DNA from: a phage
Reading direction: 5' to 3' (one strand)
DNA: 64,000 nucleotides
NCBI GenBank assembly: GCA_017686895.1
Contig: GCA_017686895.1_4521.1
The notes beneath the pieces are model-generated. The model saw nothing but the letters and a program-made list of their open reading frames with translations, searched no databases and had not been told where the DNA came from. Positions 1-64,000 of the stretch are shown in pieces; positions within the stretch are counted from its first letter, which is position 1; every line of letters begins with the position of its first letter. The position numbers and the translations under genes were made by a program.

Positions 1-1
1 T

Positions 2-322
2 AAAGACCCTGATTGTCGTTTGATACGCAGACCATTTGATTCAGCAGCTCAAGCATGGGCTTGGATTAAATCTAAATCGCCTGGTTATATGTTCTTTGAA
101 GTAGTCGATGACAATGGTATACTGCATCCAGAACCTACAGAAACTATTAATTTCCTTCTGTTTGCTGGTTATGACTGTTATCCTCTTGGTGGTATTGATG
201 ATCTTGTTGCTACAGGAAAAACTGTTGAAGCTCTTCGCGAAATTTATAAAAACGCAGAAGAAAATTTTGACTGGTACCATATTGTTGATGCTCATACCTT
301 TGAAGTGGTGGAACATTCATGA
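2..322 (+). CDS. hypothetical protein, probably 5'-truncated by window edge
   Basis: Track ORF 20..322 begins with TTG; frame stays open to position 2, so the real start is probably upstream of the window. Confidence 0.4.
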   Translation, partial: KDPDCRLIRRPFDSAAQAWAWIKSKSPGYMFFEVVDDNGILHPEPTETINFLLFAGYDCYPLGGIDDLVATGKTVEALREIYKNAEENFDWYHIVDAHTFEVVEHS

Positions 323-609
323 TTCTTTATGCTAAGGTAAAATCCGTTGAGAATGGATATGAAAGCGACCAACGTGCAGCTAAAGCACTAGTCGATGACT
401 ACGGTATTCTGACTAACTTTGAGGTTGAAAAGGTTTATATCGACCGTTCATCTTCACAGGTTAAATTACTCTGTGAAGACAATAAATTTAACACAGTTAA
501 TTTTGATTTCTTTATTGAAACTGAATCAGGCCCTCTTGAATACGATATTTTCAAGAACACTTTGAAATTACGTTGCATTGAATATAATTACATTAATATG
601 GTACGGTGA
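319..609 (+). CDS. hypothetical protein
   Basis: ORF with ATG overlapping upstream stop (ATGA coupling); no recognisable motif. Confidence 0.45.
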   Translation: MILYAKVKSVENGYESDQRAAKALVDDYGILTNFEVEKVYIDRSSSQVKLLCEDNKFNTVNFDFFIETESGPLEYDIFKNTLKLRCIEYNYINMVR

Positions 610-613
610 GTAA

Positions 614-1129
614 ATGAATATTTGTTTAGGCAGTACAATCCCTAAAGGTTACGTAATTGATGTCACTACTTCGGAAAATGACGGCGACAACTATAAAACC
701 AAAACATTATTTGGTGTAGAAGAGCATGAGCTCCAACAGTTTAAATATCTCTTGAAGAAATTTAAGAGTCGTCATTCTAGCACTAAAGCTGAACGTTACT
801 GTGGTAATACACCATTCAGTGATTGCTCGCTTATTATCTACGAATATCTGGTTGAAGGACTGTTCTCAGACCATCTTTATCCAGAATTCATTAAAAAGGT
901 CTTTGATATTGAAGTTGACCTCGGTAATAAATCTGAAGAAGACGAATCACGTGTATTTGACCTGTTCCGTGAGAATGGATATTTAGTATCAGAAGGTCTC
1001 ATTGATATTCTTGGCCATGCTTCCGAATATTATGATTATGATTTCTTGCGTGTAGTTGAATGTGTTGAATTTGCTTATATTGAAGAAGAAATCGTTTTGC
1101 CGACTGTTAAAATGATTGATTTGCTTTAA
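614..1129 (+). CDS. hypothetical protein
   Basis: 171-aa ORF, ATG start 4 nt after upstream stop; acidic C-terminal half; no motif recognised. Confidence 0.5.
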   Translation: MNICLGSTIPKGYVIDVTTSENDGDNYKTKTLFGVEEHELQQFKYLLKKFKSRHSSTKAERYCGNTPFSDCSLIIYEYLVEGLFSDHLYPEFIKKVFDIEVDLGNKSEEDESRVFDLFRENGYLVSEGLIDILGHASEYYDYDFLRVVECVEFAYIEEEIVLPTVKMIDLL

Positions 1130-1208
1130 GAATTATGTGTTATTATTAATTCATACCCTCTATTACCAAAGGTGCTCTAAAGTGCCTTTCATAATAGAAA
1201 GTTATTTA

Positions 1209-1282
1209 GGCCCTGTAGCTCAATGGTTAGCAGCAGTCCCCTCATAAGGGAAAGGTTACCAGTTCGAATCTGGTCCGGGTCA
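1209..1282 (+). tRNA. tRNA with CAU anticodon (Met or lysidine-type Ile)
   Basis: Hand-folded cloverleaf: acceptor GGCCCTG/CCGGGTC (one mismatch), anticodon loop CTCATAA, T-arm ACCAG-TTCGAAT-CTGGT; T4 also has a CAU tRNA next to tRNA-Arg. Confidence 0.7.
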
Positions 1283-1288
1283 TATATT

Positions 1289-1365
<77 letters not shown>

Positions 1366-1383
1366 ATTATAAGTGAGGAAAAT

Positions 1384-1728
1384 ATGAAAGGCAATATTTA
1401 TTTGGTAGTTCATGATTTAACGTTTTATTTTAATGAATATGATACAGTTATTTCTCATCGATTGATTAATTCACTTTATCAGCATGCCGATTACATCTAT
1501 GTTCAAAATGAATTCGGACATTGGAAGTTCATTAAAAACCGTTCAGGGTTAACTAGTTTTGAATACTTTGATCGTAAAGACCTTTTAAACGAAATCCCAT
1601 TGCAACATCGGTTTCAGAAACGTGAATCATTATATTATTGCCGTCATATACCAAACGCCGAATGTGTTAATGAAGCGATTAATCTATGGCGTCGGCGTCG
1701 AGAGCAAATTGATGATATGCCAAAATAA
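1384..1728 (+). CDS. hypothetical protein
   Basis: Track ORF 1336..1728 starts at TTG inside the tRNA; internal ATG at 1384 follows RBS GTGAGGAA. Confidence 0.5.
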   Translation: MKGNIYLVVHDLTFYFNEYDTVISHRLINSLYQHADYIYVQNEFGHWKFIKNRSGLTSFEYFDRKDLLNEIPLQHRFQKRESLYYCRHIPNAECVNEAINLWRRRREQIDDMPK

Positions 1729-2039
1729 GAAGCCGGGTCGCTACCGGTAAGTCGTCGGACTGATGTTCCCTGAGTAAGGACTGGTCTTAATAAATCTTTA
1801 TGATTCGTTAATATCCCCTTACATCACAGCAGAAACGGCGCACAGAATTATCGATTCGAGGAAATATCTTTGCCGTAAGCCGAGTAGCGTTTTTGACGGA
1901 ACGTTCGGATATGGTCGAGATATGGCCTTTTAAAAATATTGAGTAGCGTCAACTGCTTAATAACCGGGTTCGAATCCCGGCGTTTCGTACAAACACTTGC
2001 CTTAGCAGGTGGAACCCCGACAAGGTTACCGCAAGGCTT

Positions 2040-2068
2040 AGCCCCTTCCGAAAGGTTGGGGCTTTTTT
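2040..2068 (+). terminator. intrinsic terminator (GC hairpin + T6)
   Basis: AGCCCCTTCC-GAAA-GGTTGGGGCT followed by TTTTTT. Confidence 0.6.
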
Positions 2069-2112
2069 GCATAATAATAAATAGATAAGTTAATTAACTT
2101 AGGAAAAGTAAC

Positions 2113-2577
2113 ATGAAATCATATGCAGAATTTTTGACTGAACAATCTAGTTCAGATGTAAAAGCCGCTGCGATTGCAGCAATTCAAGCAGGTAAATATT
2201 CTTACAAAGACGCCTCTGATGAAGAACGTTTCCGTTTTATTAGAGATTTTAAAGCCGAAGGTTTTACTAATGCTAATACTGTTAGCCGAGTTTTTAAAAG
2301 CCTAGCTGCATCAGGTGAATTGTTCCAGAAAGCTACAGGTAAAGCACCAGCACCAAAAGCGGGCCCTAAAGCAGCTCAAGAAAAAAATATCGCCAAAGGA
2401 ATTATTTCTAAGTATGAAGCAATTCTTAAAGAACTTTTGGTAATCAAAACTGAAGGCCAGAAACTGGCACGAGCACATAGCTTCAAAGATAATCCTCACG
2501 CTCATAGCCTTGAGTATGTTGAAGATATCCAAAAACTTATTAAAGATCGCATTTGGTCTGCTAAACAAATCAAATAA
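2113..2577 (+). CDS. internal head protein (IP-like) with capsid-targeting leader
   Basis: N-terminus MKSYAEFLTE matches the T4 IPII/IPIII leader MKTYQEF..E cleaved by the prohead protease; own RBS and downstream terminator. Confidence 0.65.
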   Translation: MKSYAEFLTEQSSSDVKAAAIAAIQAGKYSYKDASDEERFRFIRDFKAEGFTNANTVSRVFKSLAASGELFQKATGKAPAPKAGPKAAQEKNIAKGIISKYEAILKELLVIKTEGQKLARAHSFKDNPHAHSLEYVEDIQKLIKDRIWSAKQIK

Positions 2578-2584
2578 CATTCTT

Positions 2585-2612
2585 AGCCCTAGCCAAAAGG
2601 TTGGGGCTTTTT
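2585..2612 (+). terminator. intrinsic terminator
   Basis: AGCCCTAGCC-AAAA-GGTTGGGGCT then TTTTT. Confidence 0.55.
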
Positions 2613-2702
2613 AGTTTGAATCTCTCAGAGAATGCTGTTACTGATAATACCAAAGTAATAAATAATTAATAACCAACCGATAAATTATTTCAAGGATTTT
2701 AA

Positions 2703-3266
2703 ATGAAAACCTACGCCGAATTTTTAACCGAAGCAGCAAAATTACCATCTGAAGCAGATCTTACTAAAGTATTCTTCCACTTGGATCCAAAAGACCGCGG
2801 CGATTTTCTTAAGTGGAAAGCTAAAGCTATTGAAATGTATAACATCGATACTAGTTCTTTTACGATGAGTCAAGAAAATAGTTTCAATAAAGCATTTTTC
2901 AAAATTTCTAAGAAACTGGCATCTGGCACACCGGTTCCTAAATCCGCCTTAGCTACTCCTGAACGTGCACCTGTTAAAATTTCTAAGAATATGTTTGACA
3001 CTAAAAAATACGTCAATGCTTTGAATAAAGCTCTTGATGCATTGGATGATGCAAAGAAGGCAGCCCGTGATCTTCAAGACGTGTACACTGATTTTGATCG
3101 TAAAACTAAAGGTTCTATTTCAAATAGCGAACGCAATAGTGTAAGTGTTTATTCTGATAGCCTTGATGTTCTTGGCGATGCGTATACTGAAATTAAAAAT
3201 CGTATTAACACTGCATCTAAGCTAAAAGCTGCTGCCGAAGCTATAATAACTAAACTAGGTAAATAA
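2703..3266 (+). CDS. internal head protein (IP-like) with capsid-targeting leader
   Basis: N-terminus MKTYAEFLTE; 187 aa; followed by terminator. Confidence 0.65.
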   Translation: MKTYAEFLTEAAKLPSEADLTKVFFHLDPKDRGDFLKWKAKAIEMYNIDTSSFTMSQENSFNKAFFKISKKLASGTPVPKSALATPERAPVKISKNMFDTKKYVNALNKALDALDDAKKAARDLQDVYTDFDRKTKGSISNSERNSVSVYSDSLDVLGDAYTEIKNRINTASKLKAAAEAIITKLGK

Positions 3267-3272
3267 TTTTAA

Positions 3273-3299
3273 AGCCCTATCTAAATGATAGGGCTTTTT
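3273..3299 (+). terminator. intrinsic terminator
   Basis: AGCCCTATC-TAAAT-GATAGGGCT then TTTTT. Confidence 0.6.
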
Positions 3300-3431
3300 G
3301 GTATCTAGGCCTTTCCCGGCCTCTCTAGGCATCATTTAGTTTCTGCCCTTTATAATATATTATCATATCCTTTGATTTCCCCTCCCTGCCCTAGAATTCC
3401 ACAAAACTTTTTAATTTTTTTTCACAAAACT

Positions 3432-3461
3432 GTTTACATCCCTGTTCTTCCGTGGTACTAT
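3432..3461 (+). promoter_or_regulatory. sigma70-type early promoter (approximate coordinates)
   Basis: GTTTAC -35, about 18 bp spacer, TGnTACTAT extended -10. Confidence 0.5.
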
Positions 3462-3503
3462 AAAACTATCAACTACCGATACAGAAAAACCTTGGAGAAT
3501 GAA

Positions 3504-3767
3504 ATGGATAATTACGGTGAACTGTTCAACTTCTTTATGAAATGCGTTCCAGACGATTTCGGACGTACGGTGAATGATATTAAAGTTATTGGACCTGACC
3601 ATCCGATGTTTGAAACTTACGCAGTAATGGGTAATGAAGACGGACAATGGTATACTGTAAAGGTTGTGATTAATATGTTCGCAGCAGAAGGTTATGTTAA
3701 ACTGTCTTCTAAAGTTTACCATGATAATGTCGAAATCGCTGAAGAATATTTCGATAATATGAAATAA
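3504..3767 (+). CDS. hypothetical protein
   Basis: Track ORF 3372..3767; internal ATG at 3504 preceded by GGAGA RBS. Confidence 0.45.
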   Translation: MDNYGELFNFFMKCVPDDFGRTVNDIKVIGPDHPMFETYAVMGNEDGQWYTVKVVINMFAAEGYVKLSSKVYHDNVEIAEEYFDNMK

Positions 3768-3824
3768 ATGCGTACATGGGCTTATGATTGAGATATTATG
3801 AGCCCTATTAATGAGGAGAATATT

Positions 3825-4130
3825 ATGAGTCTTTATACTGAACTGAATAAAAAATCTGAAGAATCTGCTGAAACCATTTTTAAAAACGTGCAAAAGCGTA
3901 TTTTAGAAAAGATGTATAACGCTGCATCTAAAGGTGAAAAATCTTGCCAGTTTCCGATGAGGTGTTCTTCAGATTTATGCGCAAATACTGTTGAATGGCT
4001 GGAAAGTGAAGGTCTTACGGTAGAGAAAAACCCGGCGTCTTCTATTGATGGCGAATCATATATTAGTATTTCTTGGGATAAACCACGTATGAATGAAGGA
4101 CACTACAAGTTGTTAAGTTGGAAAAATTAA
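3825..4130 (+). CDS. hypothetical protein
   Basis: ATG at 3825 preceded by GAGGAG RBS within track ORF 3798..4130. Confidence 0.45.
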   Translation: MSLYTELNKKSEESAETIFKNVQKRILEKMYNAASKGEKSCQFPMRCSSDLCANTVEWLESEGLTVEKNPASSIDGESYISISWDKPRMNEGHYKLLSWKN

Positions 4131-4198
4131 AAATAATGATGTACAAACACCAATGATGGTGATACTATAGGACTTATCAACTACAGAGGAGAAACAAA

Positions 4199-4426
4199 AT
4201 GGCTAAAGTTAGTATTGATGTCGTTGATTATGAATACACCGAAGAAGTTATTCGCAACCGACACCCTGAAGTTCGTATCGATTCAGCCCAAGATTCCAAG
4301 TTTTGGACAACTGAGCTTAATCTGAGTGGTCCTTATGAAGCTGTTAAGAAGTTCATGGTTGAAGAATACTGCGAAGGCATGCACCCAGAAGACGCCGAGT
4401 TTTATGTCAATTTGATTAAAAAATAA
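4199..4426 (+). CDS. hypothetical protein
   Basis: 75-aa ORF with AGAGGAGAA RBS. Confidence 0.5.
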   Translation: MAKVSIDVVDYEYTEEVIRNRHPEVRIDSAQDSKFWTTELNLSGPYEAVKKFMVEEYCEGMHPEDAEFYVNLIKK

Positions 4427-4474
4427 TTTACAAACTCTTGAGAGCAGAGTATAATGCTCTCGTTGGATAATAAA
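4427..4474 (+). repeat. promoter cassette copy 1 (approximate coordinates)
   Basis: ACAAACTCTTGAGAGCAGAGTATAATGCTCTCGTTGGATAATAAA; near-identical copy at about 33837..33882; palindrome GAGAGCA/TGCTCTC flanks the TATAAT. Confidence 0.6.
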
Positions 4475-4496
4475 CCACCAATTGAAAGGTAATAAT

Positions 4497-5090
4497 ATGA
4501 ACACACTGAAGAAACTTGTTGAATTCATCCGCACTAAACTGGGTACTGCTATGGCTAAAAATCTGACTGTCGAAGAACAGTATAACGCAGCCGCAGATAA
4601 GTTGATTACCCAAATCAAAGAACTAAAAACGGCTTCTGTTAAATCTATTAATGAAGAAAAACGTATTCGCGAACTTGTTAATGAAAAGAACAAGCAAGCC
4701 GCTTCTAAGGAACGTGAAATTCGTAAGCTCCTGGCTGAAGGACAAGATGTTACCATGCATGCTAAGCTTGGTCTTCTGTATCGTCGAACTGCCGAACAAC
4801 TTAATACAAAAGCTGACGGTTATGCCGCTATGCGAATTGAAATTGCTCGTAAGGTGGTTGAACTTGATGATGCTCGTCAGAATCTGGCAATCAAACTCGA
4901 ATACATTCGTGAAACTCGAGCAGCCAATGCCCTTGGTATCTCTACGGCTGATGATGTGATTGAAATTGCTGCACTGACTAAGGTTGATATCGAAGACACT
5001 CTGACTCGTGTTGAAACGTTCAATGGCACTCCAGCCGGTGTCGAAACCACTTCTGCTGATGTACAAGAATATATTAACTCTTTGAAATAA
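4497..5090 (+). CDS. hypothetical coiled-coil protein
   Basis: ATG at 4497 within track ORF 4482..5090; heptad-rich, charged sequence. Confidence 0.5.
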
Positions 5091-5098
5091 AATAATAC

Positions 5099-5120
5099 GG
5101 AGGACTCCGGTCCTCCTTTT
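5099..5120 (+). terminator. intrinsic terminator
   Basis: GGAGGAC-TCCG-GTCCTCC then TTTT. Confidence 0.65.
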
Positions 5121-5139
5121 GGATAATAAAGGAGTTAAC

Positions 5140-5736
5140 ATGCGAAACCAAAATAATGATATTGACTCAATGTTCGAAGAGTTCCGAGATAAGGTAAATC
5201 CACCTACGTCTTTAGTTGATTCATTACGATATGTTGCAACCGGACGTAAATGGTACTGGTCATCTTCTTATGAGACAACTGAATATGCAAATAACCGAAA
5301 ATCTTTATTAGCCCCAGGTATCATGATTAATGATATCGGAGCTATTGCTAAACTAGTTGCAGACCATGATATTAGATTCACTGATTTCGTTGCTCCTACG
5401 TGGTCTGTTTGTTGTTTAAACACTGAATGGGAATATATCAGCGAACGCTCTGAAGATTATTATGGTTTTAGAGATAAGCTTCTGAGGTCTAATATGTTTT
5501 ATATCGATACAGAAGTTCTAGTCGATAATAAAAAATACTACTTTACGTTAATCGTCGATTCTGAAACTATGTATGAAGGCAAGCCTTTGCTTAAGAGAGT
5601 TGATGCTTTAAGTGCTATTGATGCGCTTTATGAAACTATGGTTGTTAGTCCTAATTTCACTAACAATTTAATCCTTGAGCAATTTATTATGGAATGTAGA
5701 GAATATGTCAAAGCCAACCCTATACATGCCAAGTAA
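5140..5736 (+). CDS. hypothetical protein with EQFIMECRE motif near C-terminus
   Basis: ATG at 5140 after AAAGGAG RBS; C-terminal region carries the ExF(I/V)xECR tail shared with four downstream genes. Confidence 0.5.
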   Translation: MRNQNNDIDSMFEEFRDKVNPPTSLVDSLRYVATGRKWYWSSSYETTEYANNRKSLLAPGIMINDIGAIAKLVADHDIRFTDFVAPTWSVCCLNTEWEYISERSEDYYGFRDKLLRSNMFYIDTEVLVDNKKYYFTLIVDSETMYEGKPLLKRVDALSAIDALYETMVVSPNFTNNLILEQFIMECREYVKANPIHAK

Positions 5737-6100
5737 GCCCTGGGCGTATGAATACAAGCGTAAATTAATCCCAAATGAAGTACTATTTGGCCCTATTTTA
5801 GCTTTAGCATTTTTAATCTTTATGATTATAGGAGCCGTTTTAGATTCTAGTGAAGTTATATCGTCTGATGCAGCATTTTCATTAATGTTCGTCGCACCAC
5901 TTATTGTACCGTTTTTATTAATGCCTATTAACTGGATGGGATATTGGTACCAAGGACGTCATCACAGGGCCCGATTAAGAGAATGGAAAGTTCAGTGCGC
6001 AAAAGCCCAAGCTCAGTATGATGAAGCTGTTAAAAAGTATGAATATGAAGAAGCTATGGAATTCGTTAAGGAAATAAGATGCAAAAGCCTTAACTCTTAA
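5705..6100 (+). CDS. small membrane protein with EFVKEIRCK tail
   Basis: Two predicted TM helices (LFGPILALAFLIFMIIGAVL, FSLMFVAPLIVPFLLMPINW); start chosen at ATG 5705 (track start 5675 is TTG). Confidence 0.4.
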   Translation: MSKPTLYMPSKPWAYEYKRKLIPNEVLFGPILALAFLIFMIIGAVLDSSEVISSDAAFSLMFVAPLIVPFLLMPINWMGYWYQGRHHRARLREWKVQCAKAQAQYDEAVKKYEYEEAMEFVKEIRCKSLNS

Positions 6101-6141
6101 CCGTATGGCCTTCTCTTGGTGAGAACATTCTAATTTTTATT

Positions 6142-6438
6142 ATGAGTATTGGCATGGGATTTGCCTTTGGATTAGTTGGATTTATTATTGACGGCGTTGT
6201 GTTAGGATTTATAGGGAACACTGGTGGATTCACAGATCAATGGCAGGACTTACGGTATACCCAAGCCTTTGCATCCATCGCATCATTTTGTACTGTAGTC
6301 TATTTTTACTACAATTTTATAAACCATAACAAGAAAAATAAAAAAGTTTACGCTTCTCAAATGATTAGTTATAATGAACTCCTAGCTAGACGTGAAAATG
6401 AAACAATCGAAAACTTTATTAAGGAATGTAGAAAATGA
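6142..6438 (+). CDS. small membrane protein with ENFIKECRK tail
   Basis: Hydrophobic N-terminal half; ends ENFIKECRK. Confidence 0.5.
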   Translation: MSIGMGFAFGLVGFIIDGVVLGFIGNTGGFTDQWQDLRYTQAFASIASFCTVVYFYYNFINHNKKNKKVYASQMISYNELLARRENETIENFIKECRK

Positions 6439-6740
6439 GTAAGATTATTGAAATTAAAGTACCAGAGTTTAATGATGCCAAATCCGCTTCAGATGCAATT
6501 TATAAACTTCTGAATCAAGCTGAACGTATCGAAGAAGAAGCTACAAAGATTGCAGACCAATATGCAGTATCGTTTTCTGTAGGTGATTATGGTAGCGGTC
6601 GTACTTATTATCCTAAGGGTGAAATCGTATCCCAGTGGATGAAAGATGAAATTGAAAATAATGGCGGCGATGTTAAGCGTGAAGGTAATGGATACGTTAT
6701 TACTGAAGGTGCTTGGGTTTCATCTTCTGCGTTGTGCTAA
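6435..6740 (+). CDS. small protein, WVSSS-C tail family member 1
   Basis: Ends GAWVSSSALC; ATGA overlap with upstream gene. Confidence 0.5.
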   Translation: MSKIIEIKVPEFNDAKSASDAIYKLLNQAERIEEEATKIADQYAVSFSVGDYGSGRTYYPKGEIVSQWMKDEIENNGGDVKREGNGYVITEGAWVSSSALC

Positions 6741-6749
6741 GGAATCATT

Positions 6750-7022
6750 ATGTCTAAAGAACAAACCGAACTGGCTGAAGCTGTAGCAAAAATCTATGCA
6801 GTTATTGAGGCTGCCAAAGAAATTGCTGATAAACAAAACACAACATTCGACTTGTATCCAGCTTATGGTATGGGTGGAACGTATTATTCTCCTGGATTCT
6901 TGAAAAAAGAACTTGAGCATTATACCGAACAAGGCAATCCGAATTGGGCCACTGTCAACCAACACTCATATTACACCAGCCTCGAATCAGGTGGTTGGGT
7001 TGCATCTTCTATGGAATGCTAA
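6750..7022 (+). CDS. small protein, WVSSS-C tail family member 2
   Basis: Ends GGWVASSMEC; preceded by TAAGGAATCATTATG junction. Confidence 0.5.
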   Translation: MSKEQTELAEAVAKIYAVIEAAKEIADKQNTTFDLYPAYGMGGTYYSPGFLKKELEHYTEQGNPNWATVNQHSYYTSLESGGWVASSMEC

Positions 7023-7031
7023 GGAAATCAT

Positions 7032-7229
7032 ATGTCTCGTGAATTAGATTGTGCTGTACGTACGGCAGTAGCTGCTCTGGAAAACCTGTTCCAAATTGCA
7101 ACAGAAGAACGCGAAGAAGTTACATTATGGATTGAAGATAACGCAGGTCTGAATCTCCAGGACGCGATCTCATTATCCCACAATAGTATCACTGTTCAAG
7201 GCTGGGTATCATCTAGTTATTCTTGCTAA
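7032..7229 (+). CDS. small protein, WVSSS-C tail family member 3
   Basis: Ends QGWVSSSYSC; preceded by TAAGGAAATCATATG junction. Confidence 0.5.
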   Translation: MSRELDCAVRTAVAALENLFQIATEEREEVTLWIEDNAGLNLQDAISLSHNSITVQGWVSSSYSC

Positions 7230-7233
7230 AACA

Positions 7234-7263
7234 GTTTACAACAAGATAGGGCTATGTTATAGT
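7234..7263 (+). promoter_or_regulatory. early promoter inside a palindrome (approximate coordinates)
   Basis: GTTTAC, 18 bp spacer, TGTTATAGT; -10 flanked by ATAGGGCTA / TAGTCCTAT inverted repeat. Confidence 0.55.
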
Positions 7264-7291
7264 AGTCCTATCAAATTAAATGGAGACAACA

Positions 7292-7532
7292 ATGGTTTAT
7301 TACGAAAGTATCGGAACCGAAGTAGTTGCTAAAACTATTACTCGTGAAAAGTTTGCAAAGATATTCGATATGCGTTATAAAAAAATCTGAACACAAAGGC
7401 ATCCGATTCGAAGATGCGCACTGTACAATTTGCCCTTATAATGAAGACATAAACGGCACAATCGTTCCATTGGTAGAGGCTTCACATGACGACCTCTGGG
7501 ATGAATATAATATCGCATGTCGCGAAATTTAA
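7292..7532 (+). pseudogene. small Cys/His-containing protein gene interrupted by a frameshift at an A7 tract
   Basis: ATG 7292 with good RBS reads 31 codons into A7 run (7379..7385) then stops at 7388..7390; the +1 frame continues as track ORF 7326..7532 (SEHKGIRFEDAHCTICPYNEDINGT...). Confidence 0.4.
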
Positions 7533-7557
7533 GTAATCTAAATTCGAGGAAAATATT

Positions 7558-8514
7558 ATGATGTTAGTTATTGGTTCTCGTGCACTTCACTATCACGGTC
7601 TTATTGATTCTAGCGCTATCAAAAATAGTGATTGGGACTTTATTGCGGACCAATGTTCTTGGAATGCATTCAAAAATCAAATGATGGGTGTATATGTTCA
7701 CCAAGATAACCCTGGTGTCCAAGTTTTCAAATGTTTCCATAATGGACGCGAAACTCATTTTGAAGCATACATCGTTCCGGCTATCACTAACGTTCGCGAA
7801 CTAGTCGGTGAACTCACTCCTGAAGATTTCACGTCTTCTTATGACCTTTTAAAATACGCCAAGAAAAATTTGACTAAAGACCGTTTGAACGGGTTTTACT
7901 GGGCAACTCCTGAGATATGTCTTGCAATTAAGATGTCTCATCGTTTCAAGAAAAATAATCCATTCTTTTTAAAGACTATGAACCATATTCAGTATCTTCG
8001 TGGTAAAGGTGTTACACTGGACGATGAACTTACTGAAATTATGCTGAAACGCCAGAAAGAAACCTTGAACTATGCTCACCCAGTTCTTGACACTTCTAAA
8101 AGCGCATTCTTTAAAGATGACATCTATACGTATGACCATGATACTATTCACGAAGCCATTGCACTAACAGACCGTCCAGCGTATACATTTTATATGAAAG
8201 ATGGTTCTGAAGTCATGACCTCACGCGAGAAGTTCGAATCATTACCAGAAATGGTCAAATTAGCCGGCGTATACGAAGAATCATGTGTACTAGCGTTAGA
8301 ACGTTCTCAGATTCCTAATAACTTTGAAATCCATCCACGTGATAGTTTTATGATGGCATTAGAAAAAGTCTGTACTTCAATCACGTCAGGCTGGTTCCGT
8401 GAATACGCTTGGGAAAACTACAGCAAAGTTGTAAGTATGTACCAAAGCTTAGGACATGACGATTATGTAAAACGTTTTAAACAAAATTTCCATATGGTAA
8501 AACCTTTCAAATAA
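7558..8514 (+). CDS. hypothetical protein
   Basis: 318-aa ORF, ATG-ATG start after GAGGAAAA RBS; N-terminal IGSRALHYHG...DWDF weakly resembles a nucleotidyltransferase motif. Confidence 0.55.
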   Translation: MMLVIGSRALHYHGLIDSSAIKNSDWDFIADQCSWNAFKNQMMGVYVHQDNPGVQVFKCFHNGRETHFEAYIVPAITNVRELVGELTPEDFTSSYDLLKYAKKNLTKDRLNGFYWATPEICLAIKMSHRFKKNNPFFLKTMNHIQYLRGKGVTLDDELTEIMLKRQKETLNYAHPVLDTSKSAFFKDDIYTYDHDTIHEAIALTDRPAYTFYMKDGSEVMTSREKFESLPEMVKLAGVYEESCVLALERSQIPNNFEIHPRDSFMMALEKVCTSITSGWFREYAWENYSKVVSMYQSLGHDDYVKRFKQNFHMVKPFK

Positions 8515-8526
8515 TTTCGCAAAACT

Positions 8527-8556
8527 GTTTACACAATTATAGGACTATGTTATAGT
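8527..8556 (+). promoter_or_regulatory. early promoter inside a palindrome (approximate coordinates)
   Basis: GTTTAC, 18 bp, TGTTATAGT; flanked by ATAGGACTA / TAGTCCTAT. Confidence 0.55.
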
Positions 8557-8584
8557 AGTCCTATTAAAACATGAGGAGAATATT

Positions 8585-8890
8585 ATGAAATTAGGCGAAA
8601 CCAACCGAATTGGTCTTTTAACTATATTTGTATCACTTTTTTACGTAGCTCTTTCTGTTGCAGTATTACAAAAGGCTTACGATATGGATGGTGTTCCTGG
8701 TTTTGTATTCTTATCACCATTTTTATTATTCGTCGGGGCTTTGTTATTATATGCCACGACTAGTTTTGACCATAACGTCTGGGTTAATTATAAATGTAAA
8801 TTGTCTGAAGAAGAACACGCAGAAGCTCGTAAAAAAGCTATTGAATCTACCAATCTAGAAAATTTCATTAAAGAATGTCGAGGAAAATAA
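8585..8890 (+). CDS. small membrane protein with ENFIKECRGK tail
   Basis: Two hydrophobic segments; C-terminal LENFIKECRGK. Confidence 0.5.
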   Translation: MKLGETNRIGLLTIFVSLFYVALSVAVLQKAYDMDGVPGFVFLSPFLLFVGALLLYATTSFDHNVWVNYKCKLSEEEHAEARKKAIESTNLENFIKECRGK

Positions 8891-8891
8891 T

Positions 8892-9578
8892 ATGAATAGT
8901 TCTAAAGTGTTTAATAGTCAAGCTCGTGCAGTAGGTGGTTTTGCTCATAACGTACAAAATGACCAAATCAAAAATGAACCAATGTTCTTTAACTGTGATT
9001 TGAGTTTTGCTTGGGATAACGGCGGTCCTATTACTCGTAGCTTTATTGCCAATCTCCCAATTGATTGGACTAATCAACATGTTGTATTTGATTCTCGGGT
9101 TCATATGCTGATGCCTGGTTGGTATCCTGCTATTCCTGGATATCACCATGACGATGTTCCTCGCCCTGATATTCCAGTCGGCCAACACTTTATTACTGCA
9201 GGACAACCTGACTATGATAACCCTCGTTACCATTCTGAACATATTCTTGGTCTTGTTAACGCTGACGTGTGTCCTACTCATTTTGCAACAGGAACTGCAG
9301 AGTTCAGTCAGATTCCTGATGGCGAACTTATCTATCGCCAATGGCACAAAGAAGTCCTCGAAAAAATTGAAAAAGGTGAACTAGAGAAATGGGAAGCTCC
9401 AGACCGTACTCTTCTTCAGTTTGATTGGCAAACATGGCACACTGGTTCTCGTGCAATTAGTAATGGATGGCGTTGGTTCGGACGTGTATCTCGTAATACA
9501 GACCGAGTTAAAAAGATTACCAATGAAATTCGTGTCAATGCCCAAGTTTATCTGGAATTCCCTATGGAAGGCTGGTAA
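8892..9578 (+). CDS. putative Fe(II)/2-oxoglutarate-dependent oxygenase-like protein
   Basis: Candidate HxD (GYHHDD), distal His (WHTG) and RxS (RVS) in the spacing typical of the 2OG oxygenase fold; motif-level only. Confidence 0.4.
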   Translation: MNSSKVFNSQARAVGGFAHNVQNDQIKNEPMFFNCDLSFAWDNGGPITRSFIANLPIDWTNQHVVFDSRVHMLMPGWYPAIPGYHHDDVPRPDIPVGQHFITAGQPDYDNPRYHSEHILGLVNADVCPTHFATGTAEFSQIPDGELIYRQWHKEVLEKIEKGELEKWEAPDRTLLQFDWQTWHTGSRAISNGWRWFGRVSRNTDRVKKITNEIRVNAQVYLEFPMEGW

Positions 9579-10069
9579 TGATTAACAAAATATATTGGTC
9601 TAATATTGACGACGGCAATGAAGGTATTTCATACTATTCAGTAGATTGGACAGGATGTCCATCCTACTTAGTGAAACGTATTTGTCAAGAATTTAAAATC
9701 GACCAGCCAGCAGGTATTATCGTGAACAGATACATTAATGGATATCAACCTATCGATGAAGTAATACGAACAACTCAAGCTGATCTTGAAAAGTTTTTCA
9801 ATAAGTGTCAATGGATAACAGGATGGATTATATTTGTACCGTCGGTATGGTTTTTTAGTACTAAAGTAAGTGCCTTTGCCATACCAGATATTATCGCTAT
9901 CTTATTAGCATCTACTATCGTAAGTATTATTGGTGGTATTATTGGTGGAGGTACTATAGGCATCATTATTAATCTTGTTAAAAGTAGTTTACAGGAACGT
10001 AAAGACAAGATAAAGGCCAAGAATAATGAAGTTGAACGTTTTATTACCGAATGCAGGAATTTGAGATGA
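9578..10069 (+). CDS. membrane protein with ERFITECRNLR tail
   Basis: TAATG overlap start; Gly/Ile-rich TM segments; conserved tail. Confidence 0.5.
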   Translation: MINKIYWSNIDDGNEGISYYSVDWTGCPSYLVKRICQEFKIDQPAGIIVNRYINGYQPIDEVIRTTQADLEKFFNKCQWITGWIIFVPSVWFFSTKVSAFAIPDIIAILLASTIVSIIGGIIGGGTIGIIINLVKSSLQERKDKIKAKNNEVERFITECRNLR

Positions 10070-10302
10070 GTATAGCAATTTACATTAAATCAGAATCATG
10101 TGATAGTTATCTGTACACATATGATAAAGATGTGTCAGAAGAAAAAATCAAAGACGATCTTAATATGGACCTTGATTTGTTCAGTCCTATTGCAGATTAC
10201 AAACTTGCTGTCTCTAATAGTGAAAGTCCATCTAAAGAAACGCGTATTGAAGAATTTATGTCCGAATTAATGGCCAAATCATGGGACCGAGATGATGAGT
10301 AA
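10066..10302 (+). CDS. hypothetical acidic protein
   Basis: ATG 10066 overlapping upstream stop (ATGA). Confidence 0.45.
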   Translation: MSIAIYIKSESCDSYLYTYDKDVSEEKIKDDLNMDLDLFSPIADYKLAVSNSESPSKETRIEEFMSELMAKSWDRDDE

Positions 10303-10750
10303 GAAAAATAAAGTGAAAGAACTATCAGCCGGTATTATCTTCATGACAAAAGATAAAGAATTATTCATGGGTCGTGTAACTGGTTCTCGTCCTAAAGGTG
10401 CATTAGCTCATCGGTGGGATATTCCTAAAGGCCGTGTCGAACCTGGCGAATCTCCTATCGAAGCCGCTATTCGTGAATGCGAAGAAGAAACTGGGTTTAC
10501 ACAATATGACCCTGCCTTCCTGAAAGACCTAGGTGAACATCATTACTCAGACAATAAGAATATTCATCTGTTCCTATATACCATCCCTGTAGAGCACGAG
10601 CAATTCAGAAACAGTGTTTGTAATTCATATCATACATTCCCGGACGGACGACAGATTCCTGAATTTGATGCATTCGCTCTAATTAAACCTTCTCAATGGG
10701 AATATGTAATGGGCAAATCGTTATATAAGGTGCTCACTACCCTCCTATAA
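10292..10750 (+). CDS. nudE: Nudix hydrolase
   Basis: Nudix box GRVEPGESPIEAAIRECEEETGF; sits immediately upstream of lysozyme e. Confidence 0.85.
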   Translation: MMSKKNKVKELSAGIIFMTKDKELFMGRVTGSRPKGALAHRWDIPKGRVEPGESPIEAAIRECEEETGFTQYDPAFLKDLGEHHYSDNKNIHLFLYTIPVEHEQFRNSVCNSYHTFPDGRQIPEFDAFALIKPSQWEYVMGKSLYKVLTTLL

Positions 10751-10784
10751 GTAATAAATACCTCCTATAAACGTGGGAGGTATT

Positions 10785-11273
10785 ATGAATATATTTGAAA
10801 TGCTTCGTAATGACGAAGGTCTTAGACTGACTTTATACAAAGACACTGAAGGCTTTTGGACGATTGGTATAGGCCATTTAGTAACAAAGAACCCGTCTTT
10901 AGCCGTAGCTAAAGCTGAACTTGACAGAATGATCGGTCGTAAATGCAACGGTACAATTACCCTTGATGAGGCTGAAAAGCTATTTAATGAAGACGTTGAT
11001 AAAGCCGTTCGCGGAATCTTGGGTAATGCTAAACTTAAACCGGTATATGATTCTTTAGATGCGGTTCGTCGATGTGCATTGGTCAATATGGTCTTCCAAA
11101 TGGGTGTAGCAGGCGTTGCTGGTTTTACTAATTCTCTTCGTATGCTTCAACAGAAACGTTGGGATGAAGCGGCAGTAAATCTAGCTCAATCTAAATGGTA
11201 TCGTCAGACACCTAATCGCGCGAAACGCGTAATCTCAACATTTAAAACAGGAACTTGGAAAGCGTATATATGA
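10785..11273 (+). CDS. e: lysozyme (endolysin)
   Basis: [31 protein letters not shown]... nearly colinear with T4 lysozyme as I recall it; start at ATG 10785 after GGGAGG RBS. Confidence 0.95.
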
Positions 11274-11551
11274 AAACATATAGTGAATTTTTATCAGAAT
11301 CTATTCTTAACGAAGCTACTGACACATTTGCAACTAAGCTAGGTGCAGCTTTGGTTGAAGCTGAAAGTCTATTAGCACGTATTTCTGAACTTGCTAGTAA
11401 GATAGATATTCGCAAATTTGAACGTACCAGCGATATCGCTAAGCTTGAAGCCTTGTTGCGTATGTGCGATAAACCAGAGGAAATCGCTAAGAACGGCTCG
11501 CTGATGAAACAACGTCTTGAAAAATATATTTCAGGCGCTTCAGAAAAATAG
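11270..11551 (+). CDS. internal head protein (IP-like) with capsid-targeting leader
   Basis: Starts [10 protein letters not shown]; ATG overlaps lysozyme stop. Confidence 0.6.
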
Positions 11552-11609
11552 TGTTTACTTCCTCCAAGGGTTTTGATACTATACATTCATCAACTACTTG
11601 GAGGAAATT

Positions 11610-12023
11610 ATGACTCGTATCAATTTAACACTTGTTTCTGAACTGTCCGACCAACATCTTATGGCTGAGTATCGTGAATTACCACGCGTATTTGGTGCAG
11701 TCCGTAAACATGTTCAAAACGGTAAACGTGTAAAGGATTTTAAAATCTCTCCAACATTTATCTTAGGCACAGGTCACGTAACATTCTTTTACGACAAACT
11801 CGAATTTTTACGTTTACGTCAAATCGAGCTAATCGCTGAATGTTTGAAACGTGGTTTCAAAATCAAGGACACGACAGTCCAGGATATTTCCGACATCCCT
11901 GCCGAATTTCGTAATAATTATGTCCCGTCCGAAGCGTCCATTGCGATAAGTCAAGCACGCTTAGATGAAAAAATTGCTCAACGTCCGACTTGGTACAAAT
12001 ACTATGGTAAATCAATTTACTAA
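11610..12023 (+). CDS. denV: endonuclease V (pyrimidine-dimer DNA glycosylase)
   Basis: [34 protein letters not shown]... matches T4 EndoV along its length. Confidence 0.95.
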
Positions 12024-12030
12024 GGAAAAA

Positions 12031-12360
12031 ATGAAAACATATCAAGAGTTTATCACTGAAGTTACATTATCTGCGGAACAGAAAGCTGCTATCGAAGAAA
12101 GTAAAAATCCCAAAGTAACATATAAAGTAAATAGTAAAGGCGTTTTTGATGGCTTGGTTCAAGACCCTGAATTGAAAAAAGCTCTTTCTAAAACTAATGC
12201 GTACTTTGCTCCTAAATTTAACACAGCAGGTGTACTTATTGGATTGGATGTATTCAACTCTAAAGGTGTTCTATCTAATGCCTTTGGCTATGCCGCTAAC
12301 AAAATTACCAAAGCCGCATGGGAATCCAATACCAAACAAGCTCAAAAGCCTAGAGTATAA
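12031..12360 (+). CDS. internal head protein (IP-like) with capsid-targeting leader
   Basis: Starts MKTYQEFITE, the same leader as T4 IPII/IPIII. Confidence 0.6.
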   Translation: MKTYQEFITEVTLSAEQKAAIEESKNPKVTYKVNSKGVFDGLVQDPELKKALSKTNAYFAPKFNTAGVLIGLDVFNSKGVLSNAFGYAANKITKAAWESNTKQAQKPRV

Positions 12361-12532
12361 TTCTTGTCTAATAAAGGGAAACGCAACCTCTCCTTATGAA
12401 CGTCGAGTCCTCTGAGTGATGTACCTTTTCCAACCTGTAATAAGGTCGAGCGCAATGCGGTAATGGGTTTACATAGCGAGTCGAAGGACCTAACATGTGC
12501 CACGGAATGGCCCAAACCTTAAGAGAAATAAT

Positions 12533-13072
12533 ATGAGAACATTTTTAACTGGACCTTATCTATCCCTGATGAATGCTTTTACACACCATTCTGATGCTAG
12601 AGTAGAAGAAATTTGTAAGAACGGTTATATCCCACCATTTGAAGACGTACTCAAGCAGTACTGTACACTTCGTTTAGACGGCGGCAGACAATCAGGTAAA
12701 TCAATTGCTGTGACTAACTTTGCTGCTAATTGGCTGTATGATGGTGGAACAGTTATTGTTCTTTCTAATACTTCAGCTTATGCTAAAATTTCTGCTGGTA
12801 ACATTGAAAAAGAATTTTCTCGTTATTCTAGCGATGATATTCGATTCCGTTTGTTTACTGATTCTGTTCGTAGTTTTATTGGCAATGAAGGTTATAAATT
12901 CCGTGGATTAACGCTTTCTCGTATTCTGTATATAATTGACGAGCCTATTAAAGCTCCTGATATGGATAAGATTTACGACATCCATATTAAAACAGTCCAA
13001 CACTGTTGCAAAAGCAAATATTGCATCGGCGGTAATGCTCGTCCTCAATTTTTTGTGATTGGAATGCAATGA
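12533..13072 (+). CDS. hypothetical P-loop protein
   Basis: Walker A-like DGGRQSGKS; start at ATG 12533 after AGAGAAATAAT. Confidence 0.45.
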   Translation: MRTFLTGPYLSLMNAFTHHSDARVEEICKNGYIPPFEDVLKQYCTLRLDGGRQSGKSIAVTNFAANWLYDGGTVIVLSNTSAYAKISAGNIEKEFSRYSSDDIRFRLFTDSVRSFIGNEGYKFRGLTLSRILYIIDEPIKAPDMDKIYDIHIKTVQHCCKSKYCIGGNARPQFFVIGMQ

Positions 13073-13377
13073 TGACCGATATTGAAGTTTTTGAGTATTG
13101 TTATAACAGCCCAGTATGCAATAAAAGGGCCCTTGTAGAAAATTACGAGATTTACCATTTTAAACCTAAACGATATCGTTTGACTAAAGGTCCGTTCGCA
13201 GGGCAGCAAGTTCTTTGTACTGCTCCTAATGCACGGTTGATGACTAGTATTCCGCATTTCAAAATGGAATTTATTGATGGGCCATTTAAGGGATTAATCA
13301 CTCAAAGTTTAATGGCGTTTAATTCCGACCCATTTTTGATTAAAGAACAATCCTGGATAAATTTATTTTCTAATTGA
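13069..13377 (+). CDS. hypothetical protein
   Basis: 102-aa ORF overlapping upstream stop. Confidence 0.45.
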   Translation: MMTDIEVFEYCYNSPVCNKRALVENYEIYHFKPKRYRLTKGPFAGQQVLCTAPNARLMTSIPHFKMEFIDGPFKGLITQSLMAFNSDPFLIKEQSWINLFSN

Positions 13378-13383
13378 GGTTAT

Positions 13384-13746
13384 ATGAAAGCATATCAAAT
13401 TCTTGAAGGCACACACAAAGGCACTATTTATTTTGAAGACGGTACTCAAGCCCGGATTATTGTCTCTAAGACTTTTAAAGAAGACGCTATTGTAGACCCG
13501 GAAATTTTCTACGGTTTGAATGCCCGTGAAATTGAAATTGAACATCAACCTAAAGTTAAAATTGAAGGTGGTCAACACCTGAACGTTAATGTTCTGCGTC
13601 GTGAAACTCTGGAAGATGCAGTTAAGCATCCAGAAAAATATCCGCAGTTGACCATCCGTGTATCCGGTTATGCAGTTCGCTTTAACTCTCTGACTCCGGA
13701 ACAACAGCGCGACGTTATCGCTCGTACCTTTACTGAGAGTCTATAA
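13384..13746 (+). CDS. grcA: autonomous glycyl-radical cofactor (GrcA/YfiD-like)
   Basis: C-terminal ~60 aa ([60 protein letters not shown]) carry the RVSGY glycyl-radical motif and look near-identical to E. coli GrcA as I recall it. Confidence 0.85.
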
Positions 13747-13970
13747 TGGCTAAATTGATTATAGAAGGGTCTGAAGATGTTTTAAAATGTTTTGCCGCCT
13801 GGTTTAGTTGCTCAGGCGAGCAATCATTCATTGAAGCATTTAGAATGGGTGATATTACTGGAAACTATCCGGCAACTGATATCACTGTACGTGGATATGG
13901 TATTAATGAGCCTATCCAATTGGTCGAATATGACCTTGCCACCGATGAGGAAATTCCTTATGTCGATTGA
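13746..13970 (+). CDS. hypothetical protein
   Basis: 74-aa ORF, TAATG overlap start. Confidence 0.4.
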   Translation: MAKLIIEGSEDVLKCFAAWFSCSGEQSFIEAFRMGDITGNYPATDITVRGYGINEPIQLVEYDLATDEEIPYVD

Positions 13971-14226
13971 AGATATTAAAGGCTACAAGCCACATACCGA
14001 CGATAAAATCGGTAAAGTGAACGCTATTAAAGATGCAGAAGTCCGTCTTGGATTGTTGTTTGATGCTCTGATTGAAGAAGCATATATCTTGAAAGAAAAT
14101 GAAACAGAGCAACAAACCAAAGAAGATATGGATGCAGTACAGGCTCTTAAGTATGCTAAGCAACATCTAAAAGAAGCCAGCATGTGGGCCTGTCGTGCAG
14201 TATTTCGACCTGAGGAAAAATACTAA
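13960..14226 (+). CDS. hypothetical protein
   Basis: Internal ATG (MSIEDIKGY...) of track ORF 13792..14226, overlapping upstream stop. Confidence 0.4.
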
Positions 14227-14525
14227 TGGCTCAAATCCTATCAGGCTTTGGAACTCATTATGAAGCATCTAGACGCATAACTGAAAGCAATCCTTTTGGC
14301 CTTGTTCCGAAGCACAAGAAAATTCAAAGCCTTGATGACTTTGAGAACCGCCTATGGGCCCTCTTTAATGAGTACAAGGCATATCTGAAAGAAGACGCTG
14401 ACGATTGTCTTGAAGAAGATGAGATTGCGTATTACGAACAACGCCTTGAACAGCTCAAGAACTTCCATCAGGTTCGTGACGAAGTATCTAAAGCAGTTAA
14501 AAAGTTAATTCCTTTCAAAGAGTAG
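14226..14525 (+). CDS. hypothetical protein
   Basis: 99-aa acidic ORF, TAATG overlap. Confidence 0.45.
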
Positions 14526-14553
14526 TTTACTTCTCCTCTAGTTGTGTTACTAT
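14525..14553 (+). promoter_or_regulatory. early promoter inside a 12-bp perfect palindrome (approximate coordinates)
   Basis: GTTTAC, 17 bp, TGTTACTAT; CTCCTCTAGTTG ... CAACTAGAGGAG inverted repeat whose right arm contains the regB RBS GAGGAG. Confidence 0.55.
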
Positions 14554-14581
14554 AGTCTTGTCAACTAGAGGAGAAATCAAA

Positions 14582-15040
14582 ATGACTATCAATTCGGAAG
14601 TTTTTATCCGCCGTAATAAACTCCGTCGAATCTTTGAAACGGAGTTCCGCAAAATAAATGCCGGTATAAAAGATGCTGCAAAGTCTCTTGGACTACCAGG
14701 CTTTCATATCAAGTATTCTCAACATCTCTTAGATCGTGCCATCCAGAGAGAAATAGATGAGAATTACGTTTTTGAATTATTTCGTAAAGTAAAAAATCAT
14801 GTTAAAGAAGTTGCAGAATTTTTATCAATGCCGGCACGTCCAGATGTTGATGAAGATTTTGTCGAAGGTGTCGAATATCGCCCAGGCCGTTTAGAAATAA
14901 CTGATGGAAATCTTTGGTTAGGACTTACAGTCTGTCGCGAAAATCCAGCATTCAAAATGAAGACTCTTCAATGCAGAATGGCTATTATTAACAGTAAACG
15001 ACTACCAGGAAAAGCTTCTAAAGCAGTGATTAAAATCTAG
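14582..15040 (+). CDS. regB: site-specific endoribonuclease RegB
   Basis: MTINSEVFIRRNKLRR...YSQHLLDRAIQREIDENYVFELF... matches T4 RegB along its length as I recall it. Confidence 0.9.
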   Translation: MTINSEVFIRRNKLRRIFETEFRKINAGIKDAAKSLGLPGFHIKYSQHLLDRAIQREIDENYVFELFRKVKNHVKEVAEFLSMPARPDVDEDFVEGVEYRPGRLEITDGNLWLGLTVCRENPAFKMKTLQCRMAIINSKRLPGKASKAVIKI

Positions 15041-15048
15041 AGGTAAAC

Positions 15049-15591
15049 ATGAGAAAAGCACTACTCGCTGGTCTATTTGCTCTTTCGTTATCAGCACATA
15101 GCTCCGAGCATACTTTTAGTAATGTCCAACTCGATAACTTGAATTATGCTTATCAGTTTGGGGAACAGTTTTCTAAGGACGGAAAATTTAAAACGCATGA
15201 AAATATGCATAAGAAAGGACTTGGATACATAATGGCCGCAATACTATGGCAAGAATCATCCGCAGGTATTAATCTTAAAGATAAGAAAGGTCACCATGCG
15301 TATGGAATGTTCCAAAACTATCTACCAACAATGAGGGCAAGAATTAACCAGCTTGGTTATAATATGACTGATGCCCAAATTAAGAAAATGCTATCTAAGC
15401 GGTCTAATTCAGCAAGATGGGCTTATATCGAATTTTCTTATTGGTTAAATATACATAACGGGGATATAAGAAAAGCTATATCCTCATATAATGCGGGGTG
15501 GAAGACAAGTGCTGGAAGTAAATATGCTTCTGAAGTCCTAGAAAAGGCTAATTACCTTAAATCAAATAAACTACTGGAAATAAAAGAATGA
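15049..15591 (+). CDS. secreted lytic transglycosylase-like protein
   Basis: Signal peptide MRKALLAGLFALSLSAHS; SLT-like ILWQESS and AYGMFQ motifs. Confidence 0.5.
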   Translation: MRKALLAGLFALSLSAHSSEHTFSNVQLDNLNYAYQFGEQFSKDGKFKTHENMHKKGLGYIMAAILWQESSAGINLKDKKGHHAYGMFQNYLPTMRARINQLGYNMTDAQIKKMLSKRSNSARWAYIEFSYWLNIHNGDIRKAISSYNAGWKTSAGSKYASEVLEKANYLKSNKLLEIKE

Positions 15592-15935
15592 CCAAAATGT
15601 TAGCTTTAATAGTTGGCTTGGTTTCATTTAACGCTCTTGCTAATACTACATATACTGATGTAACGGAGTATACAAACAGAACGGCGTCTGATTATTGTGG
15701 TAAAAGTCAAGAGTGTAAAGTAGATTTTTCACAAAAATTGTTATACGCGTATAAAGACGGAGAAAAAGATGGGGCGTCTAGTAGGTTCAAGGCGTCTACC
15801 TTAATTAAAAGATACTATAAAAAATGGCAAATATTAGAATGCTCGGTGGCGGAACCTAAAGATAAGGCAGCATGCAATTCTATGGTGGACCGTCTAGTTG
15901 ACTCTTATACTAGAGGACTTGTAGCAAGTGATTAA
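15588..15935 (+). CDS. secreted hypothetical protein
   Basis: Signal peptide MTKMLALIVGLVSFNALA; Cys-containing mature region. Confidence 0.45.
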   Translation: MTKMLALIVGLVSFNALANTTYTDVTEYTNRTASDYCGKSQECKVDFSQKLLYAYKDGEKDGASSRFKASTLIKRYYKKWQILECSVAEPKDKAACNSMVDRLVDSYTRGLVASD

Positions 15936-16395
15936 AAACTATATCAAGGGCGATATTGTCGCCCTGTTTTCTAAAGGTAATAATATTGCTCATGGGTGCA
16001 ATTGTTTTCATACAATGGGCGCCGGTGTAGCAGGTCAATTAGCAAAGGCTTATCCAAAAATTTTAGAAGCCGATAAACTTCAAACCGAATTCGGAGACGA
16101 GTCTAAACTTGGGACTTATTCGGTTTATGAAAAATATTTTAAGACCCATAAAGCTTATTGCTTTAATCTTTATACACAGTTTGAGCCGGGACCTAATTTT
16201 GAGTACTCTGCTTTAATGAATTGTATAATAGAATTAAATGAATTCGGAAAAAATAAGATAACAAAGCCTGTAATTTATATGCCAAGAATTGGTGCAGGTA
16301 TTGGTGGTGGAAACTGGGATGTCATCGAAGAGATTTTAGATACGTATTCCACTAAACTAGAAATTGTGATTGTTGATTGGGAACCATTGTTATGA
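15928..16395 (+). CDS. macro-domain-like protein (ADP-ribose binding/hydrolase family, tentative)
   Basis: HGCNCFHTMGAGVAGQLAKAYP resembles the TARG1/MacroD-type glycine-rich loop; GTG start. Confidence 0.45.
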   Translation: MIKNYIKGDIVALFSKGNNIAHGCNCFHTMGAGVAGQLAKAYPKILEADKLQTEFGDESKLGTYSVYEKYFKTHKAYCFNLYTQFEPGPNFEYSALMNCIIELNEFGKNKITKPVIYMPRIGAGIGGGNWDVIEEILDTYSTKLEIVIVDWEPLL

Positions 16396-16598
16396 GCCAA
16401 ACAAAAATTCTTACAGGTGCTAAATGCGAAAAATGCGAATGGCCTGTAGTATTTGCTCTATGCAATGACGAAATGGCCTGTGATTTTGATTATTGGTGTT
16501 ACTGTTCGAACAAAGGTTGTAGCAATCATAAAGGTGAAGGGTTTTACTCAGGATTTTACCCTTACCCAGATTTCGTTAAAGAAGGTGAACCTAAATGA
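16392..16598 (+). CDS. small Cys-rich (zinc-binding) protein
   Basis: CEKCEW and CYCSNKGC pairs; ATGA overlap. Confidence 0.45.
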   Translation: MSQTKILTGAKCEKCEWPVVFALCNDEMACDFDYWCYCSNKGCSNHKGEGFYSGFYPYPDFVKEGEPK

Positions 16599-16777
16599 AA
16601 TTGACTAAAGAAGAGAAAACTAAACTGTTCGAACTTATCCATGACCTATTGGATGAGCAAGCAGCCACTAATGCGTACGATGAATATGCTCCTTTAACAG
16701 ACGAAGAATATCAAGCATTGATGGAATCATTTGACAGGAAAGAACAAGAACTCATTGACTACGTGAATTCACTATAA
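16595..16777 (+). CDS. hypothetical acidic protein
   Basis: 60-aa ORF, ATGA overlap. Confidence 0.45.
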   Translation: MKLTKEEKTKLFELIHDLLDEQAATNAYDEYAPLTDEEYQALMESFDRKEQELIDYVNSL

Positions 16778-16786
16778 GGGACTCTT

Positions 16787-17368
16787 ATGGCTAGTTTAAT
16801 TTTTACCTATGCCGCTATGAACGCTGGTAAGTCTGCTTCATTACTTACTGCCGCACATAACTATAAAGAACGTGGCATGGGTGTATTAGTTCTTAAACCG
16901 GCTATTGATACTCGCGATTCAAAAGGTGAAATAGTCTCCCGTATTGGTATTCGTCAGGATGCCAATATAATTACAAAAGACATGGATATCTTTGAATTTT
17001 ATAAATGGGCTGCAGCACAAAAGGATATTCACTGTGTATTTGTTGACGAAGCTCAGTTCTTAACTACTGAAAAGGTGTATCAACTTAGTCGTATTGTTGA
17101 CATATACAATGTGCCGGTAATGGCATACGGACTACGAACAGATTTTAAAGGTAATCTATTTGAAGGTTCTCAAGCATTAATGGCTATTGCCGATAAGCTT
17201 GTTGAACTTAAAGGTGTCTGTCATTGTGGTAAAAAGGCCACTATGGTAGCTAGAGTCACGGAAGATGGACTTCCAATTACAGATGGTGGACAAATTGAAA
17301 TTGGTGATACCGATAGATATGTGTCGTTATGCCGGAAGCATTGGAATGATTTGACAGGGTTGTTATAA
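16787..17368 (+). CDS. tk: thymidine kinase
   Basis: MASLIFTYAAMNAGKSASLL P-loop, zinc ribbon CHCGKKA...LCRKH; 193 aa, colinear with T4 Tk. Confidence 0.95.
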   Translation: MASLIFTYAAMNAGKSASLLTAAHNYKERGMGVLVLKPAIDTRDSKGEIVSRIGIRQDANIITKDMDIFEFYKWAAAQKDIHCVFVDEAQFLTTEKVYQLSRIVDIYNVPVMAYGLRTDFKGNLFEGSQALMAIADKLVELKGVCHCGKKATMVARVTEDGLPITDGGQIEIGDTDRYVSLCRKHWNDLTGLL

Positions 17369-17371
17369 ATA
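17364..17371 (+). promoter_or_regulatory. late promoter core TATAAATA
   Basis: Exact T4 late-promoter octamer about 25 bp upstream of the ORF at 17396. Confidence 0.5.
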
Positions 17372-17395
17372 CTAATATCTAACCAAGAGGTATAT

Positions 17396-17608
17396 ATGCA
17401 GCAATTAAACGAAAGACAACTTCGTAATCTTACTGTAACCCAATTGGATGAAATCCGAAGAGAATTAGGACATTCTATTTCTCATTTAAACGAGGATATC
17501 CGTCAAACTGGTTCTAAAGCTGATTATACACGCAAGCGCAAGCTGGAAAAATACCTCGAAGATGTTAAGGCCGTCCAAAGGCGAAAAATAAATACTGGCC
17601 AAAATTAA
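17396..17608 (+). CDS. hypothetical basic protein
   Basis: 70-aa ORF with AAGAGG RBS directly upstream of rI. Confidence 0.5.
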
Positions 17609-17620
17609 CAGGAGGCCTAT

Positions 17621-17923
17621 ATGGCCTTAAGAGCGATAGCCATTGTGGCGATGCTGGGGTTTTTTGCAGCAACGACTCCTATTGTTGGCACTGCATATGT
17701 TGACCCATACTTTGATAACTTTATGGAATCAGGGATTAAAAACGTATATACTTTGTTCGAAATTCAAAATGTTGAGAATTCTGAAAAATTTTATAAGTAT
17801 ATGGCAAAGCATTACAAAAATAGCCCCTGTGATGATGCATTTGAATGCCAGGAACAAGGCATAAAAACTGCCAGACAATTTGCTGAGTTCATGAAAATAA
17901 AATTAGAGCCTACATCTATCTAA
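17621..17923 (+). CDS. rI: lysis-inhibition regulator rI
   Basis: MALRAIAIVAMLGFFAA... then DPYFDNFMESGIKNVYTLFE...; resembles T4 RI in length and sequence. Confidence 0.9.
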   Translation: MALRAIAIVAMLGFFAATTPIVGTAYVDPYFDNFMESGIKNVYTLFEIQNVENSEKFYKYMAKHYKNSPCDDAFECQEQGIKTARQFAEFMKIKLEPTSI

Positions 17924-17929
17924 TTTACT

Positions 17930-17958
17930 AGCCCCTTCCTTATGGTTGGGGCTTTTTT
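17930..17958 (+). terminator. intrinsic terminator
   Basis: AGCCCCTTCC-TTAT-GGTTGGGGCT then TTTTTT. Confidence 0.6.
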
Positions 17959-17968
17959 GTATCTATCA

Positions 17969-17997
17969 GTTTACTTCTCCGCAGGTTGTGTTATAGT
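17969..17997 (+). promoter_or_regulatory. early promoter (approximate coordinates)
   Basis: GTTTAC, 17 bp, TGTTATAGT. Confidence 0.5.
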
Positions 17998-18024
17998 AGC
18001 CCTTACTTACTAGAGGAGAACGTT

Positions 18025-18204
18025 ATGACACGTAAAGAAAAGATTTCTAAGTTAATGTTTTTAATTGAAGAGTACGCTAATGCGGTATCTGATTGGGAAA
18101 ATGCTCATGGTTGCGAAGATGGAGACATCGACATTAACAGAGCTATGAAAAAGATGGCTGACGCCCACACCGAATTGCAAATGTATGTTAACGAGATTAT
18201 GTGA
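18025..18204 (+). CDS. hypothetical protein
   Basis: ATG 18025 after AGAGGAGAA RBS. Confidence 0.45.
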   Translation: MTRKEKISKLMFLIEEYANAVSDWENAHGCEDGDIDINRAMKKMADAHTELQMYVNEIM

Positions 18205-18211
18205 GGACATT

Positions 18212-18418
18212 ATGCTTTACGATTATACTGGAAAATCTGAAGACGGTGTACTTGAACTTTTACCTGAAAGCGCTGAAGATGATGATATGGTGGTGATGTT
18301 TTGTAAAAATGGCCCTGGGGATAAGGGATGGATTTATCTTCGTCAAGAAAATGACCTAATTGTTTTGGACCCTAAACAAGTTGAAGAACTTTATCAACAT
18401 TTAAAACACAATCGGTAG
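18212..18418 (+). CDS. hypothetical protein
   Basis: ATG 18212 after GTGAGGA RBS. Confidence 0.45.
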   Translation: MLYDYTGKSEDGVLELLPESAEDDDMVVMFCKNGPGDKGWIYLRQENDLIVLDPKQVEELYQHLKHNR

Positions 18419-18447
18419 TTTACATCTTGGTAGGACTATGATATAGT
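18418..18447 (+). promoter_or_regulatory. early promoter inside a palindrome (approximate coordinates)
   Basis: GTTTAC, 18 bp, TGATATAGT; TAGGACTA / TAGTCCTA inverted repeat. Confidence 0.5.
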
Positions 18448-18475
18448 AGTCCTATCAAAACGAACGGAGAACAAA

Positions 18476-18586
18476 ATGAAACTTTTGCTTATCGCTTATG
18501 TTGTAGTACAATACAATTATCCGATGTTTACTTATAACGTGGTAAACGGCATAGTGAATCTTATTGAAACGAGTATGGTAAAATGA
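18476..18586 (+). CDS. small hydrophobic ORF (36 aa)
   Basis: ATG after ACGGAGAA RBS; below the 60-aa track cut-off; hand-counted. Confidence 0.3.
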   Translation: MKLLLIAYVVVQYNYPMFTYNVVNGIVNLIETSMVK

Positions 18587-18762
18587 CCCGTGAACAAGCT
18601 AATAAATTGATGGACCTTATCCGTGATTTACGTGAAGCCGATTCAGATTTGAATGATGTAGCTTATCATGCAGTAAATGATAACGAAGACTTTTATGAAA
18701 AACAGGTTGATGCTTGTCTGAATGATTTGGTGAATTTTGTTGAAACTTTAATTGGTGAATAA
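18583..18762 (+). CDS. small acidic ORF (59 aa)
   Basis: ATGA overlap with preceding small ORF; ends 1 nt before next gene; hand-counted. Confidence 0.35.
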   Translation: MTREQANKLMDLIRDLREADSDLNDVAYHAVNDNEDFYEKQVDACLNDLVNFVETLIGE

Positions 18763-18763
18763 T

Positions 18764-19294
18764 ATGAAAATTGTAATTGAAACAACCGAGTTGTTTGGTG
18801 ATTTATGTATCGAAAAACGTGGTTATGTGTATGTTCTGACACAAGAAGATGATTCTGTTACTATTCTTCCTATGGAACTGGACAAGATTTTGAAACTCAA
18901 TCCGCCCGGCCATGCATCTGTAATTAACATCGATGAAGACCTTCAAGTTCGTTTTTATCACGGTCTTTATAGCGGGGTTAATATCGAAACAGAAGATGAA
19001 TGCCTTTCTATTAATAATTGGAAAACATTCGTCACTAAGGTGAAAGAATTAATGGAATCTGAAACAGCCAAAAAGGCCAAACTTCAATGGGCTAAATGCC
19101 GTAATGCTTTTATTACAAATCAGGACCGCCCTGACTATACAACAGTCCTAGGCGTTAATCCTTCTTATGAAGACGGTGATGTCGTAGTTATTCGCCAAAT
19201 TGATGACCTTCGTCAACATATCGTTACATTAGACAAAGATGAAGCAGTTGCTCTTAAAGCTTATCTTGATTCTATTATCCCAACTTTGAAATAA
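18764..19294 (+). CDS. hypothetical protein
   Basis: ATG 18764 within track ORF 18752..19294. Confidence 0.5.
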   Translation: MKIVIETTELFGDLCIEKRGYVYVLTQEDDSVTILPMELDKILKLNPPGHASVINIDEDLQVRFYHGLYSGVNIETEDECLSINNWKTFVTKVKELMESETAKKAKLQWAKCRNAFITNQDRPDYTTVLGVNPSYEDGDVVVIRQIDDLRQHIVTLDKDEAVALKAYLDSIIPTLK

Positions 19295-19303
19295 GGAATT
19301 ATT

Positions 19304-19777
19304 ATGATTATCAATGAAAACTCTTGGCACTTTAAAATTTATGCCGCGTTTAATAGTACATGGAATCGTCCGAAAACGTTGTGTGCTTATTTTTGGAAAA
19401 CGTTTCTCCCGGTATTGTTTGTTTCGATTATTGGATTTGCGATTTTAGCAGCGGCCACAATCGTTGGCCATGAAATTTTAACTAAATTCTTTGTCTTTAG
19501 TAGTTTATGGTCATTGGTTCCGGCCTCAATTGGTGTAGGTGTTTTATTCATTGCATTATGTGTTGGTATTTCTATAGTTTTAGTATTAGGCATACCGTGG
19601 CTAATCGACTTATATAGAGAGCGGAAGTATTATAAAGAAATTGAGCTCATTGCGCAAAACCAAGAACGAATTAAAAATGGACTTGAGCCTATTGAACGTA
19701 AGAAATCATTAATAGGTGAATACCTTAAAGCTCGTAAAGAAAAAGTCTGTCCTACTCTTGAATATAAGGCTAAATAA
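19304..19777 (+). CDS. membrane protein
   Basis: Three hydrophobic helices followed by a charged C-terminal tail. Confidence 0.5.
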   Translation: MIINENSWHFKIYAAFNSTWNRPKTLCAYFWKTFLPVLFVSIIGFAILAAATIVGHEILTKFFVFSSLWSLVPASIGVGVLFIALCVGISIVLVLGIPWLIDLYRERKYYKEIELIAQNQERIKNGLEPIERKKSLIGEYLKARKEKVCPTLEYKAK

Positions 19778-20763
19778 TGAAAACGATTGTTAAGGCTTAC
19801 TTTGGTAGCCACCTTTATGGAACGTCTACTCCTGAATCTGACGTTGATTTTAAAGAAATTTATGTCCCTCATGCTCGTGATATTTTGACCGGTAACGTTA
19901 AAGAACATATGAGCAAGAACACGAATAACACATCTTCTAAGAACACAAAAGACGACGTAGACCATGAGTTGTATAGTCTCAAATATTTCTTTAAACTAGC
20001 TGCAGATGGTGAAACCGTCGCATTAGATATGCTTCACACTCCACCGAGTCTAGTAGTTAAATCTGATTTGCCTGATGTATGGAAGTATATTCAAGATAAC
20101 AGATCTCGTTTCTATACCACTAACATGAAATCTTATTTAGGGTATGTCCGTAAGCAAGCTTCTAAATATGGCGTCAAGGGTTCTCGTCTGGCTGTTCTCC
20201 GCCAAGCCCTTAAACGTTCTAATGAATGGGGACAATACTTTGACAACGGTGCAGTAATTCGTTTATCACATATGAAGAATGTTCTGCCTATAGGTGAATT
20301 TGCTTCGTGGATTGAAACCGAAAACGAGAAAACAGGTAAGCAAACATTCTATAATCTGTTAGACCGTAAATTCCAAGACACGTTAACCAATAAAGAGTTC
20401 AATGCCATCCTGGTTAAACTGGAAGAGAACTATGGTGAACGTGCTCGTAAGGCAGAAGCTAACGAAGGTATTGATTGGAAAGCATTGAGTCATGCATGCC
20501 GTGGTGGACTTCAGCTCTTAGAAATTTACAAAACCGGCGACCTGGTTTACCCGCTTCAGGATGCTCCATTTATTCTCGATGTTAAGCTTGGTAAACATAC
20601 GTTTAAAACCGTACAGGAATTCTTAGAAGATATCGTTGACCAAGTTGAACATGCCGCAGAACAAGCCGCTAAGAACGGTATGCAGCAAAAAGTAGATATG
20701 AGTTTCTGGGATGACTTCCTTGAGCAAGTCTACTTAGAAAACCACAATTCATACTATAAATGA
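19777..20763 (+). CDS. nucleotidyltransferase-fold protein (pol-beta superfamily motif)
   Basis: GSHLYGTSTPESDVDF fits hG[GS]x9-13DhD; 328 aa. Confidence 0.5.
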   Translation: MKTIVKAYFGSHLYGTSTPESDVDFKEIYVPHARDILTGNVKEHMSKNTNNTSSKNTKDDVDHELYSLKYFFKLAADGETVALDMLHTPPSLVVKSDLPDVWKYIQDNRSRFYTTNMKSYLGYVRKQASKYGVKGSRLAVLRQALKRSNEWGQYFDNGAVIRLSHMKNVLPIGEFASWIETENEKTGKQTFYNLLDRKFQDTLTNKEFNAILVKLEENYGERARKAEANEGIDWKALSHACRGGLQLLEIYKTGDLVYPLQDAPFILDVKLGKHTFKTVQEFLEDIVDQVEHAAEQAAKNGMQQKVDMSFWDDFLEQVYLENHNSYYK

Positions 20764-20765
20764 TA

Positions 20766-20783
20766 AGGGCCTTCGGGCCCTTT
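20766..20783 (+). terminator. intrinsic terminator
   Basis: AGGGCC-TTCG-GGCCCT then TT. Confidence 0.6.
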
Positions 20784-20870
20784 AGGGGGTCAAAATATTT
20801 TTAAAAAGTAGTGTACATGCTTTTAGGATATGTTATTATAGGACCTATCAAAACAAGAGGAGAAAACAAA

Positions 20871-21089
20871 ATGAAAACCAAAATGTTAGAAATGATTCGT
20901 GAAGCTGGTGATAAAGGTCTTATGGTTAACACTCGTAATGCAGACCAACGTCAAGCATTCGGTGAACTGAAATCTAAAGGTCTGGTTAAAGCATCCTTGG
21001 GAATCGGTAATGCATTACGAGTCACTTTGACTCCTGCCGGTAAAGCAGTGTTCTTTCAACCTCTTACCAAAAAATCTCGTCGCAAATAA
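20871..21089 (+). CDS. hypothetical small basic protein
   Basis: ATG 20871 after AAGAGGAGAA RBS. Confidence 0.45.
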   Translation: MKTKMLEMIREAGDKGLMVNTRNADQRQAFGELKSKGLVKASLGIGNALRVTLTPAGKAVFFQPLTKKSRRK

Positions 21090-21159
21090 TTGTTTACTTT
21101 TGCTTTAAACATGTTATTATAGACCTATCGAAACGAAATGAGTAAATTTGGAGAATAAA

Positions 21160-22140
21160 ATGTTCAACGTTCAAATCAAAAAAGGTATCTATCGTAATAA
21201 CGAAATCTCTGGTTCTTATGTTGCCACAAAGACATGGTTCCCGGCAAAGCTTAATCCTGAATGTTCCCACTTAGGTGACGGTAAAATTTTCGTTATGATT
21301 GATGGTTCTGAACGTGGAGTATGGGTCTTCAAATCAGACATCGTAATGGAAGGAGTTGAGACGTCACCAGTTGCAGTTGTTGAAAGCACTGAAGATATGA
21401 AAACTCGTATCAACAAACGCTTTAAAGTAATGAACATGATGACGAATGGCATTATTGATGGCAAAATTCGTTCACTCATTATTTCAGGTGCAGCTGGTAT
21501 TGGTAAGACGTATTCTCTGGATAAAGCACTTAATAATGCTAATGATAATGGTTTCATCAAATACAAAAGCATTAATGGTAAAATCTCCAGTATTGGCCTT
21601 TACGAACAACTTTGGCTCAACCGTGATGAAGACAGCGTTCTCTTAATCGATGACGTTGACGTATTCTCAGATATGGACATCCTGAACCTTCTTAAAGCAG
21701 CATTAGATACCGGAGATAAACGCAAAGTTTGTTGGAGCACTGCGTCATCTTATCTCGAGGATAAGGGTATTGATAAAGAATTTGAGTTTGAAGGTACTAT
21801 CGTTTTCATTACAAACGTTGATATCGATAAAGAGTTAGAACGGGGTTCGAAACTTGCTCCACACCTTCAAGCTTTAGTATCTCGTTCAGTGTATCTCGAC
21901 CTTGGAGTACACTCTAATGAAGAGATTATGGTTCGAGTTGAAGATGTAATATTATCTACTGATATGATGCAGAAACGTGGCTTGACTGATGCTGAAACGT
22001 ATAAAGCATTGTCCTGGATGAAGGCTAATGTATCTCGTCTTCGCAATGTATCATTACGTACGGCTCTTTATGTAGCAGATTTTATTTCAACTGATAAAGA
22101 TGGTTGGGAGGAAATCTCTGAAGTAACTTTATTGAAATAA
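21160..22140 (+). CDS. P-loop ATPase
   Basis: Walker A GAAGIGKT and Walker B LLIDDVD. Confidence 0.5.
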   Translation: MFNVQIKKGIYRNNEISGSYVATKTWFPAKLNPECSHLGDGKIFVMIDGSERGVWVFKSDIVMEGVETSPVAVVESTEDMKTRINKRFKVMNMMTNGIIDGKIRSLIISGAAGIGKTYSLDKALNNANDNGFIKYKSINGKISSIGLYEQLWLNRDEDSVLLIDDVDVFSDMDILNLLKAALDTGDKRKVCWSTASSYLEDKGIDKEFEFEGTIVFITNVDIDKELERGSKLAPHLQALVSRSVYLDLGVHSNEEIMVRVEDVILSTDMMQKRGLTDAETYKALSWMKANVSRLRNVSLRTALYVADFISTDKDGWEEISEVTLLK

Positions 22141-22278
22141 GCTTACAGGAAGTTCTGAGGTAACAAAAGCCATAAAGATGAATAATCATATGGCTTACCT
22201 CAAAGAAGGACACCAGGAACCTACTGAGGGCATAGAAATATTTAAAAATAATGATGTACAAATCAAAGAGGATATGTT

Positions 22279-22566
22279 ATGGATTTTATGCAAAAAATTA
22301 AAGCCGCAGTCGAACTCTATGCCCATCGTATGGTTAGTTCTACAATGCAATATAGCGAGGAGGTTCGCCAGGACTCTTCCTTGAAAGGAAAAACTAAAGC
22401 CTTAATTACCTTAGATCATTTGCAAAAGAGTGCCATAGAGATGCTCCAGTACGACAAGGATGCGTATAAGAAAGAACAGGAAGAGAAACTTAAATCTGAA
22501 AAATTACAAAAAATCCCGAAGTCGGTTTGGTTCAGTGGAAAAAATACCGAAAAAAGTTTCTTTTAG
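22279..22566 (+). CDS. hypothetical protein
   Basis: 95-aa ORF; weak RBS. Confidence 0.4.
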   Translation: MDFMQKIKAAVELYAHRMVSSTMQYSEEVRQDSSLKGKTKALITLDHLQKSAIEMLQYDKDAYKKEQEEKLKSEKLQKIPKSVWFSGKNTEKSFF

Positions 22567-22568
22567 TT

Positions 22569-22597
22569 GTTTACAAGGTCTATGATTATGTTATTAT
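22569..22597 (+). promoter_or_regulatory. early promoter inside a palindrome (approximate coordinates)
   Basis: GTTTAC, 17 bp, TGTTATTAT; AGGTCTAT / ATAGACCT inverted repeat. Confidence 0.55.
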
Positions 22598-22624
22598 AGA
22601 CCTATCAACTACTGGAGGTAAAAC

Positions 22625-23152
22625 ATGAACGCTAAAGATATTTTCAACCTGGTAAATTATAACGACGGTAAATTTAAATCTGAAGCACAAAGCAAGTTCT
22701 TTAATGACGTTGCTTATGGTAACGAGATTACCGTAGACGGAGGTCAGATTTTCAAATCTCGCTGGAATTGGATTGTTATCATCGATTCAGTTGGAATTGT
22801 GGAAGTCTACAAAAACACTAACAAAAAACGTACATTATTCTGGTCTCGTGAAACTAACGAGCAGTACAAAAAGGATAAAGCATCTCGTTTATCCAAAGTA
22901 ACCCAGGAAGATATCGACTTCATTAAGAAAGATATCGAGATGTACGAAAATTTAATCGCTGAAGACCAGGCAGTACTCGATAAGTTTGATGAAATTAAAG
23001 CTTCTCGTGAAATCCCTGACTTCATGAAAGAAACAGTAAACGAACGATACGCTCTCACTTCAGAACGTATTGCAAACTATACAAAACAGAAAGCAGAACG
23101 TATTAGTACTCTTCGGAAATTTGAAGAACGTTTAAAGACGGTTCACGCATAA
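22625..23152 (+). CDS. hypothetical protein
   Basis: 175-aa ORF after CTGGAGG RBS. Confidence 0.5.
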   Translation: MNAKDIFNLVNYNDGKFKSEAQSKFFNDVAYGNEITVDGGQIFKSRWNWIVIIDSVGIVEVYKNTNKKRTLFWSRETNEQYKKDKASRLSKVTQEDIDFIKKDIEMYENLIAEDQAVLDKFDEIKASREIPDFMKETVNERYALTSERIANYTKQKAERISTLRKFEERLKTVHA

Positions 23153-23154
23153 AC

Positions 23155-23179
23155 GCTTTACCCAAGGACGGGTTATAAT
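23155..23179 (+). promoter_or_regulatory. candidate MotA-type middle promoter (approximate coordinates)
   Basis: GCTTTA box, 12-13 bp, TATAAT. Confidence 0.4.
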
Positions 23180-23214
23180 GGTTTTGAGTTCCAATTCAAT
23201 CTGAGGAAATAGTT

Positions 23215-24210
23215 ATGAGCATTACATCTGATGCGGTAAAACATGAAATTAACGGTTTATGTGCTTCACAGATTAAAGTGTGGTTTAAAGACCATAACGA
23301 TCGCAGAGCACTTAATTATGAGCAAATTGCTATCCAAGTTCATCAATTACTGACTAGTAAATTTGATTTTCATATGCCGTCTGAAATCTATACTAATCTG
23401 CCGCGAGCACTTATTAAAGCGTGTAAAGGTTATGGAAAATCAATGGCTGACGGAATCTTCAGCGCGCTGAATAAACTTAACGTTCTGTCAATGATTAACT
23501 CTAACAACATCCTGCGTAATCTAGGACGTACTGATTTGTTCGGTCGTGAACAGTGTAAAATGCCTTTGAAATGGATTGTTGCTCATCTTAACGAGAACCA
23601 AACACGTTTTATGGCCGTAACAGCACGTTTACAAATGGGCCTAGATCGTCAGATGAACTTTAAAACTCATCCACGTTATTCAGGTTCAACTGACTTTTAT
23701 AAATGTGAGCTTCAAAAGGTCGGTGGCAAAACCGTCTTAGTAGTTCGTGTAACGTTTGAAGGACGACGTCAAGGATATTTTGACATAATCGGCTCCGGTC
23801 TTAAACATTGTGGATTTATCGACGAAGTTAATATCAAGCGAGACGGCATTGGATACCGTATTGGGTATGTTTGTACTCTTAAAGAAGAGATTTCAGGACC
23901 AGCACCAGGACTAAAAGACGTTAGATATAAAGACGAGCTCGTTGAAGAAATAAAAGAAGTTGAATATGATATCAACCAAGAAGATGCTCTTAAAGACCTT
24001 ATTGACGAACTAAACCAAGACGTTATTCCGGTTCAGAAATTTGAATCAAAACATGCTGAGCAAATCAAATACTTTGAAGCTTTGATTAATGAACTTAATG
24101 TAACTATTCAACAGACTGACGATGAAATCTCACGATTAGCAGGCTTAAATGGTAAAAATAAAACAGAACGAGCTAATCTTATTCAGGTAGTAAAACTTCT
24201 TAAGGAATGA
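23215..24210 (+). CDS. hypothetical protein with C-terminal coiled coil
   Basis: 331-aa ORF. Confidence 0.5.
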   Translation: MSITSDAVKHEINGLCASQIKVWFKDHNDRRALNYEQIAIQVHQLLTSKFDFHMPSEIYTNLPRALIKACKGYGKSMADGIFSALNKLNVLSMINSNNILRNLGRTDLFGREQCKMPLKWIVAHLNENQTRFMAVTARLQMGLDRQMNFKTHPRYSGSTDFYKCELQKVGGKTVLVVRVTFEGRRQGYFDIIGSGLKHCGFIDEVNIKRDGIGYRIGYVCTLKEEISGPAPGLKDVRYKDELVEEIKEVEYDINQEDALKDLIDELNQDVIPVQKFESKHAEQIKYFEALINELNVTIQQTDDEISRLAGLNGKNKTERANLIQVVKLLKE

Positions 24211-24239
24211 TGTACAACCAAGGATGGTTGGAGTATAAT
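24211..24239 (+). repeat. promoter cassette TACAACCAAGGATGGTTGGAGTATAAT, copy 1 (approximate coordinates)
   Basis: Identical copy at about 25231..25259; hairpin CAACCA-AGGA-TGGTTG directly upstream of TATAAT. Confidence 0.6.
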
Positions 24240-24265
24240 AAATTTTTCAACATGAGGAATATAAA

Positions 24266-25225
24266 ATGGCTTTTATTACACGTAGAGAACTTATCAAAGA
24301 ATTTACCTCGAACGCATATACTCCAGGACCTAATCCTATCCGTATGCCTGTAAAGACTCCTGAAGAGATTGAGGAAATCTGTTCATATTATGGGATTACT
24401 TCTCGTATGTTTACCCAATTTGAATGCGTTACTAACACACCCGTTAAAGAGTTCATTAAAAATGGTGAGTTCAGCCGTTTATTGGCCAAACAGAAACTTC
24501 GTAATTTTTGTATTGGCGGTGAAGGTCAATATTTCGCTAAGCAGTTCCGGAATAACCTTAACAATCTGATGGCCATTGCTTCTCGTATTCGTCCTCAAGC
24601 AATTAACATGAAACATTTGAAATATACTTACGATAAGTTAGAAATCATGGTTATCAGTGAGAATGAGTTCACTCTTACGTATAAACCTAAGAATGATAAC
24701 GTTGCTCGTGTATTCCACCAAGCGTTGGAAGTGTTAGGTGATAATATCCACCAGATTAAAGCAATTTATTCTCGTGAGCTTAATATTATCGACCCTATCA
24801 AGAATAAGGGCCATATCGCTATCCAGGCTCGTGTATCTATTGGTAAAAAGGTTCCTGCGCCATGGTGGCACAAAGACTCCGAATATTATCAAAATCTTAA
24901 AAAGGAAAATGCATTGTTTGAAGCATCGCTTACTGGGACCCCAATTGAACAGGCCGAAGTCCTAAGTGCTTATTCTACTTCGGGTAAATCAATGTTTAAA
25001 GGTTTGCCAAATGTGTGCAAACTGTCTGCAGTAAAACTAAATGTTTCTAATGACCTTCTTCCGGTCGAAGATTACCATTACAATCAAATCAAGGCCACTA
25101 TGGACCAACTGTCTGTTGAACTTGACAAAGCACAAGCTAAGCTTCGTGATGCTCAAAGTGTTGTAACGAATCTCCAGTTGCAGTATTCTAAACTTTTTAA
25201 CGCAATGAATGCATTAAAATCATAA
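24266..25225 (+). CDS. hypothetical protein with C-terminal coiled coil
   Basis: 319-aa ORF. Confidence 0.5.
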   Translation: MAFITRRELIKEFTSNAYTPGPNPIRMPVKTPEEIEEICSYYGITSRMFTQFECVTNTPVKEFIKNGEFSRLLAKQKLRNFCIGGEGQYFAKQFRNNLNNLMAIASRIRPQAINMKHLKYTYDKLEIMVISENEFTLTYKPKNDNVARVFHQALEVLGDNIHQIKAIYSRELNIIDPIKNKGHIAIQARVSIGKKVPAPWWHKDSEYYQNLKKENALFEASLTGTPIEQAEVLSAYSTSGKSMFKGLPNVCKLSAVKLNVSNDLLPVEDYHYNQIKATMDQLSVELDKAQAKLRDAQSVVTNLQLQYSKLFNAMNALKS

Positions 25226-25230
25226 AATAG

Positions 25231-25259
25231 TTTACAACCAAGGATGGTTGGAGTATAAT
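25231..25259 (+). repeat. promoter cassette TACAACCAAGGATGGTTGGAGTATAAT, copy 2 (approximate coordinates)
   Basis: Same 27-bp sequence as at about 24211..24239. Confidence 0.6.
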
Positions 25260-25287
25260 GAATCTATCTTAACGAGAGGAAAATATT

Positions 25288-26238
25288 ATGACACGTTCAC
25301 ATTACATTGAATACTTTGCAGGTCTTATCGCTAACGTTCATGCCCAACGTGCTTCTGGTGCACTAGGATTTGATGTTCCACACCGAGATGTAGTAAGTGG
25401 TATTCTTCGCGATTTTGGTACATACATAGGCCAAGAAAATCATATCTGTAAAGATACTCAGAATGCGTATTCTCATTCATTAGGGACACTGCTTCAATGG
25501 TTCAAACGTTCTCGTTTATTATCTTCTACTGTAGCTCGCGATAACATTAAAAACTTTATGAAACCGAGCTTTATTAAATCTGTGACATCTAAAACTGATT
25601 TGGTTGAATTCACTATTGTTAATGATGTTAAAAAGACTCATTTGGCTGATTGGTTATCTACCATTCCTGAAACTAAATTCGCTGATAAATTTGCTTGTGA
25701 ATTCAATAACCAAGTGAATATGCTTTTTAAACATTCTCGTAAATTATTCACGGGCGGTGATGGTCGTACAAATAAAGTTCATGTTAAAGATTGGGTTACT
25801 GCAGTATTCAAACCGACCGGTAATGGTAACGCATCATTATCAATTGATATCCAGGTTCCTTATTACTACTCACGTAATCTCGGTACCATGAAAGCTGAAG
25901 AAATTAATAAGCATAACAAAACCGTTCGTTCATTGTCTTATAAACTTATTACATTGTTAGAGACTATGGATGTTGTTGAAACGTTCGACGAATCCGAAGA
26001 TAACGGTTCAATGTTATACAGTTCTCGCACCCGAATTAAGCTGAAGAACCCTAACGAGTATAAACTTAAGACTATTAAAGAACCTAAAGTAGAAAAAGTT
26101 GACAACTTGAGCGAAGAACGTGAATATCTCAAATCTCGTCTGAAAGAAGTCGAAGCCCAGATTAAAGAACAGACTAAATCGTTAAAAGCTCTGAATGCGA
26201 AAGCGGACGGTTTACGAAATGCCATTGAGTTGTTATAA
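25288..26238 (+). CDS. hypothetical protein with C-terminal coiled coil
   Basis: 316-aa ORF. Confidence 0.5.
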   Translation: MTRSHYIEYFAGLIANVHAQRASGALGFDVPHRDVVSGILRDFGTYIGQENHICKDTQNAYSHSLGTLLQWFKRSRLLSSTVARDNIKNFMKPSFIKSVTSKTDLVEFTIVNDVKKTHLADWLSTIPETKFADKFACEFNNQVNMLFKHSRKLFTGGDGRTNKVHVKDWVTAVFKPTGNGNASLSIDIQVPYYYSRNLGTMKAEEINKHNKTVRSLSYKLITLLETMDVVETFDESEDNGSMLYSSRTRIKLKNPNEYKLKTIKEPKVEKVDNLSEEREYLKSRLKEVEAQIKEQTKSLKALNAKADGLRNAIELL

Positions 26239-26543
26239 TGAAACTACGTCTTTTAGAGGATATTGATATGAGCACTAATCATGGCTTGGTTAAGTTTATT
26301 GACGATAGTTCAAAGATTGAATTTGTTCAGCGAGATAAAATCCACGGTGAAGAAGAGTTCGTTCCTCCAGCATGGAACGAAATAATGAAAATGGTTGAAC
26401 GACGTGAAAATGCTGCCAAATCGGCAGCAAAACATCCATGTCCGGAATGTGGAACTATCCAAGTCCAACTGGTTAACTGGACCACTGATAACTTGAAATT
26501 GAAATGCCGTAAATGCTTCCACAAATTTGAGAGAATATTATAA
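26238..26543 (+). CDS. zinc-ribbon protein
   Basis: CPECG ... CRKC pairs; TAATG overlap. Confidence 0.45.
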   Translation: MKLRLLEDIDMSTNHGLVKFIDDSSKIEFVQRDKIHGEEEFVPPAWNEIMKMVERRENAAKSAAKHPCPECGTIQVQLVNWTTDNLKLKCRKCFHKFERIL

Positions 26544-26956
26544 TGAGATATAGCCTTCGTTGTTTTATCGCAGCTTTAGTTTTTTCCGTTATTCCATTCA
26601 TTTGGAACAGTCAGAATACTTACATGGAAACTAAAGTAATTCCTGTGGAGGTAGTGGAATTAATCTCAGGCCAATCTACAGGAAAATATTCTAAATTAGA
26701 ATTTATTGCAGTCTATAAAGATGAGCAAGGACGAGTTTTTGACAGGCGTGTATCACCGTCGTTTTATACGCTTCTGAATAAAGGTGATACGATAGCTATA
26801 GAAATTCGTGAGATGGATATCAAACAAACTACTAAAGATAACTTGATTTGGTTCTTTGGTACAGTGTTGTTGGTTTCTATCTGTATCACAGGTTTTATTA
26901 CATGTATTGTATTTGGCATTGCATATTTAATCGATGAAAGGAAAAATAATGTTTAA
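26543..26956 (+). CDS. membrane protein
   Basis: N-terminal and C-terminal hydrophobic helices. Confidence 0.45.
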   Translation: MRYSLRCFIAALVFSVIPFIWNSQNTYMETKVIPVEVVELISGQSTGKYSKLEFIAVYKDEQGRVFDRRVSPSFYTLLNKGDTIAIEIREMDIKQTTKDNLIWFFGTVLLVSICITGFITCIVFGIAYLIDERKNNV

Positions 26957-27212
26957 AGTGTACGGGTATGACTCTACTATTCATAAATGCATTTATTGTG
27001 ATAATGCGAAACGATTGCTGACTGTTAAGAAACAGCCATTCGAATTCATTAATGTTATGCCAGAGAAAGGTGTATTTGATGAAGAAAAAATTGACGAGCT
27101 TCTGAATAAACTAGGACGTGAATCACAAGTTGGATTGACTATGCCTCAAGTATTTGCTCCTGATGGAAGTCATATTGGTGGATTTGACCAACTGCGAGAA
27201 TATTTTAAATGA
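26949..27212 (+). CDS. nrdC: glutaredoxin/thioredoxin NrdC
   Basis: MFKVYGYDSTIHKCIYCDNAKRLL ... CxxC redox motif; colinear with T4 NrdC as I recall it. Confidence 0.9.
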   Translation: MFKVYGYDSTIHKCIYCDNAKRLLTVKKQPFEFINVMPEKGVFDEEKIDELLNKLGRESQVGLTMPQVFAPDGSHIGGFDQLREYFK

Positions 27213-27505
27213 GTATTGATTTAATTTTCCCGGGCCCTTATGATCAGGGCGAATTAGAAGCTTTGTTATATCAAGAAATGTGTTCTAGTGCTAAGAACGA
27301 TATCCAATATGCTATCGATAATCCATGGGGTGAATTTCGTATATTAATGGGTAATCGAATCATAGGTGTTCAATGGCGATTCGTTGGTCTTGAACCTGAA
27401 GACTACGAAGAAAACGAGCACGGTGACTGGATTCCTGTTGGTGAATATCACTGGGAATACGGTGGTCCTGATTTCGAAGTTTCCTGTGCCTGGGTAGAAC
27501 AATAA
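27209..27505 (+). CDS. hypothetical protein
   Basis: 98-aa ORF, ATGA overlap. Confidence 0.45.
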   Translation: MSIDLIFPGPYDQGELEALLYQEMCSSAKNDIQYAIDNPWGEFRILMGNRIIGVQWRFVGLEPEDYEENEHGDWIPVGEYHWEYGGPDFEVSCAWVEQ

Positions 27506-27523
27506 ACTGCGAGAATATTTTAA

Positions 27524-27859
27524 ATGAACGATATTGATTTCGCCAAAGCATATAAATTTGTAGCAACTCTTCTCGGTCCTGACGCTCCTACTAAGCTTGA
27601 AGTTTTAAATTCTATTCCGACTTCATTGGTTCGAGATGCTGAAATATGGACATGGGACGACCCGGCTGTTTGTGAAGATCTGTACATTCTGATGAATGAC
27701 ATGATGGTTAAAAAGCCTGAAACAATGGTTACTATTACTGTTGAAGAATATAATCGCCTGCAAGCCATTGAAGAGCTTCTGTGGAACATTGAATGTGACC
27801 TGCCGTCAGGGCTAGAATCCTGGATTGATTATGAAGAGCTCAATAAACTCCGGGGTTAA
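27524..27859 (+). CDS. hypothetical protein
   Basis: 111-aa ORF. Confidence 0.45.
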   Translation: MNDIDFAKAYKFVATLLGPDAPTKLEVLNSIPTSLVRDAEIWTWDDPAVCEDLYILMNDMMVKKPETMVTITVEEYNRLQAIEELLWNIECDLPSGLESWIDYEELNKLRG

Positions 27860-27987
27860 ACCGTGGTATTCTGCTCGATGGGAGACTGTCGAGCCAGACG
27901 TCGAAACAGTTTACAACGACGAAGAAACATGTTATGATGAACCTACAGTAAACGATATGATTGATTTAGAAATGGGAAGAGATTATT

Positions 27988-28158
27988 ATGCAAGTTAAAT
28001 TATTGTACCGTTTATTAAAAAATGGCAAGCACGATTGGTATTTGCTTATTAAAACCGATCCAAATTTTTTCTCCGGACAACCATTTACGGTTCGTCCTAC
28101 TAAACGTCAGCTTCGCAAAGCTAAACGTTCTCATCGTAACTTTTATAGAGAATATTGA
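27988..28158 (+). CDS. small basic protein with VRPTKRQLR tail (56 aa)
   Basis: Hand-identified below track cut-off; tail shared with the ORF at 57032. Confidence 0.3.
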   Translation: MQVKLLYRLLKNGKHDWYLLIKTDPNFFSGQPFTVRPTKRQLRKAKRSHRNFYREY

Positions 28159-28159
28159 T

Positions 28160-28573
28160 ATGAATATTTCTGAAACTCGCGGTAAATGGTTCAAGATTGT
28201 TAAAGAAGACGAAGAACTACAAGTCAAGTTTCCTGAATTAAAGAAAGGAACAATCCTCAAGGTAATTGGTACTACTACCGAAGATGGTTATGGCGACCAT
28301 GGCATTATCGAAGTGATGTTGAACACAGGTGAGAAACTTTGCATCTATGACCGTGATACTTCTCTTTGGTGCTTCTGGGAATCCCATTCAATAGATGAAC
28401 TCGAAGAAATTGACCAAGTAGTTTGTGATGGTGGACTTGGTGAATTCGAAGGTGAACGTATTTCTTATGCTTTAGCTAAATTAGCTGGTCAAGAAAATAA
28501 TGACGGTTATGAAGGTAATCTGATGCAAGCCGCCGCGGAATACATTGAATATTTAGAACGACGTTTAAGTTAA
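28160..28573 (+). CDS. hypothetical protein
   Basis: ATG 28160 (MNISETRGKW...) inside track ORF 28022..28573, whose N-terminal extension looks non-protein-like. Confidence 0.45.
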   Translation: MNISETRGKWFKIVKEDEELQVKFPELKKGTILKVIGTTTEDGYGDHGIIEVMLNTGEKLCIYDRDTSLWCFWESHSIDELEEIDQVVCDGGLGEFEGERISYALAKLAGQENNDGYEGNLMQAAAEYIEYLERRLS

Positions 28574-28608
28574 TAAATACCCTTATCTATTTAAGGTAAG
28601 GGTTTATT

Positions 28609-29082
28609 ATGTTATTATCTGGCAAATTATACAAAGAAGAAAAACAAAAATTTTATGATGCACAGAACGGTAAGTGTCCTATTTGCCACCGTGAATTAGA
28701 CCCTGATGTTCAAGGTAACCATCTTGACCACAACCACGAGTTAAACGGGCCAAAAGCCGGTAGAGTTCGTGGATTACTCTGTAATCTGTGCAACGCAGCA
28801 GAAGGCCAAATGAAGCATAAGTTCAACCGTTCTGGTCTTAAAGGTCAAAACGTTGATTACCTCGAATGGCTTGAAGCTCTTCTTGCTTATTTGAAACAAG
28901 ATTATTCTGATAATAATATCCATCCTAATTTTGTTCCAGACAAAACTAAAGAGTTCTCAAGACTAGGTAAAGAGGAAATGATGGCTGAGATGCTTCAAAG
29001 AGGATTTGAATATACTGAATCTGATACTAAAACACAATTAATAGCTTCATTCAAAAAGCAGCTTAGAAAGAGTTTAAAATGA
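28609..29082 (+). CDS. 49: endonuclease VII (Holliday junction resolvase)
   Basis: GKCPICHRELDPDVQGNHLDHNHELNGPKAGRVRGLLCNLCN ... colinear with T4 gp49, 157 aa. Confidence 0.95.
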   Translation: MLLSGKLYKEEKQKFYDAQNGKCPICHRELDPDVQGNHLDHNHELNGPKAGRVRGLLCNLCNAAEGQMKHKFNRSGLKGQNVDYLEWLEALLAYLKQDYSDNNIHPNFVPDKTKEFSRLGKEEMMAEMLQRGFEYTESDTKTQLIASFKKQLRKSLK

Positions 29083-30896
29083 AAATTGAAAAAGAAATTG
29101 AAGGATTAATTTATAAAACTAATAAAGATCTTTTGAACGAGAATGCTAATAAAGATTCTCGTGTTTTTCCAACTCAACGGGACCTTATGGCTGGTATTGT
29201 GTCTAAGCACATTGCCAAAAATATGGTCCCGTCTTTTATTATGAATGCGCATGAAAGTGGAATTATCCACATGCATGATATTGATTATTCTCCTGCTCTT
29301 CCGTTTACTAATTGTTGTTTAGTCGATTTAAAGGGGATGCTTGAGAACGGATTTAAATTAGGCAATGCTCAAATTGAAACGCCTAAATCGATTGGTGTTG
29401 CTACTGCAATTATGGCACAAATTACTGCACAAGTTGCTTCACATCAGTATGGCGGAACTACATTTGCGAATGTCGATAAAGTTCTTTCTCCTTATGTTAA
29501 ACGTACATACGCTAAACATGTTGAAGATGCAGAAAAATGGCAAATCGCTGATGCGTTGAATTATGCTCAATCCAAAACAGAAAAAGATGTATACGATGCA
29601 TTCCAAGCTTATGAATATGAAGTAAATACTCTCTTTAGTTCAAACGGACAAACGCCTTTTGTAACAATTACATTTGGTACGGGAACCGATTGGACTGAAC
29701 GAATGATTCAGAAAGCAATTCTTAAAAATCGTATTAAAGGTCTCGGTCGTGACGGAATAACTCCTATTTTTCCTAAACTTGTTATGTTTGTTGAAGAAGG
29801 TGTTAATCTTTATAAAGATGATCCAAACTATGATATTAAACAACTTGCGTTAGAATGTGCAAGCAAAAGAATGTATCCTGACATTATTTCGGTTAAGAAT
29901 AATAAAGCTATTACTGGTTCTTCAGTTCCGGTTTCTCCAATGGGCTGCCGTAGTTTCTTGAGCGTATGGAAAGATTCGACTGGTAATGAAATTCTTGATG
30001 GACGTAATAATCTCGGTGTTGTAACACTGAATCTTCCTCGCATCGCATTAGATTCTTATATTGGAACACAGTTCAATGAACAGAAATTTGTTGAATTATT
30101 CAATGAACGAATGGATTTATGTTTTGAAGCTTTGATGTGTAGAATTAGTTCCTTAAAAGGAGTTAAAGCGACTGTTGCTCCTATTCTTTACCAAGAAGGT
30201 GCATTCGGGGTTCGTCTTAAACCTGATGACGATATAATTGAGTTATTTAAAAACGGTAGAAGTTCAGTGTCTTTAGGATACATCGGTATTCATGAATTGA
30301 ATATTCTTGTTGGTCGTGATATTGGACAAGAAATTTTAACTAAAATGAATGCTCATCTTAAACAGTGGACCGAAAGAACTGGATTTGCTTTTAGTTTATA
30401 TTCTACTCCTGCTGAAAACTTGTGTTATCGTTTCTGTAAACTTGATACAGAAAAATATGGAAGCGTAAAAGATGTTACCGATAAAGGCTGGTACACTAAT
30501 AGTTTCCACGTTTCAGTAGAAGAAAATATTACTCCGTTTGAAAAGATTTCTCGTGAAGCGCCATATCATTTCATTGCGACAGGTGGTCACATTTCTTATG
30601 TTGAACTTCCTGATATGAAAAATAACCTAAAAGGTCTTGAGGCCGTGTGGGATTATGCTGCACAACATTTAGATTATTTTGGTGTTAATATGCCAGTAGA
30701 TAAATGTTTTACATGCGGAAGTACTCATGAAATGACTCCTACTGAAAACGGATTTGTTTGTTCAGTTTGTGGAGAAACTGATCCTAAAAAGATGAACACT
30801 ATAAGAAGGACATGCGGTTATTTGGGAAATCCGAACGAACGCGGATTTAATCTCGGTAAAAATAAAGAAATCATGCATAGGGTTAAACACCAATGA
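29079..30896 (+). CDS. nrdD: anaerobic ribonucleoside-triphosphate reductase
   Basis: 605 aa; C-terminal zinc ribbon CFTCGSTHE..CSVCGE and glycyl-radical motif RTCGYLG; uninterrupted, no intron. Confidence 0.95.
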   Translation: MKIEKEIEGLIYKTNKDLLNENANKDSRVFPTQRDLMAGIVSKHIAKNMVPSFIMNAHESGIIHMHDIDYSPALPFTNCCLVDLKGMLENGFKLGNAQIETPKSIGVATAIMAQITAQVASHQYGGTTFANVDKVLSPYVKRTYAKHVEDAEKWQIADALNYAQSKTEKDVYDAFQAYEYEVNTLFSSNGQTPFVTITFGTGTDWTERMIQKAILKNRIKGLGRDGITPIFPKLVMFVEEGVNLYKDDPNYDIKQLALECASKRMYPDIISVKNNKAITGSSVPVSPMGCRSFLSVWKDSTGNEILDGRNNLGVVTLNLPRIALDSYIGTQFNEQKFVELFNERMDLCFEALMCRISSLKGVKATVAPILYQEGAFGVRLKPDDDIIELFKNGRSSVSLGYIGIHELNILVGRDIGQEILTKMNAHLKQWTERTGFAFSLYSTPAENLCYRFCKLDTEKYGSVKDVTDKGWYTNSFHVSVEENITPFEKISREAPYHFIATGGHISYVELPDMKNNLKGLEAVWDYAAQHLDYFGVNMPVDKCFTCGSTHEMTPTENGFVCSVCGETDPKKMNTIRRTCGYLGNPNERGFNLGKNKEIMHRVKHQ

Positions 30897-31363
30897 ATTA
30901 TGATAGATTTTATCCTTGCGATTTTGTTAATGGCCCTGGTTGCAGGGTCGTTCTTTTCGTTACAGGTTGTTTGCATAAATGCGAAGGGTGTTATAATAAA
31001 TCAACATGGAACGCTAGAAATGGTGCTCCATTCACTGGAGAGACACTAGAACAATTAATTGAATGTTTGAATAATGATTATATAGAAGGATTAACTATAA
31101 CCGGAGGAGACCCTCTCTATCCTGATAACCGAGATGTTATTCACTCTGTAGTTCAAACTATTAAAAATCTTTATCCCAATAAAAGCATTTGGTTGTGGAC
31201 AGGATATAAGTTTGAAGATATTAAACAGCTAGAAATGCTTAAATATGTTGATGTTATTATTGATGGGAAGTATGAGAAAAATCTTCCGACCAAAAAGTTG
31301 TGGCGAGGATCAGATAATCAGCGACTTTGGTCAAATACCGATGGGGTGTGGAAACATGATTAA
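30893..31363 (+). CDS. nrdG: anaerobic RNR activating enzyme (radical SAM)
   Basis: CLHKCEGC radical SAM cysteine motif; ATGA overlap with nrdD. Confidence 0.9.
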   Translation: MNYDRFYPCDFVNGPGCRVVLFVTGCLHKCEGCYNKSTWNARNGAPFTGETLEQLIECLNNDYIEGLTITGGDPLYPDNRDVIHSVVQTIKNLYPNKSIWLWTGYKFEDIKQLEMLKYVDVIIDGKYEKNLPTKKLWRGSDNQRLWSNTDGVWKHD

Positions 31364-31474
31364 ATTGAATTACATTATGGATACTATAAATGATATGATT
31401 TTTCATTTTGGTCCAGAATTTTATTCGCAATATGGTTTGCTTATCAACGCTTGGTTAATTAATTAAGGGTAAAT

Positions 31475-31690
31475 ATGTATAAATTTCGTAAAGGTTTAGC
31501 TGATTTTCTTACAACTGTAACATTCTTTCTGTTTATGGCAGTTGGAGCTATTTTTCTTATTCCTTTTACTGGTGTATTTTTCGTGATTAGTTTAATTTCT
31601 CCAGAAAAGGGCTTATCTTCTAATGAGTTCAATGAGCGTCTGGATAAAATTACTAACAAACTGAATTCTGTTCTTGATAAAAAGGCTTAA
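31475..31690 (+). CDS. small membrane protein
   Basis: Two hydrophobic helices. Confidence 0.4.
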   Translation: MYKFRKGLADFLTTVTFFLFMAVGAIFLIPFTGVFFVISLISPEKGLSSNEFNERLDKITNKLNSVLDKKA

Positions 31691-31692
31691 TT

Positions 31693-32010
31693 ATGATTAG
31701 TTTTGAGCGGTATGTGGTAGAGAGTTGGAAGGGGTTTGATATGTTCGGTAATGACTATTATTTTTACGAATGTAATCTAAATCCTAGTTTTTGGGCTGGA
31801 CGTGAACGAGATCTCGAAGAAATTAATGCTCGTGCCGAATTGTTAGGTGAACTGCCTACAGTTTATTTTACATTTGATGAATCCGGCTTCGTTATCCAGG
31901 TTTATTTTCCTGAAGAAAACTCGGGTGAGGATTCGGTTAATCCTCCTTATTGGGCTTACCAAGGAATTATTTCTCGTGGAACAAAACTCGAACTTAAAGA
32001 ACAAGATTGA
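31693..32010 (+). CDS. hypothetical protein
   Basis: 105-aa ORF. Confidence 0.45.
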   Translation: MISFERYVVESWKGFDMFGNDYYFYECNLNPSFWAGRERDLEEINARAELLGELPTVYFTFDESGFVIQVYFPEENSGEDSVNPPYWAYQGIISRGTKLELKEQD

Positions 32011-32299
32011 AATTTATGGCATCCCTGAAGAAGTTGGACGTTGTCCAGGATGTTATACTGTTACAAAACTTTTAAAGGAGCTCAATGCTCCTTATACATT
32101 TTATAAAGTCCTCACTAATAATGGTAAGATTGAATATGACCGTCCTTTAATCGTATCTCTTGCTAAACGTGCAGGATTCACTTCACTTAATATTCGTTAT
32201 CCTGTCATATTTTTAAATGATAAGAAACAAAAGAATATTGCAGAGTTTAAAAAGTCCTTGATTTCATTAGGATACGACTCTGATATCATAGAAGATTGA
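31976..32299 (+). CDS. nrdH: glutaredoxin-like protein (NrdH-like), start uncertain
   Basis: IEIYGIPEEVGRCPGCYTVTKLL thioredoxin-fold CxxC; by T4 synteny nrdH lies next to nrdG; no in-frame ATG near the domain, GTG at 31976 assumed. Confidence 0.5.
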   Translation: MEQNSNLKNKIEIYGIPEEVGRCPGCYTVTKLLKELNAPYTFYKVLTNNGKIEYDRPLIVSLAKRAGFTSLNIRYPVIFLNDKKQKNIAEFKKSLISLGYDSDIIED

Positions 32300-32322
32300 C
32301 CAGGTGCCGCCTGGTCTTCTTT
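32298..32322 (+). terminator. candidate intrinsic terminator
   Basis: GACCAGG-TGCCG-CCTGGTC then T-rich tract. Confidence 0.5.
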
Positions 32323-32464
32323 ATCCTATTTCTAATATAATCCATTAGAATCTTCACTTCACTATCTCCTTGTGCCCCTCTCAAATCAAAAATATTTTCA
32401 TAAACCAGTTTACATCCTCGATAGATATGTTAAGATTAAACCATCTGCTATAGAGGAAAACAAA

Positions 32465-32647
32465 ATGACAATTGAAGATAAAGAAATTAAGGTTGACCAG
32501 TATTATTCTGTCAATGGTAATGCAGTACGGATAACCAGAGTTTCAAGCCTGGATGTTTGGTACCGTTCAATCAAATATCCAGAAATTGGTGAAATGCTTT
32601 GTGACCGTAGTATCTTCTGTTCAATTGCGAAGGAAATTAAGCCATGA
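32465..32647 (+). CDS. hypothetical protein
   Basis: ATG 32465 after GAGGAAAA RBS. Confidence 0.4.
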   Translation: MTIEDKEIKVDQYYSVNGNAVRITRVSSLDVWYRSIKYPEIGEMLCDRSIFCSIAKEIKP

Positions 32648-32892
32648 TTAGTTTAGATTCAAAGAAGGTTGTTCTAACCCTTAAAGTTAATGACGAGCAT
32701 CCGGTATTCATTACCATTTCAGATTTGCATGTTGAAATTGCTAATGGCGTTCGTACTTATCAAGCAAATAAAACTCATTGGGATTATATCCCGATGTTGA
32801 CGCTTACTCAGCGTTTAGAATCAATCGGTCTTAAAGACCTTTCAGTAAGTGAAGTGAATTTTATCAAACGTGTCGTATCAATCAACCTCTGA
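32644..32892 (+). CDS. hypothetical protein
   Basis: 82-aa ORF, ATGA overlap. Confidence 0.45.
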   Translation: MISLDSKKVVLTLKVNDEHPVFITISDLHVEIANGVRTYQANKTHWDYIPMLTLTQRLESIGLKDLSVSEVNFIKRVVSINL

Positions 32893-32899
32893 GGTACTT

Positions 32900-33193
32900 A
32901 TGGGTAAAACATATCGTCGTAAAGATTTGAAAGTTCGCGATTATGACTATTTTGGTAAGCGTAAAGCTCCTGACGGTGTTAGCCACAAAGACATGGTTGA
33001 AAACATTTTCCGCTCAGATAAATGGAAACGTATGAAAGGAGTTGATTCTGAAGTCAAGAATGAAATGAATCGACAACTCCGCAAAGAGGTTCGTAAGTTG
33101 AAAAAAGATGTTTACAGTAAAGAAGAGTATGATTATAATACTTCTCATACTGAAGCCAAACGTAAAGCTAACGAATGTTATCGTTACAGTTGA
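32900..33193 (+). CDS. hypothetical basic protein
   Basis: ATG 32900 within track ORF 32870..33193. Confidence 0.45.
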   Translation: MGKTYRRKDLKVRDYDYFGKRKAPDGVSHKDMVENIFRSDKWKRMKGVDSEVKNEMNRQLRKEVRKLKKDVYSKEEYDYNTSHTEAKRKANECYRYS

Positions 33194-33200
33194 GGAAATT

Positions 33201-33335
33201 ATGAATATTAAACGAATGCTTTTTAAGCAAGGATTATATACTTTAAATGTTAATCCAAAGGGTGATACAACTAAATGGTCTGTAAATGACTGGATTAAGT
33301 TCATCGATGAAAATGGGGCGTGGAATACAAAATGA
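33201..33335 (+). CDS. small hypothetical protein (44 aa)
   Basis: ATG 33201 after GAGGAAATT RBS. Confidence 0.35.
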   Translation: MNIKRMLFKQGLYTLNVNPKGDTTKWSVNDWIKFIDENGAWNTK

Positions 33336-33532
33336 ATCCTGAATCTATGTTATCGCAAAAGCTTCGTGAAGAACGTGCCGAATTCTTTGCCAATATGAAA
33401 CTCAACGGCGTTGAGGATGAAGACTTCTTACGCTGGTTCTGGATTTACAAATACAAAGAATGCCAGCACGCTGTACTATTGACTTGTGCAGCTATGTACG
33501 AAGGCTGGAAAGGCGCTAAAAAGTTCGGTTAA
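33332..33532 (+). CDS. hypothetical protein
   Basis: ATGA overlap start. Confidence 0.45.
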   Translation: MNPESMLSQKLREERAEFFANMKLNGVEDEDFLRWFWIYKYKECQHAVLLTCAAMYEGWKGAKKFG

Positions 33533-33595
33533 TAATGTACAACGATAGGACGACATGTTATTATCTTCCTATCGTCTTAAAATGAGGAAAATATC

Positions 33596-33835
33596 ATGGC
33601 CCAAGAATTAGATTTTATCAAATTCAAAAAACACCTCGACGTTAAAATTGGGGATTCAATTGTTAGGATTGAGTATGACATTTTAACAGATGCTATTACT
33701 GTTAGTTGTGATGGAAATAGTTTCAGCTTCGATACAACCGAAAACAAATACCCAATCTATAAAGGCATCTTTGATATGGGTGTTGATATTACTCCACGTG
33801 ATACAAATTACTTACTTTTCATGCTTAAAAAATAA
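33596..33835 (+). CDS. hypothetical protein
   Basis: 79-aa ORF after GAGGAAAA RBS. Confidence 0.45.
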   Translation: MAQELDFIKFKKHLDVKIGDSIVRIEYDILTDAITVSCDGNSFSFDTTENKYPIYKGIFDMGVDITPRDTNYLLFMLKK

Positions 33836-33836
33836 T

Positions 33837-33882
33837 ATACAACTCTTGAGAGATGAGTATAATTCTCTCGTTGGATAATAAA
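33837..33882 (+). repeat. promoter cassette copy 2 (approximate coordinates)
   Basis: ATACAACTCTTGAGAGATGAGTATAATTCTCTCGTTGGATAATAAA; palindrome GAGAGA/TCTCTC flanks TATAAT; copy of the element at about 4427..4474. Confidence 0.6.
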
Positions 33883-33900
33883 ATAACCGAGGAAAATAAT

Positions 33901-34233
33901 ATGTCTACTAAAATCAAAAACGTAGTTAATTCTTTCGCTTTCGATAAAGTTGTTGCTCTTCTGGAATCCGGCAATATTGTTACTCCTCAAGTTCTTGACG
34001 CGTGGGAATTCCGTCTTTATGAAATCATGCAAAAACACGACCAGAAAATTGGACGTAATTCTATTCGCGAAATTCTAGTGCAATATATTCTTTCTGAATT
34101 TGACGTTGCTGCATTTGGTGTTGAATCTAAAGCTTATCAGAAACATGAAATCTCTGAAAAGACTATCCGTCGTATGAAAAATCAACGTAAGAAAAAATTC
34201 GTTGACCTTAAAATTGTTAAGGCGGTAAAATGA
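33901..34233 (+). CDS. hypothetical protein
   Basis: ATG 33901 after CCGAGGAAAA RBS. Confidence 0.5.
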   Translation: MSTKIKNVVNSFAFDKVVALLESGNIVTPQVLDAWEFRLYEIMQKHDQKIGRNSIREILVQYILSEFDVAAFGVESKAYQKHEISEKTIRRMKNQRKKKFVDLKIVKAVK

Positions 34234-34457
34234 GCGTATTAACAGAAACTTTGATTAATGACCTGCGTCTAGCTGGTTACGAAGTTGGTACAAATAGCCT
34301 AGGTCTTCCTCAGATTGAAGGTCCTGGATTTATTCTAGAATACGAATTCAAACAATGGTGGTTATATGCTACGGTTGATGATGCATTGAATATTGATTTC
34401 GTCGACCAATTTGATTCATTGGATGCTGCTTTATTTGCCGCAAAGGAAATAGAATGA
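34230..34457 (+). CDS. hypothetical acidic protein
   Basis: 75-aa ORF, ATGA overlap. Confidence 0.45.
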   Translation: MSVLTETLINDLRLAGYEVGTNSLGLPQIEGPGFILEYEFKQWWLYATVDDALNIDFVDQFDSLDAALFAAKEIE

Positions 34458-34546
34458 AACTATCTCGAATCGCTATAACCGAAGAAAAGTATGGTGAATT
34501 TTAAGTCGACAACTTTATGAAAGTTACGTATCTTTGATAGTATCTC

Positions 34547-34581
34547 GTGCTTTAAGATAGGTCTCTAAATATTATGATATA
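34547..34581 (+). promoter_or_regulatory. promoter upstream of gene 55: MotA-like box plus extended -10 in a palindrome (approximate coordinates)
   Basis: TGCTTTA box, then TGATATAAT flanked by ATAGGTCT / AGACCTAT. Confidence 0.4.
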
Positions 34582-34612
34582 ATAGACCTATGAATTGAGC
34601 TAAGAGGTACTT

Positions 34613-35170
34613 ATGACTGAACAAAAACCTAAAAATAACTATGTGAATAATAAAGAGCTTCTCGCCGCTATAATCGAGTGGAAAAAGGAGCTCTTAAATA
34701 ATAAAGACCCAAACAAAATTATTCGTCAGAATGATACCATCGGTTTAGCAATTATGCTTATCGCCGAAGGCCTGTCCAAACGTTTCAACTTTTCAGGATA
34801 TACCCAGTCTTGGAAGCAGGAGATGATTGCAGATGGGATTGAAGCCTCTATTAAGGGACTTCATAATTTCGACGAAACTAAGTACAATAACCCACATGCA
34901 TACATAACTCGAGCTTGTTTTAATGCTTTTGTCCAACGTATCAAAAAAGAACGTAAGGAAGTTGCAAAGAAATATAGTTACTTCGTTCATAATGTCTACG
35001 ACAGTCATGACGATGATATGGTAGCGTTGGTAGATGAAACGTTTATTCAAGACATCTACGATAAAATGACGCATTATGAAGAATCCGCTTATAAAGCTCC
35101 TGGGGCTGAAAAGAAGGAAGTTGTTAGCGATTCGCCTAGTTTGGATTTTTTATATGAGGATGACAATTGA
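34613..35170 (+). CDS. 55: late-transcription sigma factor gp55
   Basis: 185 aa; [28 protein letters not shown] ... matches T4 gp55 nearly throughout as I recall it. Confidence 0.95.
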
Positions 35171-35369
35171 CATCTCTAACTACTTAGAAGAACCTTTTGA
35201 CGAAGCAATCCCTTATTTGGTAAAACTGTTGGGTCGTGAATTTAAAATTAATTTTGACATCGACCCTTTGAACCCACATGACGTGTCATTTTCAATAAAT
35301 GGGACTCCAGTTGAGTACGAGTTCTGTATTGAAGAGGATGGACGTTTTTATTTTAATTTAATGAGATAA
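35160..35369 (+). CDS. hypothetical protein
   Basis: Internal ATG of track ORF 35076..35369, overlapping the end of gene 55. Confidence 0.35.
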
Positions 35370-35370
35370 T

Positions 35371-35694
35371 ATGACTACCGATATTATTGAAAATAAAGAA
35401 GCAGAAGATGCAGTAGCTAAAATGCTACAAGAAATCCAAAAGAAAAATGAAGCTGAAGCACGTAAAAAATCCGAAAAGATTCTTAAAAAGAATCGTTTTG
35501 AACTAAACCGTCTTTATGCACATGCTCAAGAAGCAGCAATTCAAAACAACTTCGAAGCTTACGAATATGCTATTAAGAAATCTCGGGATATTCTACGACA
35601 ACCATATAATGACAAGTTAATTAAAATCCAGTGGATTACTACTCGTCAGGCTATTGAGGACATCATTAATGGCGCTAGTTCAAACAAAGTTTAA
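35371..35694 (+). CDS. hypothetical protein
   Basis: 107-aa ORF. Confidence 0.45.
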   Translation: MTTDIIENKEAEDAVAKMLQEIQKKNEAEARKKSEKILKKNRFELNRLYAHAQEAAIQNNFEAYEYAIKKSRDILRQPYNDKLIKIQWITTRQAIEDIINGASSNKV

Positions 35695-35875
35695 ACGTCT
35701 GAAGCTGAACGCAGGGTTCACCCTTAAATTGGGAGGTCCTCTTTGTGTTAAAATTTCTGAAAAGGAATATCACGACGGTTCTATTACAGAAATTTGTCCG
35801 CCTATTGTAAAGGCGGACCCAAAACAACTCGTGTGGGTCGATTCATTTCAAGTTAAGAAATGGTGGAAACGATGA
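35669..35875 (+). CDS. hypothetical protein
   Basis: ATG 35669 after GAGGA RBS within track ORF 35654..35875. Confidence 0.4.
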   Translation: MALVQTKFKRLKLNAGFTLKLGGPLCVKISEKEYHDGSITEICPPIVKADPKQLVWVDSFQVKKWWKR

Positions 35876-35914
35876 GAGAAATCGATTTAGGTATTTTCTG
35901 AGAGGTGCTTATGC

Positions 35915-36088
35915 GTGACGAACATCCCGACTTCTGAAAATTTCGATAAAATCCGTAAAGGCAAAGCAGAAAGAACGAGACGTTTTAAAGAGTCTTATGA
36001 TAAAGCTAAAGCCGAAGGAACTATTACATACAAGCCCATTCGATTTAAAAGTTCAAATGAGCCTCTGTACGGTGTACTATGTGGATAG
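35915..36088 (+). CDS. possible small basic ORF (57 aa, GTG start)
   Basis: Hand-identified; ends at the hairpin terminator; weak support. Confidence 0.25.
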   Translation: MTNIPTSENFDKIRKGKAERTRRFKESYDKAKAEGTITYKPIRFKSSNEPLYGVLCG

Positions 36089-36111
36089 GAACTCTTCGGA
36101 GTTCCTTTTTT
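36088..36111 (+). terminator. intrinsic terminator
   Basis: GGAACTC-TTCG-GAGTTCC then TTTTTT. Confidence 0.65.
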
Positions 36112-36157
36112 GCTTTATAAACGGATGATAGAATGAATTAACTAATGAGGAAATAAT

Positions 36158-37177
36158 ATGAAAATTTTGCACTTAGGCGACTTCCATATCGGAGTCAAAC
36201 AAGACGACCCATGGGTTCAAGATATTCAACGTGATGGTATTCGACAAGCAATTGAATACTCTAAGAAACACGGGATTAAAACTTGGATTCAGTACGGTGA
36301 TTGGTTTGACGTCCGTAAAGCAATAACACATCGTACAATGGAATTCAATCGTGAAATCGTTGATATGATTTCTAAAGCAGGCATTCACGTTCATGTCACG
36401 ATAGGAAACCATGACATGGCGTTTAAGAATACAATAACACCTAACACTGTTTCTGAATTGTTAACTCAATTTGAAAACTTTACTATTTACGAGCATCCAA
36501 CTACTGTAGATTTTGACGGATGTCTGATTGATATCGTTCCATGGATGTGTGAAGAAAATACAGGTGAAATCTTAGAGCACATCAAGACTTCTTCTGCTGC
36601 GTATTGTGTTGGTCACTGGGAACTGAACGGCTTTTATTTCTATAAAGGAATGAAGTCCCATGGGCTTGAACCTGATTTCTTAAAGACTTATAAACAAGTC
36701 TGGTCCGGCCACTTCCACACAATCTCTGAAGCTGCTAACGTCAAATATATTGGGACACCATGGACCCTTACTGCAGGTGATGAGAATGATCCTCGCGGAT
36801 TCTGGGTATTTGACACTGACGTTGAACGTATGGAATTTATTCCTAATGAAACAACATGGCATCGACGAATCACTTATCCATTTAAAGGCAAAATCAATTA
36901 TTCTGATTATACTAATCTAGCCGTACGTGTTATAGTATCAGAAATTGATTCAGAGTTGACTAAGTTTGAATCTGAACTTGAAAAAGTAGTTCACTCTCTT
37001 CGTATGGTTTCTAAAGTTGATAACAGTGTTGAATCTGATGACGACCAGGAAATCGAGATTAAATCACTTCAAGATATCATTAAAGAATATATTGACGCGA
37101 TTCCAGATATCTCAGACGAAGACAGAGAAGCGCTGGTCAAATATTCCAACGAACTTTATATTGAGGCAACACAATGA
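36158..37177 (+). CDS. 47: recombination nuclease subunit gp47 (Mre11/SbcD-like)
   Basis: MKILHLGDFHIG phosphoesterase motif I, GNHD motif; 339 aa as in T4. Confidence 0.95.
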   Translation: MKILHLGDFHIGVKQDDPWVQDIQRDGIRQAIEYSKKHGIKTWIQYGDWFDVRKAITHRTMEFNREIVDMISKAGIHVHVTIGNHDMAFKNTITPNTVSELLTQFENFTIYEHPTTVDFDGCLIDIVPWMCEENTGEILEHIKTSSAAYCVGHWELNGFYFYKGMKSHGLEPDFLKTYKQVWSGHFHTISEAANVKYIGTPWTLTAGDENDPRGFWVFDTDVERMEFIPNETTWHRRITYPFKGKINYSDYTNLAVRVIVSEIDSELTKFESELEKVVHSLRMVSKVDNSVESDDDQEIEIKSLQDIIKEYIDAIPDISDEDREALVKYSNELYIEATQ

Positions 37178-37431
37178 CTTTAGATGAATTTAATAATGCT
37201 GGGCTCGGGCTTGAAGTTGAAATAGACGTTAAAGATGATGATGGATTCGAGAACACTATCAAGTATTGGATTGAGCCATTACGCGTTGAAGGCAATGAAG
37301 TTAAAGCAGTTCATGTCTGCACCGACTGGGCTATTGAATTTAGCTTTAATATAATGGACAACGATACTCCTGGCTCTATTCTTAAAATGGCTGAAGCGTG
37401 TATTGAGGATGCGTATAATGACGAAGACTGA
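37174..37431 (+). CDS. hypothetical acidic protein
   Basis: ATGA overlap with gene 47. Confidence 0.5.
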   Translation: MTLDEFNNAGLGLEVEIDVKDDDGFENTIKYWIEPLRVEGNEVKAVHVCTDWAIEFSFNIMDNDTPGSILKMAEACIEDAYNDED

Positions 37432-37657
37432 CTATGAAATCCATCGTCACGAATTTAGTATTGGTGACGGTTATATTGGTATCGTTGAATGGACTGAGAA
37501 TTACGAGGAATCAACTCCTCGTTTCTTTGGAACAATGTATGTTACCTGTGAGTACGCACCAGGTGTTGTTATGTATGCAGAACTAGATGAATATTTTGCT
37601 GATAGGGATGACATGTTAAAATATGTAGAGGACTTCACTCGAAGAGAATACATATGA
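37418..37657 (+). CDS. hypothetical protein
   Basis: ATG 37418 after GAGGA RBS. Confidence 0.45.
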   Translation: MTKTDYEIHRHEFSIGDGYIGIVEWTENYEESTPRFFGTMYVTCEYAPGVVMYAELDEYFADRDDMLKYVEDFTRREYI

Positions 37658-39342
37658 AATCATTTAAATTAAATCGTGTTCGTTATCAAAACATCATGTC
37701 GGTAGGTGGGAATCCTATTGATATCCAATTAGATAAAGTCCAAAAGACATTAATCACTGGTAAAAATGGTGGTGGTAAATCTACGATGTTAGAAGCCATT
37801 ACTTTCGGACTTTTCGGTAAACCATTTCGTGATGTTAAGAAAGGACAAATCATTAATAGCACGAACAAGAAAGAGCTCTTAGTTGAGCTTTGGATGGAAT
37901 TCGATGATAAAAAATACTTCATTAAACGAGGCCAAAAGCCCAATATTTTCGAAATCTCCGTTGACGGTGTTCGTCTTGATGAATCTGCCAGCAGTCGTGA
38001 CTTCCAAGAAGAATTTGAACGTAGCATCGGAATGTCATACGCGTCTTTTAAACAGATCGTTGTGCTTGGGACGGCAGGGTATACCCCTTTCATGGCTCTT
38101 AGCACCCCTGCTCGCAGAAAGCTTGTTGAAGACTTATTAGAAGTTGGAACACTAGCTGAAATGGATAAAATCAATAAGTCTCAAGTTCGAGAACTTAATT
38201 CCCAGGGACAAGTTCTCGATGCCAAGAAAGATGGTATTATCCAACAAATTAAGATTTATAACGAGAATATCGAGCGTCAAAAGAAATTATCTGGCGATAA
38301 TGTAGCGCGTCTACAGAATATGTATGACGACCTAGCCAAAGAAGCTCGTTCATTAAAGGCTGAAATCGAAGAAGCTAATGAGCGTCTACTTAATATCGTT
38401 CTTGACGAAGACCCTACTGAGGCATTCAACAAGATCGGACAAGAAGCATTCTTGATTAAATCTAAAATTGACTCATATAACAAAGTTATTAAGATGTATC
38501 ATGATGGCGGTACATGTCCTACTTGTGCATCACAGTTGCACCAGGGTGATCCTATTGTCTCTAAGATTACCGATAAGCTTCATGAATGTAATCACTCATT
38601 CGAGCAACTTACCTGCCACAGAGATAATCTGAGTGTCCTAGTGGACGAATATAGAGCTAATGTTAAGACTAAGCAGGACCTTGCATCTGATATTCGTACC
38701 AAGAAACAAGCAATGATTGCCACTATTGATAAAGCTAAGAAAGTTAAAGCTGCAATAGAACAAGCCTCGGCGGAATTTATCGACCATGCCGATGAGATAG
38801 CTTTGCTTCAAAAAGAACTTGATAAAATCATTAAAACAAAATCGGATATCGTTCTTGAAAAATACCATCGTGGTATTATCACAGATATGTTAAAAGATTC
38901 TGGTATTAAAGGTGCTATCATTAAAAAATATGTGCCTCTGTTCAACAAGCAGATTAACCATTACCTTAAAATCATGGAAGCTGATTACGTGTTTTCTATT
39001 GACGAAGAATTCAATGAATCTATAAAATCACGTGGCCGTGAAGAGTTCAGTTATGCTTCATTTAGTCAAGGCGAAAAAGCGCGTATCGATATCGCATTGT
39101 TGTTTACATGGCGAGATATTGCTGAAAAGGTCTCTGGTGTTAGAATCAATACATTAATTATGGACGAAGTCATGGATTCCGCGACTGATTCTGAAGGTAT
39201 TAAAGCTATTTCAACAATTCTTAACTCTCTAACCGATGCAAACGTGTTTATAATTAGTCACAGAGACCATGACCCACAAGCTTATGGACAACATCTTCAA
39301 ATGAGCAAAGTTGGACGATTTACTGTAATGACTGTTTCATAA
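37654..39342 (+). CDS. 46: recombination nuclease subunit gp46 (Rad50/SbcC-like ATPase)
   Basis: Walker A GKNGGGKST, zinc hook CPTCAS, C-terminal signature and D-loop region; 562 aa. Confidence 0.95.
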   Translation: MKSFKLNRVRYQNIMSVGGNPIDIQLDKVQKTLITGKNGGGKSTMLEAITFGLFGKPFRDVKKGQIINSTNKKELLVELWMEFDDKKYFIKRGQKPNIFEISVDGVRLDESASSRDFQEEFERSIGMSYASFKQIVVLGTAGYTPFMALSTPARRKLVEDLLEVGTLAEMDKINKSQVRELNSQGQVLDAKKDGIIQQIKIYNENIERQKKLSGDNVARLQNMYDDLAKEARSLKAEIEEANERLLNIVLDEDPTEAFNKIGQEAFLIKSKIDSYNKVIKMYHDGGTCPTCASQLHQGDPIVSKITDKLHECNHSFEQLTCHRDNLSVLVDEYRANVKTKQDLASDIRTKKQAMIATIDKAKKVKAAIEQASAEFIDHADEIALLQKELDKIIKTKSDIVLEKYHRGIITDMLKDSGIKGAIIKKYVPLFNKQINHYLKIMEADYVFSIDEEFNESIKSRGREEFSYASFSQGEKARIDIALLFTWRDIAEKVSGVRINTLIMDEVMDSATDSEGIKAISTILNSLTDANVFIISHRDHDPQAYGQHLQMSKVGRFTVMTVS

Positions 39343-39344
39343 AC

Positions 39345-39368
39345 GCTTTAACATGATGTGGTTATAAT
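39345..39368 (+). promoter_or_regulatory. promoter with GCTTTA box and TATAAT inside a palindrome (approximate coordinates)
   Basis: GCTTTA, 12 bp, TATAAT flanked by GATGTGGT / ACCACATC. Confidence 0.4.
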
Positions 39369-39396
39369 GACCACATCAAATTAAATGGAGAACAAC

Positions 39397-39585
39397 ATGG
39401 AGTATTCAACCGGACAACATCTTCTTGTTGTCCCTGAAATTAAAAAATATGTTTTGACCAATATGTTTTCAGGTGAAGAACATATTGTTACTGAACAAAT
39501 GCTCAAATCTGCTTTTAAAGATGAGTATAATAAAATAATGTCTAATCGCAATTCCGCATGGACAGTTACCGACTTCTACGAATAA
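39397..39585 (+). CDS. hypothetical small protein
   Basis: ATG 39397 after ATGGAGAA RBS. Confidence 0.45.
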   Translation: MEYSTGQHLLVVPEIKKYVLTNMFSGEEHIVTEQMLKSAFKDEYNKIMSNRNSAWTVTDFYE

Positions 39586-39597
39586 GAGAGAAATAAT

Positions 39598-40014
39598 ATG
39601 TTTACTACTGCTAAAGGTTTTACCGCTGCTGATCTGAAAGTTACTTCTATCCGTACTGACGCTAACCCGCATAACCATAATCGTGTTCGTAAAGCATGGG
39701 TCCTGCATTGTGATGACGCAAGTGCTAAAAAGCTTCAATCTTTGCCACAAGAAACTCGTTTTATGATTTATGGTTTTATTGATAACGATGTATCTGATAT
39801 GTGGATTCATCTGATGCGTAAGCACTATAAAGATTCTATTGAAGCAGGTGGAAAAATCGTTCTTGATAAAGATGGTTCTGAGCGCCTGGAAGATTTCTAC
39901 TGTGTTGATGCCGACGAACAATTAATTGCAGCTGGCGAAATTGTTGCTTCTAAAATTCCAGAATATATTGAATCACTGCCTGAAGCTATTAAAAAGCAGA
40001 TGGTCGCTGCTTGA
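39598..40014 (+). CDS. rpbA: RNA polymerase-binding protein (assigned by position)
   Basis: 138-aa ORF between 46 and 45, where T4 has rpbA; sequence identity not verified. Confidence 0.5.
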   Translation: MFTTAKGFTAADLKVTSIRTDANPHNHNRVRKAWVLHCDDASAKKLQSLPQETRFMIYGFIDNDVSDMWIHLMRKHYKDSIEAGGKIVLDKDGSERLEDFYCVDADEQLIAAGEIVASKIPEYIESLPEAIKKQMVAA

Positions 40015-40019
40015 TAATT

Positions 40020-40910
40020 ATGAATTTAATATATCTTATAACCTTTTATAATCGTGAGATTAAAAATGAATACCCGTGTTATTATATAGGTTCTAAAGTT
40101 TCGTGTCATTTTAATGGAAAGGATATTATTGAAGATTCTACCGGTAAAATATATACCGGTAGTGTTAATTCCTCGTATTCTCCTTTATATAACAGATTAA
40201 TAGACCAAGGCGAATATTCTGTAAAAATTTTAGGCGAAACCACATTAGACCCTAGAAGAATAGAAAGACTATTCCAACTCAATGTTAAAGCCGTTTCAAA
40301 TGAAAAATATTTTAATAAGGCTTATGCTAACGAGAAGTCTAGAATATCAGCTAAAGGATATGCACCGTATAAAAATTTAAAAACAGGCAAAATAGTAAAA
40401 CTTTCTAAAAACGAAATAAACGAAGATTACGTCGGTGTTAGAAAAAATTGCAAATTGTCGGAGAATCATTTAAACGCAATTAGAGAATTTCAAAAAACAT
40501 ATTGGACCAAAGAACGAAGAGAGAAAGTTTCTATTCGTTCTAAAAAAATGTTTAACGATAGAGATTTTGCTTTAAAATTTAAAGATATAATGAATTCTCC
40601 TAATGTTAAAGATAAAATAAAAATATCTAAAACATTGTATTGGTCTAAACCTGAAAATAGAGCAAAGGCCTCTATCGCAGCTTCGAAAAGAAATGCAACC
40701 AAAGAATTTAAGGATAAATTCAGAAAATCTAAAGCTAGAGGTACATGGATATTTCATGAACAAAAATTAAAGGAATTGTGGATTGCTTTAGGAAAACCAA
40801 GTTATATTACATTTAGAAAACATGCAATTCAGCATGGTTTTAATGATGAATCATACCAAGGTGCTATCCGGTCTTGGACAAATTATTATGCTAATAGGAA
40901 ACCTAAATGA
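40020..40910 (+). mobile_element. free-standing GIY-YIG homing endonuclease gene (seg-like)
   Basis: N-terminus MNLIYLITFYNREIKNEYPCYYIGS gives the GIY-(10 aa)-YIG spacing; Lys-rich C-terminal DNA-binding region; markedly AT-rich; inserted between rpbA and 45. Confidence 0.6.
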
Positions 40911-41593
40911 AACTTAGCCGTGAAACCGTAAATATTCTGAAAAACTTCGCTTCTATTAACTCTGGCATTCTGCTGAGTCAAGGTAAATTTATTATGACTC
41001 GTGCAGTTAATGGCACCACTTATGCGGAAGCAAATATCTCTGATGAAATTGATTTTGACGTAGCACTTTATGATTTGAATAGCTTCTTAAGCATTTTGAG
41101 TCTAGTGTCTGACGATGCTGAAATTTCAATGCACACTGATGGTAATATTAAAATTGCAGACACACGTTCCACAGTTTATTGGCCTGCCGCTGACAAGAGC
41201 ACCATTGTTTTTCCTAATAAGCCAATTCAATTCCCAGTGGCTTCTGTGATTACTGAAATTAAAGCCGAAGACCTTCAACAATTGCTTCGAGTTTCACGTG
41301 GTCTTCAAATTGATACAATTGCTATTACAAATAAAGATGGTAAAATTGTTATCAATGGCTATAATAAAGTTGAAGATTCTGGACTAACTCGTCCTAAGTA
41401 TTCTTTGACTCTTACCGATTATGATGGTTCTAACAACTTTAACTTCGTAATCAATATGGCTAATATGAAAATCCAGCCAGGTAACTATAAAGTAATGTTG
41501 TGGGGAGCTGGTGATAAAGTTGCAGCCAAGTTTGAAAGCTCTCAAGTAAGTTATGTTATTGCAATGGAAGCCGATTCTACTCACGACTTCTAA
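40907..41593 (+). CDS. 45: sliding clamp gp45
   Basis: 228 aa; MKLSRETVNILKNFASINSGILL ... matches T4 gp45. Confidence 0.95.
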   Translation: MKLSRETVNILKNFASINSGILLSQGKFIMTRAVNGTTYAEANISDEIDFDVALYDLNSFLSILSLVSDDAEISMHTDGNIKIADTRSTVYWPAADKSTIVFPNKPIQFPVASVITEIKAEDLQQLLRVSRGLQIDTIAITNKDGKIVINGYNKVEDSGLTRPKYSLTLTDYDGSNNFNFVINMANMKIQPGNYKVMLWGAGDKVAAKFESSQVSYVIAMEADSTHDF

Positions 41594-41668
41594 GTCAAAG
41601 CTTTACGTTTAATGTAGTACGATTATGGAGGAGAAATCCTCCAGATTAATGATAATGAGGAAAATTAC

Positions 41669-42631
41669 ATGATTACTATCAATTCCAAAGAACACATTCT
41701 AGAACAGAAATATCGTCCTTCTTCCATTGACGAATGTATTCTGCCTGCGTATGACCATGAAACATTCAAGTCTTTAGTATCTAAAGGAAAACTTCCTCAT
41801 ATTATTTTGCACTCTCCTTCTCCTGGTACCGGTAAAACAACCGTAGCAAAAGCATTATGTAATGATATCAATGCCGAAATGATGTTCGTCAACGGCTCTG
41901 ATTGTAAGATTGATTTTGTGCGTGGTCCGTTAACTGCATTCGCTCGTTCAGTCTCAATGGAAGGCAAGCCTAAAGTTATTGTTATTGATGAATTCGACCG
42001 TAGTGGTCTCGCCGAATCACAACGTCACCTTCGTACGTTTATGGAAGAATTCTCTAGTAACTGCTCTATTGTTATTACTGCTAACAACATCGATGGAATT
42101 ATTGAACCATTACGTAGTCGTTGTCGAGTTATCGAATTCGGACGTCCAACCGAAGAAGATAAAATCTCGATGATGAAGAAAATGATTCATCGTATGGTTG
42201 AAATCTGTAAGAACGAAAATATCGAAATCGCTGATATGAAAGTTGTTGCAGCTCTGGTTAAAAAGAACTTCCCGGACTTTCGTCGCACAATCGGCCAATT
42301 AGACCAGTACTCGTCTAAAGGTGTTCTTGATGCAGGTATTCTGTCTATCGTAACTAATGATCGTGGCACAGTCTCTGATGTTATTGAAGCAATGAAGAAC
42401 AAAGATATCAAACAACTTCGTGCATTAGCTCCAAAATATGCTGCAGATTATTCATGGTTCATCGATAAATTAGTTTCAGAATGTTACGACCAAGTTGCAC
42501 CTGGTAAAAGTATTATTTCGCTTTACGAAATTGCAGGCGAAAATAATAAGTTTCATGGACTAGCAAGTAATATTGAATTACATGTTATGTATATGCTTCT
42601 TCAACTGACCTGTGAACTGACTTGGAAATAA
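41669..42631 (+). CDS. 44: clamp loader large subunit gp44
   Basis: Walker [11 protein letters not shown], Walker [12 protein letters not shown] motif LRSRC. Confidence 0.95.
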
Positions 42632-42632
42632 T

Positions 42633-43196
42633 ATGAACTTATTCGATGATGACGTCCAGCTTAACGAGCACCAAATTGCATGGAAGTCTAATGACGCTGA
42701 TGCGATTCAAAAATGTGCTGATATGTTTAAAGAAAAACCTGAGAATGAATTCTTTAAAATCATTAATGCTATTAATGAAAAGAAATCTATGTCAATTGCT
42801 CAGGTCGACTACTCAAAATTTATGGTTGAGAACTCATTATCCCAGTTTCCAGAATGTATGCCAGCTGTTTACATGATGAACTTAGTCGGTTCTGAATTAA
42901 GCGATGAAGCGCACTTCAACTATATGATGGCGGCAATTCCGCGTGGTCGTCGATTCTCTAAATGGGCTAAACTAGTCGAAGACACTTCAGAGTTACTAGT
43001 TATCAAACTGTTGATGAAACATTACACAATCAACATGAATGACGCCACTGAGTATAAGCGGCTCCTTGAAAAAAATAACAAGTTGCCAATAGTCCTTAAA
43101 GAACTGAAGGCCATGGTCACTGATGAATTTCTCAAAGAAGTTACCAAAAACGTGAAAGAACAAAAACAATTTAAAAAATTAGCATTGGAATGGTAA
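42633..43196 (+). CDS. 62: clamp loader small subunit gp62
   Basis: 187 aa; [19 protein letters not shown]... resembles T4 gp62. Confidence 0.9.
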
Positions 43197-43198
43197 AA

Positions 43199-43567
43199 AT
43201 GATTGAAATTAAATTGAAGAACCCCGAAGATTTTCTGAAAGTCAAAGAGACTTTGACCCGTATGGGCATCGCTAATAACAAGGATAAAGTCCTTTACCAG
43301 TCTTGTCATATCCTCCAAAAGCAAGGTAAATATTACATCGTCCACTTTAAAGAAATGCTGCGTATGGACGGACGTCAGGTTGATATTGATGGTGAAGACT
43401 ATCAGCGACGTGATTCGATTGCTCAGTTGCTTGAAGACTGGGGCTTGATTGTTATTGAAGACTCTGCTCGTGAAGATCTATTTAGCCTGACTAATAACTT
43501 CCGAGTTATCTCTTTTAAACAGAAAGATGACTGGACTTTGAAAGCAAAATATACAATTGGTAATTAA
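43199..43567 (+). CDS. regA: translational repressor RegA
   Basis: MIEIKLKNPEDFLKVKETLTRMGIANNKDKVLYQSCHILQK...; 122 aa; start at ATG 43199 (track start 43190 is GTG). Confidence 0.9.
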   Translation: MIEIKLKNPEDFLKVKETLTRMGIANNKDKVLYQSCHILQKQGKYYIVHFKEMLRMDGRQVDIDGEDYQRRDSIAQLLEDWGLIVIEDSAREDLFSLTNNFRVISFKQKDDWTLKAKYTIGN

Positions 43568-43572
43568 AGCAA

Positions 43573-43591
43573 TGGGACTTCGGTCCCATTT
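43573..43591 (+). terminator. intrinsic terminator
   Basis: TGGGAC-TTCG-GTCCCA then TTT; a TATAAT follows at about 43596. Confidence 0.65.
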
Positions 43592-43648
43592 GGAGTATAA
43601 TGAGTTCATCAACAAACAAAAGACAATAACTCGTCTAAAGGAAATTAA

Positions 43649-46360
43649 ATGAAAGAATTTTACTTAACGGTTGAACAGATTGGTGATTCAATTTTTGAAC
43701 GTTACATCGATTCTAATGGCCGTGAACGTACTCGTGAAGTAGAATATAAACCATCACTGTTTGCTCATTGTCCAGAAAGTCAGGCTACGAAATATTTCGA
43801 TATCTACGGTAAGCCGTGTACTCGTAAGTTGTTCGCTAATATGCGTGATGCCTCCCAATGGATTAAACGCATGGAAGATATCGGACTTGAAGCACTTGGC
43901 ATGGACGATTTCAAATTGGCGTATTTGTCTGACACTTATAACTATGAAATCAAATACGACCATACAAAAATTCGTGTGGCTAACTTCGACATCGAAGTAA
44001 CATCTCCGGATGGGTTCCCTGAGCCGTCACAAGCAAAACATCCAATTGATGCTATCACCCATTATGACTCAATTGATGACAGGTTCTACGTATTTGATCT
44101 ATTGAATTCTCCATATGGTAATGTAGAAGAATGGTCTATTGAAATCGCTGCTAAGCTTCAAGAACAAGGTGGTGATGAAGTTCCATCTGAAATTATCGAT
44201 AAAATCATTTATATGCCATTCGATAATGAAAAAGAATTGTTGATGGAATATCTCAACTTCTGGCAACAGAAAACTCCTGTCATTTTGACTGGATGGAACG
44301 TTGAGTCATTTGATATTCCATATGTGTATAACCGAATCAAGAATATTTTTGGCGAATCTACTGCGAAACGTTTATCACCACATCGTAAAACTCGTGTTAA
44401 AGTTATCGAAAACATGTATGGTTCTCGTGAAATCATTACATTGTTCGGTATCTCTGTTCTTGATTATATCGACCTTTACAAAAAATTCTCTTTCACAAAC
44501 CAACCGTCGTATTCTCTGGATTACATTTCAGAATTTGAATTGAATGTCGGTAAACTGAAATATGACGGTCCTATTTCTAAACTTCGTGAAAGTAATCACC
44601 AACGATATATTTCTTATAACATTATCGACGTGTATCGTGTATTGCAAATTGATGCTAAACGCCAGTTCATCAACTTGAGTTTGGACATGGGTTATTATGC
44701 TAAGATACAGATTCAATCTGTGTTTAGCCCAATTAAAACATGGGATGCTATTATTTTTAATAGCCTTAAAGAGCAGAACAAGGTGATTCCACAAGGTCGT
44801 TCTCACCCGGTTCAACCTTATCCTGGCGCTTTTGTTAAGGAACCTATTCCAAATCGATACAAATATGTAATGAGTTTCGACCTTACATCTCTGTATCCAA
44901 GTATTATTCGCCAAGTGAATATTAGCCCAGAAACAATAGCAGGAACGTTTAAAGTAGCTCCATTGCATGATTATATTAACGCAATCGCTGAACGTCCTTC
45001 AGATGTGTACAGTTGCTCTCCTAACGGCATGATGTATTATAAAGACCGTGACGGTGTAGTTCCAACCGAAATCACCAAGGTCTTTAATCAACGTAAAGAA
45101 CATAAAGGTTATATGCTTGCTGCTCAACGTAACGGTGAAATAATTAAAGAGGCATTGCATAATCCTAATCTTTCTGTTGATGAACCATTAGATGTTGATT
45201 ATCGTTTCGACTTCACTGACGAGATTAAAGAAAAGATTAAAAAGTTGTCTGCTAAATCTCTTAATGAAATGTTGTTTAGAGCTCAACGTACTGAAGTTGC
45301 AGGTATGACTGCCCAAATTAACCGTAAATTGCTCATCAACTCGCTTTATGGTGCACTTGGCAACGTTTGGTTCCGTTATTACGATTTGCGTAATGCTACT
45401 GCAATCACAACATTTGGTCAAATGGCTTTACAATGGATTGAACGTAAAGTTAATGAATATCTGAATGAAGTTTGTGGTACAGAAGGTGAAGCTTTCGTTC
45501 TTTATGGTGATACAGACTCTATTTACGTATCTGCTGATAAAATTATCGATAAGGTTGGTGAATCTAAATTCCGTGATACCAACCATTGGGTAGACTTCTT
45601 AGATAAGTTCGCACGTGAACGTATGGAACCAGCTATTGATAAAGGTTTCCGTGAAATGTGTGAATACATGAACAATAAACAACACTTAATGTTCATGGAC
45701 CGAGAAGCTATCGCTGGTCCTCCGCTTGGTTCTAAAGGTATTGGTGGATTCTGGACTGGTAAGAAACGTTATGCATTAAACGTGTGGGATATGGAAGGAA
45801 CTAGATACGCTGAGCCTAAACTCAAAATCATGGGTCTAGAGACTCAGAAATCTTCGACCCCTAAAGCAGTACAGAAAGCTCTTAAAGAATGTATTCGTCG
45901 TATGCTTCAAGAAGGTGAAGAATCATTACAAGAATATTTTAAAGAGTTTGAAAAAGAATTCCGTCAATTGAATTATATTAGCATCGCGTCGGTATCTTCT
46001 GCGAATAACATTGCTAAATATGATGTAGGTGGATTCCCTGGTCCTAAATGTCCGTTCCATATTCGTGGAATTCTGACATATAACCGAGCTATCAAAGGTA
46101 ATATTGATGCTCCACAAGTTGTAGAAGGTGAAAAAGTATATGTTCTGCCTTTACGTGAAGGAAACCCATTCGGTGATAAATGTATCGCATGGCCTTCTGG
46201 TACTGAAATCACAGATTTAATTAAAGACGACGTACTTCATTGGATGGACTACACTGTTCTCCTTGAGAAGACATTTATTAAACCACTTGAAGGATTCACA
46301 TCAGCAGCGAAACTCGATTACGAGAAGAAAGCATCTCTGTTCGATATGTTCGATTTTTGA
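43649..46360 (+). CDS. 43: DNA polymerase gp43 (family B, 3'-5' exonuclease)
   Basis: 903 aa; exo motifs FDIE and YNIIDV, polymerase motifs DxxSLYPS, KILINSLYG, YGDTDS. Confidence 0.97.
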   Translation: MKEFYLTVEQIGDSIFERYIDSNGRERTREVEYKPSLFAHCPESQATKYFDIYGKPCTRKLFANMRDASQWIKRMEDIGLEALGMDDFKLAYLSDTYNYEIKYDHTKIRVANFDIEVTSPDGFPEPSQAKHPIDAITHYDSIDDRFYVFDLLNSPYGNVEEWSIEIAAKLQEQGGDEVPSEIIDKIIYMPFDNEKELLMEYLNFWQQKTPVILTGWNVESFDIPYVYNRIKNIFGESTAKRLSPHRKTRVKVIENMYGSREIITLFGISVLDYIDLYKKFSFTNQPSYSLDYISEFELNVGKLKYDGPISKLRESNHQRYISYNIIDVYRVLQIDAKRQFINLSLDMGYYAKIQIQSVFSPIKTWDAIIFNSLKEQNKVIPQGRSHPVQPYPGAFVKEPIPNRYKYVMSFDLTSLYPSIIRQVNISPETIAGTFKVAPLHDYINAIAERPSDVYSCSPNGMMYYKDRDGVVPTEITKVFNQRKEHKGYMLAAQRNGEIIKEALHNPNLSVDEPLDVDYRFDFTDEIKEKIKKLSAKSLNEMLFRAQRTEVAGMTAQINRKLLINSLYGALGNVWFRYYDLRNATAITTFGQMALQWIERKVNEYLNEVCGTEGEAFVLYGDTDSIYVSADKIIDKVGESKFRDTNHWVDFLDKFARERMEPAIDKGFREMCEYMNNKQHLMFMDREAIAGPPLGSKGIGGFWTGKKRYALNVWDMEGTRYAEPKLKIMGLETQKSSTPKAVQKALKECIRRMLQEGEESLQEYFKEFEKEFRQLNYISIASVSSANNIAKYDVGGFPGPKCPFHIRGILTYNRAIKGNIDAPQVVEGEKVYVLPLREGNPFGDKCIAWPSGTEITDLIKDDVLHWMDYTVLLEKTFIKPLEGFTSAAKLDYEKKASLFDMFDF

Positions 46361-46400
46361 TATAATACCATGGACGGTAAACTAATTAAATGAGAGAAAT

Positions 46401-47036
46401 ATGAAAACTACACCAATCACTATCGCTATTGACGCAATCGTAAAACAAGCTTCTTCTTTGGCTACTATGGCCAAAGTAATTAGTCAAAACCCTGCTCGTT
46501 ATAATGCTATTCTAGAAACTCTTCGACGCCCTGGACTGAGTAATTATGAAAGCCGAGTAATTATTACAGGTGTTGGTAAGAACGCTAATATCGCAACTAA
46601 AGCTTCCGAGACTTTTGCTTCACTAGGTATTCCTAGCATGTATTTGAACACCGGGCATTATTCTCATGGCGACGCAGGGTTTATTGCACCTAATGATGTA
46701 TTAGTTCACATCAGTCGTTCTGGTAAGACTGAAGAAATGATAGGTGTTGCTAAACATCTTCGTATGATTCGTCCTCAGGTTAAACAGATTCTGTTACATT
46801 GTAACCCTGACATTCCGCAAGAATACGAAGCTCTTTTTGATTATACGTTCTGTACAGGCATCGCGGTAGAGGTTGATGAGAATTCTCTGGCTCCGACCAT
46901 GTCCACTACATTGTTGTTAGCGCTTATCGATACGTTTGCTATCAACCTTTCGTCTGAACGTGGATTTACCTCTAATGACTTCCTTAAGTTCCACCCTGGT
47001 GGTGCACTAGGTGCCATGTTACGAGGCGAACAATGA
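46401..47036 (+). CDS. SIS-domain phosphosugar isomerase (KdsD/GutQ-like arabinose-5-phosphate isomerase without CBS domains)
   Basis: RVIITGVGKNANIATK, HISRSGKTEE and C-terminal FLKFHPGGALGAMLRG match the KdsD-type SIS domain as I recall it; 211 aa. Confidence 0.8.
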   Translation: MKTTPITIAIDAIVKQASSLATMAKVISQNPARYNAILETLRRPGLSNYESRVIITGVGKNANIATKASETFASLGIPSMYLNTGHYSHGDAGFIAPNDVLVHISRSGKTEEMIGVAKHLRMIRPQVKQILLHCNPDIPQEYEALFDYTFCTGIAVEVDENSLAPTMSTTLLLALIDTFAINLSSERGFTSNDFLKFHPGGALGAMLRGEQ

Positions 47037-47176
47037 AAGCAATAACAATAGGACTTTTACTATTGATGCTTGTCATGACTATCTACTGGAGCTTAACGGC
47101 TCCAGTAATGATTCCGACTCTTATAATCGGATGGATTATGATTGGACTACAAACAAAGTATGAATGCTTTAACTAG
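47033..47176 (+). CDS. small two-helix membrane protein (47 aa)
   Basis: MKAITIGLLLLMLVMTIYWSLTAPVMIPTLIIGWIMIGLQTKYECFN; ATGA overlap with SIS gene; hand-identified. Confidence 0.35.
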   Translation: MKAITIGLLLLMLVMTIYWSLTAPVMIPTLIIGWIMIGLQTKYECFN

Positions 47177-47189
47177 AATAGTGTACAAT
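47165..47189 (+). promoter_or_regulatory. candidate MotA-type middle promoter
   Basis: TGCTTTA box, 12 bp, TACAAT, about 28 bp upstream of ATG 47218. Confidence 0.45.
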
Positions 47190-47217
47190 ACACCTACTTA
47201 CCAATGAGGACCACAAC

Positions 47218-48903
47218 ATGAAAAAAGCTGTTATTCTTGGTGCTGGACTGGCAACTCGTTTGTATCCAATAACGCACCATATTCCTAAGGTGCTTGTTAA
47301 CTATAAACAAGACACTATTCTGAGCAATTTGTATACAATTTATTCTGACCTTGGTGCAGATGAAATTATTGTAGTAGTTCATTCAAAATTTGTTGAAACT
47401 GTTCGAGCTTATTGTGAGCAAGAAGGGTTCAATGTGACTATTCGTACAGTTGATGAAGCGTATGGTTCTGCTTATGCTCTTGCTAAATTATACAAAGATT
47501 TAGATGGCCATAACGTAATTGTTAACTGGTGTGATATTATTCCTGATTTTGGTTCATGGTCTTGGAATGTTAACGCAATCTATGTTAAGGGTGATGAATG
47601 TCGATATAATTTCGATGGTGAAAATATCACTAACGTAGGTTCAACAGGCGGTAATGTTGTAGGAATTTATCAGTTCAAAGACTGGGAATTCTATATGGGT
47701 TCTACTGATGAGGAAATTCATGAATACTGCAAAGGGCGTGATTTCGTAGAATTCCTTTACGGCAGTGCATTCAATAAATCAGAGCTTATGAATCTAATTG
47801 ATTTAGGTGATATGCCTAAACTTGAAAAAGCTCATGAAGTTCGTGAACTTAATCGTAGTTTTAATGCAGTTGAAATTGGTGAAGAAACTGTAACTAAATT
47901 CGCATTAACCGAACAGGGACGAGCTCTTCAGAAAGATGAGATTTCGTGGTATCTTAAAGTGAAATCAGATTCAGTTCCTCAGTTAGTTTCTGTTAATGAA
48001 AATAACTTTGAAATGGAACGCATTAAAGGTAAGCCAGCATTTGAATATATTAAATCCAAATCAAGTCTTGCTCGTCCACAAATTGTTGATGCAATTTTAG
48101 ATGCACTGAAATTCAGCACAGACACTTATTTTGTAAGTCCTGAAACTGTTCGTCGTGATTTCACTAAAGAATTCTATACGAAAGTTATTGATCGTTGTGA
48201 AAGCATTCAACCATTGATTGATTCATTTGGTAAAATCACACATGTGAACTACACTAAGATTGGACGTCTGAAGCCAATGCTGAAACAAGCTTTAGAACAC
48301 CTTATTCGTTATCATAACCGTTCTCAGGGACAGTACTCTGTTATTCATGGTGACCCGAACTTCAGTAATACTATGATTACTGATAACGGCGAAGTCAAGT
48401 TTATCGACCCTCGTGGATATTTTGGCGAAACCAAGATTTACGGGCCAAAATTGTACGATGAAGCTAAAGTGCTTTATGCTGTTTCAGGTTATGATGAATT
48501 CAATGCTAATCCGACCTGGGGACAGTTTACTATTGATGAAACAACTTGTAATGTGACTATTAACATCAATCCATTAATTTACAAATATGGAAAGATGAGT
48601 TCGTTTAACGAGTATCATCATTTGGCGGTGGCAATTATCTGGATTGCATTAGGTGGTTATTTCAAGAATAATCCACTTAAAGCGGTAGCCGCATATTATA
48701 AAGGTATGGAACTTCTGACTAAGCAATTACGCAACATGGGCCGTGTACTTCAAGACGGCTCTATTAGTTATGACGTAGCAGAACCTGTAACGGCTACTCT
48801 GATTACAAAAAATCCTGGTAAATGGGTACTAACTGATAAAGAAACTGGTGTTTCCTATCGTCCAATCGGTGGCGATATCACTCATCAATGGGAACGAATC
48901 TAA
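47218..48903 (+). CDS. bifunctional sugar-phosphate nucleotidyltransferase / APH-ChoK-fold kinase
   Basis: N-terminal AVILGAGLATRLYPITHHIPKVLV (sugar nucleotidyltransferase G-x-G-x-R-L-x-P-x-T motif); C-terminal VIHGDPNFSNTMI and FIDPRGYFG (aminoglycoside/choline kinase Brenner and DxE-like motifs). Confidence 0.75.
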   Translation: MKKAVILGAGLATRLYPITHHIPKVLVNYKQDTILSNLYTIYSDLGADEIIVVVHSKFVETVRAYCEQEGFNVTIRTVDEAYGSAYALAKLYKDLDGHNVIVNWCDIIPDFGSWSWNVNAIYVKGDECRYNFDGENITNVGSTGGNVVGIYQFKDWEFYMGSTDEEIHEYCKGRDFVEFLYGSAFNKSELMNLIDLGDMPKLEKAHEVRELNRSFNAVEIGEETVTKFALTEQGRALQKDEISWYLKVKSDSVPQLVSVNENNFEMERIKGKPAFEYIKSKSSLARPQIVDAILDALKFSTDTYFVSPETVRRDFTKEFYTKVIDRCESIQPLIDSFGKITHVNYTKIGRLKPMLKQALEHLIRYHNRSQGQYSVIHGDPNFSNTMITDNGEVKFIDPRGYFGETKIYGPKLYDEAKVLYAVSGYDEFNANPTWGQFTIDETTCNVTININPLIYKYGKMSSFNEYHHLAVAIIWIALGGYFKNNPLKAVAAYYKGMELLTKQLRNMGRVLQDGSISYDVAEPVTATLITKNPGKWVLTDKETGVSYRPIGGDITHQWERI

Positions 48904-49289
48904 TGCACCGTGTAGAAAACATGCTTAATCTTTGTTTTGATGTCGATGATTGTATAACAGAGTGGAATAACAATCGTGATTACGTGAACTTCAAACCAGA
49001 CGTCGAAATGGTGTCTGCCATTAATGCCCTGTATGATGCAGGGCATACCATAACGCTTTACACTGCTCGTGGTATGAAGTCAGTAGGTCCTGGTCGTATA
49101 GCAATTGACATTCTCCCAAGTCTGATTCAGAACTTGGCAAACATTGGCTTGAAGTACCATAATTTGCTAACACATAAACCAGTATATGATTGGATTATCG
49201 ACGACAAAGCTATGCGTCCTGACGAATTCAAAGCTCTTATGAATAAAGGCGAATTCGAAACATTTAAATCATATAAACCGAATCTATAA
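48903..49289 (+). CDS. HAD-superfamily phosphatase
   Basis: Motif I FDVDDCIT (DxDxT), motif III-like K-x-DWIIDDK; TAATG overlap with upstream gene. Confidence 0.65.
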   Translation: MHRVENMLNLCFDVDDCITEWNNNRDYVNFKPDVEMVSAINALYDAGHTITLYTARGMKSVGPGRIAIDILPSLIQNLANIGLKYHNLLTHKPVYDWIIDDKAMRPDEFKALMNKGEFETFKSYKPNL

Positions 49290-49335
49290 TAATTTAAGTA
49301 AGACCTGCAAAAACCATCGCATCAATTAACGCGAG

Positions 49336-50505
49336 ATGCAAAAAATGAATACTTTTAAAATCGGAACGAATTTTGATTTAGCTCTTCTTGATAAAATCGT
49401 AGAGCTCAATAAAACCTATCCTAATAGCTTGATAAACGAAGTATATGGCTCTACAAGAGAAATGGCTTTTGTAGCAGCCAGACCTGATTTTAGGCTTCCT
49501 GACGTTGACAAAAAGATGTTAGAAGATTACGTTAAACGTTGTAACGAATTAGGTATTTGCTTTAACTATACACTCAACACGATAAATCCTGGTTCAAAAA
49601 GAGAACTAGTTGAGTGGAAGAAGAAAGCTATTCAGGATTATGTTCAGTATCTTTGGTCAATAGGCGTATGGCGTATTACTATCGCTAACCCTGTTGTTAT
49701 GGAAATTGTTCGTGAAGTCAATAAAGATATTGAGATTGAAGTTTCAACAATTCTACATGTCGATGCGGTAACTCAAATCAAATACTTACATGACCAATAT
49801 AACATCAAAAAGGTCTGTTGCGGAATTCATAAGAACCGTTCAGTTTCTTTCCTGAAGCGTGCAGCAGAGTTTTGCAATAAGAACAATATAATATTTGAAG
49901 TTCTTGTAAATGAGTTCTGTTCTAATGCTGGTAAAGGGTATACAACACATTGTAGTTATCGTGACTCTTGCTATATTTTCCATAGTACTGATGTTACAGC
50001 TGATGATGCTAAATCCTTAAATGGATATCCAATGCAACACTGCATTAAAGCTCGTGATACAGACCCATTTAACTGGTTGAGAACTCGTTTTGTTCGTCCT
50101 CAAGATTTGAAACTTTATAATGATATTGGTATCACTCAATTCAAAGTTTCAGGACGTACAGGTAGCACAGACTACATTTTGAAAGTTCTTGAAGCATACG
50201 CTTCTGAAAAGTTTGAAGGTAATTTGTTAGAACTGTGGAAGCCTTTAGAGACTATTTTCACTCTTGAAAATGAGACTGAGTTTTCACATACAGTAAATAT
50301 TGAAACCTCTTTGTTAGATGGCTTTTTAGAAAAAAGGTGGTTCAGACATCCAGATTTTGATTGTGCTAATGAAATCTGTGGGTCAACGTGTACATATTGT
50401 GAAAGGTATTATAAACGTCAATTATCTAAAAACGGGTTAGCAGAAAACTCCATATCTATTATTGATATAACTAACTCTGATGACGCTTTGAGGTACCCGG
50501 AATGA
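49336..50505 (+). CDS. Cys-rich protein with peptidase-U32-like features (tentative)
   Basis: EVLVNEFCSNAGKGYTTHCSYRDSC resembles the U32 signature region; many cysteines including C-terminal CGSTCTYC (Cx3Cx2C); family not confirmed. Confidence 0.3.
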   Translation: MQKMNTFKIGTNFDLALLDKIVELNKTYPNSLINEVYGSTREMAFVAARPDFRLPDVDKKMLEDYVKRCNELGICFNYTLNTINPGSKRELVEWKKKAIQDYVQYLWSIGVWRITIANPVVMEIVREVNKDIEIEVSTILHVDAVTQIKYLHDQYNIKKVCCGIHKNRSVSFLKRAAEFCNKNNIIFEVLVNEFCSNAGKGYTTHCSYRDSCYIFHSTDVTADDAKSLNGYPMQHCIKARDTDPFNWLRTRFVRPQDLKLYNDIGITQFKVSGRTGSTDYILKVLEAYASEKFEGNLLELWKPLETIFTLENETEFSHTVNIETSLLDGFLEKRWFRHPDFDCANEICGSTCTYCERYYKRQLSKNGLAENSISIIDITNSDDALRYPE

Positions 50506-50741
50506 TTTCTAGAAAAAGTTTTAATTATAAACTTAACGAAGAGATTTTGACTATGAAACTGAACACTAACGAACAAATTCTTAAAAAGGCCCTTATGGGC
50601 CTGTTTGAAACCAAAGCGGCTAAAGTGATTAAAGAACCTGTTCAATTGGAATACTACACTGATGCATTCCTTCATAGTGTTCTTGGAAGTATAGATTCTG
50701 AAGCTTTACGTTATATCAACATTGTCAAGAAATTCAAATAA
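50502..50741 (+). CDS. hypothetical protein
   Basis: 79-aa ORF, ATGA overlap. Confidence 0.4.
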   Translation: MISRKSFNYKLNEEILTMKLNTNEQILKKALMGLFETKAAKVIKEPVQLEYYTDAFLHSVLGSIDSEALRYINIVKKFK

Positions 50742-50764
50742 GCTTTATGAATTGAGTATATAAT
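50742..50764 (+). promoter_or_regulatory. candidate middle promoter (approximate coordinates)
   Basis: GCTTTA box, 11 bp, TATAAT, about 20 bp upstream of ATG 50784. Confidence 0.4.
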
Positions 50765-50783
50765 AAATTGTATTGAGGTAAAT

Positions 50784-51500
50784 ATGGGAAAACATAACAC
50801 AATGAAATATATCAAAGCCGCAGATTTTCAAACCGCATTTAAAGCAGTCAATCGTGAAATTTTAGAAAACCCCGAATTCGTAACTGATTCTCGTATTGGA
50901 CGTTGTAATGAAATTGGGTCTATGACAGTAGTTGTTGACACTCCATCATCATTCAAAATGACCGACCCACGTATTAACCGCATCTCTTATGAATATGCCG
51001 AAGACTTCTGGAAGTTTATGATTTCTGGTGGTACCAACGCAGAAGAAGCGTTTAAGGCATATCCTAATGTCGCTAAATTTATTTCTAAACCAAAATCAGA
51101 TGTTTTGCCGGCGAACTTCAACACTTTCTATGGTCCTCGCATTGCGGCCCAATTACCAACTCTTCTAAAAGAACTTAAAGAAAAACCTAACTCTCGAAGA
51201 GTTGTGTTCCAAATTCTAGAAAGTTCTGATCAGGCTTTGCTTGATTCGGACGAAACACTTGAATATCCATGTACTGACTCAGTAACTTATTATATTCGTG
51301 ATGGTAAGCTTTATACCCACTGTCATATGCGTTCTCAGAACTGTGCTGTTGTTATGCAGTTGGATTTTTATCTCCAAGGAAAATTACTTCATTATATCGC
51401 TAACGAATGCGGTGTAGAAGTTGGTGATTATACTCATACCATGGTAAGTGCCCATGTGTTTGAACGTGATTTTGATTATGTTAAAGGATTCCTTGACTAA
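50784..51500 (+). CDS. 42: thymidylate-synthase-fold pyrimidine hydroxymethylase (dCMP hydroxymethylase-like, divergent)
   Basis: PNSRRVVFQI, catalytic-Cys region YPCTDSVTYYIRDGKLYTHCHMRSQN and VSAHVFERDF align to the PDSRRGIMIY / MCTNTVQYLIRD..NMRSND / GSLHVYSRHF blocks of T4 gp42 as I recall them. Confidence 0.65.
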   Translation: MGKHNTMKYIKAADFQTAFKAVNREILENPEFVTDSRIGRCNEIGSMTVVVDTPSSFKMTDPRINRISYEYAEDFWKFMISGGTNAEEAFKAYPNVAKFISKPKSDVLPANFNTFYGPRIAAQLPTLLKELKEKPNSRRVVFQILESSDQALLDSDETLEYPCTDSVTYYIRDGKLYTHCHMRSQNCAVVMQLDFYLQGKLLHYIANECGVEVGDYTHTMVSAHVFERDFDYVKGFLD

Positions 51501-52399
51501 TGGCTATTTTCCGCGTACCAATCTTGAGTATGCGGTCTTATGAAACTGGACAGTATGCTATCCTTAAGGATGGCAACTTCCAACTTCATTTGCACCGTGC
51601 TAATCCAGGTGATGTGATTACATATCCACGTAATGCATCTGATATTAAAGAATGCGAACGTCTTTTCCCAGAATTTAAGTTTGTTCCATTATGGTATAAA
51701 GATAACGCGTATAACACTCGTAAATATTTCTGGTCTGAAAATGAATTTGTGGTTGATTCATTAATTGCTTATTATGATTGTGATTTTCTAATCACAGATA
51801 TCACCGGATATGACGGCGCTTTTGATGTGGAATTCAATTTCAATATCACTGCAGACCCTAATAAACCACGTTTTTATATTGACGAATTCTTAAAAACTGA
51901 TATGTTGTCGGTTAATCGTTCACTTCAAACTACTGTGTTGAATGAACGTCAAAAAGAAGTGCTGGTTAACGCAGGTGCAGATGGTAATAAGATTATCGTA
52001 ACGCAGAAAGTTATACGTCCTTCCATCATGCAGCGTCTTGTAGGTGATTTGGCTCCTATTCATCTAGATGGTATTTTTCATCCATTTCGAATTAGTGACC
52101 CGTGCTATCGTTTTGAACAAGTGGTTGAATGTGCAATTCAATTAGGCCAACCGCTTTATATAACCGATCCAAATAATAGCTTCGACAGAAATAAGTATCC
52201 TGAAGAAGCATTGATTCGAATTTTTAAACCAACTAAAACTGAGTACTATCAAATTCTTAAAGGACGTCCGAAGATTCAATATTTCGAAAATCCTGAAGAA
52301 GTATTCCATCCAGGTCTTGGTGAGTTCATCTACTTTAATGCTTTAATTTCTTCGCCGTATAATATACCTAAATATGAAGATGTCGTAATCGAGGAATAA
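51500..52399 (+). CDS. hypothetical protein at the beta-gt position
   Basis: 299-aa ORF with no recognised motif; TAATG overlap with hydroxymethylase; occupies the slot of T4 beta-glucosyltransferase. Confidence 0.3.
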   Translation: MAIFRVPILSMRSYETGQYAILKDGNFQLHLHRANPGDVITYPRNASDIKECERLFPEFKFVPLWYKDNAYNTRKYFWSENEFVVDSLIAYYDCDFLITDITGYDGAFDVEFNFNITADPNKPRFYIDEFLKTDMLSVNRSLQTTVLNERQKEVLVNAGADGNKIIVTQKVIRPSIMQRLVGDLAPIHLDGIFHPFRISDPCYRFEQVVECAIQLGQPLYITDPNNSFDRNKYPEEALIRIFKPTKTEYYQILKGRPKIQYFENPEEVFHPGLGEFIYFNALISSPYNIPKYEDVVIEE

Positions 52400-52400
52400 A

Positions 52401-52949
52401 ATGGCTAAAATTATTTTAGTAGATGGCCCGGATAATGCTGGTAAAACAACTTTCATTAATGACATAATGGAAATTAGTGAAAGATATGTAAAGATTGATT
52501 TCCCTAAACGAACAGTTGATGGACGTTTCGATGTTAAGTCTCGAAATGAAGTTGGCTGTTTCGAAACTATGTTGAATTATTTAGACCCTACTAAGATTTA
52601 TCTATTAGACCGTGGATATATTAGTAACTGGGTTTATGGACGTATTCGACAAGATGCGGACTCGGTTCTTGACGTTTATGAACAGGATTATGTTCGTCTT
52701 TGCCAAAACCATGATGTGTTCACAATTATTTTAACACGTAACGAAATGACTGAAAGTTTTGAAGACGACCTTATTACTTTGTCTTCATTCGGTTTTAATA
52801 CAGTAATTTCACATTTTGAAGAGTTTGCAATTCATAACGAAATCCAAACGTATCAATTACTTAATCATGATGGTGCTAACAAAGTTATAGGATTTAATGC
52901 AAGCGAACGTAATAATTTGATTACAGAAATCATCAAATGGGCTCGTTAA
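52401..52949 (+). CDS. thymidylate-kinase-like P-loop nucleotide kinase
   Basis: Walker A ILVDGPDNAGKTT and DRGYISNWVYG (Tmk DR-Y-like motif). Confidence 0.6.
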   Translation: MAKIILVDGPDNAGKTTFINDIMEISERYVKIDFPKRTVDGRFDVKSRNEVGCFETMLNYLDPTKIYLLDRGYISNWVYGRIRQDADSVLDVYEQDYVRLCQNHDVFTIILTRNEMTESFEDDLITLSSFGFNTVISHFEEFAIHNEIQTYQLLNHDGANKVIGFNASERNNLITEIIKWAR

Positions 52950-53047
52950 GAGCCATTTAAAGTTTTAAATGCTGTATAACCCTTAGTATATAATCATCTT
53001 ATCTTTTAAACATGAGTAAAATATAATGATGCCTATGGAAAAATACA

Positions 53048-54220
53048 ATGTCTGATTTAAAATCTCGTCTGATTAAAGCTTCTACTTCTAAAATGACTGC
53101 AGACTTGACTAAGTCTAAGCTGTTTAATAATCGTGATGAAGTCCCTACTCGTATTCCAATGTTGAATATTGCACTAGGTGGTGCACTGAATGCAGGGTTG
53201 CAATCAGGCTTAACTATTTTTGCTGCTCCTTCTAAACATTTTAAAACGTTGTTTGGGCTGACCATGGTTGCAGCATATATGAAGAAATATAAAGATGCAA
53301 TCTGTTTGTTTTATGACTCAGAATTCGGTGCTTCAGAATCTTACTTCCGTTCGATGGGTGTTGATTTAGACCGTGTAGTTCATACTCCGATTCAATCCGT
53401 CGAACAACTTAAAGTTGATATGACTAATCAGCTTGACGCGATTGAACGCGGCGATAAAGTTATTATCTTTATCGATTCAATCGGTAATACTGCATCTAAG
53501 AAAGAAACCGAAGATGCGTTGAACGAGAAAGTTGTAGGTGATATGTCTCGTGCTAAGGCACTTAAATCTCTTTTCCGTATTGTGACTCCTTATCTGACTA
53601 TTAAAGATATTCCGTGTGTTGCAATTAACCATACTGCAATGGAAATTGGCGGATTGTATCCTAAAGAGATTATGGGCGGTGGTACAGGTATTCTTTATTC
53701 CGCCAACACGGTATTTTTTATCTCTAAACGTCAGGTTAAAGAAGGTACAGAATTGACCGGTTATGACTTCACGTTGAAAGCAGAAAAATCTCGTACAGTT
53801 AAAGAGAAATCTACTTTCCCGATCACGGTTAATTTCGACGGTGGTATCGACCCATTCAGTGGCTTGTTAGAAATGGCAACTGAAATCGGTTTTGTGGTTA
53901 AGCCTAAAGCTGGTTGGTATGCTCGCGAATTCCTTGACGAAGAAACAGGTGAAATGATTCGTGAAGAAAAATCATGGCGTGCTAAAGCTACTGATTGTGT
54001 AGAATTCTGGGGACCTTTGTTTAAACATAAGCCTTTCCGTGACGCAATTGAAACTAAATATAAACTAGGTGCTATCTCTTCTATTAAAGAAGTTGATGAC
54101 GCTGTTAACGACCTTATTAATTGCAAAGCAACAACTAAAGTTCCGGTTAAAACTTCTAATGCTCCGTCTGCAGCAGATATAGAAAACGACCTTGACGAAA
54201 TGGAAGATTTCGATGAATAA
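53048..54220 (+). CDS. uvsX: RecA-like recombinase UvsX
   Basis: MSDLKSRLIKASTSKMTADLTKSKLFNN ... Walker A and L1/L2 regions; 390 aa, colinear with T4 UvsX. Confidence 0.97.
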   Translation: MSDLKSRLIKASTSKMTADLTKSKLFNNRDEVPTRIPMLNIALGGALNAGLQSGLTIFAAPSKHFKTLFGLTMVAAYMKKYKDAICLFYDSEFGASESYFRSMGVDLDRVVHTPIQSVEQLKVDMTNQLDAIERGDKVIIFIDSIGNTASKKETEDALNEKVVGDMSRAKALKSLFRIVTPYLTIKDIPCVAINHTAMEIGGLYPKEIMGGGTGILYSANTVFFISKRQVKEGTELTGYDFTLKAEKSRTVKEKSTFPITVNFDGGIDPFSGLLEMATEIGFVVKPKAGWYAREFLDEETGEMIREEKSWRAKATDCVEFWGPLFKHKPFRDAIETKYKLGAISSIKEVDDAVNDLINCKATTKVPVKTSNAPSAADIENDLDEMEDFDE

Positions 54221-54554
54221 TCTCGATGATTTAAATCTAGAAATCGTTGATGAATCCCCTTCTTCGGAAGGGGAGGACATTCGCAAAGAACGAGTGTTTA
54301 ATGAATCTCTTAAAATTATCCGTTCAGCAATGGAAAATGTCATTCAAGAGATTCTGATTACACTTGAAGACGGTTCCCATCATATAGTCTATATTACAAA
54401 ACTAGACTGGGTTGATGGTAAAATCGTAATGGACTTTGCAGTTCTTGACCAGGACAGAAAAGCAGAACTTGCACCACACGTTGAAAAATGTGTTACAATG
54501 CAAGTACAACAAGCTTTTAATGAACGAACCAAGAAAAAATTTAAATTCTTTTAA
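54213..54554 (+). CDS. 40: head vertex assembly chaperone gp40 (by synteny)
   Basis: ATG 54213 overlapping uvsX end; lies between uvsX and 41 as in T4. Confidence 0.7.
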   Translation: MNNLDDLNLEIVDESPSSEGEDIRKERVFNESLKIIRSAMENVIQEILITLEDGSHHIVYITKLDWVDGKIVMDFAVLDQDRKAELAPHVEKCVTMQVQQAFNERTKKKFKFF

Positions 54555-54563
54555 GGAGTTATC

Positions 54564-56006
54564 GTGGTAGAAATTATTTTGTCTCATCTAGTATACGACC
54601 AGGCTTATTTTTCTAAGGTCTGGCCTTATATGGATTCTGACTATTTTGAGCGTGGACCGGCAAAAAATGTCTTTAAAATTATAAAGAGCCACGTTAACGA
54701 ATATAATGCAATGCCATCTATCAATGCGTTAAAGGTGGCTTTAGATAACAGTTCTTTAACTGAAGCCGAATATAAAGGAACTTCAGACCTAATTGAAAAA
54801 TTGGCTGATACTCCTGAAGACCATGAATGGTTGGTTAAAGAAACTGAGAAATATATCCAGCAAAAAGCGATGTATAATGCTACATCCAAAATCATTGAGA
54901 TTCAGTCTAATGCTGAACTACCTCCGGAACAACGTAACAAGAAAATGCCTGACGTAGGAGCTATTCCTGATATTATGCGTCAAGCACTTTCAATTTCGTT
55001 CGATAGTTATGTTGGGCATGACTGGATGGAAGACTATGAAGCACGTTGGCTTTCTTATCTAAATAAAGCACGTAAGGTCCCGTTCAAATTAAACATTTTG
55101 AATAAAATCACCAAAGGCGGCGCAGAAACAGGTACACTAAACGTTTTAATGGCTGGTGTTAACGTCGGTAAATCTTTAGGCCTTTGTTCACTTGCTGCAG
55201 ATTATCTTCAAACAGGTCATAATGTTCTTTATATTTCCATGGAAATGGCTGAAGAAGTTTGTGCTAAGCGTATAGATGCAAACATGCTTGACGTATCACT
55301 CGATGATATCGATGATGGTAACATATCTTATGCTGAATATAAAGCCAAGATGGAAAAATGGCGTTCAAAAACAACATTAGGACGTTTAGTAGTTAAACAG
55401 TATCCTACTGGCGGAGCTAATGCTAATACATTCCGTGCATTGCTTAATGAGTTAAAACTTAAGAAGAACTTTGTGCCATCTGTAATCATGGTTGATTACT
55501 TAGGTATTTGTGGGTCTTGTCGTATCAGAGTTTACACTGAAAATAGCTACACATTAGTTAAAGCTATCGCAGAAGAACTTCGTGCATTAGCAGTAGAATC
55601 TGAAACAGTTCTATGGACTGCAGCTCAAGTAGGACGTGCAGCATGGGATGCTTCAGACATGAACATGAGTGATATCGCAGAATCAGCAGGTTTACCAGCA
55701 ACGGCAGATTTCATGTTGGCTGTAATTGAAACCGAAGAACTTGCACAAGCTGAACAACAACTTATCAAACAAATCAAATCACGATACGGCGATAAGAATA
55801 AGTGGAATAAATTCCTGATGGGTGTACGTAAAGGCAATCAGAAATGGGTTGAGATTGAGCAAGAAGGCATGAACACACCTAACACAGTAAATGAAAACGC
55901 AGGTGCTCAGATGCGTCAGGCAGAGGTGAATCGTACGGAACGCGTAGGTAAAGCCAAAGCAACACGTGCTGACCTAGATAGCTTAGCCAATGAGTTAAAA
56001 TTTTAA
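54564..56006 (+). CDS. 41: replicative DNA helicase gp41
   Basis: GTG start after AAGGAG RBS; VEIILSHLVYDQAYFSKVWPYMDS ... Walker A GVNVGKS; 480 aa. Confidence 0.95.
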   Translation: MVEIILSHLVYDQAYFSKVWPYMDSDYFERGPAKNVFKIIKSHVNEYNAMPSINALKVALDNSSLTEAEYKGTSDLIEKLADTPEDHEWLVKETEKYIQQKAMYNATSKIIEIQSNAELPPEQRNKKMPDVGAIPDIMRQALSISFDSYVGHDWMEDYEARWLSYLNKARKVPFKLNILNKITKGGAETGTLNVLMAGVNVGKSLGLCSLAADYLQTGHNVLYISMEMAEEVCAKRIDANMLDVSLDDIDDGNISYAEYKAKMEKWRSKTTLGRLVVKQYPTGGANANTFRALLNELKLKKNFVPSVIMVDYLGICGSCRIRVYTENSYTLVKAIAEELRALAVESETVLWTAAQVGRAAWDASDMNMSDIAESAGLPATADFMLAVIETEELAQAEQQLIKQIKSRYGDKNKWNKFLMGVRKGNQKWVEIEQEGMNTPNTVNENAGAQMRQAEVNRTERVGKAKATRADLDSLANELKF

Positions 56007-56012
56007 TAAAAA

Positions 56013-56031
56013 GGAGACTTCGGTCTCCTTT
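56013..56031 (+). terminator. intrinsic terminator
   Basis: GGAGAC-TTCG-GTCTCC then TTT. Confidence 0.65.
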
Positions 56032-56035
56032 CGGG

Positions 56036-56065
56036 GTTTACATCTTCCTCTAGGCATGATATGAT
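56036..56065 (+). promoter_or_regulatory. early promoter (approximate coordinates)
   Basis: GTTTAC, 18 bp, TGATATGAT. Confidence 0.5.
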
Positions 56066-56094
56066 GTACTTACACAAACCAAGAGGAAAACATT

Positions 56095-56469
56095 ATGAAT
56101 ATGTCTCAAGCAATTTTTACTGCAATCACCGAAAACACAACTGTTGAAGTAGTTTCTCCGCTGGCAACCTACGTTATTCTTGCTCCTAAAACTATTGTAT
56201 CTCGTATGGAAAACACAGGCAAACGTATCGTACAAATAGTTGGAGCTGGAAATCAAAAACTTGATTATCTACGAACCATCAAAGCTTACGAACATTTCCA
56301 ACTCGAAAAAGGTTCTCCTATCCAGGTAGAACTCGTAAATGGTGATATCGTTCGAGCAATGTTCCATCATTTCTATGCATTGAATGACCCATCTAAAGCG
56401 GTTCGTTTAATTGCATATGACGCAAACCAAAACGAAATCAACGCAGATATATCTAAATTACATTTTTAA
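56095..56469 (+). CDS. hypothetical protein
   Basis: 124-aa ORF after AGAGGAAAA RBS. Confidence 0.5.
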   Translation: MNMSQAIFTAITENTTVEVVSPLATYVILAPKTIVSRMENTGKRIVQIVGAGNQKLDYLRTIKAYEHFQLEKGSPIQVELVNGDIVRAMFHHFYALNDPSKAVRLIAYDANQNEINADISKLHF

Positions 56470-56498
56470 GTTTACTTCTCCAGTAGTTGTGTTATTAT
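56470..56498 (+). promoter_or_regulatory. early promoter inside a 12-bp perfect palindrome (approximate coordinates)
   Basis: GTTTAC, 17 bp, TGTTATTAT; CTCCAGTAGTTG ... CAACTACTGGAG inverted repeat with RBS in the right arm. Confidence 0.55.
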
Positions 56499-56524
56499 AG
56501 ACCTATCAACTACTGGAGAACAAA

Positions 56525-56842
56525 ATGAAAACCATCGATTGTAAAGCAGAATTTAAGATTTTTTATCACGGTTCAAGTAGTTCAGCTAACATCGAAAACA
56601 TGCTTTGTCCTCCTGAAGAAACAGGAGTTCTGTCTGAAACTGGACGTAAGAAAAACTTGGATCGTGTATTCTTTACTGAAGATATCGGTTTAGCAAAGAT
56701 TTATGCAGGACGAGCAGCACGCTCTTATGGAGGTGAACCACGTCTCTATCGAGTAATTTCTCCGGTAGATGTAGTTCAAATGAATGATACTAAAGGCGCT
56801 ACAGTTTATCACGCTGAATGGGCATTTTGCGAGGAAATATGA
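56525..56842 (+). CDS. hypothetical protein
   Basis: 105-aa ORF. Confidence 0.5.
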   Translation: MKTIDCKAEFKIFYHGSSSSANIENMLCPPEETGVLSETGRKKNLDRVFFTEDIGLAKIYAGRAARSYGGEPRLYRVISPVDVVQMNDTKGATVYHAEWAFCEEI

Positions 56843-57030
56843 GCAAATTAACTAAAGTTACTTTTATCGGTTGGTTTAAAAGCGGTGAGATGTTCACTAA
56901 AGATATCATGTTATCAGGTGATCGCGAAGAAATCGAGTGGGTTACGGTACAACTTGCTGAAGTGAACAATGCATTAGTTAAAGCATTTATTAATGACGAG
57001 AAAGTTTTTGAAGCTGATTTCAGAGGATAA
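56839..57030 (+). CDS. hypothetical protein
   Basis: ATGA overlap start within track ORF 56818..57030. Confidence 0.45.
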   Translation: MSKLTKVTFIGWFKSGEMFTKDIMLSGDREEIEWVTVQLAEVNNALVKAFINDEKVFEADFRG

Positions 57031-57031
57031 T

Positions 57032-57244
57032 ATGTATTCAACTGTGTTTAAACCATCAACATACGAATTTGCATCAACTACACAATGGAAAGCTCTTATT
57101 CTGGAAGGATGGGAACTAATGATGGACTGCGAAGCATCTGAAAAGTTTCCACACGGCAAAGTGGACTTCGTTAAATTTGCTGTACGTCCGACTAAACGAC
57201 AGATTCGTCAAGAAAAACGCAAATTTCGAAAAAGTTTAAAATAG
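57032..57244 (+). CDS. small basic protein with VRPTKRQIR tail
   Basis: ATG 57032 within track ORF 56993..57244; tail resembles the ORF at 27988. Confidence 0.45.
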   Translation: MYSTVFKPSTYEFASTTQWKALILEGWELMMDCEASEKFPHGKVDFVKFAVRPTKRQIRQEKRKFRKSLK

Positions 57245-57246
57245 CT

Positions 57247-57276
57247 GTTTACAAGCACCACATACTGTGTTACTAT
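57247..57276 (+). promoter_or_regulatory. early promoter (approximate coordinates)
   Basis: GTTTAC, 18 bp, TGTTACTAT. Confidence 0.5.
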
Positions 57277-57304
57277 CTTTCTATCAACTACAGAGGAAAT
57301 TGAA

Positions 57305-57673
57305 ATGAAAAAATTAATCGCTTTAGCAATGGTATTTGGATTAACCGGATGTGGTGCCCATGGCTTTATCCCTAATAACGTCGGCCAATTGATTTACAAT
57401 CCGAATGTTAAACAGTACGACCAACCTAAAGTTGAAGTGGAAGACCCGGTTACTGTAGGTAATCGAATGATTCAAGCTGATGCCCATGCTCAACGTTATC
57501 GTGACTCTGATACCGTAGCATTGTCAAAAGAACAACGCGTTAAAGAACATTGTCTACAGGCTACTGAAATCGCATTCATTCGCTATGTTGAAACAACTGG
57601 TAAAGAGCCTACCCAGAAACAAATCGCGAATAACTACGTCCAGTGTATTGAACGTTTAAACAAATTTAATTAA
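57305..57673 (+). CDS. lipoprotein
   Basis: Signal peptide with lipobox LTGC (MKKLIALAMVFGLTGCGA). Confidence 0.55.
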   Translation: MKKLIALAMVFGLTGCGAHGFIPNNVGQLIYNPNVKQYDQPKVEVEDPVTVGNRMIQADAHAQRYRDSDTVALSKEQRVKEHCLQATEIAFIRYVETTGKEPTQKQIANNYVQCIERLNKFN

Positions 57674-57676
57674 TTG

Positions 57677-57706
57677 GTTTACACCAAAGTTAAAATAAGA
57701 TACTAT
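57677..57706 (+). promoter_or_regulatory. early promoter (approximate coordinates)
   Basis: GTTTAC, 18 bp, TACTAT. Confidence 0.5.
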
Positions 57707-57734
57707 AAACATAACAAATCAAGAGGAAATTAAC

Positions 57735-57983
57735 ATGGAATTATTCGTAGCTAGTTCAGTAGCAGTTTTAATCGCAGGTATTGGTTCAATCATCATTTAC
57801 ATGTTGCCTTGGGTAATCGCACTTATTCGTGGCACAAAAAGCACAACAGCAATCTTCTTTGTATCTTTACTCTTTAACTGGACGATGGTTGGTTGGATTG
57901 GAACTTTAATTTGGTCTATCGTTGCCGAAAAGAAATCTGCTCAGCAGCCTCAACAAGTAATTATTATTCGCGAAAAAGAATAA
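57735..57983 (+). CDS. superinfection immunity (Imm)-family membrane protein
   Basis: YMLPWVIALIRG ... FNWTMVGWIGTLIWSIV resembles the Imm family pattern as I recall it; two TM helices. Confidence 0.5.
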   Translation: MELFVASSVAVLIAGIGSIIIYMLPWVIALIRGTKSTTAIFFVSLLFNWTMVGWIGTLIWSIVAEKKSAQQPQQVIIIREKE

Positions 57984-58046
57984 ACTTGTTTACATTATAG
58001 ATGGACTATAGTATAGTAGTCCTATCAAATTAACTAAGGAGTTAAA

Positions 58047-58340
58047 ATGAAAAAGTTATCATTGGCAGCAATCTTACTTGCAGTATCATGTGCACCGGCT
58101 CCAGTTACGGCAGGTTATGATAAAGACCTCTGTGAGTGGTCAATGACTGCAAATCAAGAAGATGTTGAACAACAAATCTTCTCTGATATCATGAACATCA
58201 CTAAACGAGACCGTCCTAATATGGTTAATAAAGTTGTTGAACAACTTAAGTCTGGCGGTATCATGCAGTACAATTATGTTTTGTATTGTGACCCTAATTT
58301 CGATAACAAAGATATCGTAACCGAAATCACAGGTGAATAA
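58047..58340 (+). CDS. sp: spackle periplasmic protein
   Basis: Signal peptide then AGYDKDLCEWSMTANQEDVEQQI ... SGGIMQYNYVLYCD, matching T4 Sp as I recall it. Confidence 0.85.
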   Translation: MKKLSLAAILLAVSCAPAPVTAGYDKDLCEWSMTANQEDVEQQIFSDIMNITKRDRPNMVNKVVEQLKSGGIMQYNYVLYCDPNFDNKDIVTEITGE

Positions 58341-58341
58341 T

Positions 58342-58992
58342 ATGATTTATTACATGCACAAAAACGCACCATTTAAATATGGTAAATTTCCTAATGCACA
58401 ATGTTATAATATAACGCCGAACGAAAATAATAACGGATATCATATTGGTGTAATTTTTGTAATTGTTAAAGATAACGAAATCGTTGCCTGGGCCGATTTT
58501 AAAGGTACAACATATGATGTTAATCCTGTGCCTTTCACATATTACAATATAATGGATTTGGCATATGATTATAATTGGTTTAATCATGACGCGTTGGCTC
58601 ATATTGAAGGTGTAGGATTTGACATCTCTTATTCTAGCTATTCATTATGTCCTATGAGCAGGGCTCATGGTAAAGATGCATCATATCTTTCATTTCGGAA
58701 ACGTGTAAACTTCAAACGTAGTACAGAGTATGTTGGCGGACTCTTTGTTAAAGATAATAAAATAACCCGTATTAGTTATCCTTTAAGTGTAGGTCAAAAA
58801 GATGTTGATGTTGATTTAGACTTAACTGAAAATAACATTAATCGTATTGCTTCTGTATATTTTGATATCGATGAAAAAATTGTAGTGTGTGGATACGAAT
58901 TACCACCTGAAGAAAAGGCTGAAGCAGTTGAAGTCGAATTAGAAATTTCTGTTGATGACCAAATATTTAATGCATTTATGAATCGAGGTTAA
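58342..58992 (+). CDS. hypothetical protein
   Basis: ATG 58342 two nt after sp stop. Confidence 0.5.
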   Translation: MIYYMHKNAPFKYGKFPNAQCYNITPNENNNGYHIGVIFVIVKDNEIVAWADFKGTTYDVNPVPFTYYNIMDLAYDYNWFNHDALAHIEGVGFDISYSSYSLCPMSRAHGKDASYLSFRKRVNFKRSTEYVGGLFVKDNKITRISYPLSVGQKDVDVDLDLTENNINRIASVYFDIDEKIVVCGYELPPEEKAEAVEVELEISVDDQIFNAFMNRG

Positions 58993-58993
58993 A

Positions 58994-59191
58994 ATGACTA
59001 CTGCAATTTGCACTGGTTCTAAAATTAGTGTTTTTACAAGTTTTGAAGATTATGAAGTTGTTTCAAAACACCAACGCCATATTAGCGTAAAAGCTAATGA
59101 CGGTGTAATTTGGAATATTCCACAGTATGAAGGCACTACATATGAAGTCACAGATATAAATGGTGACAAAGCAATCTTTGTAATTGATTAA
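58994..59191 (+). CDS. hypothetical protein
   Basis: 65-aa ORF. Confidence 0.45.
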   Translation: MTTAICTGSKISVFTSFEDYEVVSKHQRHISVKANDGVIWNIPQYEGTTYEVTDINGDKAIFVID

Positions 59192-59210
59192 ATATACTCA
59201 GGAGGTACCT

Positions 59211-59678
59211 ATGGGTATTATTAACACTGCAATAGATTCTGTTTACGCATATAAGTTTATTCGACTAATGCAAAAACCTTTTACTGAATGGAAAGCGTAT
59301 GAAGCCAAAATCATCGATGAACGTGGGAGTGTTCTTAAACGCCCTTCCACTCCTGAAGAGAAAGCGGCTTATACACCTTTTCATGCTTCAGTTCGTTCAA
59401 TGAAGCGAATGATGAGCACTGTTCCAGGTCTTAATGGAATGGCCTCAATGATGTCTGCCTGGAGTGCTGTAGCTTCACGCTATAACATTACGGAAGAACA
59501 ACAGAAAGAAATATTTAAAGAACTCCCTTTATTTGAGGATATGGTTGCTGGTGATTCAGGTGGCAGCCCTCAAGCTATTGCATCAGGAACAACTACAGGT
59601 GCAGTAGTAAATAAAGGTCCAGAACAAATTCCTTCCAAGAAAAGAAAGCGAATTAAAGTAAATATTAATAAGTTGTGA
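59211..59678 (+). CDS. hypothetical protein
   Basis: ATG 59211 after CAGGAGG RBS. Confidence 0.45.
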   Translation: MGIINTAIDSVYAYKFIRLMQKPFTEWKAYEAKIIDERGSVLKRPSTPEEKAAYTPFHASVRSMKRMMSTVPGLNGMASMMSAWSAVASRYNITEEQQKEIFKELPLFEDMVAGDSGGSPQAIASGTTTGAVVNKGPEQIPSKKRKRIKVNINKL

Positions 59679-59717
59679 TATGATGGCCTTATTAATTTAA
59701 GGCCTCTGGAGAATACT

Positions 59718-60740
59718 ATGGCTGAATGGATAGATAATGAATTTGCTTATCGTGCGTTTTCTCACCTACCTCGTTTTAGACAAATCAATAATTCAAGCAC
59801 ATTTAAATTAACATTTCGATGTCCAGTTTGTGGCGACTCCCAGACAGATGCAATGAAAGCTCGCGGATGGTATTATGGTGGAACTCCAGGTAATGTGCAT
59901 TGCTATAACTGTCAATATCATAATACAATTTCCGGATACTTAAAAGAGTATGATGAAGAGCTTTATCGCGAATATCTAATGGAAGTTCGTAAAGAAAAAG
60001 CTAGAATGGAACCAAAGATTGAAAAGGTTCCTGAAGCTAAGCCGGAACCAGAGAAAAAGACTATAAATTCTTTGCCGTCTTGTTCTCGTCTGGACAAGCT
60101 GCCCGAAGAGCATCCTATTGTGAAATATGTTAAGTCTCGGTGTATTCCTAAAGAATCATGGAACAGATTATGGTTCACATTAGAATGGCCTAAATTGGTC
60201 AACAAGATTCAACCTGGTACGTATAAGAAAGAGATTCCCGAACCACGTTTAGTGATTCCTATTTTTAATAAAGATGGGAAGGCCGAGTCATTCCAAGGAC
60301 GTGCACTTCGTAAAGATGCTCCTCAGAAATATATCACTATTAAAGCGTTTGAGTCTGCAACAAAAATTTATGGTGTTGAACGTGTTAAGGAAGGGGACGT
60401 CTGGGTAATGGAAGGCCCTATTGATAGTTTATTCATACCCAATGCAATCGCTATTACAGGCGGCTCGATAGATTTAGATGTGGTACCATTTAAAGAACGT
60501 CGGGTATGGGTAATGGATAATGAACCTAGGCATCCGGATACTATAGCTCGTATGAAGCGATTAGTTGATGCAGGCGAACGTGTCATGTTCTGGGACCGAG
60601 CTCCATGGAGATCAAAGGATGTGAATGATATGGTAATGAAAGAAAATGCAACACCACAAGAAATTTTAGAATATATGAAACAGAATATTTCAAGTGGGTT
60701 GCATGCTAAAATGAGATTATCTCGTTATTCGAAGATTTAA
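59718..60740 (+). CDS. 61: DNA primase gp61
   Basis: Zinc ribbon CPVCGDS..CYNC, TOPRIM-like VMEGPIDSLF; 340 aa. Confidence 0.93.
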   Translation: MAEWIDNEFAYRAFSHLPRFRQINNSSTFKLTFRCPVCGDSQTDAMKARGWYYGGTPGNVHCYNCQYHNTISGYLKEYDEELYREYLMEVRKEKARMEPKIEKVPEAKPEPEKKTINSLPSCSRLDKLPEEHPIVKYVKSRCIPKESWNRLWFTLEWPKLVNKIQPGTYKKEIPEPRLVIPIFNKDGKAESFQGRALRKDAPQKYITIKAFESATKIYGVERVKEGDVWVMEGPIDSLFIPNAIAITGGSIDLDVVPFKERRVWVMDNEPRHPDTIARMKRLVDAGERVMFWDRAPWRSKDVNDMVMKENATPQEILEYMKQNISSGLHAKMRLSRYSKI

Positions 60741-60934
60741 ACAAGCCCTATAATAGCAAAGGCCAAATCAACTACAGTATCCAATGGAACAGAAGGAACT
60801 ATAATACCATGGGCAACTAACAATGGTGCAATCCCGAAGTTCCATGAAATAATGCCACCTACAACTATTGCAGCGATGGCAGTTTTCTTTTTATTGCCTT
60901 TAATAGCGTTGATTAACGACGGAAGTTTAAACAT
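60737..60934 (-). CDS. small membrane protein encoded on the minus strand
   Basis: Minus-strand ORF with strong RBS (AAGGAG 6 nt before ATG on the reverse complement); two hydrophobic segments; convergent with gene 61. Confidence 0.45.
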   Translation of the reverse strand: MFKLPSLINAIKGNKKKTAIAAIVVGGIISWNFGIAPLLVAHGIIVPSVPLDTVVDLAFAIIGLV

Positions 60935-61022
60935 AATATCTCCTTAGTTACCTATTATTTATTACGCTTTATAAAATTAATGTTAGAATTAACTCTCTTA
61001 TACTGAATTGAAAGGAAAAATA

Positions 61023-61544
61023 ATGGCGCACTTTAATGAATGTTCACAACTTATTTCTGGTGTTGATAAAGCAGAAGAAGTTTATTTTAATGCTCTGATT
61101 CACGAAGATAAAGACCCACTTCAGGTAATGCTTGATATGCAGAAATCTTTACAGGTTCGTCTGGCAAATGACAAGCCTGAACATAACAAACATCCTGATG
61201 AATTGGCTACTGCTGGTGATGTTGTTGATTGGCTGCGTAATCAGAAAGATTATATTGATGATGAATTCCGTGAACTGTTGACTTCACTTGGTGGTATGAG
61301 CAATGGTGAAAAAGCCGCCAGCAGTGTATGGAAGCCTTGGAAAGCACAACATGCTGAATATCGAAATCGTCGTATCGATGAACTGTCTCCTGAAGACCAG
61401 CTTGAAATTAAATTTGAGATGATTGATATTCTTCATTTCGTTCTGAATATGTTCCAAGGTCTGGGTCTTTCTGCTGAAGAAATCTTTAAACTTTACTACT
61501 TGAAAAACCAACACAACTTTGAACGTCAGGATAATGGTTACTAA
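61023..61544 (+). CDS. 56: dCTP pyrophosphatase gp56 (MazG-like)
   Basis: MAHFNECSQLISGVDKAEE ... ETAGDVVDWLRNQKDYIDDEFRELLTSLG resembles T4 gp56 throughout. Confidence 0.9.
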   Translation: MAHFNECSQLISGVDKAEEVYFNALIHEDKDPLQVMLDMQKSLQVRLANDKPEHNKHPDELATAGDVVDWLRNQKDYIDDEFRELLTSLGGMSNGEKAASSVWKPWKAQHAEYRNRRIDELSPEDQLEIKFEMIDILHFVLNMFQGLGLSAEEIFKLYYLKNQHNFERQDNGY

Positions 61545-61550
61545 TTAAGT

Positions 61551-61558
61551 TATAAATA
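61551..61558 (+). promoter_or_regulatory. late promoter core TATAAATA upstream of soc
   Basis: Exact octamer about 32 bp before the soc ATG; soc is a late gene in T4. Confidence 0.55.
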
Positions 61559-61589
61559 CACCTGTAATTAAACAACAAAGGAGTTAATT

Positions 61590-61826
61590 ATGGGTGGTTA
61601 TGTAAACATCAAAACCTTTACGCATCCTGCTGGTGAAGGCAAAGAAGTTAAAGGTATGGAAGTTTCTGTTCCGTTTGAGATTTATTCAAACGAACATCGG
61701 ATTGCAGATTCTCATTACCAAATCTTTCCATCAGAAAAGGCAGCTTATTCTACTGTAGTTTCTAATGCAGCTGACTGGAAAACTAAGAACGCTGAAATGT
61801 TTACCCCTACACCAGTAAGTGGTTAA
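61590..61826 (+). CDS. soc: small outer capsid protein Soc
   Basis: GYVNIKTF ... HYQIFPSEKAAYSTV resembles T4 Soc; 78 aa. Confidence 0.85.
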   Translation: MGGYVNIKTFTHPAGEGKEVKGMEVSVPFEIYSNEHRIADSHYQIFPSEKAAYSTVVSNAADWKTKNAEMFTPTPVSG

Positions 61827-61835
61827 ATAATTTAA

Positions 61836-61859
61836 GGAATCCTTCGGGATTCCTTTTTT
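61836..61859 (+). terminator. intrinsic terminator
   Basis: GGAATCC-TTCG-GGATTCC then TTTTTT. Confidence 0.65.
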
Positions 61860-61869
61860 CGTTTCTAGA

Positions 61870-61899
61870 GTTTACATCCACTAAAAACTATGTTAAGAT
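61870..61899 (+). promoter_or_regulatory. early promoter (approximate coordinates)
   Basis: GTTTAC, 18 bp, TGTTAAGAT. Confidence 0.5.
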
Positions 61900-61927
61900 A
61901 TTCTTACTTACTCAAGAGGAGAACATT

Positions 61928-62155
61928 ATGTTAAATCGTTGGATTAAACCTAATAACACATTAGGTGCTTTGATTGCTCAAGAAGTTTCGTTGAAATACG
62001 GCCTTGGATATTATGATGACGTAGTCGTACACTCATTCATGATGGATGGTGAAGACGTCAAATTTAATGCCGAAATCCGTTGGGATGATGGTGGTGTTCG
62101 TTTTGTTCGAGGAACAATTAATGCTTACGATGCTGAAGAAGTTATTTGTTGTTAA
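61928..62155 (+). CDS. hypothetical protein
   Basis: 75-aa ORF after CAAGAGGAGAA RBS. Confidence 0.45.
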   Translation: MLNRWIKPNNTLGALIAQEVSLKYGLGYYDDVVVHSFMMDGEDVKFNAEIRWDDGGVRFVRGTINAYDAEEVICC

Positions 62156-62168
62156 ACCAGGCGAAGGT

Positions 62169-62357
62169 ATGATGCCTATTCCTGATACACATGAAAAAAG
62201 TTGGGAATATATTGGTGACGGCATGATGGAAGAAGTTATTCGTCCTAAGTCTGCTTCAAGCTCTTCAAGTTATAATCATTCTTACGTATCATCCTGGTCT
62301 GGAGATTCTGGTTCAAGTTATTCTGATTGTAGTTCGGACTCAGGGAGCTGCGAATGA
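62169..62357 (+). CDS. small protein with Ser/Cys-rich low-complexity tail
   Basis: ATG-ATG start; tail SASSSSSYNHSYVSSWSGDSGSSYSDCSSDSGSCE. Confidence 0.4.
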   Translation: MMPIPDTHEKSWEYIGDGMMEEVIRPKSASSSSSYNHSYVSSWSGDSGSSYSDCSSDSGSCE

Positions 62358-62533
62358 ACAGAATAGTAAAATGGTTTAAAAGCTGGAATGATGGAGTCGG
62401 ACCAGAAGATTGGTTAGATGCTCTTGAAGAGAATATGGCTAAAGAATTCCAGAAACATGAAGAAAAACTCGTCGAAGATGAAGGCGAACGTATTGTAAAA
62501 CTTTATATGGGTGAACCATCGAGGAAATTATAA
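62354..62533 (+). CDS. small acidic ORF (59 aa)
   Basis: ATGA overlap upstream and TAATG overlap downstream; hand-identified below track cut-off. Confidence 0.3.
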   Translation: MNRIVKWFKSWNDGVGPEDWLDALEENMAKEFQKHEEKLVEDEGERIVKLYMGEPSRKL

Positions 62534-62997
62534 TGGATGCTATGTTATTTAAAATGTATTTGCTTGAAGCCAAGTCATTTAAACATATACCAGTAGAAGA
62601 TAAGACTCCACTAGAAATAGCTATTCTCATTAACAAAAGTCTAAATAATCCGCAATATATCGTAGAAGAATTCTGCAAATTGCAGATTCCTAAAGGTTAC
62701 AAAATTCGTGTAGAGCGAGTTGGAGCTATTACTCATTCTAAAAATTCTCCGTTTAGTCTTGAAGAAGGCATAAAGGACTTAGGGTATGAATCTACAGAAA
62801 ATGCTGTTTATGTGAATCCTGAAAAGCGTTTAGACCTGTTTGAAAAGCGAGACCATACGTATTTTGCCAAAAAATACTTTATTACATCATTAGCAGATTT
62901 AATCCATTTGCAACGAGCTATTTGGAAATTTTTTAAGACAAAAGGTGTAGCACTAGAAACATTCTCTGAACCTGCTAGTTTTTATTTAGGTGAATAA
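62533..62997 (+). CDS. hypothetical protein
   Basis: 154-aa ORF. Confidence 0.5.
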   Translation: MDAMLFKMYLLEAKSFKHIPVEDKTPLEIAILINKSLNNPQYIVEEFCKLQIPKGYKIRVERVGAITHSKNSPFSLEEGIKDLGYESTENAVYVNPEKRLDLFEKRDHTYFAKKYFITSLADLIHLQRAIWKFFKTKGVALETFSEPASFYLGE

Positions 62998-62998
62998 T

Positions 62999-63178
62999 AT
63001 GGACCTTATGAGTATGTTTGACGAGCCTGAAGTTGAGGCTCCTAAAGTGCATCGTAGTGAACTTGTTGATGAACTAGATAGTATTATACAACGACACGGC
63101 TTTAGTTTACCATTAGATGTCCTGAAAGACCTCGCCTCTTATTATGATGACCCTCCACCATGGAGTCCTTGGAAATGA
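62999..63178 (+). CDS. hypothetical acidic protein
   Basis: ATG 62999 within track ORF 62990..63178. Confidence 0.45.
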   Translation: MDLMSMFDEPEVEAPKVHRSELVDELDSIIQRHGFSLPLDVLKDLASYYDDPPPWSPWK

Positions 63179-63339
63179 AAGAGAAATTGAAAGAGAAATT
63201 CTTACTAGAAATCAAGGAAAAAGACTTTGAGACATGGTATCGAATGGTGAAAGGGTTGACATTGCTTTTTAAAGCATCGTTATTCGTGTTAGAACAACCT
63301 GGCCCTGATGGACCTTTAGTAGGAAAGCTTAAAAAGTAG
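63175..63339 (+). CDS. small ORF (54 aa)
   Basis: ATGA overlap; hand-identified below track cut-off. Confidence 0.3.
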   Translation: MKEKLKEKFLLEIKEKDFETWYRMVKGLTLLFKASLFVLEQPGPDGPLVGKLKK

Positions 63340-63367
63340 TTTACATTCCCTCCTCTCGTGTTATGAT
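63339..63367 (+). promoter_or_regulatory. early promoter (approximate coordinates)
   Basis: GTTTAC, 17 bp, TGTTATGAT. Confidence 0.5.
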
Positions 63368-63394
63368 AGGCTTATCTTTAAATGGAGGTCTATC

Positions 63395-63976
63395 ATGACA
63401 TGTCAATCTGAACTTCAAGAACGCGAATATCTCGCAGCACTAATTGATGATAAATTCACTAAACAAGAACAAAACATTCTCTGGGCTTGCACTGATTATA
63501 AGGAAGACCCGGATTTCCACTATGAATTAGACCATCTTGTTCGTAAGCATATGACTTCTACAGTACCAGTAGAACTCTACCGTGGTGTAACTCCAGAAGA
63601 AGTAGAACGTCTTTCCCTTCTTTCTGTTGGATGTCATTGGTCTCCCGGACGAGTAACATCGTTTACAACAGACTTTGGTACGGCCAGACAGTTCTCTGGG
63701 AGTTGGGAATATCAAACGTACACTATTCTTAGTCTCAGGAATGCTCCGTTCATTTTCGATTACTACCAAAACATGGTTAACATTGTACTCGCCGGAAAGA
63801 ACCCTAAGCATGTTATGGAAGAAAAACGTGTTGACGTCCTAGATATGATTGAATCTGAACAAGAATACATGGTCTCAGGTATCTCTAGATTTGAGATTGT
63901 AGAAATTGAAGACTTAGAATATGACCCTTTATCTCGGTTATACAAAATCATTCATTTGAAAATGTTGAATTTTTAG
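63395..63976 (+). CDS. ADP-ribosyltransferase (ModA/ModB-like)
   Basis: Candidate R-S-E triad: LYRG, SFTTD, EQEYMVSG; 193 aa; sits where T4 has modA/modB relative to soc and 56. Confidence 0.55.
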   Translation: MTCQSELQEREYLAALIDDKFTKQEQNILWACTDYKEDPDFHYELDHLVRKHMTSTVPVELYRGVTPEEVERLSLLSVGCHWSPGRVTSFTTDFGTARQFSGSWEYQTYTILSLRNAPFIFDYYQNMVNIVLAGKNPKHVMEEKRVDVLDMIESEQEYMVSGISRFEIVEIEDLEYDPLSRLYKIIHLKMLNF

Positions 63977-64000
63977 TGTACAAACTCTTCCGATGATGAT

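Follow-up and report, generated by a model that had tools for sequence, protein, structure and literature searches.

A thymidylate kinase-like gene coupled to 5-hydroxy-dCMP synthase and arabinosyltransferase genes of an RB69-like phage: a candidate C5-modified-dCMP kinase

Introduction

Which nucleotide is phosphorylated by the small thymidylate kinase (Tmk)-like protein encoded at the end of the DNA-modification island of RB69-like phages? The question was addressed with a phage DNA stretch of 64,000 nt, referred to here as the window, which belongs to a Mosigvirus, an RB69-like T4-type phage. In the 6.3 kb surrounding the kinase gene, the identity was 99.0% to Escherichia phage TH12 and 98-99% to about 150 further records. 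The DNA of RB69 contains arabinosylated 5-hydroxycytosine (5hoC), not hydroxymethylcytosine (Lee et al., Nucleic Acids Res 2026, PMC13326640).

The orthologues of the kinase, RB69p045 (RB69ORF045c, NP_861735) and DLP3 gp78, are listed as 'Nucleotide kinase' (Lee et al. 2026, PMC13326640 Table 1), and RB69p045 was also counted among 'homologs among thymidylate kinases' (Front Microbiol 2021, PMC8056088). These entries were made on the basis of fold or homology and assign no substrate, and nothing in their sequence sets them apart from the kinase described here. In the examined literature, which did not include He et al. 2026 (Nat Chem Biol) and Mahler et al. 2025 (Cell Host Microbe), no enzymology of RB69p045 was found. 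A transposon-mutagenesis preprint naming Bas46 and a thymidylate kinase was set aside, as it concerns the Tmk of a different phage.

Results

Gene organization of the modification island

The features of the island are listed in Table 1. The kinase gene, its P-loop (GPDNAGKTT, residues 9-17) and its DRGY motif (residues 70-73, nt 52608-52619, GAC CGT GGA TAT) were found as given in the sequence-only reading of the window, and the kinase indeed closes the island, being followed by uvsX. The protein is identical to RB69ORF045c in 181 of its 182 residues; TH2_067 of Thanatos-2 is a further orthologue besides those of RB69 and DLP3. The island is orthologous and syntenic with the published 5hoC cluster (RB69 gp45-gp55; DLP3 gp76-gp83; PMC13326640). 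The corresponding interval of T4 is arranged as 43 - imm.1 - imm - 42 - beta-gt - segA - uvsX, and no member of the kinase family was present in it between 43 and uvsX.

Table 1. Features of the modification island and of the kinase gene in the window.
Feature	Coordinates	Strand	Remarks
DNA polymerase	43649-46360	+	
Sugar-activation part of the island, upstream	46401-50741	+	
211-aa ORF	46401-47036	+	Where relatives have the gene of arabinose-5-phosphate isomerase
Bifunctional kinase/nucleotidyltransferase, AfhE-like	47218-48903	+	
HAD phosphatase	48888-49289	+	
U32-family protein	49336-50505	+	
79-aa ORF	50502-50741	+	
Thymidylate-synthase homologue, 5-hydroxy-dCMP synthase, RB69 gp48 orthologue	50784-51500	+	PF00303 at 1.9e-15
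299-aa DNA arabinosyltransferase 1 (RB69 gp46:47)	51500-52399	+	PHROG 3891; PMC13326640 Table 1
RBS of the kinase gene, GAGGA (Shine-Dalgarno)	52391-52395	+	Inside the 3' end of the upstream gene
P-loop kinase gene with predicted Tmk fold, 182 aa	52401-52949	+	ATG start
Walker A/P-loop, G9-P-D-N-A-G-K-T-T17	52425-52451	+	By alignment to yeast and vaccinia Tmk
F34-P35-K36-R37	52500-52511	+	Aligns with the phosphate-binding FPER of human and yeast thymidylate kinase
S47-R48-N49-E50 ... F54-E55-T56-M57-L58	52539-52574	+	Clade-invariant polar motif, putative NMP-binding segment
D70-R71-G72-Y73-I74-S75-N76-W77-V78-Y79-G80	52608-52640	+	Putative counterpart of the Tmk DR(Y/H)xxSxxAY motif
R113, F120-E-D122-D123-L-I125 ... 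F132-N133	52737-52799	+	Short segment resembling a LID, pLDDT falling to 68
uvsX	53048-54220	+	Conserved core gene bounding the island

The neighbourhood itself differed from that described in the sequence-only reading, in which the kinase gene was placed directly beside a hydroxymethylase gene. The thymidylate-synthase (TS) homologue in question was 98.7% identical to RB69 gp48, which is a flavin-binding, O2-dependent 5-hydroxy-dCMP synthase marked by Asn at the position of ThyA D169 (PMC13326640). The synthase of the window carries L143E, C146, D169N and N177D, whereas T4 gp42 has D143, D169 and D177; the gp42 reference sequence was confirmed with 246/246 identical residues. The immediate neighbour of the kinase gene is not the synthase gene either, since the gene of arabinosyltransferase 1, intact in the window and divided in the RB69 reference (gp46:47; PMC13326640), lies between them. 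The earlier proposal of a modified-nucleotide kinase was retained, as it is the reading that the gene context supports best. As the neighbouring enzyme is a 5-hydroxy-dCMP synthase, the candidate substrate becomes 5-hydroxy-dCMP in place of the hm-dCMP or hm-dUMP proposed before.

The stop codon of the synthase gene and the ATG of the transferase gene share one base (TAATG, 51498-51502). The transferase stop codon (TAA, 52397-52399) is separated from the kinase ATG by one base, and the GAGGA sequence is located five bases ahead of that ATG. The transferase-kinase junction is tightly coupled, and the overlap together with the one-base gap joins the synthase, transferase and kinase genes into one tightly coupled unit. 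The translational coupling was preserved also in Thanatos-2. A scan of the sequence for consensus promoters and terminators returned sites no more numerous than in shuffled sequence.

Distribution and synteny

With the kinase as a tblastn query, 344 matching records were obtained in the phage collection, all with an intact ORF at a coverage of at least 80%. The exhaustive HMMER search resulted in 305 cluster representatives at E<=1e-3. A reading frame with so many relatives in both searches is not a chance one. In the close family, which extends from phages of Escherichia to those of Acinetobacter with 45-72% overall identity, 37 residues were invariant, and these include every nucleotide-binding motif.

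The number of records matched by the kinase (344) was close to those matched by the 299-aa transferase (349) and by the synthase at an identity of at least 60% (341), with a nearly identical genus breakdown for all three. The three genes co-occur in about 345 phage records, and 342 of the 344 kinase-bearing records belong to genera with both synthase and transferase. The order synthase-transferase-kinase-uvsX was found in 15 of 16 Straboviridae loci fetched from IMG/VR as well as in RB69, Morganella phage Rgz1, Shewanella phage Thanatos-2 and Acinetobacter phage Ac42. The last one had been considered as an exception, being without arabinosylation genes according to a 2021 paper; the full cluster was found in it. 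In the lineage L016, the kinase gene is placed after the sugar-activation genes and not after the transferase gene.

The restriction of the kinase to synthase-bearing phages holds for nearly all records and is broken by Morganella phage MP1. In this phage, an intact kinase gene with all 37 invariant residues is located between the DNA polymerase and uvsX genes, while genes for the synthase, the transferase, sugar activation, the U32 protein and the isomerase are absent from the whole genome, only a classical td being present. MP1 argues for either a 5hoC-independent role of the kinase or a recent loss of the cluster. Between MP1 and Rgz1 the identity was 60% for the kinase and 92% for UvsX, i.e. 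the kinase has evolved faster than the flanking core genes. Within 6 kb of the D169N synthase of Tenacibaculum phage PTm5, no member of the kinase family was detected.

The DNA of Pootjesviridae carries hexosylated and not arabinosylated 5-hydroxycytosine (PMC13326640). In Rhizobium phage RL2RES of this family, the D169N synthase gene is followed by an ORF of the size of a glycosyltransferase (judged by size only) and by a gene for a Tmk-like P-loop kinase. The same gene order in a phage with hexosylated 5hoC indicates that the kinase tracks the base and not the sugar. The kinases in this third slot, RL38J1 gp214 and RL2RES_098 ('nucleotide kinase'), share the Tmk-like P-loop kinase fold and are remote from the present family, with 24 bits to the family profile, like human TMPK; they have a type I-like P-loop, GLDRTGKDT, and PR in place of DR. 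They may represent an analogous recruitment rather than orthologues.

Gene 1 homologue as a second kinase

The sequence-only reading had pointed to a gene 1 homologue elsewhere in the genome as something to be looked for. Such a gene was absent from the 64,000-nt window when searched with a T4 gp1 query validated as 100% identical against T4, and is carried by close relatives: Mosigvirus PNJ-6 encodes a homologue 62.7% identical to T4 gp1 at 141068-141799 and the orthologue of the kinase at 85503-86048. Judged by the spacing in PNJ-6, gene 1 would be located about 55 kb from the kinase gene, just past the left end of the window. RB69 gp159, the orthologue of T4 gp1, converts 5hodCMP to 5hodCDP, and gp48 together with gp159 is sufficient for the appearance of 5hodC in E. 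coli DNA (PMC13326640). The sufficiency of these two proteins means that the Tmk-like kinase is dispensable for the phosphorylation of 5hodCMP in the E. coli assay.

Sequence motifs and predicted structure

The curated models did not assign the kinase to the thymidylate kinases. No match to PF02223 was obtained in Pfam at E<=1, and the score of TIGR00041, confined to residues 3-28 (the P-loop), was 15.8 bits with a cut-off of 83.25. A single-sequence search of the PDB returned Tmk at E 0.8, again with the P-loop alone. As curated models and single-sequence searches yielded P-loop noise, the relationship had to be traced with a family profile and a predicted structure. PHROG 761 ('thymidylate kinase') matched the kinase at 2e-45, and the same annotation is given to it in many databases.

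The profile A2 was built from 61 sequences drawn from the 305 representatives of the exhaustive search. Its similarity to YorR of the prophage SPbeta extended over profile positions 2-151 and residues 1-144 (E 6.5e-14, 55 bits), and the yeast, Aquifex and vaccinia thymidylate kinases were matched at about 1e-10. The AlphaFold (AF2) model calculated from 21 homologues had a pLDDT of 88.3 and a pTM of 0.84. In the ranking of its structural neighbours, thymidylate kinases (13.1-13.7) were followed by YorR (12.2), PPK2 (about 12), deoxynucleoside kinases (about 10-11) and T4 gp1 (9.1), and the first 24 Foldseek matches were all thymidylate kinases. According to the model, the kinase has an NMP-kinase fold, and the structures nearest to it are those of Tmk. 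The confidence of the model decreased at residues 31-50 and 121-130, and these dips would correspond to the mobile NMP-binding and LID parts of NMP kinases.

The residue roles proposed below derive from alignments and from general knowledge of thymidylate kinases. Both the P-loop pattern GxxxxGK(S/T) with an acidic residue at position 3 and the DR motif are present, the latter with Gly72 as the third residue and Tyr73 after it. G9, D11, N12, G14, K15 and T16 of the P-loop are invariant across the close family. In type I thymidylate kinases, the residue corresponding to N12 is the catalytic Arg (yeast, GLDRTGKTT); in type II enzymes, this Arg is located in a basic LID. A single invariant Arg, Arg113, opens the short LID-like segment of low model confidence. 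R71 was invariant, and D70 and Y79 were conserved to at least 90%, in the 61-sequence alignment; S75-N76-x-x-Y79 pairs with the S..AY segment of Tmk. The polar motif S47-L58 is a candidate for a base or phosphate contact, predicted from sequence conservation; this segment has a lower pLDDT (70-73) and its register relative to the 'NRWE' motif of Tmk is ambiguous. The LID-like motif F-x-D-D-x-I-x-x-S-x-x-x-F-N is specific to the family, being absent from canonical Tmk and kept in the fusion proteins.

In thymidylate kinases, the P-loop Asp and the counterpart of S-N-x-x-Y contact the 3'-OH of the nucleotide and screen against a 2'-OH. The conservation of both elements points to a deoxynucleoside monophosphate as the substrate. 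Since the curated Tmk models were not reached and the P-loop carries Asn for the type I Arg, the kinase is regarded as putatively active.

Comparison with known kinases

With thymidylate kinase (EC 2.7.4.9), the kinase shares the fold and the order of the motifs, i.e. P-loop with Asp, FPxR, DR, S..(A/V)Y and a short LID. The identity is only 8-19%, however, and the protein falls short of Tmk by about 20-30 residues, its NMP-binding region being trimmed. Further differences are the Asn in place of the type I P-loop Arg, the family's own FxDDxI...FN motif, and the genomic partners, which are dCMP-directed TS homologues. YorR of the Bacillus subtilis prophage SPbeta (PDB 2axp, 3kb2) resembles the kinase family over its full length in profile comparison; in contrast to the kinase, it lacks the P-loop Gly-Lys-Thr (CCFKS instead) as well as the FPKR and FxDDLI motifs. 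No modified-base context is known for YorR. T4 gp1 (PDB 1dek/1del) and RB69 gp159 are proposed to be functional analogues, the common reaction being the phosphorylation of C5-modified dCMP. The kinase has neither sequence similarity nor close structural similarity to 1dek.

The 5-hydroxymethyluracil DNA kinases (5-HMUDK; M6 gp54, ViI gp67/gp243, SP10 gp186) are likewise small phage P-loop kinases encoded near a TS-family pyrimidine-modifying enzyme. Fusions to HhH glycosylase-like domains occur in some members of both families (PMC8989533). An identity with 5-HMUDK was considered and rejected: M6 gp54, the sole member compared, aligned over the P-loop only in hmmsearch (profile 3-33 against residues 2-30) and has no DR or FPxR motif. 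The reactions differ as well, since 5-HMUDK acts on DNA and makes a leaving group, whereas the O-glycosylation of 5hoC needs none. Among the scanned island genes, no aGPT-Pplase was found; the neighbours of the kinase, a dCMP-directed N177D synthase and a GT-B-like glycosyltransferase, do not form a 5-HMUDK context, to which aGPT-Pplase or amino-acid:DNA transferase and a dUMP hydroxymethylase would belong.

Distant homologues and fusion proteins

The distant homologues of the kinase, with 26-32% identity and located on unrelated viral contigs, adjoin genes of the nucleotide pool. The gene orders were primase - kinase - MazG - a further gene - TS(N177D) - dCMP deaminase in L018; ThyX - a further gene - kinase - MazG in L019; PolB - kinase - TS - alpha-glucosyltransferase - methylase - dUTPase - dCMP deaminase in L034; methylase - kinase - dCMP deaminase - TS in L035; and MazG - kinase - TS - PolA on the P0201 contig. 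The TS homologues of L034 and L035 have the signature of T4 gp42, and that of L018 is another Asp177 variant. All the adjacent TS homologues with readable sequence carry Asp at the N177 position, which indicates that they are dCMP-directed.

The kinase domain occurs also in fusions. MazG-like and TS-like partners were recognized by eye, neither of them scoring in Pfam; other partners were a UDG domain and, most often, an MBD4-like HhH-GPD glycosylase domain. The MBD4-like fusions were the top-scoring multidomain relatives (E 6e-19 to 7e-6) and have kept the GxGKYxxDS motif. No kinase-glycosylase fusions were present in IMG/VR. The metagenome scan for fusion contexts yielded one informative locus, L024, which lies in a replication module and does not discriminate between the possible functions.

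Discussion

The reading frame, its motifs and predicted fold, the conserved gene order, the joint occurrence of the genes and the nature of the neighbours are shown above; the activity of the kinase, its substrate and its division of work with gp1 are inferred as follows. The kinase would be a small ATP-dependent nucleoside-monophosphate kinase of a YorR/thymidylate kinase-related family which travels with dCMP-modifying TS homologues. As the third gene product of the coupled unit, after 5-hydroxy-dCMP synthase and arabinosyltransferase, it would phosphorylate the product of the synthase, 5-hydroxy-dCMP, to the diphosphate. The host NDP kinase and the phage polymerase would then place 5-hydroxycytosine into DNA, where the transferases would add arabinose to it. 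In T4-like phages this step would overlap with that of the core gp1-type dNMP kinase, so that the kinase is probably the cassette's own and more specific enzyme without being indispensable. That the kinase acts on C5-modified dCMP and overlaps in function with gp1 is held to be somewhat probable. The confidence is not higher because the examined literature contains no enzymology, gp159 suffices in the published assay, and MP1 is a counter-example. The position of the kinase gene in L016, the PTm5 synthase with no family member within 6 kb, and the MBD4-like fusions, which hint at DNA and not at the nucleotide pool, also speak against it.

The strongest competing explanation is that of an ordinary accessory kinase for dTMP, or broadly for dNMPs, which boosts the dNTP supply with no preference for modified nucleotides and whose position in the island is historical. 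It agrees with the best structural and profile matches, which are genuine thymidylate kinases, with the label used in many databases, and with MP1, where the gene and all its invariant residues are retained without 5hoC genes. This explanation is nevertheless unlikely. Nearly all the kinase-bearing records fall into genera with the synthase and transferase in near-identical counts, T4 has equal needs for dTTP and does without the gene, and gp1, the specificity of which covers dTMP, is already present. The distant homologues adjoin TS homologues directed to dCMP and not to dUMP, and the kinase remains far from the curated dTMP-kinase models. It is still less likely that another phosphorylation step is catalysed, either 5hodCDP to 5hodCTP independently of the host Ndk, or UMP/UDP to UTP for the UDP-arabinose donor. 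The conserved P-loop Asp and S-N-x-x-Y point to a deoxynucleoside monophosphate, and three contexts speak against this explanation: the Pootjesviridae synthase is also accompanied by a kinase, yet the hexoses there come from universal UDP-sugars; the kinase stands beside hmC-type and other TS homologues where arabinose genes are missing; and MP1 has no sugar genes.

Two further explanations carry a very low probability each. The kinase could act at the DNA level. It would then phosphorylate bases or ends in the manner of the 5-HMUDK of thymidine-hypermodifying phages, or be the partner of a repair glycosylase. The fusions of the top multidomain relatives to the MBD4-like HhH-GPD glycosylase and of another one to the UDG domain would fit such a role, and P-loop kinases acting on DNA bases have a precedent (PMC8989533). 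On the other hand, the proven 5-HMUDK, M6 gp54, matches the family over the P-loop only, the conserved Tmk-type NMP-binding motifs suit a mononucleotide, and L024, the sole readable fusion context, is uninformative. According to PMC13326640, arabinose is ether-linked via the 5-oxygen and the mature base is described with no phosphate; a link through the 5-oxygen requires no phosphate leaving group, which argues against action on DNA. Just as improbable is a non-catalytic or vestigial P-loop protein that gp1 has made redundant, either a regulator or a remnant of the cassette. Its redundancy with gp159 in the published assay, the missing type I P-loop Arg and the faster evolution relative to the flanking core genes would agree with this. 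Against it, MP1, too, has retained the 37 invariant residues with every nucleotide-binding motif, all 344 records have an intact ORF, and the translational coupling has been preserved.

A broader proposal concerns the family as a whole and is put forward as tentative, though not far-fetched. The kinase may represent a distinct family of C5-modified-dCMP kinases which is related to YorR and Tmk, unrelated to T4 gp1, and moves as a cassette with a dCMP-modifying TS homologue, plus a transferase. Such a family might serve hydroxylated, hydroxymethylated and perhaps other cytosine replacements, and in T4-like phages it might act as a specificity gate by which 5-hydroxy-dCMP and not dCMP reaches the diphosphate.

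The gene, its likeness to thymidylate kinases and its membership in the modification cluster are already known from PMC8056088 and PMC13326640. The coupling of the synthase, transferase and kinase genes and their co-occurrence in about 345 records are new here, and novelty may also lie in the association of the family with dCMP-directed TS homologues, in the fusions and in MP1 as an exception. With the gene in the literature and a gp1 homologue performing the step, the finding is no surprise but refines the known pathway in a way that can be tested.

A kinase dedicated to 5-hydroxy-dCMP, if this is what the gene encodes, would complete the newly described pathway of 5-hydroxycytosine on its nucleotide-level side and would account for the recurrence of the synthase-transferase-kinase cassette in unrelated phage families. 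The enzyme would also be of practical use for preparing DNA that contains 5hoC or is glycosylated, both in vitro and in engineered hosts. Combined with the D169N synthase, the kinase would serve as a genomic marker predicting phage genomes with replaced cytosine, which would be of value for phage therapy, for sequencing and for judging the resistance of phages to restriction and CRISPR.

Layout and annotation of the modification island

The reading frames of the AfhE-like protein (561 aa) and the arabinosyltransferase (299 aa) were each found as one intact ORF in the window, whereas the RB69 reference splits them into ORF052/053 and ORF046/047, respectively. PMC13326640 attributes the RB69 gene splits to sequencing errors, and the intact ORFs of the window fit this explanation. 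In one Straboviridae lineage (L016) the gene order is rearranged: the island runs AfhE-like gene, HAD phosphatase, kinase, U32 gene and, further on, synthase, transferase and uvsX, by which the kinase is separated from the synthase-transferase pair.

The public annotations of the island, in the comparison locus PQ572755.1 (L001) as well as in other records, are unreliable. The arabinosyltransferase is frequently annotated as 'RNA polymerase binding protein'; 'phosphoheptose isomerase' is the label given to the HAD phosphatase, 'P-loop NTP hydrolase' that of the 79-aa ORF, and the synthase appears as either 'thymidylate synthase' or 'dCMP hydroxymethylase'. The record of phage M6 gp54, the proven 5-hydroxymethyluracil DNA kinase, reads 'terminase small subunit'.

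Upstream of the synthase gene, AAGCTTTA is followed 11 bases on by TATAAT, and judging by its sequence the site looks like a middle promoter of T4 with its MotA box. By sequence reading, the gap between the kinase gene and uvsX holds a comparable element, TGCTGTA...TATATAAT. The sigma-70 scan resulted in no enrichment compared with shuffles.

Coordinates of the island features and of the fetched comparison loci
Feature	Sequence	Coordinates	Strand	Remarks
AfhE-like ORF	window	47218-48903		
U32 'peptidase'-family gene	window	49336-50505	+	PF01136 at 7e-11
Promoter-like sequence, 5' of synthase gene	window	50735-50765		
Arabinosyltransferase ORF	window	51500-52399		
Promoter-like sequence, kinase-uvsX gap	window	52960-53010		
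Rearranged island	L016	3975-10323		IMGVR_UViG_2974769608_000001
U32-gene observation, second site	L020	5667-7400		
PTm5 region of TS homologue with D169N/N177D	L023	3716-7570		
Kinase-glycosylase fusion locus	L024	70-1092		
MP1 kinase	L028	20001-20531		directly between DNA polymerase and uvsX
Glycosylase fusion proteins	P0059, P0060, P0065, P0067, P0069, P0074, P0076, P0120			314-357 aa

The kinase and the synthase homologue in other contexts

The kinase of Morganella phage MP1 has all 37 of the 37 clade-invariant residues, and the whole MP1 genome (NC_031020, L028-L031) contains no synthase or transferase gene and no AfhE-like, HAD, U32 or isomerase gene. By annotation, the gp56 position in MP1 is occupied by a 'dUTPase', and the phage also codes for an 'inhibitor of host transcription' and a DenB-like endonuclease IV. 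In the distant jumbo-type Tenacibaculum phage PTm5, the thymidylate synthase (TS) homologue is neighboured by genes annotated as 'guanylyltransferase' and 'histidine phosphatase' and by a 280-aa ORF, with no kinase-family member within 6 kb. The PTm5 locus may represent a further system for the glycosylation of 5-hydroxycytosine, one that uses another phosphatase.

In metagenomic relatives, the kinase domain is fused to an MBD4-like HhH-GPD DNA glycosylase domain with a GxGKYxxDS motif; no such fusion was found in cultured phages of the searched phage collection. Among the other relatives, the kinase domain is combined with UDG in P0142 and tandemly duplicated in P0146, and, as judged by eye and without a Pfam score, it is joined to a MazG-like domain in P0078 and to a TS-like domain in P0162.

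The U32 gene

The label of gp50 in PMC13326640 is 'sugar or heterocycle reductase' only. The product of the island U32 gene matched UbiU weakly and carries a Cys cluster, CANEICGSTCTYC, at the C-terminus. Its family includes the characterised bacterial RlhA, TrhP and UbiU/V, which we take to be O2-independent, prephenate-linked hydroxylases; the product of RlhA is 5-hydroxycytidine in rRNA. Morganella phage Rgz1 has a gene for chorismate mutase, the enzyme whose product is prephenate, and this gene separates the U32 gene from that of the 5-hydroxy-dCMP synthase. The U32 gene could provide an anaerobic back-up route to 5-hydroxycytosine.

Follow-up and report, generated by a model that had tools for sequence, protein, structure and literature searches.

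Why do three small genes for envelope proteins lie in a row in the interval between genes 41 and 61 of a T4-type phage, and was this row put together for superinfection exclusion? The question arose from a stretch of 64,000 nucleotides (GenBank assembly GCA_017686895.1, contig GCA_017686895.1_4521.1), referred to here in its full length as the window, in which three + strand open reading frames of 122, 82 and 97 codons are packed into positions 57305-58340, with a gap of 61-63 bp before each of them (Table 1). A first-pass annotation had described the three products as a lipoprotein, an Imm-like membrane protein and Spackle, and had implied that a modification island had pushed imm out of its T4 slot beside gene 43. 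We find it probable, at roughly 85%, that the row is the imm.1-imm-sp array of an RB69-group (Mosigvirus) T4-type phage and that it arose by relocation of imm.1-imm.

Table 1. Positions of the genes and promoter motifs discussed in the text
Feature	Position in the window	Strand	Description
gene 43	43649-46360		
gene 42	50784-51500		
promoter motif before imm.1	57247-57276	+	GTTTACA-N17-TACTAT
imm.1	57305-57673	+	122 aa; DUF5481, phrog_1754, lipobox LTGC
promoter motif before imm	57677-57706	+	GTTTACA-N17-TACTAT
imm	57735-57983	+	82 aa; Imm_superinfect, two hydrophobic segments
promoter motif before sp	57988-58022	+	GTTTACA-N17-TATAGT, stem-loop included
sp (spackle, T4 gene 61.3)	58047-58340	+	97-aa precursor; T4_Spackle profile

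The row is known from RB69 and its relatives

The 3.8 kb around the row are 99.0% identical at the DNA level to vB_Eco_mar005P1 and 98.2% identical to RB69, and this colinear block is common to ~155 Mosigvirus phage records at 98-99% identity over 3.8 kb. The RB69 record AY303349 (NC_004928) already labels the three genes imm.1, imm and sp, and the vB_Eco_mar005P1 record uses the same three names; gene content, nomenclature and order were therefore known already from the RB69 annotation. In RB69 the order is 41 - ORF041c - ORF040c - dmd - 61.4 - imm.1 - imm - sp - 61.2 - ... - 61. The window has identical genes, order and flanks and differs from RB69 by point differences only, with a single residue changed between the two Imm.1 proteins (99.2% identity). 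The row is restricted to the Mosigvirus group, with ~155 of the roughly 900 sp-carrying records. A search of NCBIfam gave no match for any of the three proteins. The interval between genes 41 and 61 is a plastic region that also holds unrelated accessory genes, among them those for Dmd and AdfA and ORFs without assigned function.

The second and third genes correspond to T4 imm and sp

The middle protein matches the Pfam family Imm_superinfect (PF14373) with an E value of 1.8e-15 and 56.9 bits against a cut-off of 27.9, so that the profile search proposed in the first-pass annotation does find similarity to Imm. It also matches the PHROG family phrog_1039, "immunity to superinfection" (1.2e-30), and aligns with T4 Imm over its full length at 64% identity (83 columns, one 1-residue gap), including the conserved C-terminal QVIIIREKE. 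Mean Kyte-Doolittle hydropathy is 2.0-2.5 over residues ~5-31 and 1.0-1.6 over residues ~38-64, with RGTKS between the two segments, and Imm is predicted to be a membrane protein with two helices, as in T4 Imm. Beyond "Imm-like", the middle gene is a true full-length Imm ortholog. T4 genetics link Imm to superinfection exclusion and to resistance to secondary membrane damage, and T4 Imm appears to be a plasma-membrane protein (PMC6832632).

The third protein covers positions 1-96 of the 96 of the Pfam T4_Spackle profile (PF25676, 1.1e-42), also matches phrog_1586, has the length of T4 Sp, and is 66% identical to it without gaps. It matches the solved T4 Spackle chains 6x6o (1.4e-39) and 7cn6 (1e-39). 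The signal peptide, MKKLSLAAILLAVSCAPAPVTA, occupies residues 1-22 and is followed by GYD as in T4 (VTA|GYD), and the cysteines stand at 15, 29 and 81, with Cys29 and Cys81 corresponding to the disulfide pair in the helical bundle of T4 Spackle. T4 Sp contains a disulfide, has a mature form of 75 aa, and in this mature periplasmic form makes a stoichiometric complex with the gp5 tail lysozyme and inhibits the enzyme (PMC7677548). With 66% identity and all structural hallmarks retained, this mechanism should be safely transferable to Sp of the window.

The first gene encodes a lipoprotein assigned to Imm.1

In the N-terminus of the first protein, MKKLIALAMVFGLTGC, a KK n-region is followed by a hydrophobic core and then by the lipobox L-T-G-C at residues 13-16, the last of which is Cys16. 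This signal, MKK-LIALAMVFG-LTGC, is that of a bacterial lipoprotein (an Lgt/LspA substrate), scored here as a charged n-region, a hydrophobic core and [LVI][ASTVI][GAS]C inside the first ~25 residues. The lipoprotein reading of the first gene is therefore upheld, as are the Imm-family and Spackle assignments and the description of all three products as envelope proteins, for which each carries the sequence features. Its treatment as an extra member of the row is not, since the protein is the ortholog of T4 Imm.1, which is the neighbour of Imm in T4. It matches DUF5481 in Pfam (3.7e-9, 37.3 bits against a cut-off of 27) and phrog_1754 in PHROG (5.1e-29, whole protein covered), and it is 32% identical to T4 Imm.1 with a BLASTP E value of 1e-18. 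T4 Imm.1 shares the lipobox (as LAGC), the length, two conserved cysteines and the place directly upstream of imm, and differs in having two cysteines more.

These features extend through the family. A lipobox together with two or four mature cysteines was found in 29/29 family members scored, and Cys83 and Cys114 are invariant in an alignment of eight sequences. The sole lipobox exception seen is the metagenomic variant P0002, in which LAGF replaces the motif and the lipobox cysteine is lost. In E. coli, a residue other than Asp at position +2 predicts sorting of a lipoprotein to the outer membrane. Imm.1 of the window has Gly at +2, and the family members scored have G, V, A, Q or S and never Asp, so Imm.1 is predicted to reside in the outer membrane, facing the periplasm.

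AlphaFold was run twice on Imm.1, with alignments of 3 and 21 sequences, giving a mean pLDDT of 60-63 in which only the C-terminal hairpin is confident. The model has helices at 48-67, 75-98 and 104-120 and a disordered N-terminal linker; the last two helices form the hairpin (pLDDT 85-89), which bears the conserved Cys83 and Cys114. Foldseek searches with the model, whose confidence is modest (mean pLDDT 62.6), returned nothing at E<=0.001 from the PDB and only Imm.1 relatives from BFVD.

An exhaustive HMM search of 1.84 billion representatives retrieved 8 Imm.1-family proteins at E<=0.001, and the family is small and phage-restricted. DUF5481 recognises only the T4/RB69 branch, whereas phrog_1754 also takes in forms of 146-176 aa from Moonvirus, Jiaodavirus, Dhakavirus, Gaprivervirus and Serratia phages. 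Imm.1 is far more divergent from its T4 counterpart than the neighbouring proteins are (32% identity, against 58-85% for Dmd, Imm, Sp, AdfA, gp41 and gp43). In the literature searched, Imm.1 is named in a single paper, as a gene-content marker, with no paper on its function and no mention of DUF5481.

Imm.1 and imm stay together in T4-like phages

We compared the imm neighbourhoods of T4, RB69 and representatives of five further genera (vB_EcoM_RZ, Merlin, fDHCT2, JD18 and Serratia phage 4S). In all seven reference phages, a phrog_1754 lipoprotein gene lies on the same strand within ~150 bp of imm. It immediately precedes imm in Citrobacter phage Merlin (Moonvirus), Klebsiella phage JD18 (Jiaodavirus) and Serratia phage 4S, and immediately follows it in vB_EcoM_RZ (Gaprivervirus) and the Dhakavirus-like fDHCT2; adjacency is thus maintained although the order of the two genes flips between lineages. 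In many lineages the two genes are tightly spaced, from a 4-bp overlap, seen in one metagenomic lineage, to 32 bp, and the gap in the window is 61 bp. Among phage records at >=60% identity, 657 carry Imm.1 and 656 carry Imm.

A sample of 80 IMG/VR loci, collected by Imm alignment, extends the comparison. Twenty were classed as T4-like (Imm identity of at least 48%, a large contig, and gp43, gp42 or uvsX near), and the other 60 as further Imm_superinfect loci. An Imm.1-family gene lies within ~150 bp of imm in all 20 of the T4-like loci, and the adjacency is also found in the metagenomic contigs L089-L092. Near the imm genes of the 60 loci outside the T4-like group, no lipoprotein gene was found, whether of the Imm.1 family or any ORF with a lipobox (0/60); the lipobox expression recovered 28 of 29 true Imm.1 proteins in a control. 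The proposition that every Imm-family protein has a lipoprotein partner is therefore rejected.

The converse proposition, that Imm.1 always needs Imm, fails on Serratia phage LC53 (Winklervirus). This phage has an Imm.1-family lipoprotein gene after gene 43, and an Imm-family gene is absent from its whole genome of 172,075 bp (best HMM E value 0.008; nothing by tblastn). Since LC53 has Imm.1 only, a partnership with Imm is not obligatory for Imm.1.

The pair beside sp appears to have moved from gene 43

The T4 order is 43 - imm.1 - imm - 42 - b-gt - segA - uvsX - 40 - 41 - dmd - 61.4 - sp - 61.2 - 61.1 - 61. The statement that imm lies next to gene 43 in T4 is accordingly right about the 43-42 interval and inexact about the neighbour, which is imm.1. 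In T4, imm and sp are ~6 kb apart, whereas in the window imm adjoins sp and is preceded by a separate promoter motif; sp itself occupies the same 41-61 interval in both. Because the lipoprotein is Imm.1, the neighbour of Imm in T4 too, it is the two-gene imm.1-imm module, rather than a lone imm, that appears to have changed place in the RB69 group. In all sampled T4-like loci the pair lies directly after gene 43, with the exception of Mosigvirus and contig L089; in the latter, which encodes the LAGF form of Imm.1, the gene before the pair belongs to the Frd.3 family, which makes a third context.

Genes 43 and 42 of the window are separated by genes for an arabinose-5-phosphate isomerase (SIS domain), for an NTP-transferase of 561 aa, and for phosphoheptose-isomerase-like and U32-peptidase-like proteins. 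Together these make up the cytosine-arabinosylation cluster published for RB69 (PMC6024577, PMC13326640), and the claim that a modification island holds the slot beside gene 43 is borne out. A tblastn search between genes 43 and 42 of the window detected no remnant of imm or imm.1. Displacement of imm by the island, implied in the same claim, is an unneeded step. Indeed, Dhakavirus-type loci and Serratia phage 4S have the imm.1/imm pair and the arabinosylation island together beside gene 43, and since these phages keep both, the presence of the island is not enough to displace imm.

The changed position is also the one point in favour of another reading, in which the arrival of the island would have cost the phage its true imm, and the middle gene would be a diverged paralog of Imm with another function. 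We regard this as highly improbable and reject it on three grounds: the alignment to T4 Imm, in which identity is high over the full length and QVIIIREKE is retained; the single copy, as Imm and Imm.1 each occur once in the window by tblastn with seven Imm and eight Imm.1 queries, leaving no second Imm-family gene; and ordinary divergence, the distance from T4 being equal to that of Sp, gp43 and AdfA. Furthermore, the middle gene accompanies an Imm.1 ortholog.

Early-promoter motifs mark the likely joints of the proposed relocation

The window holds 17 copies of the motif GTTTAC-N18-TANNNT, every one of them on the + strand, where 1.28 would be expected and 100 shuffles gave 7 at most. Each gene of the row has such a motif upstream (Table 1), as the first-pass annotation had noted, and as sequence motifs the three early promoters are real. 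The early-promoter consensus of T4/PST-type phages is TTTACW-N17-TAYWAT (PMC4122927); the sites at 57248 and 57678 fit it exactly, and the site at 57989 (TATAGT) has one mismatch. Among the three, an evident stem is seen only at the sp promoter, where a 6-bp stem-loop (GGACTA, 58003-58008; TAGTCC, 58017-58022) overlaps the -10 box, and none is seen at the imm.1 and imm promoters. Near-identical promoter cassettes are scattered at many places in these genomes. The cassette of sp, promoter and stem-loop together, is 55-59% identical to those at 7234, 8527 and 18418 (background 37%).

The stop codon of 61.4 is immediately followed by the promoter of imm.1, at the position which the sp promoter has in T4. 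This imm.1 promoter most resembles the T4 promoter between 61.4 and sp, with 62% identity (background 37 +/- 11%). For the imm promoter motif T4 has no counterpart, since its imm.1 and imm are separated by 11 bp and have a promoter in common. Promoter/stem-loop cassettes (PeSLs) have been proposed as sites of shuffling in T4-type genomes (PMC2839356, PMC4122927).

Together, these observations are consistent with the following course of events. The ancestral imm.1-imm module would have lain directly 3' of gene 43, as it does in almost every other sampled T4-like phage of enterobacteria, and would have been transferred as a unit to the position between 61.4 and sp. The similarity of the promoters suggests that the transfer probably went through recombination at early-promoter cassettes. 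In the inserted module, imm.1 would have been followed by a promoter, and imm by a promoter/stem-loop cassette; the whole would have landed between the old sp promoter and sp.

This relocation may have had no consequence for function. The place of imm.1-imm beside sp could be a neutral by-product of promoter-cassette shuffling, with no functional "exclusion operon" and with genes that act independently, like the distant imm and sp of T4, and we lean towards this view. The confinement of the row to Mosigvirus is in line with it, as are the separate promoter motif of each gene in place of one fused transcription unit, the plasticity of the 41-61 interval with its many unrelated accessory genes, and the abundance of near-identical promoter cassettes elsewhere in the genome. 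None of our observations argues against it. Neutral clustering is compatible with the relocation of imm.1-imm proposed above, from which it differs only on whether the clustering was selected.

Possible roles of the three proteins at the envelope

Because each of the three genes has an early-promoter motif of the sigma-70 type, imm.1, imm and sp are presumably expressed right after infection, and their products would be exported to the envelope. The roles of Imm and Sp, the two superinfection-exclusion proteins of T-even phages (reviewed in PMC6832632), are transferred here from T4 by homology, at 64-66% identity. In the periplasm, Sp would bind and inhibit the gp5 tail lysozyme of later phages, and thereby would block penetration by the tail tube and lysis from without. 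Imm, with its two helices in the inner membrane, would stop superinfecting DNA from reaching the cytoplasm. Lu and Henning reportedly found, in the Journal of Virology in 1989, that imm carried alone on a plasmid excluded T4; if so, Imm would not need Imm.1.

A lipid anchor would tether Imm.1, probably to the inner leaflet of the outer membrane, and its disulfide-stapled helical hairpin would be exposed to the periplasm. We infer that Imm.1 most likely accompanies imm as an accessory factor in envelope protection or exclusion. A more specific proposal, that Imm.1 is a third component of T-even envelope defence acting with Imm and Sp or in parallel to them, is put forward tentatively and is, in our estimate, doubtful.

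Imm.1 could also have a separate task at the envelope, such as masking of an outer-membrane receptor in the manner of T5 Llp or another kind of envelope protection, unrelated to exclusion by Imm, and its adjacency to imm would then reflect a shared plastic early region. To this possibility we give rather less than an even chance. Imm.1 is retained without any Imm in LC53, and outside the T4-like phages the Imm family works without a partner of the Imm.1 type. Furthermore, the fast divergence of Imm.1 is as expected for a protein with a variable partner, whether a receptor or a competitor's tail, and receptor blocking by phage lipoproteins is an established strategy, exemplified by T5 Llp, a small early lipoprotein exposed in the envelope of the infected cell (PMC9586334). 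However, the adjacency of imm.1 and imm survives a change of order and at least two changes of place, which exceeds the prediction from a shared neighbourhood, and the tight spacing of the two genes in many lineages suggests co-expression. The likeness to Llp is one of functional analogy only, as a small early envelope lipoprotein: no sequence or fold similarity of Imm.1 to Llp, Cor or other characterised lipoproteins was detected, with DUF5481 the only Pfam match at E<=0.1 and only Imm.1 relatives from Foldseek with the model of modest confidence.

Implications

Imm.1 is a conserved early lipoprotein of ~650 sequenced T-even-type phages and lies almost always beside imm. The coexistence of the arabinosylation island and the imm module beside gene 43 in other phages corrects a tempting causal story, in which the arrival of the one would account for the departure of the other. 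If Imm.1 is indeed a third component of envelope defence, the RB69 group would have assembled three layers of defence in one early row, and the near-universal linkage of Imm.1 and Imm, which has outlasted a reversal of gene order and two or more relocations, would be the mark that this partnership has left in the genomes. Should Imm.1 act in exclusion, it would complete the account of the means by which T-even phages close the envelope to competing phages.

Variation in Imm.1 and Spackle

In the complete Winklervirus genome of Serratia phage vB_SspM_LC53 (OP617331), gene 43 is followed by a gene for an Imm.1-family lipoprotein. A Spackle gene is present too, but no Imm-family gene is detectable anywhere in this genome. 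In metagenome contig SRR30535852_365571 (L089), imm still lies 8 bp downstream of an Imm.1 variant, and the gene upstream of that variant belongs to the Frd.3 family, being neither gene 43 nor 61.4. The variant has LAGF where the lipobox is expected and, since this lacks the Cys, the predicted product is soluble in the periplasm. The T4 imm.1 gene is labelled 'iduronate sulfatase' in RefSeq record NC_000866, as is Imm.1 in the record of Yersinia phage fPS-2. Because nothing in the 125-aa T4 Imm.1 lipoprotein supports this name, the label seems to be a mistaken annotation that was then propagated.

The T4 Spackle signal peptide reads L-A-S-C at residues 12-15, compatible with a lipobox; mature T4 Spackle begins at residue 23 (PMC7677548). 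At the same position, the signal peptide of the window Sp has A-V-S-C, which is not lipobox-compatible. The lipobox-like motif is thus not conserved and probably goes unused.

Coordinates of the features (window positions unless another record is named)
Feature	Position	Remarks
Early promoter/leader cassette, ~100 bp	3400-3506 (promoter 3432-3461)	86% identity to T4 imm.1 promoter/leader
87-aa gene	3504-3767	phrog_2678; downstream of this cassette
Promoter-plus-stem-loop copies	7234-7290, 8527-8583, 18418-18474, 57988-58044	GTTTACA..TAGGACTATG.TATAGTAGTCCTATCAAA
Arabinosylation cluster	46401-50741	between genes 43 and 42
Gene 42 homolog	50784-51500	
ORF041c, 124 aa	56095-56469	between gene 41 and dmd; own GTTTAC-type promoter
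ORF040c, 105 aa	56525-56842	between gene 41 and dmd; own GTTTAC-type promoter
dmd	56839-57030	Pfam Dmd 1.8e-21; antitoxin against RnlA/LsoA-type toxins
Sp signal peptide	58047-58112	
61.2 (AdfA, anti-DarT factor A)	58342-58992	Pfam 1.1e-120
T4 imm.1	NC_000866, 8137-8514	
LC53 Imm.1-family gene	OP617331, 26176-26595	
Imm.1 variant and imm	L089, 718-1351	46% identity to window Imm.1

Promoter Cassettes

The likeness of the early promoter/leader cassette to the T4 imm.1 leader extends as far as the RBS TTGGAGAATGAAATG, and the gene that it drives in the window is unrelated to imm.1. Most of the Tequatrovirus genomes listed have 6-9 copies of this imm.1-type cassette, and the window copy has matches of ≥95% in just 13 phage records, well below the total of ~155 Mosigvirus records. 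The four promoter-plus-stem-loop copies share 55-69% mutual identity over a background of 37%, and a similar copy precedes dmd in T4. This second cassette resembles the PeSLs known from other phages of the T4 type (PMC4122927).

Gene Content of the 43-42 and 41-61 Intervals

The interval between genes 43 and 42 encodes an arabinose-5-phosphate isomerase (SIS), a 561-aa NTP-transferase (RB69 ORF53_52c), a phosphoheptose-isomerase-like protein, a U32-peptidase-like protein and a 79-aa ORF, and is the already published RB69 cytosine-arabinosylation cluster (PMC6024577, PMC13326640). The gene 42 homolog shares just 25% identity with T4 dCMP hydroxymethylase, whereas the neighbouring replication proteins share 62-85% with their T4 counterparts. 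This low identity fits the reported RB69 product, which is 5-hydroxycytosine and not 5-hydroxymethylcytosine (PMC13326640).

Upstream of dmd, the sole family matches of the RB69-group ORFs ORF041c and ORF040c are PHROGs 10668 and 2110, with no match in Pfam or NCBIfam searches; by gene order, T4 has no counterpart of either between gene 41 and dmd. The imm.1-imm-sp row is bordered on both sides by known counter-defence genes, dmd and 61.2, and the 41-61 interval therefore groups together genes for competition and counter-defence.

Follow-up and report, generated by a model that had tools for sequence, protein, structure and literature searches.

A 65-codon open reading frame (ORF) on the minus strand of the 64,000-nucleotide stretch of phage DNA analysed here (the window) is almost certainly a real protein-coding gene, judged from sequence conservation, and its orientation against the surrounding genes is best explained by a putative, conserved late-promoter motif of T4 type. 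The predicted product is a small inner-membrane protein whose sequence suggests a remote relationship to the PF11351 holins, and we tentatively propose that it modulates lysis. The window is RB69-like (Mosigvirus), and the features that define the locus are the following.

60737..60934, minus strand: 65-aa ORF, orthologue of RB69ORF029w, RB32ORF030w and T4T Dam.1 (phrog_2024), from sequence and profile match
60934..60932, minus strand: start codon ATG of the ORF, from sequence
60739..60737, minus strand: stop codon TAA of the ORF, from sequence
60940..60945, minus strand: Shine-Dalgarno motif AAGGAG, followed by a 5-nt spacer and the ATG of the ORF
60737..60740, no strand assigned: TTAA, the stops of gene 61 (plus) and of the ORF (minus) combined, from sequence
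59718..60740, plus strand: gene 61, DNA primase, 340 aa (phrog_47, E 9e-102)
61023..61544, plus strand: gene 56, dCTPase, divergent from the ORF (phrog_173)

An opposite-strand gene fixed in T4-like genomes

An earlier note on this DNA had described a hydrophobic 65-aa minus-strand ORF in this interval, with an AAGGAG ribosome site on the reverse strand and a stop overlapping the end of gene 61, convergent with primase. The sequence bears out all three points: the translation, MFKLPSLINAIKGNKKKTAIAAIVVGGIISWNFGIAPLLVAHGIIVPSVPLDTVVDLAFAIIGLV, has a GRAVY of +1.24, the ribosome site reads 60945..60940 at 5 nt from the ATG, and the gene 61 stop TAA (60738..60740) falls within TTAA, a palindrome common to both stops. 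The ORF is also, as had been claimed, the sole minus-strand gene of the window. A six-frame screen for ORFs of at least 40 aa without a longer plus-strand ORF found no other credible minus-strand gene in the 64 kb, and left only implausible scraps of 42-59 aa (1242-1394, over tRNAs; 12342-12515; 22082-22350). What does not hold is the view that such a gene is unusual in this context, since the opposite-strand ORF is a fixed feature of T4-like genomes and hundreds of annotated phage records already carry it as a hypothetical protein.

The phrog_2024 profile covers the entire protein (residues 1-65 on positions 1-65 of 65; E = 1.9e-27, 95.8 bits) and matches 19/19 diverse family members. A tblastn search with the protein returned 693 phage records of its own subtype, 686 of which cover at least 80% of the query, and divergent subtypes contribute another 118 and 279 records; the exact window sequence is present on 217 contigs. 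RB69ORF029w, RB32ORF030w and T4T "dam.1" (T4Tp032, ADJ39749.1) are the same gene as the window ORF, sharing its position, strand, stop overlap, ribosome site and ATAAATA box. The window protein is 95-100% identical to the Mosigvirus copies and 54% identical to the T4 copy; T4 and its relatives have one residue more, and the upstream gene in T4 is dam, not gene 56. None of these three entries has an assigned function, and the PHROG label of phrog_2024 is "unknown function". Literature searches under RB69ORF029w, RB32ORF030w, phrog_2024, dam.1 and the accessions of the proteins, and on ribosome profiling and antisense or late transcription in T4, yielded nothing about the gene.

Conservation in related phages, which the earlier note had asked about, is extensive: the ORF is kept with synteny in many T-even-type genera, under purifying selection. 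Relatives occupy an equal place and orientation in at least nine such genera. The arrangement (opposite strand, 3' of gene 61, before gene 56 or dam) was found in the window, T4, RB32, CJ20, JS98, Potts1, S16, PKO111, Q7622, L026, L040 and L041. In every T4-like genome examined, the member is encoded on the opposite strand, 3' of primase and adjacent to it; only in L023 does one extra 124-aa gene intervene, with strand and position unchanged. The 4-nt stop overlap with gene 61 recurs in T4, RB32, Potts1, S16 and the metagenomic loci L026 and L041, and is missing from CJ20 and PKO111. At the equivalent spot, AAGGAG(G) or AGGAGG is found in T4, RB32, Gaprivervirus, JS98, Potts1, PKO111 and S16.

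Within the genus, dN/dS of the ORF is 0.085-0.36, while synonymous sites (dS) are saturated between genera; in the comparison of the window with L012, third codon positions hold 12 of the 17 differences. Residues W31, N32, P37, G43 and P47 are conserved in the family, and these W, N, P, G and P remain invariant across subtypes at 15-25% identity. Gaprivervirus TH41 carries a tandem divergent paralogue. In T4_ev240, a 1-nt deletion falls in an A-run of the ORF; it is indistinguishable from a sequencing error and was left out as evidence.

We note that the ORF has only 65 codons, that AT-rich genomes yield many small ORFs, and that several curated records lack the annotation (T4 RefSeq NC_000866, in which Dam.1 is absent, and likewise ATK47 NC_055708, JS98 and F48), all of which would suit a chance ORF in the 3' untranslated or intergenic region between genes 61 and 56. 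The conservation, synteny, selection, ribosome site and promoter motif argue against this explanation, and the dN/dS values together with the conservation across subtypes effectively refute it, leaving it hardly credible. Because the phrog_2024 match is full-length and 693 phage records give tblastn matches, we regard the ORF as a gene and not as a product of chance.

A late-type promoter motif and the strand switch

The spacer between the ORF and gene 56 is 88 bp long and contains the putative promoter of the ORF.

60956..60962, minus strand: ATAAATA heptamer, within AATAAATA, which matches the T4 late-promoter box TATAAATA at 7/8 positions; 21 nt separate it from the ATG

We class this octamer (60963..60956, minus strand) as a candidate T4-type late-promoter box on its seven matching bases. 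The single deviation is at the first base, A instead of T, and Nolan et al. 2006 (PMC1524935) report that late promoters of T4-like phages conserve the T at -13 poorly. If the box corresponds to -13 to -6, the transcript is predicted to start near 60950 with a leader of ~16 nt. The heptamer lies 16-31 nt before the ATG, amid unrelated flanks, in Mosigvirus, T4, RB32, Gaprivervirus, JS98, PKO111, L023 and L026; Potts1 and Q7622 have a perfect TATAAATA upstream of the family ORF, and S16 has ATTAAATA in place of ATAAATA. In the window ATAAATA is depleted ~3-fold (10 observed vs 30.7 +/- 5.3 expected), and the combination of ATAAATA, Shine-Dalgarno motif and ATG has four occurrences in the 64 kb, located before endolysin e, antiholin rI, soc and the 65-aa ORF.

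No sigma-70-type promoter turned up on the minus strand in a scan of 60300-61300. RB69ORF029w has no site in the published prediction of RB69 late promoters; we attribute this to the threshold of a model that was trained on TATAAATA and do not take it as a sign that the promoter is absent. On these motifs, the ORF is probably a late gene. The opposite strand carries most T4 late genes. A lone reversed gene within a block of early and middle genes would thus be accounted for by a late-type promoter of its own, on the strand of most T-even late genes.

The same arrangement admits a reading in which the promoter itself is the functional element: late antisense transcription through the 3' end of gene 61 would help to shut off primase, and the ORF would be a passenger. 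In fact, no intrinsic terminator or terminator-like hairpin was detected on either strand at 60300-61300, and since the two genes converge and overlap at their stops, a late transcript would enter gene 61 in antisense; the stop overlap, moreover, is widely conserved. A passenger ORF would nevertheless not be expected to conserve its amino-acid sequence (dN/dS 0.09-0.36, with dS saturated) or the five invariant residues across such diverged subtypes, nor do the strong conserved ribosome site, the diverged tandem paralogue and the relatives in genomes without a primase neighbour fit this reading. On the grounds of dN/dS and motif conservation we reject the pure form of it as very improbable, while antisense effects could be a side benefit of the 65-aa gene.

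Predicted membrane topology

The earlier note had proposed a small membrane protein, a prediction that the AlphaFold2 helix, the hydropathy and a published transmembrane (TM) prediction support. Two segments of the ORF are relevant.

60812..60883, minus strand: codons for residues 18-41, predicted TM helix with W31-N32 and P37 (AlphaFold2, hydropathy, published prediction)
60740..60811, minus strand: codons for residues 42-65, Pro/Gly-rich loop (HG..P..P.D) and short C-terminal hydrophobic helix (AlphaFold2, conservation)

Kyte-Doolittle values over 19-residue windows reach 1.9, and the AlphaFold2 model (mean pLDDT 80) has helices at residues 3-11, 15-41 and 51-61. Nolan et al. 2006 (PMC1524935) predicted that RB69ORF029w has a TM segment at residues 21-41 and lacks a signal peptide. 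Because the K-rich residues 12-17 (KGNKKK) directly precede the TM helix, the N-terminus is predicted by the positive-inside rule to be cytoplasmic (N-in/C-out). The model has one predicted hydrophobic helix of 20 or more residues, positive charges that flank it on the N-terminal side, and no signal peptide that could be cleaved. These are the features of a bitopic inner-membrane protein, and the product of the ORF is very likely a membrane protein.

Such a protein could also be a late membrane-associated assembly or housekeeping factor (e.g., in prohead initiation or as a membrane-protein stabiliser), with no direct effect on permeability. The late-type promoter logic resembles that of soc, the protein is small and strongly conserved without an enzymatic motif, and the conserved polar Trp-Asn and the Pro within the helix suggest helix-helix binding to a partner. 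Similarity to morphogenetic proteins was looked for, however, and none was found, and relatives are also present in prophages of siphophage type, whose heads are assembled in an unrelated way. We consider a role of this kind improbable.

Remote similarity to PF11351 holins

PF11351, named after the putative holin rcc00556 of the Rhodobacter capsulatus gene transfer agent (GTA; PMC3423380), is the only recurrent Pfam match of the family. It was found for three of 19 members, with a best E of 0.03 (15.3 bits), and no family member reaches the gathering threshold of 24.8 bits. The window protein itself has no Pfam match, PF11351 included, even at E <= 10, and none in NCBIfam or PADLOC scans. Two PHROG profiles labelled "holin" match, phrog_3427 at E 5e-4 and phrog_11161 at E 0.012.

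Profile-profile comparison also links the family to PF11351. When the family was aligned by hhalign with six verified PF11351 holins, Prob was 86% (P 4.9e-6, 50 columns), and with 120 independently collected PF11351 members it was 81-85% with the register unchanged (P up to 1.3e-5). Column-shuffled controls scored 10-11 +/- 2.2 (maximum 19.7), with 0/400 reaching the real score of 35.6, and negative controls against Imm and RI of the window gave Prob <=0.1%. The "GTA-like holin" of Pseudanabaena phage Pan1 also gives a good alignment with the family, but as it falls short of the PF11351 threshold itself, it was not counted as evidence of holin membership, and the verified PF11351 proteins took its place. 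In BFVD, a Foldseek search with the AlphaFold model retrieved family members alone; UniProt labels one of them "Holin", with no evidence visible for the name. A sequence search of the PDB yielded nothing beyond insignificant hits to transmembrane helices of nicotinic receptors.

The aligned part of ~50 residues (W-x-F..P..(A)..G..(L)P..(L)[DE]........G-L) corresponds to the second and third hydrophobic segments of the PF11351 holins (GTA_holin_3TM; holin alignment columns 75-131). A Prob of 81-86% over 50 hydrophobic columns is suggestive of homology, and we lean towards regarding the 65-aa protein as holin-related. If so, the family would exemplify a holin fragment that survives as an independent gene.

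Relatives outside the T4 group

Three non-T4 members occupy accessory positions: (I) P0114 is flanked by a tail-tip protein and a minor-tail-like gene, close to the end of a prophage that bears the integrase, (II) P0117 lies at a prophage end, and (III) P0118 immediately precedes a RelA/SpoT-like protein matching the PADLOC candidate PDC-S33. Their neighbours show no lysis-cassette signal and only a weak "minor tail protein" match. These tail-fibre or moron positions and the candidate defence neighbour point at least as well to roles in exclusion or defence.

The protein might accordingly serve in superinfection exclusion, or as a sensor or partner in phage-phage or phage-defence conflict; as an inner-membrane protein it would block the entry of competing-phage DNA or engage a membrane defence of the host or of a prophage. 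The T-even region upstream of primase contains two exclusion genes, imm and sp, which is in keeping with such a role. Nonetheless, the protein has no sequence relation to Imm and no PADLOC match of its own, and among homologies only that to the holin module has statistical support. A late promoter would also suit exclusion poorly, since T4 uses early genes to bring exclusion about within minutes. An exclusion or defence role thus appears unlikely, if less so than the assembly role discussed above.

Proposed role and comparison with the T4 lysis system

The reading we prefer is that of a late, holin-derived accessory membrane protein affecting lysis, and as a whole we judge it to fall somewhat short of an even chance. 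The phage sigma factor gp55 would recognise [A]ATAAATA and direct late transcription of the ORF, which, as for T4-type late genes, would depend on gp55, gp33 and gp45 and set in once DNA replication has begun, and the strong ribosome site would drive synthesis of a 65-residue bitopic inner-membrane protein. Its Lys-rich N-terminus would remain cytoplasmic, the helix at ~15/18-41 would span the membrane with the Trp-Asn and Pro buried, and the conserved Pro/Gly loop and short hydrophobic helix would lie on the periplasmic side. This TM-loop-helix unit may have branched off in evolution from the last two hydrophobic segments of PF11351 "3TM" holins. As a non-essential helper of the system formed by holin T and endolysin E, the protein would build up late in infection, associate with itself or with other membrane proteins, and modulate the integrity of the membrane or the time of lysis. 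The analysis shows the ORF with its conservation and purifying selection, the conserved promoter motif and ribosome site, the predicted topology and the profile similarity to holins; that the gene is transcribed late, that its product inserts into the membrane and that it acts in lysis are the parts that we infer. A lysis-related function, taken by itself, is a possibility that we put forward with some doubt.

The T4 lysis and lysis-inhibition system (T, E, RI, RIII and spanins) is a textbook model, and by established T4 genetics t and e account for lysis, and all known r loci map elsewhere. The defining task of a holin, to form lethal membrane lesions that let the endolysin out at a programmed time and without which lysis fails, belongs to t in T4. 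Consequently, any lysis role of the 65-aa protein must be accessory. A broader and more speculative conjecture, which we think has a low chance of being correct, is that all enterobacterial T-even phages, T4 included, carry a late-expressed 3TM-holin remnant that acts in lysis or lysis inhibition (e.g., as a co-holin, as a timer resembling an antiholin or as a depolarising trigger, in concert with holin T), and that temperate phages have co-opted relatives of the module to serve tail-associated or RelA/SpoT-type conflict systems as partners in the membrane.

No lytic phage has been studied better than T4, and a gene list without Dam.1 makes the gene invisible to screens built on that list. Should the protein indeed be holin-derived and affect membrane integrity or lysis timing, the T4 lysis model would gain a new player. 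If it has no such role, there is still a small practical gain, an addition to the T4 annotation and a strand switch explained by late-promoter logic, and phrog_2024 still acquires a topology and a tentative superfamily link.

The PF11351 holins are small phage inner-membrane proteins, as the 65-aa protein is predicted to be. The holins have 133-152 aa, and their full architecture (about 130-150 aa, three hydrophobic segments, GWRP) is not present in the 65-aa protein, which lacks the N-terminal half of the holins and with it the GWRP motif, the charged/coiled region and the first of the hydrophobic segments. The 65-aa protein also stops exactly at the G-L where the holins go on with GGMRT.EK. 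The verified holins used for comparison adjoin endolysins, examples being those of Vibrio phage 1.208.B (NVP1208B_21), Paracoccus phage ParMal1 and Pseudomonas phage ZRG1, whereas the 65-aa ORF is flanked by primase and dCTPase, ~50 kb from endolysin e (10785..11273).

T-even phages already use an unrelated holin, T, a protein of 218 aa with a large periplasmic domain. Imm (57735..57983 of the window) is, like the predicted 65-aa product, a small hydrophobic inner-membrane protein and is encoded in the same genome segment, but it is encoded on the early strand, contains two hydrophobic segments and has no similarity to the 65-aa protein (Prob 0.1%). RI (17621..17923) likewise has no detectable sequence relation to it (hhalign Prob 0.05%), yet the two genes have the signature of ATAAATA, Shine-Dalgarno motif and ATG in common; T and RI are single-TM or signal-anchor envelope proteins that act late.

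A conserved gene opposite primase

The dam.1 ORF, as we call the minus-strand reading frame convergent with the gene 61 primase, is delimited by three features:

60737..60934, minus strand: dam.1 coding sequence, 65 residues
60945..60940, minus strand: Shine-Dalgarno sequence AAGGAG, 5 nt ahead of the ATG at 60934
60737..60740: TTAA palindrome, in which the TAA stops of dam.1 and primase overlap

The 65-aa frame, its AAGGAG ribosome-binding site and its stop overlap with primase, described in the earlier note, are all seen in the sequence. The claim that this is the sole minus-strand gene also holds: in a six-frame screen of the whole window, 119 non-overlapping plus-strand ORFs cover 92%, and no other gap-located, gene-like minus-strand ORF of at least 40 aa was found. 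A 136-bp gap between plus-strand genes (12361..12496), unusually G+C-rich for this genome, holds only unsupported minus-strand ORFs of 42-57 aa and gave no Rfam match at the gathering threshold.

The window protein matches phrog_2024, a PHROG of unknown function, end to end (E 1.9e-27), and the gene is annotated as RB69ORF029w in RB69, RB32ORF030w in RB32 and “dam.1” in the T4T record HM137666. Conservation in related phages, on which the earlier note had made its reading depend, is extensive: tblastn with the window protein matched 693 phage records (near full length in 686), with identities of 95-100% in Mosigvirus, ~54% in Tequatrovirus including T4, and 45-49% in Gaprivervirus. Within genera, dN/dS (Nei-Gojobori) is 0.085-0.36; between genera, a pS of 0.61-0.75 marks saturation of synonymous sites, whereas dN reaches just 0.43-0.51, and differences cluster at codon positions 3 and 1. 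The phrog_2024 match, the tblastn spread and the within-genus dN/dS exclude a chance ORF. By these comparisons dam.1 is a real gene, conserved, under selection and translatable. A conserved late-promoter-like box precedes it.

T4 itself carries an intact 66-aa copy (NC_000866 17738..17938, + strand; 3739..3939 of our T4 locus, L003) with AAGGAGG and ATAAATA upstream. In T4 RefSeq, the 310 bp that separate dam from gene 61 (NC_000866 17626..17934; L003 3627..3935) carry no annotated CDS; a recent automated, pyrodigal-based T4 annotation calls the gene. It is likewise unannotated in the ATK47 RefSeq record, JS98 and F48. In the evolved T4 assembly T4_ev240 (LR597657; L042 about 1750..1760), a 1-nt deletion in an AAAAAG run truncates the ORF; this may be a genuine inactivating mutation or an artefact of sequencing through the homopolymer.

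Family breadth and synteny

The region around dam.1 is 98% identical to RB69-like T-even phages of Mosigvirus such as FP43 and ATK47. Annotated relatives share the local order dmd, imm, sp, three small ORFs, gene 61 primase, dam.1, gene 56 dCTPase, soc, mrh and modB/modA. Profile and exhaustive HMM searches brought out further subtypes. Type B (MGTLFYQIWKL...WNLLVVPIAATQGVILPQVTMEH...; 118 records) occurs in Dhakavirus, Marfavirus and other Klebsiella phages, Kanagawavirus, PM2 and others, and type C (MSEVK...WNY..VP.A..HG..LPP.P.EK...; 279 records) in Jiaodavirus, Gelderlandvirus (S16) and others. Only W31, N32, P37, G43, P47, an acidic residue at 52 and G63 are kept across subtypes.

In the T4-like genomes examined, dam.1 always lies on the opposite strand on the 3' side of primase, directly adjoining it except at one locus with an extra gene between, and the 4-nt stop overlap is usual. 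Gaprivervirus TH41 (L010 2501..2907) carries tandem copies 8 nt apart, a type A of 65 aa and a type B of 66 aa, about 20% identical; in CJ20 (L009) the second tandem copy is degraded, leaving a 119-nt gap ahead of primase. A close relative, 348Ecol098PP (L006 8459..9175), has an extra minus-strand HNH nuclease after gene 46 and convergent with it, again with a 4-nt stop overlap. This insert, which the window does not have, looks like a mobile homing-endonuclease gene.

The few distant members outside T4-like phages still match phrog_2024 at 1e-11. One is flanked by a tail-tip protein and a minor-tail-like gene, with a serine recombinase nearby, and another is at a prophage end. A third (59 aa; L029 129..1383) is followed after 16 nt by a 352-aa RelA/SpoT-domain protein, itself a match to the PADLOC candidate system PDC-S33, and may be a membrane partner of an alarmone-synthetase-type defence module. 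These non-T4 contexts suggest, as a rival reading of dam.1, a role in exclusion or conflict.

A late-promoter-like box and the strand switch

In T4, gp55 recognises the late promoter, TATAAATA at positions -13 to -6. Upstream of dam.1, ATAAATA is kept across genera, though the spacer that holds it cannot be aligned between them and the gene beyond is dam in T4 but gene 56 elsewhere.

Boxes upstream of dam.1, with distance to the ATG where given
Window: taATAAATA, 21 nt
T4: cgATAAATA, 21 nt
RB32: caATAAATA, 22 nt
Gaprivervirus: gcATAAATA, 16 nt
JS98: gaATAAATA
PKO111: taATAAATA
Two metagenomic T4-like phages: g/cATAAATA
Potts1 and Q7622: perfect TATAAATA
S16: deviant, ATTAAATA

The first T of the late promoter is poorly conserved in T4-like phages (Nolan et al. 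2006, PMC1524935). ATAAATA is ~3-fold depleted in the window, with 10 sites on both strands (1395, 2077, 2658, 10754, 13425 on the minus strand, 17365, 17588, 28573, 60956 and 61552) vs 30.7 +/- 5.3 in dinucleotide shuffles, as might be expected if stray late promoters were selected against in the early region. Just four sites precede a Shine-Dalgarno sequence and ATG, those of endolysin e (ATG 10785), antiholin rI (17621), soc (61590) and dam.1. The genes e, rI and soc are transcribed late in T4. From the conserved box, its depletion in the window and this company, we infer a predicted late promoter for dam.1, which would start transcription near 60950 and give a leader of ~16 nt. The conserved box is the apparent explanation for the strand switch.

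The published RB69 late-promoter list has no entry for dam.1, and no minus-strand sigma-70-type promoter was detected at the locus. Since no intrinsic terminator was detected there on either strand, a late dam.1 transcript would run on antisense into primase; an antisense-promoter role is nevertheless unlikely as the main function, because selection acts at the protein level.

Perfect TATAAATA boxes number only two in the window, one ahead of soc and the other (17364..17371) ahead of a 70-aa ORF (17396..17608) that overlaps the thymidine kinase gene end just upstream of rI. Back-to-back with the dam.1 box stands 60965..60989 (plus strand), which we take to be a candidate MotA-type middle promoter for gene 56 (cGCTTTA, 12 nt, TAGAAT). 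The T4 RefSeq record notes that oriA is primed by the transcript of gene 56.

Predicted protein and relation to 3TM holins

In the AlphaFold2 model of the window protein (19-sequence alignment; mean pLDDT 80), helix 3-11 is followed by a 27-residue helix at 15-41; loop 42-50 (HGIIVPSVP) then leads into helix 51-61. Hydropathy concurs with the model. For RB69ORF029w, a single TM (21-41) without a signal peptide was predicted (Nolan et al. 2006, PMC1524935). By the positive-inside rule, the KGNKKK stretch ahead of the helix would make the topology N-in/C-out, and the conserved in-helix Trp-Asn with the Pro/Gly-rich loop suggests helix-helix association.

The window protein had no match in Pfam, NCBIfam or PADLOC, a sequence search found no related solved structure, and a fold search with the model returned family members only. 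Weak matches to PF11351 (GTA_holin_3TM) appeared in 3 of 19 family members (best E 0.03, profile positions ~66-117 of 123), and to the “holin” families phrog_3427 (5e-4) and phrog_11161 (0.012). We therefore aligned the family by hhalign with six phage holins adjoining endolysins, each a confirmed PF11351 member with an E of 1e-20 or better (Prob 86.2%, P 4.9e-6, score 35.6, 50 columns). The TM helix, loop and C-terminal helix align with the holins' last two hydrophobic segments. By comparison, 400 column-shuffled family alignments scored 10-11 +/- 2.2 (maximum 19.7) and the reversed alignment 10.5, while the window's Imm and RI, as negative controls, did not exceed Prob 0.1%. Because the six holins had first been reached through weak similarity, hhalign was repeated on an independent set of 120 PF11351 proteins from a full-length profile search (Prob 81-85%, same register). 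We regard a true evolutionary link as fairly probable from these profile comparisons. Assignment of the dam.1 protein to PF11351 itself was rejected: it scores below threshold, has half the length and no counterpart of the N-terminal region or the GWRP motif, and its gene does not adjoin an endolysin.

As modelled, dam.1 is a predicted single-pass membrane protein similar to the C-terminal module of 3TM holins. Its product would be made late, would insert N-in/C-out and oligomerise or bind a membrane partner, and, beside holin T, may adjust membrane integrity or the timing of lysis; a membrane assembly helper is a rival reading. Classical T4 genetics places lysis and r functions at other loci, and any lysis role must therefore be accessory.

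The existence of the gene is already known from RB69 and RB32 annotation, PHROGs and hundreds of GenBank “hypothetical” records, and a prediction of its TM helix dates from 2006. This analysis adds synteny of the whole family in at least 9 genera, the conserved late-promoter-like box as an explanation of the strand switch, the quantified selection, the members outside T4-like phages and a statistically supported, unproven link to 3TM holins.
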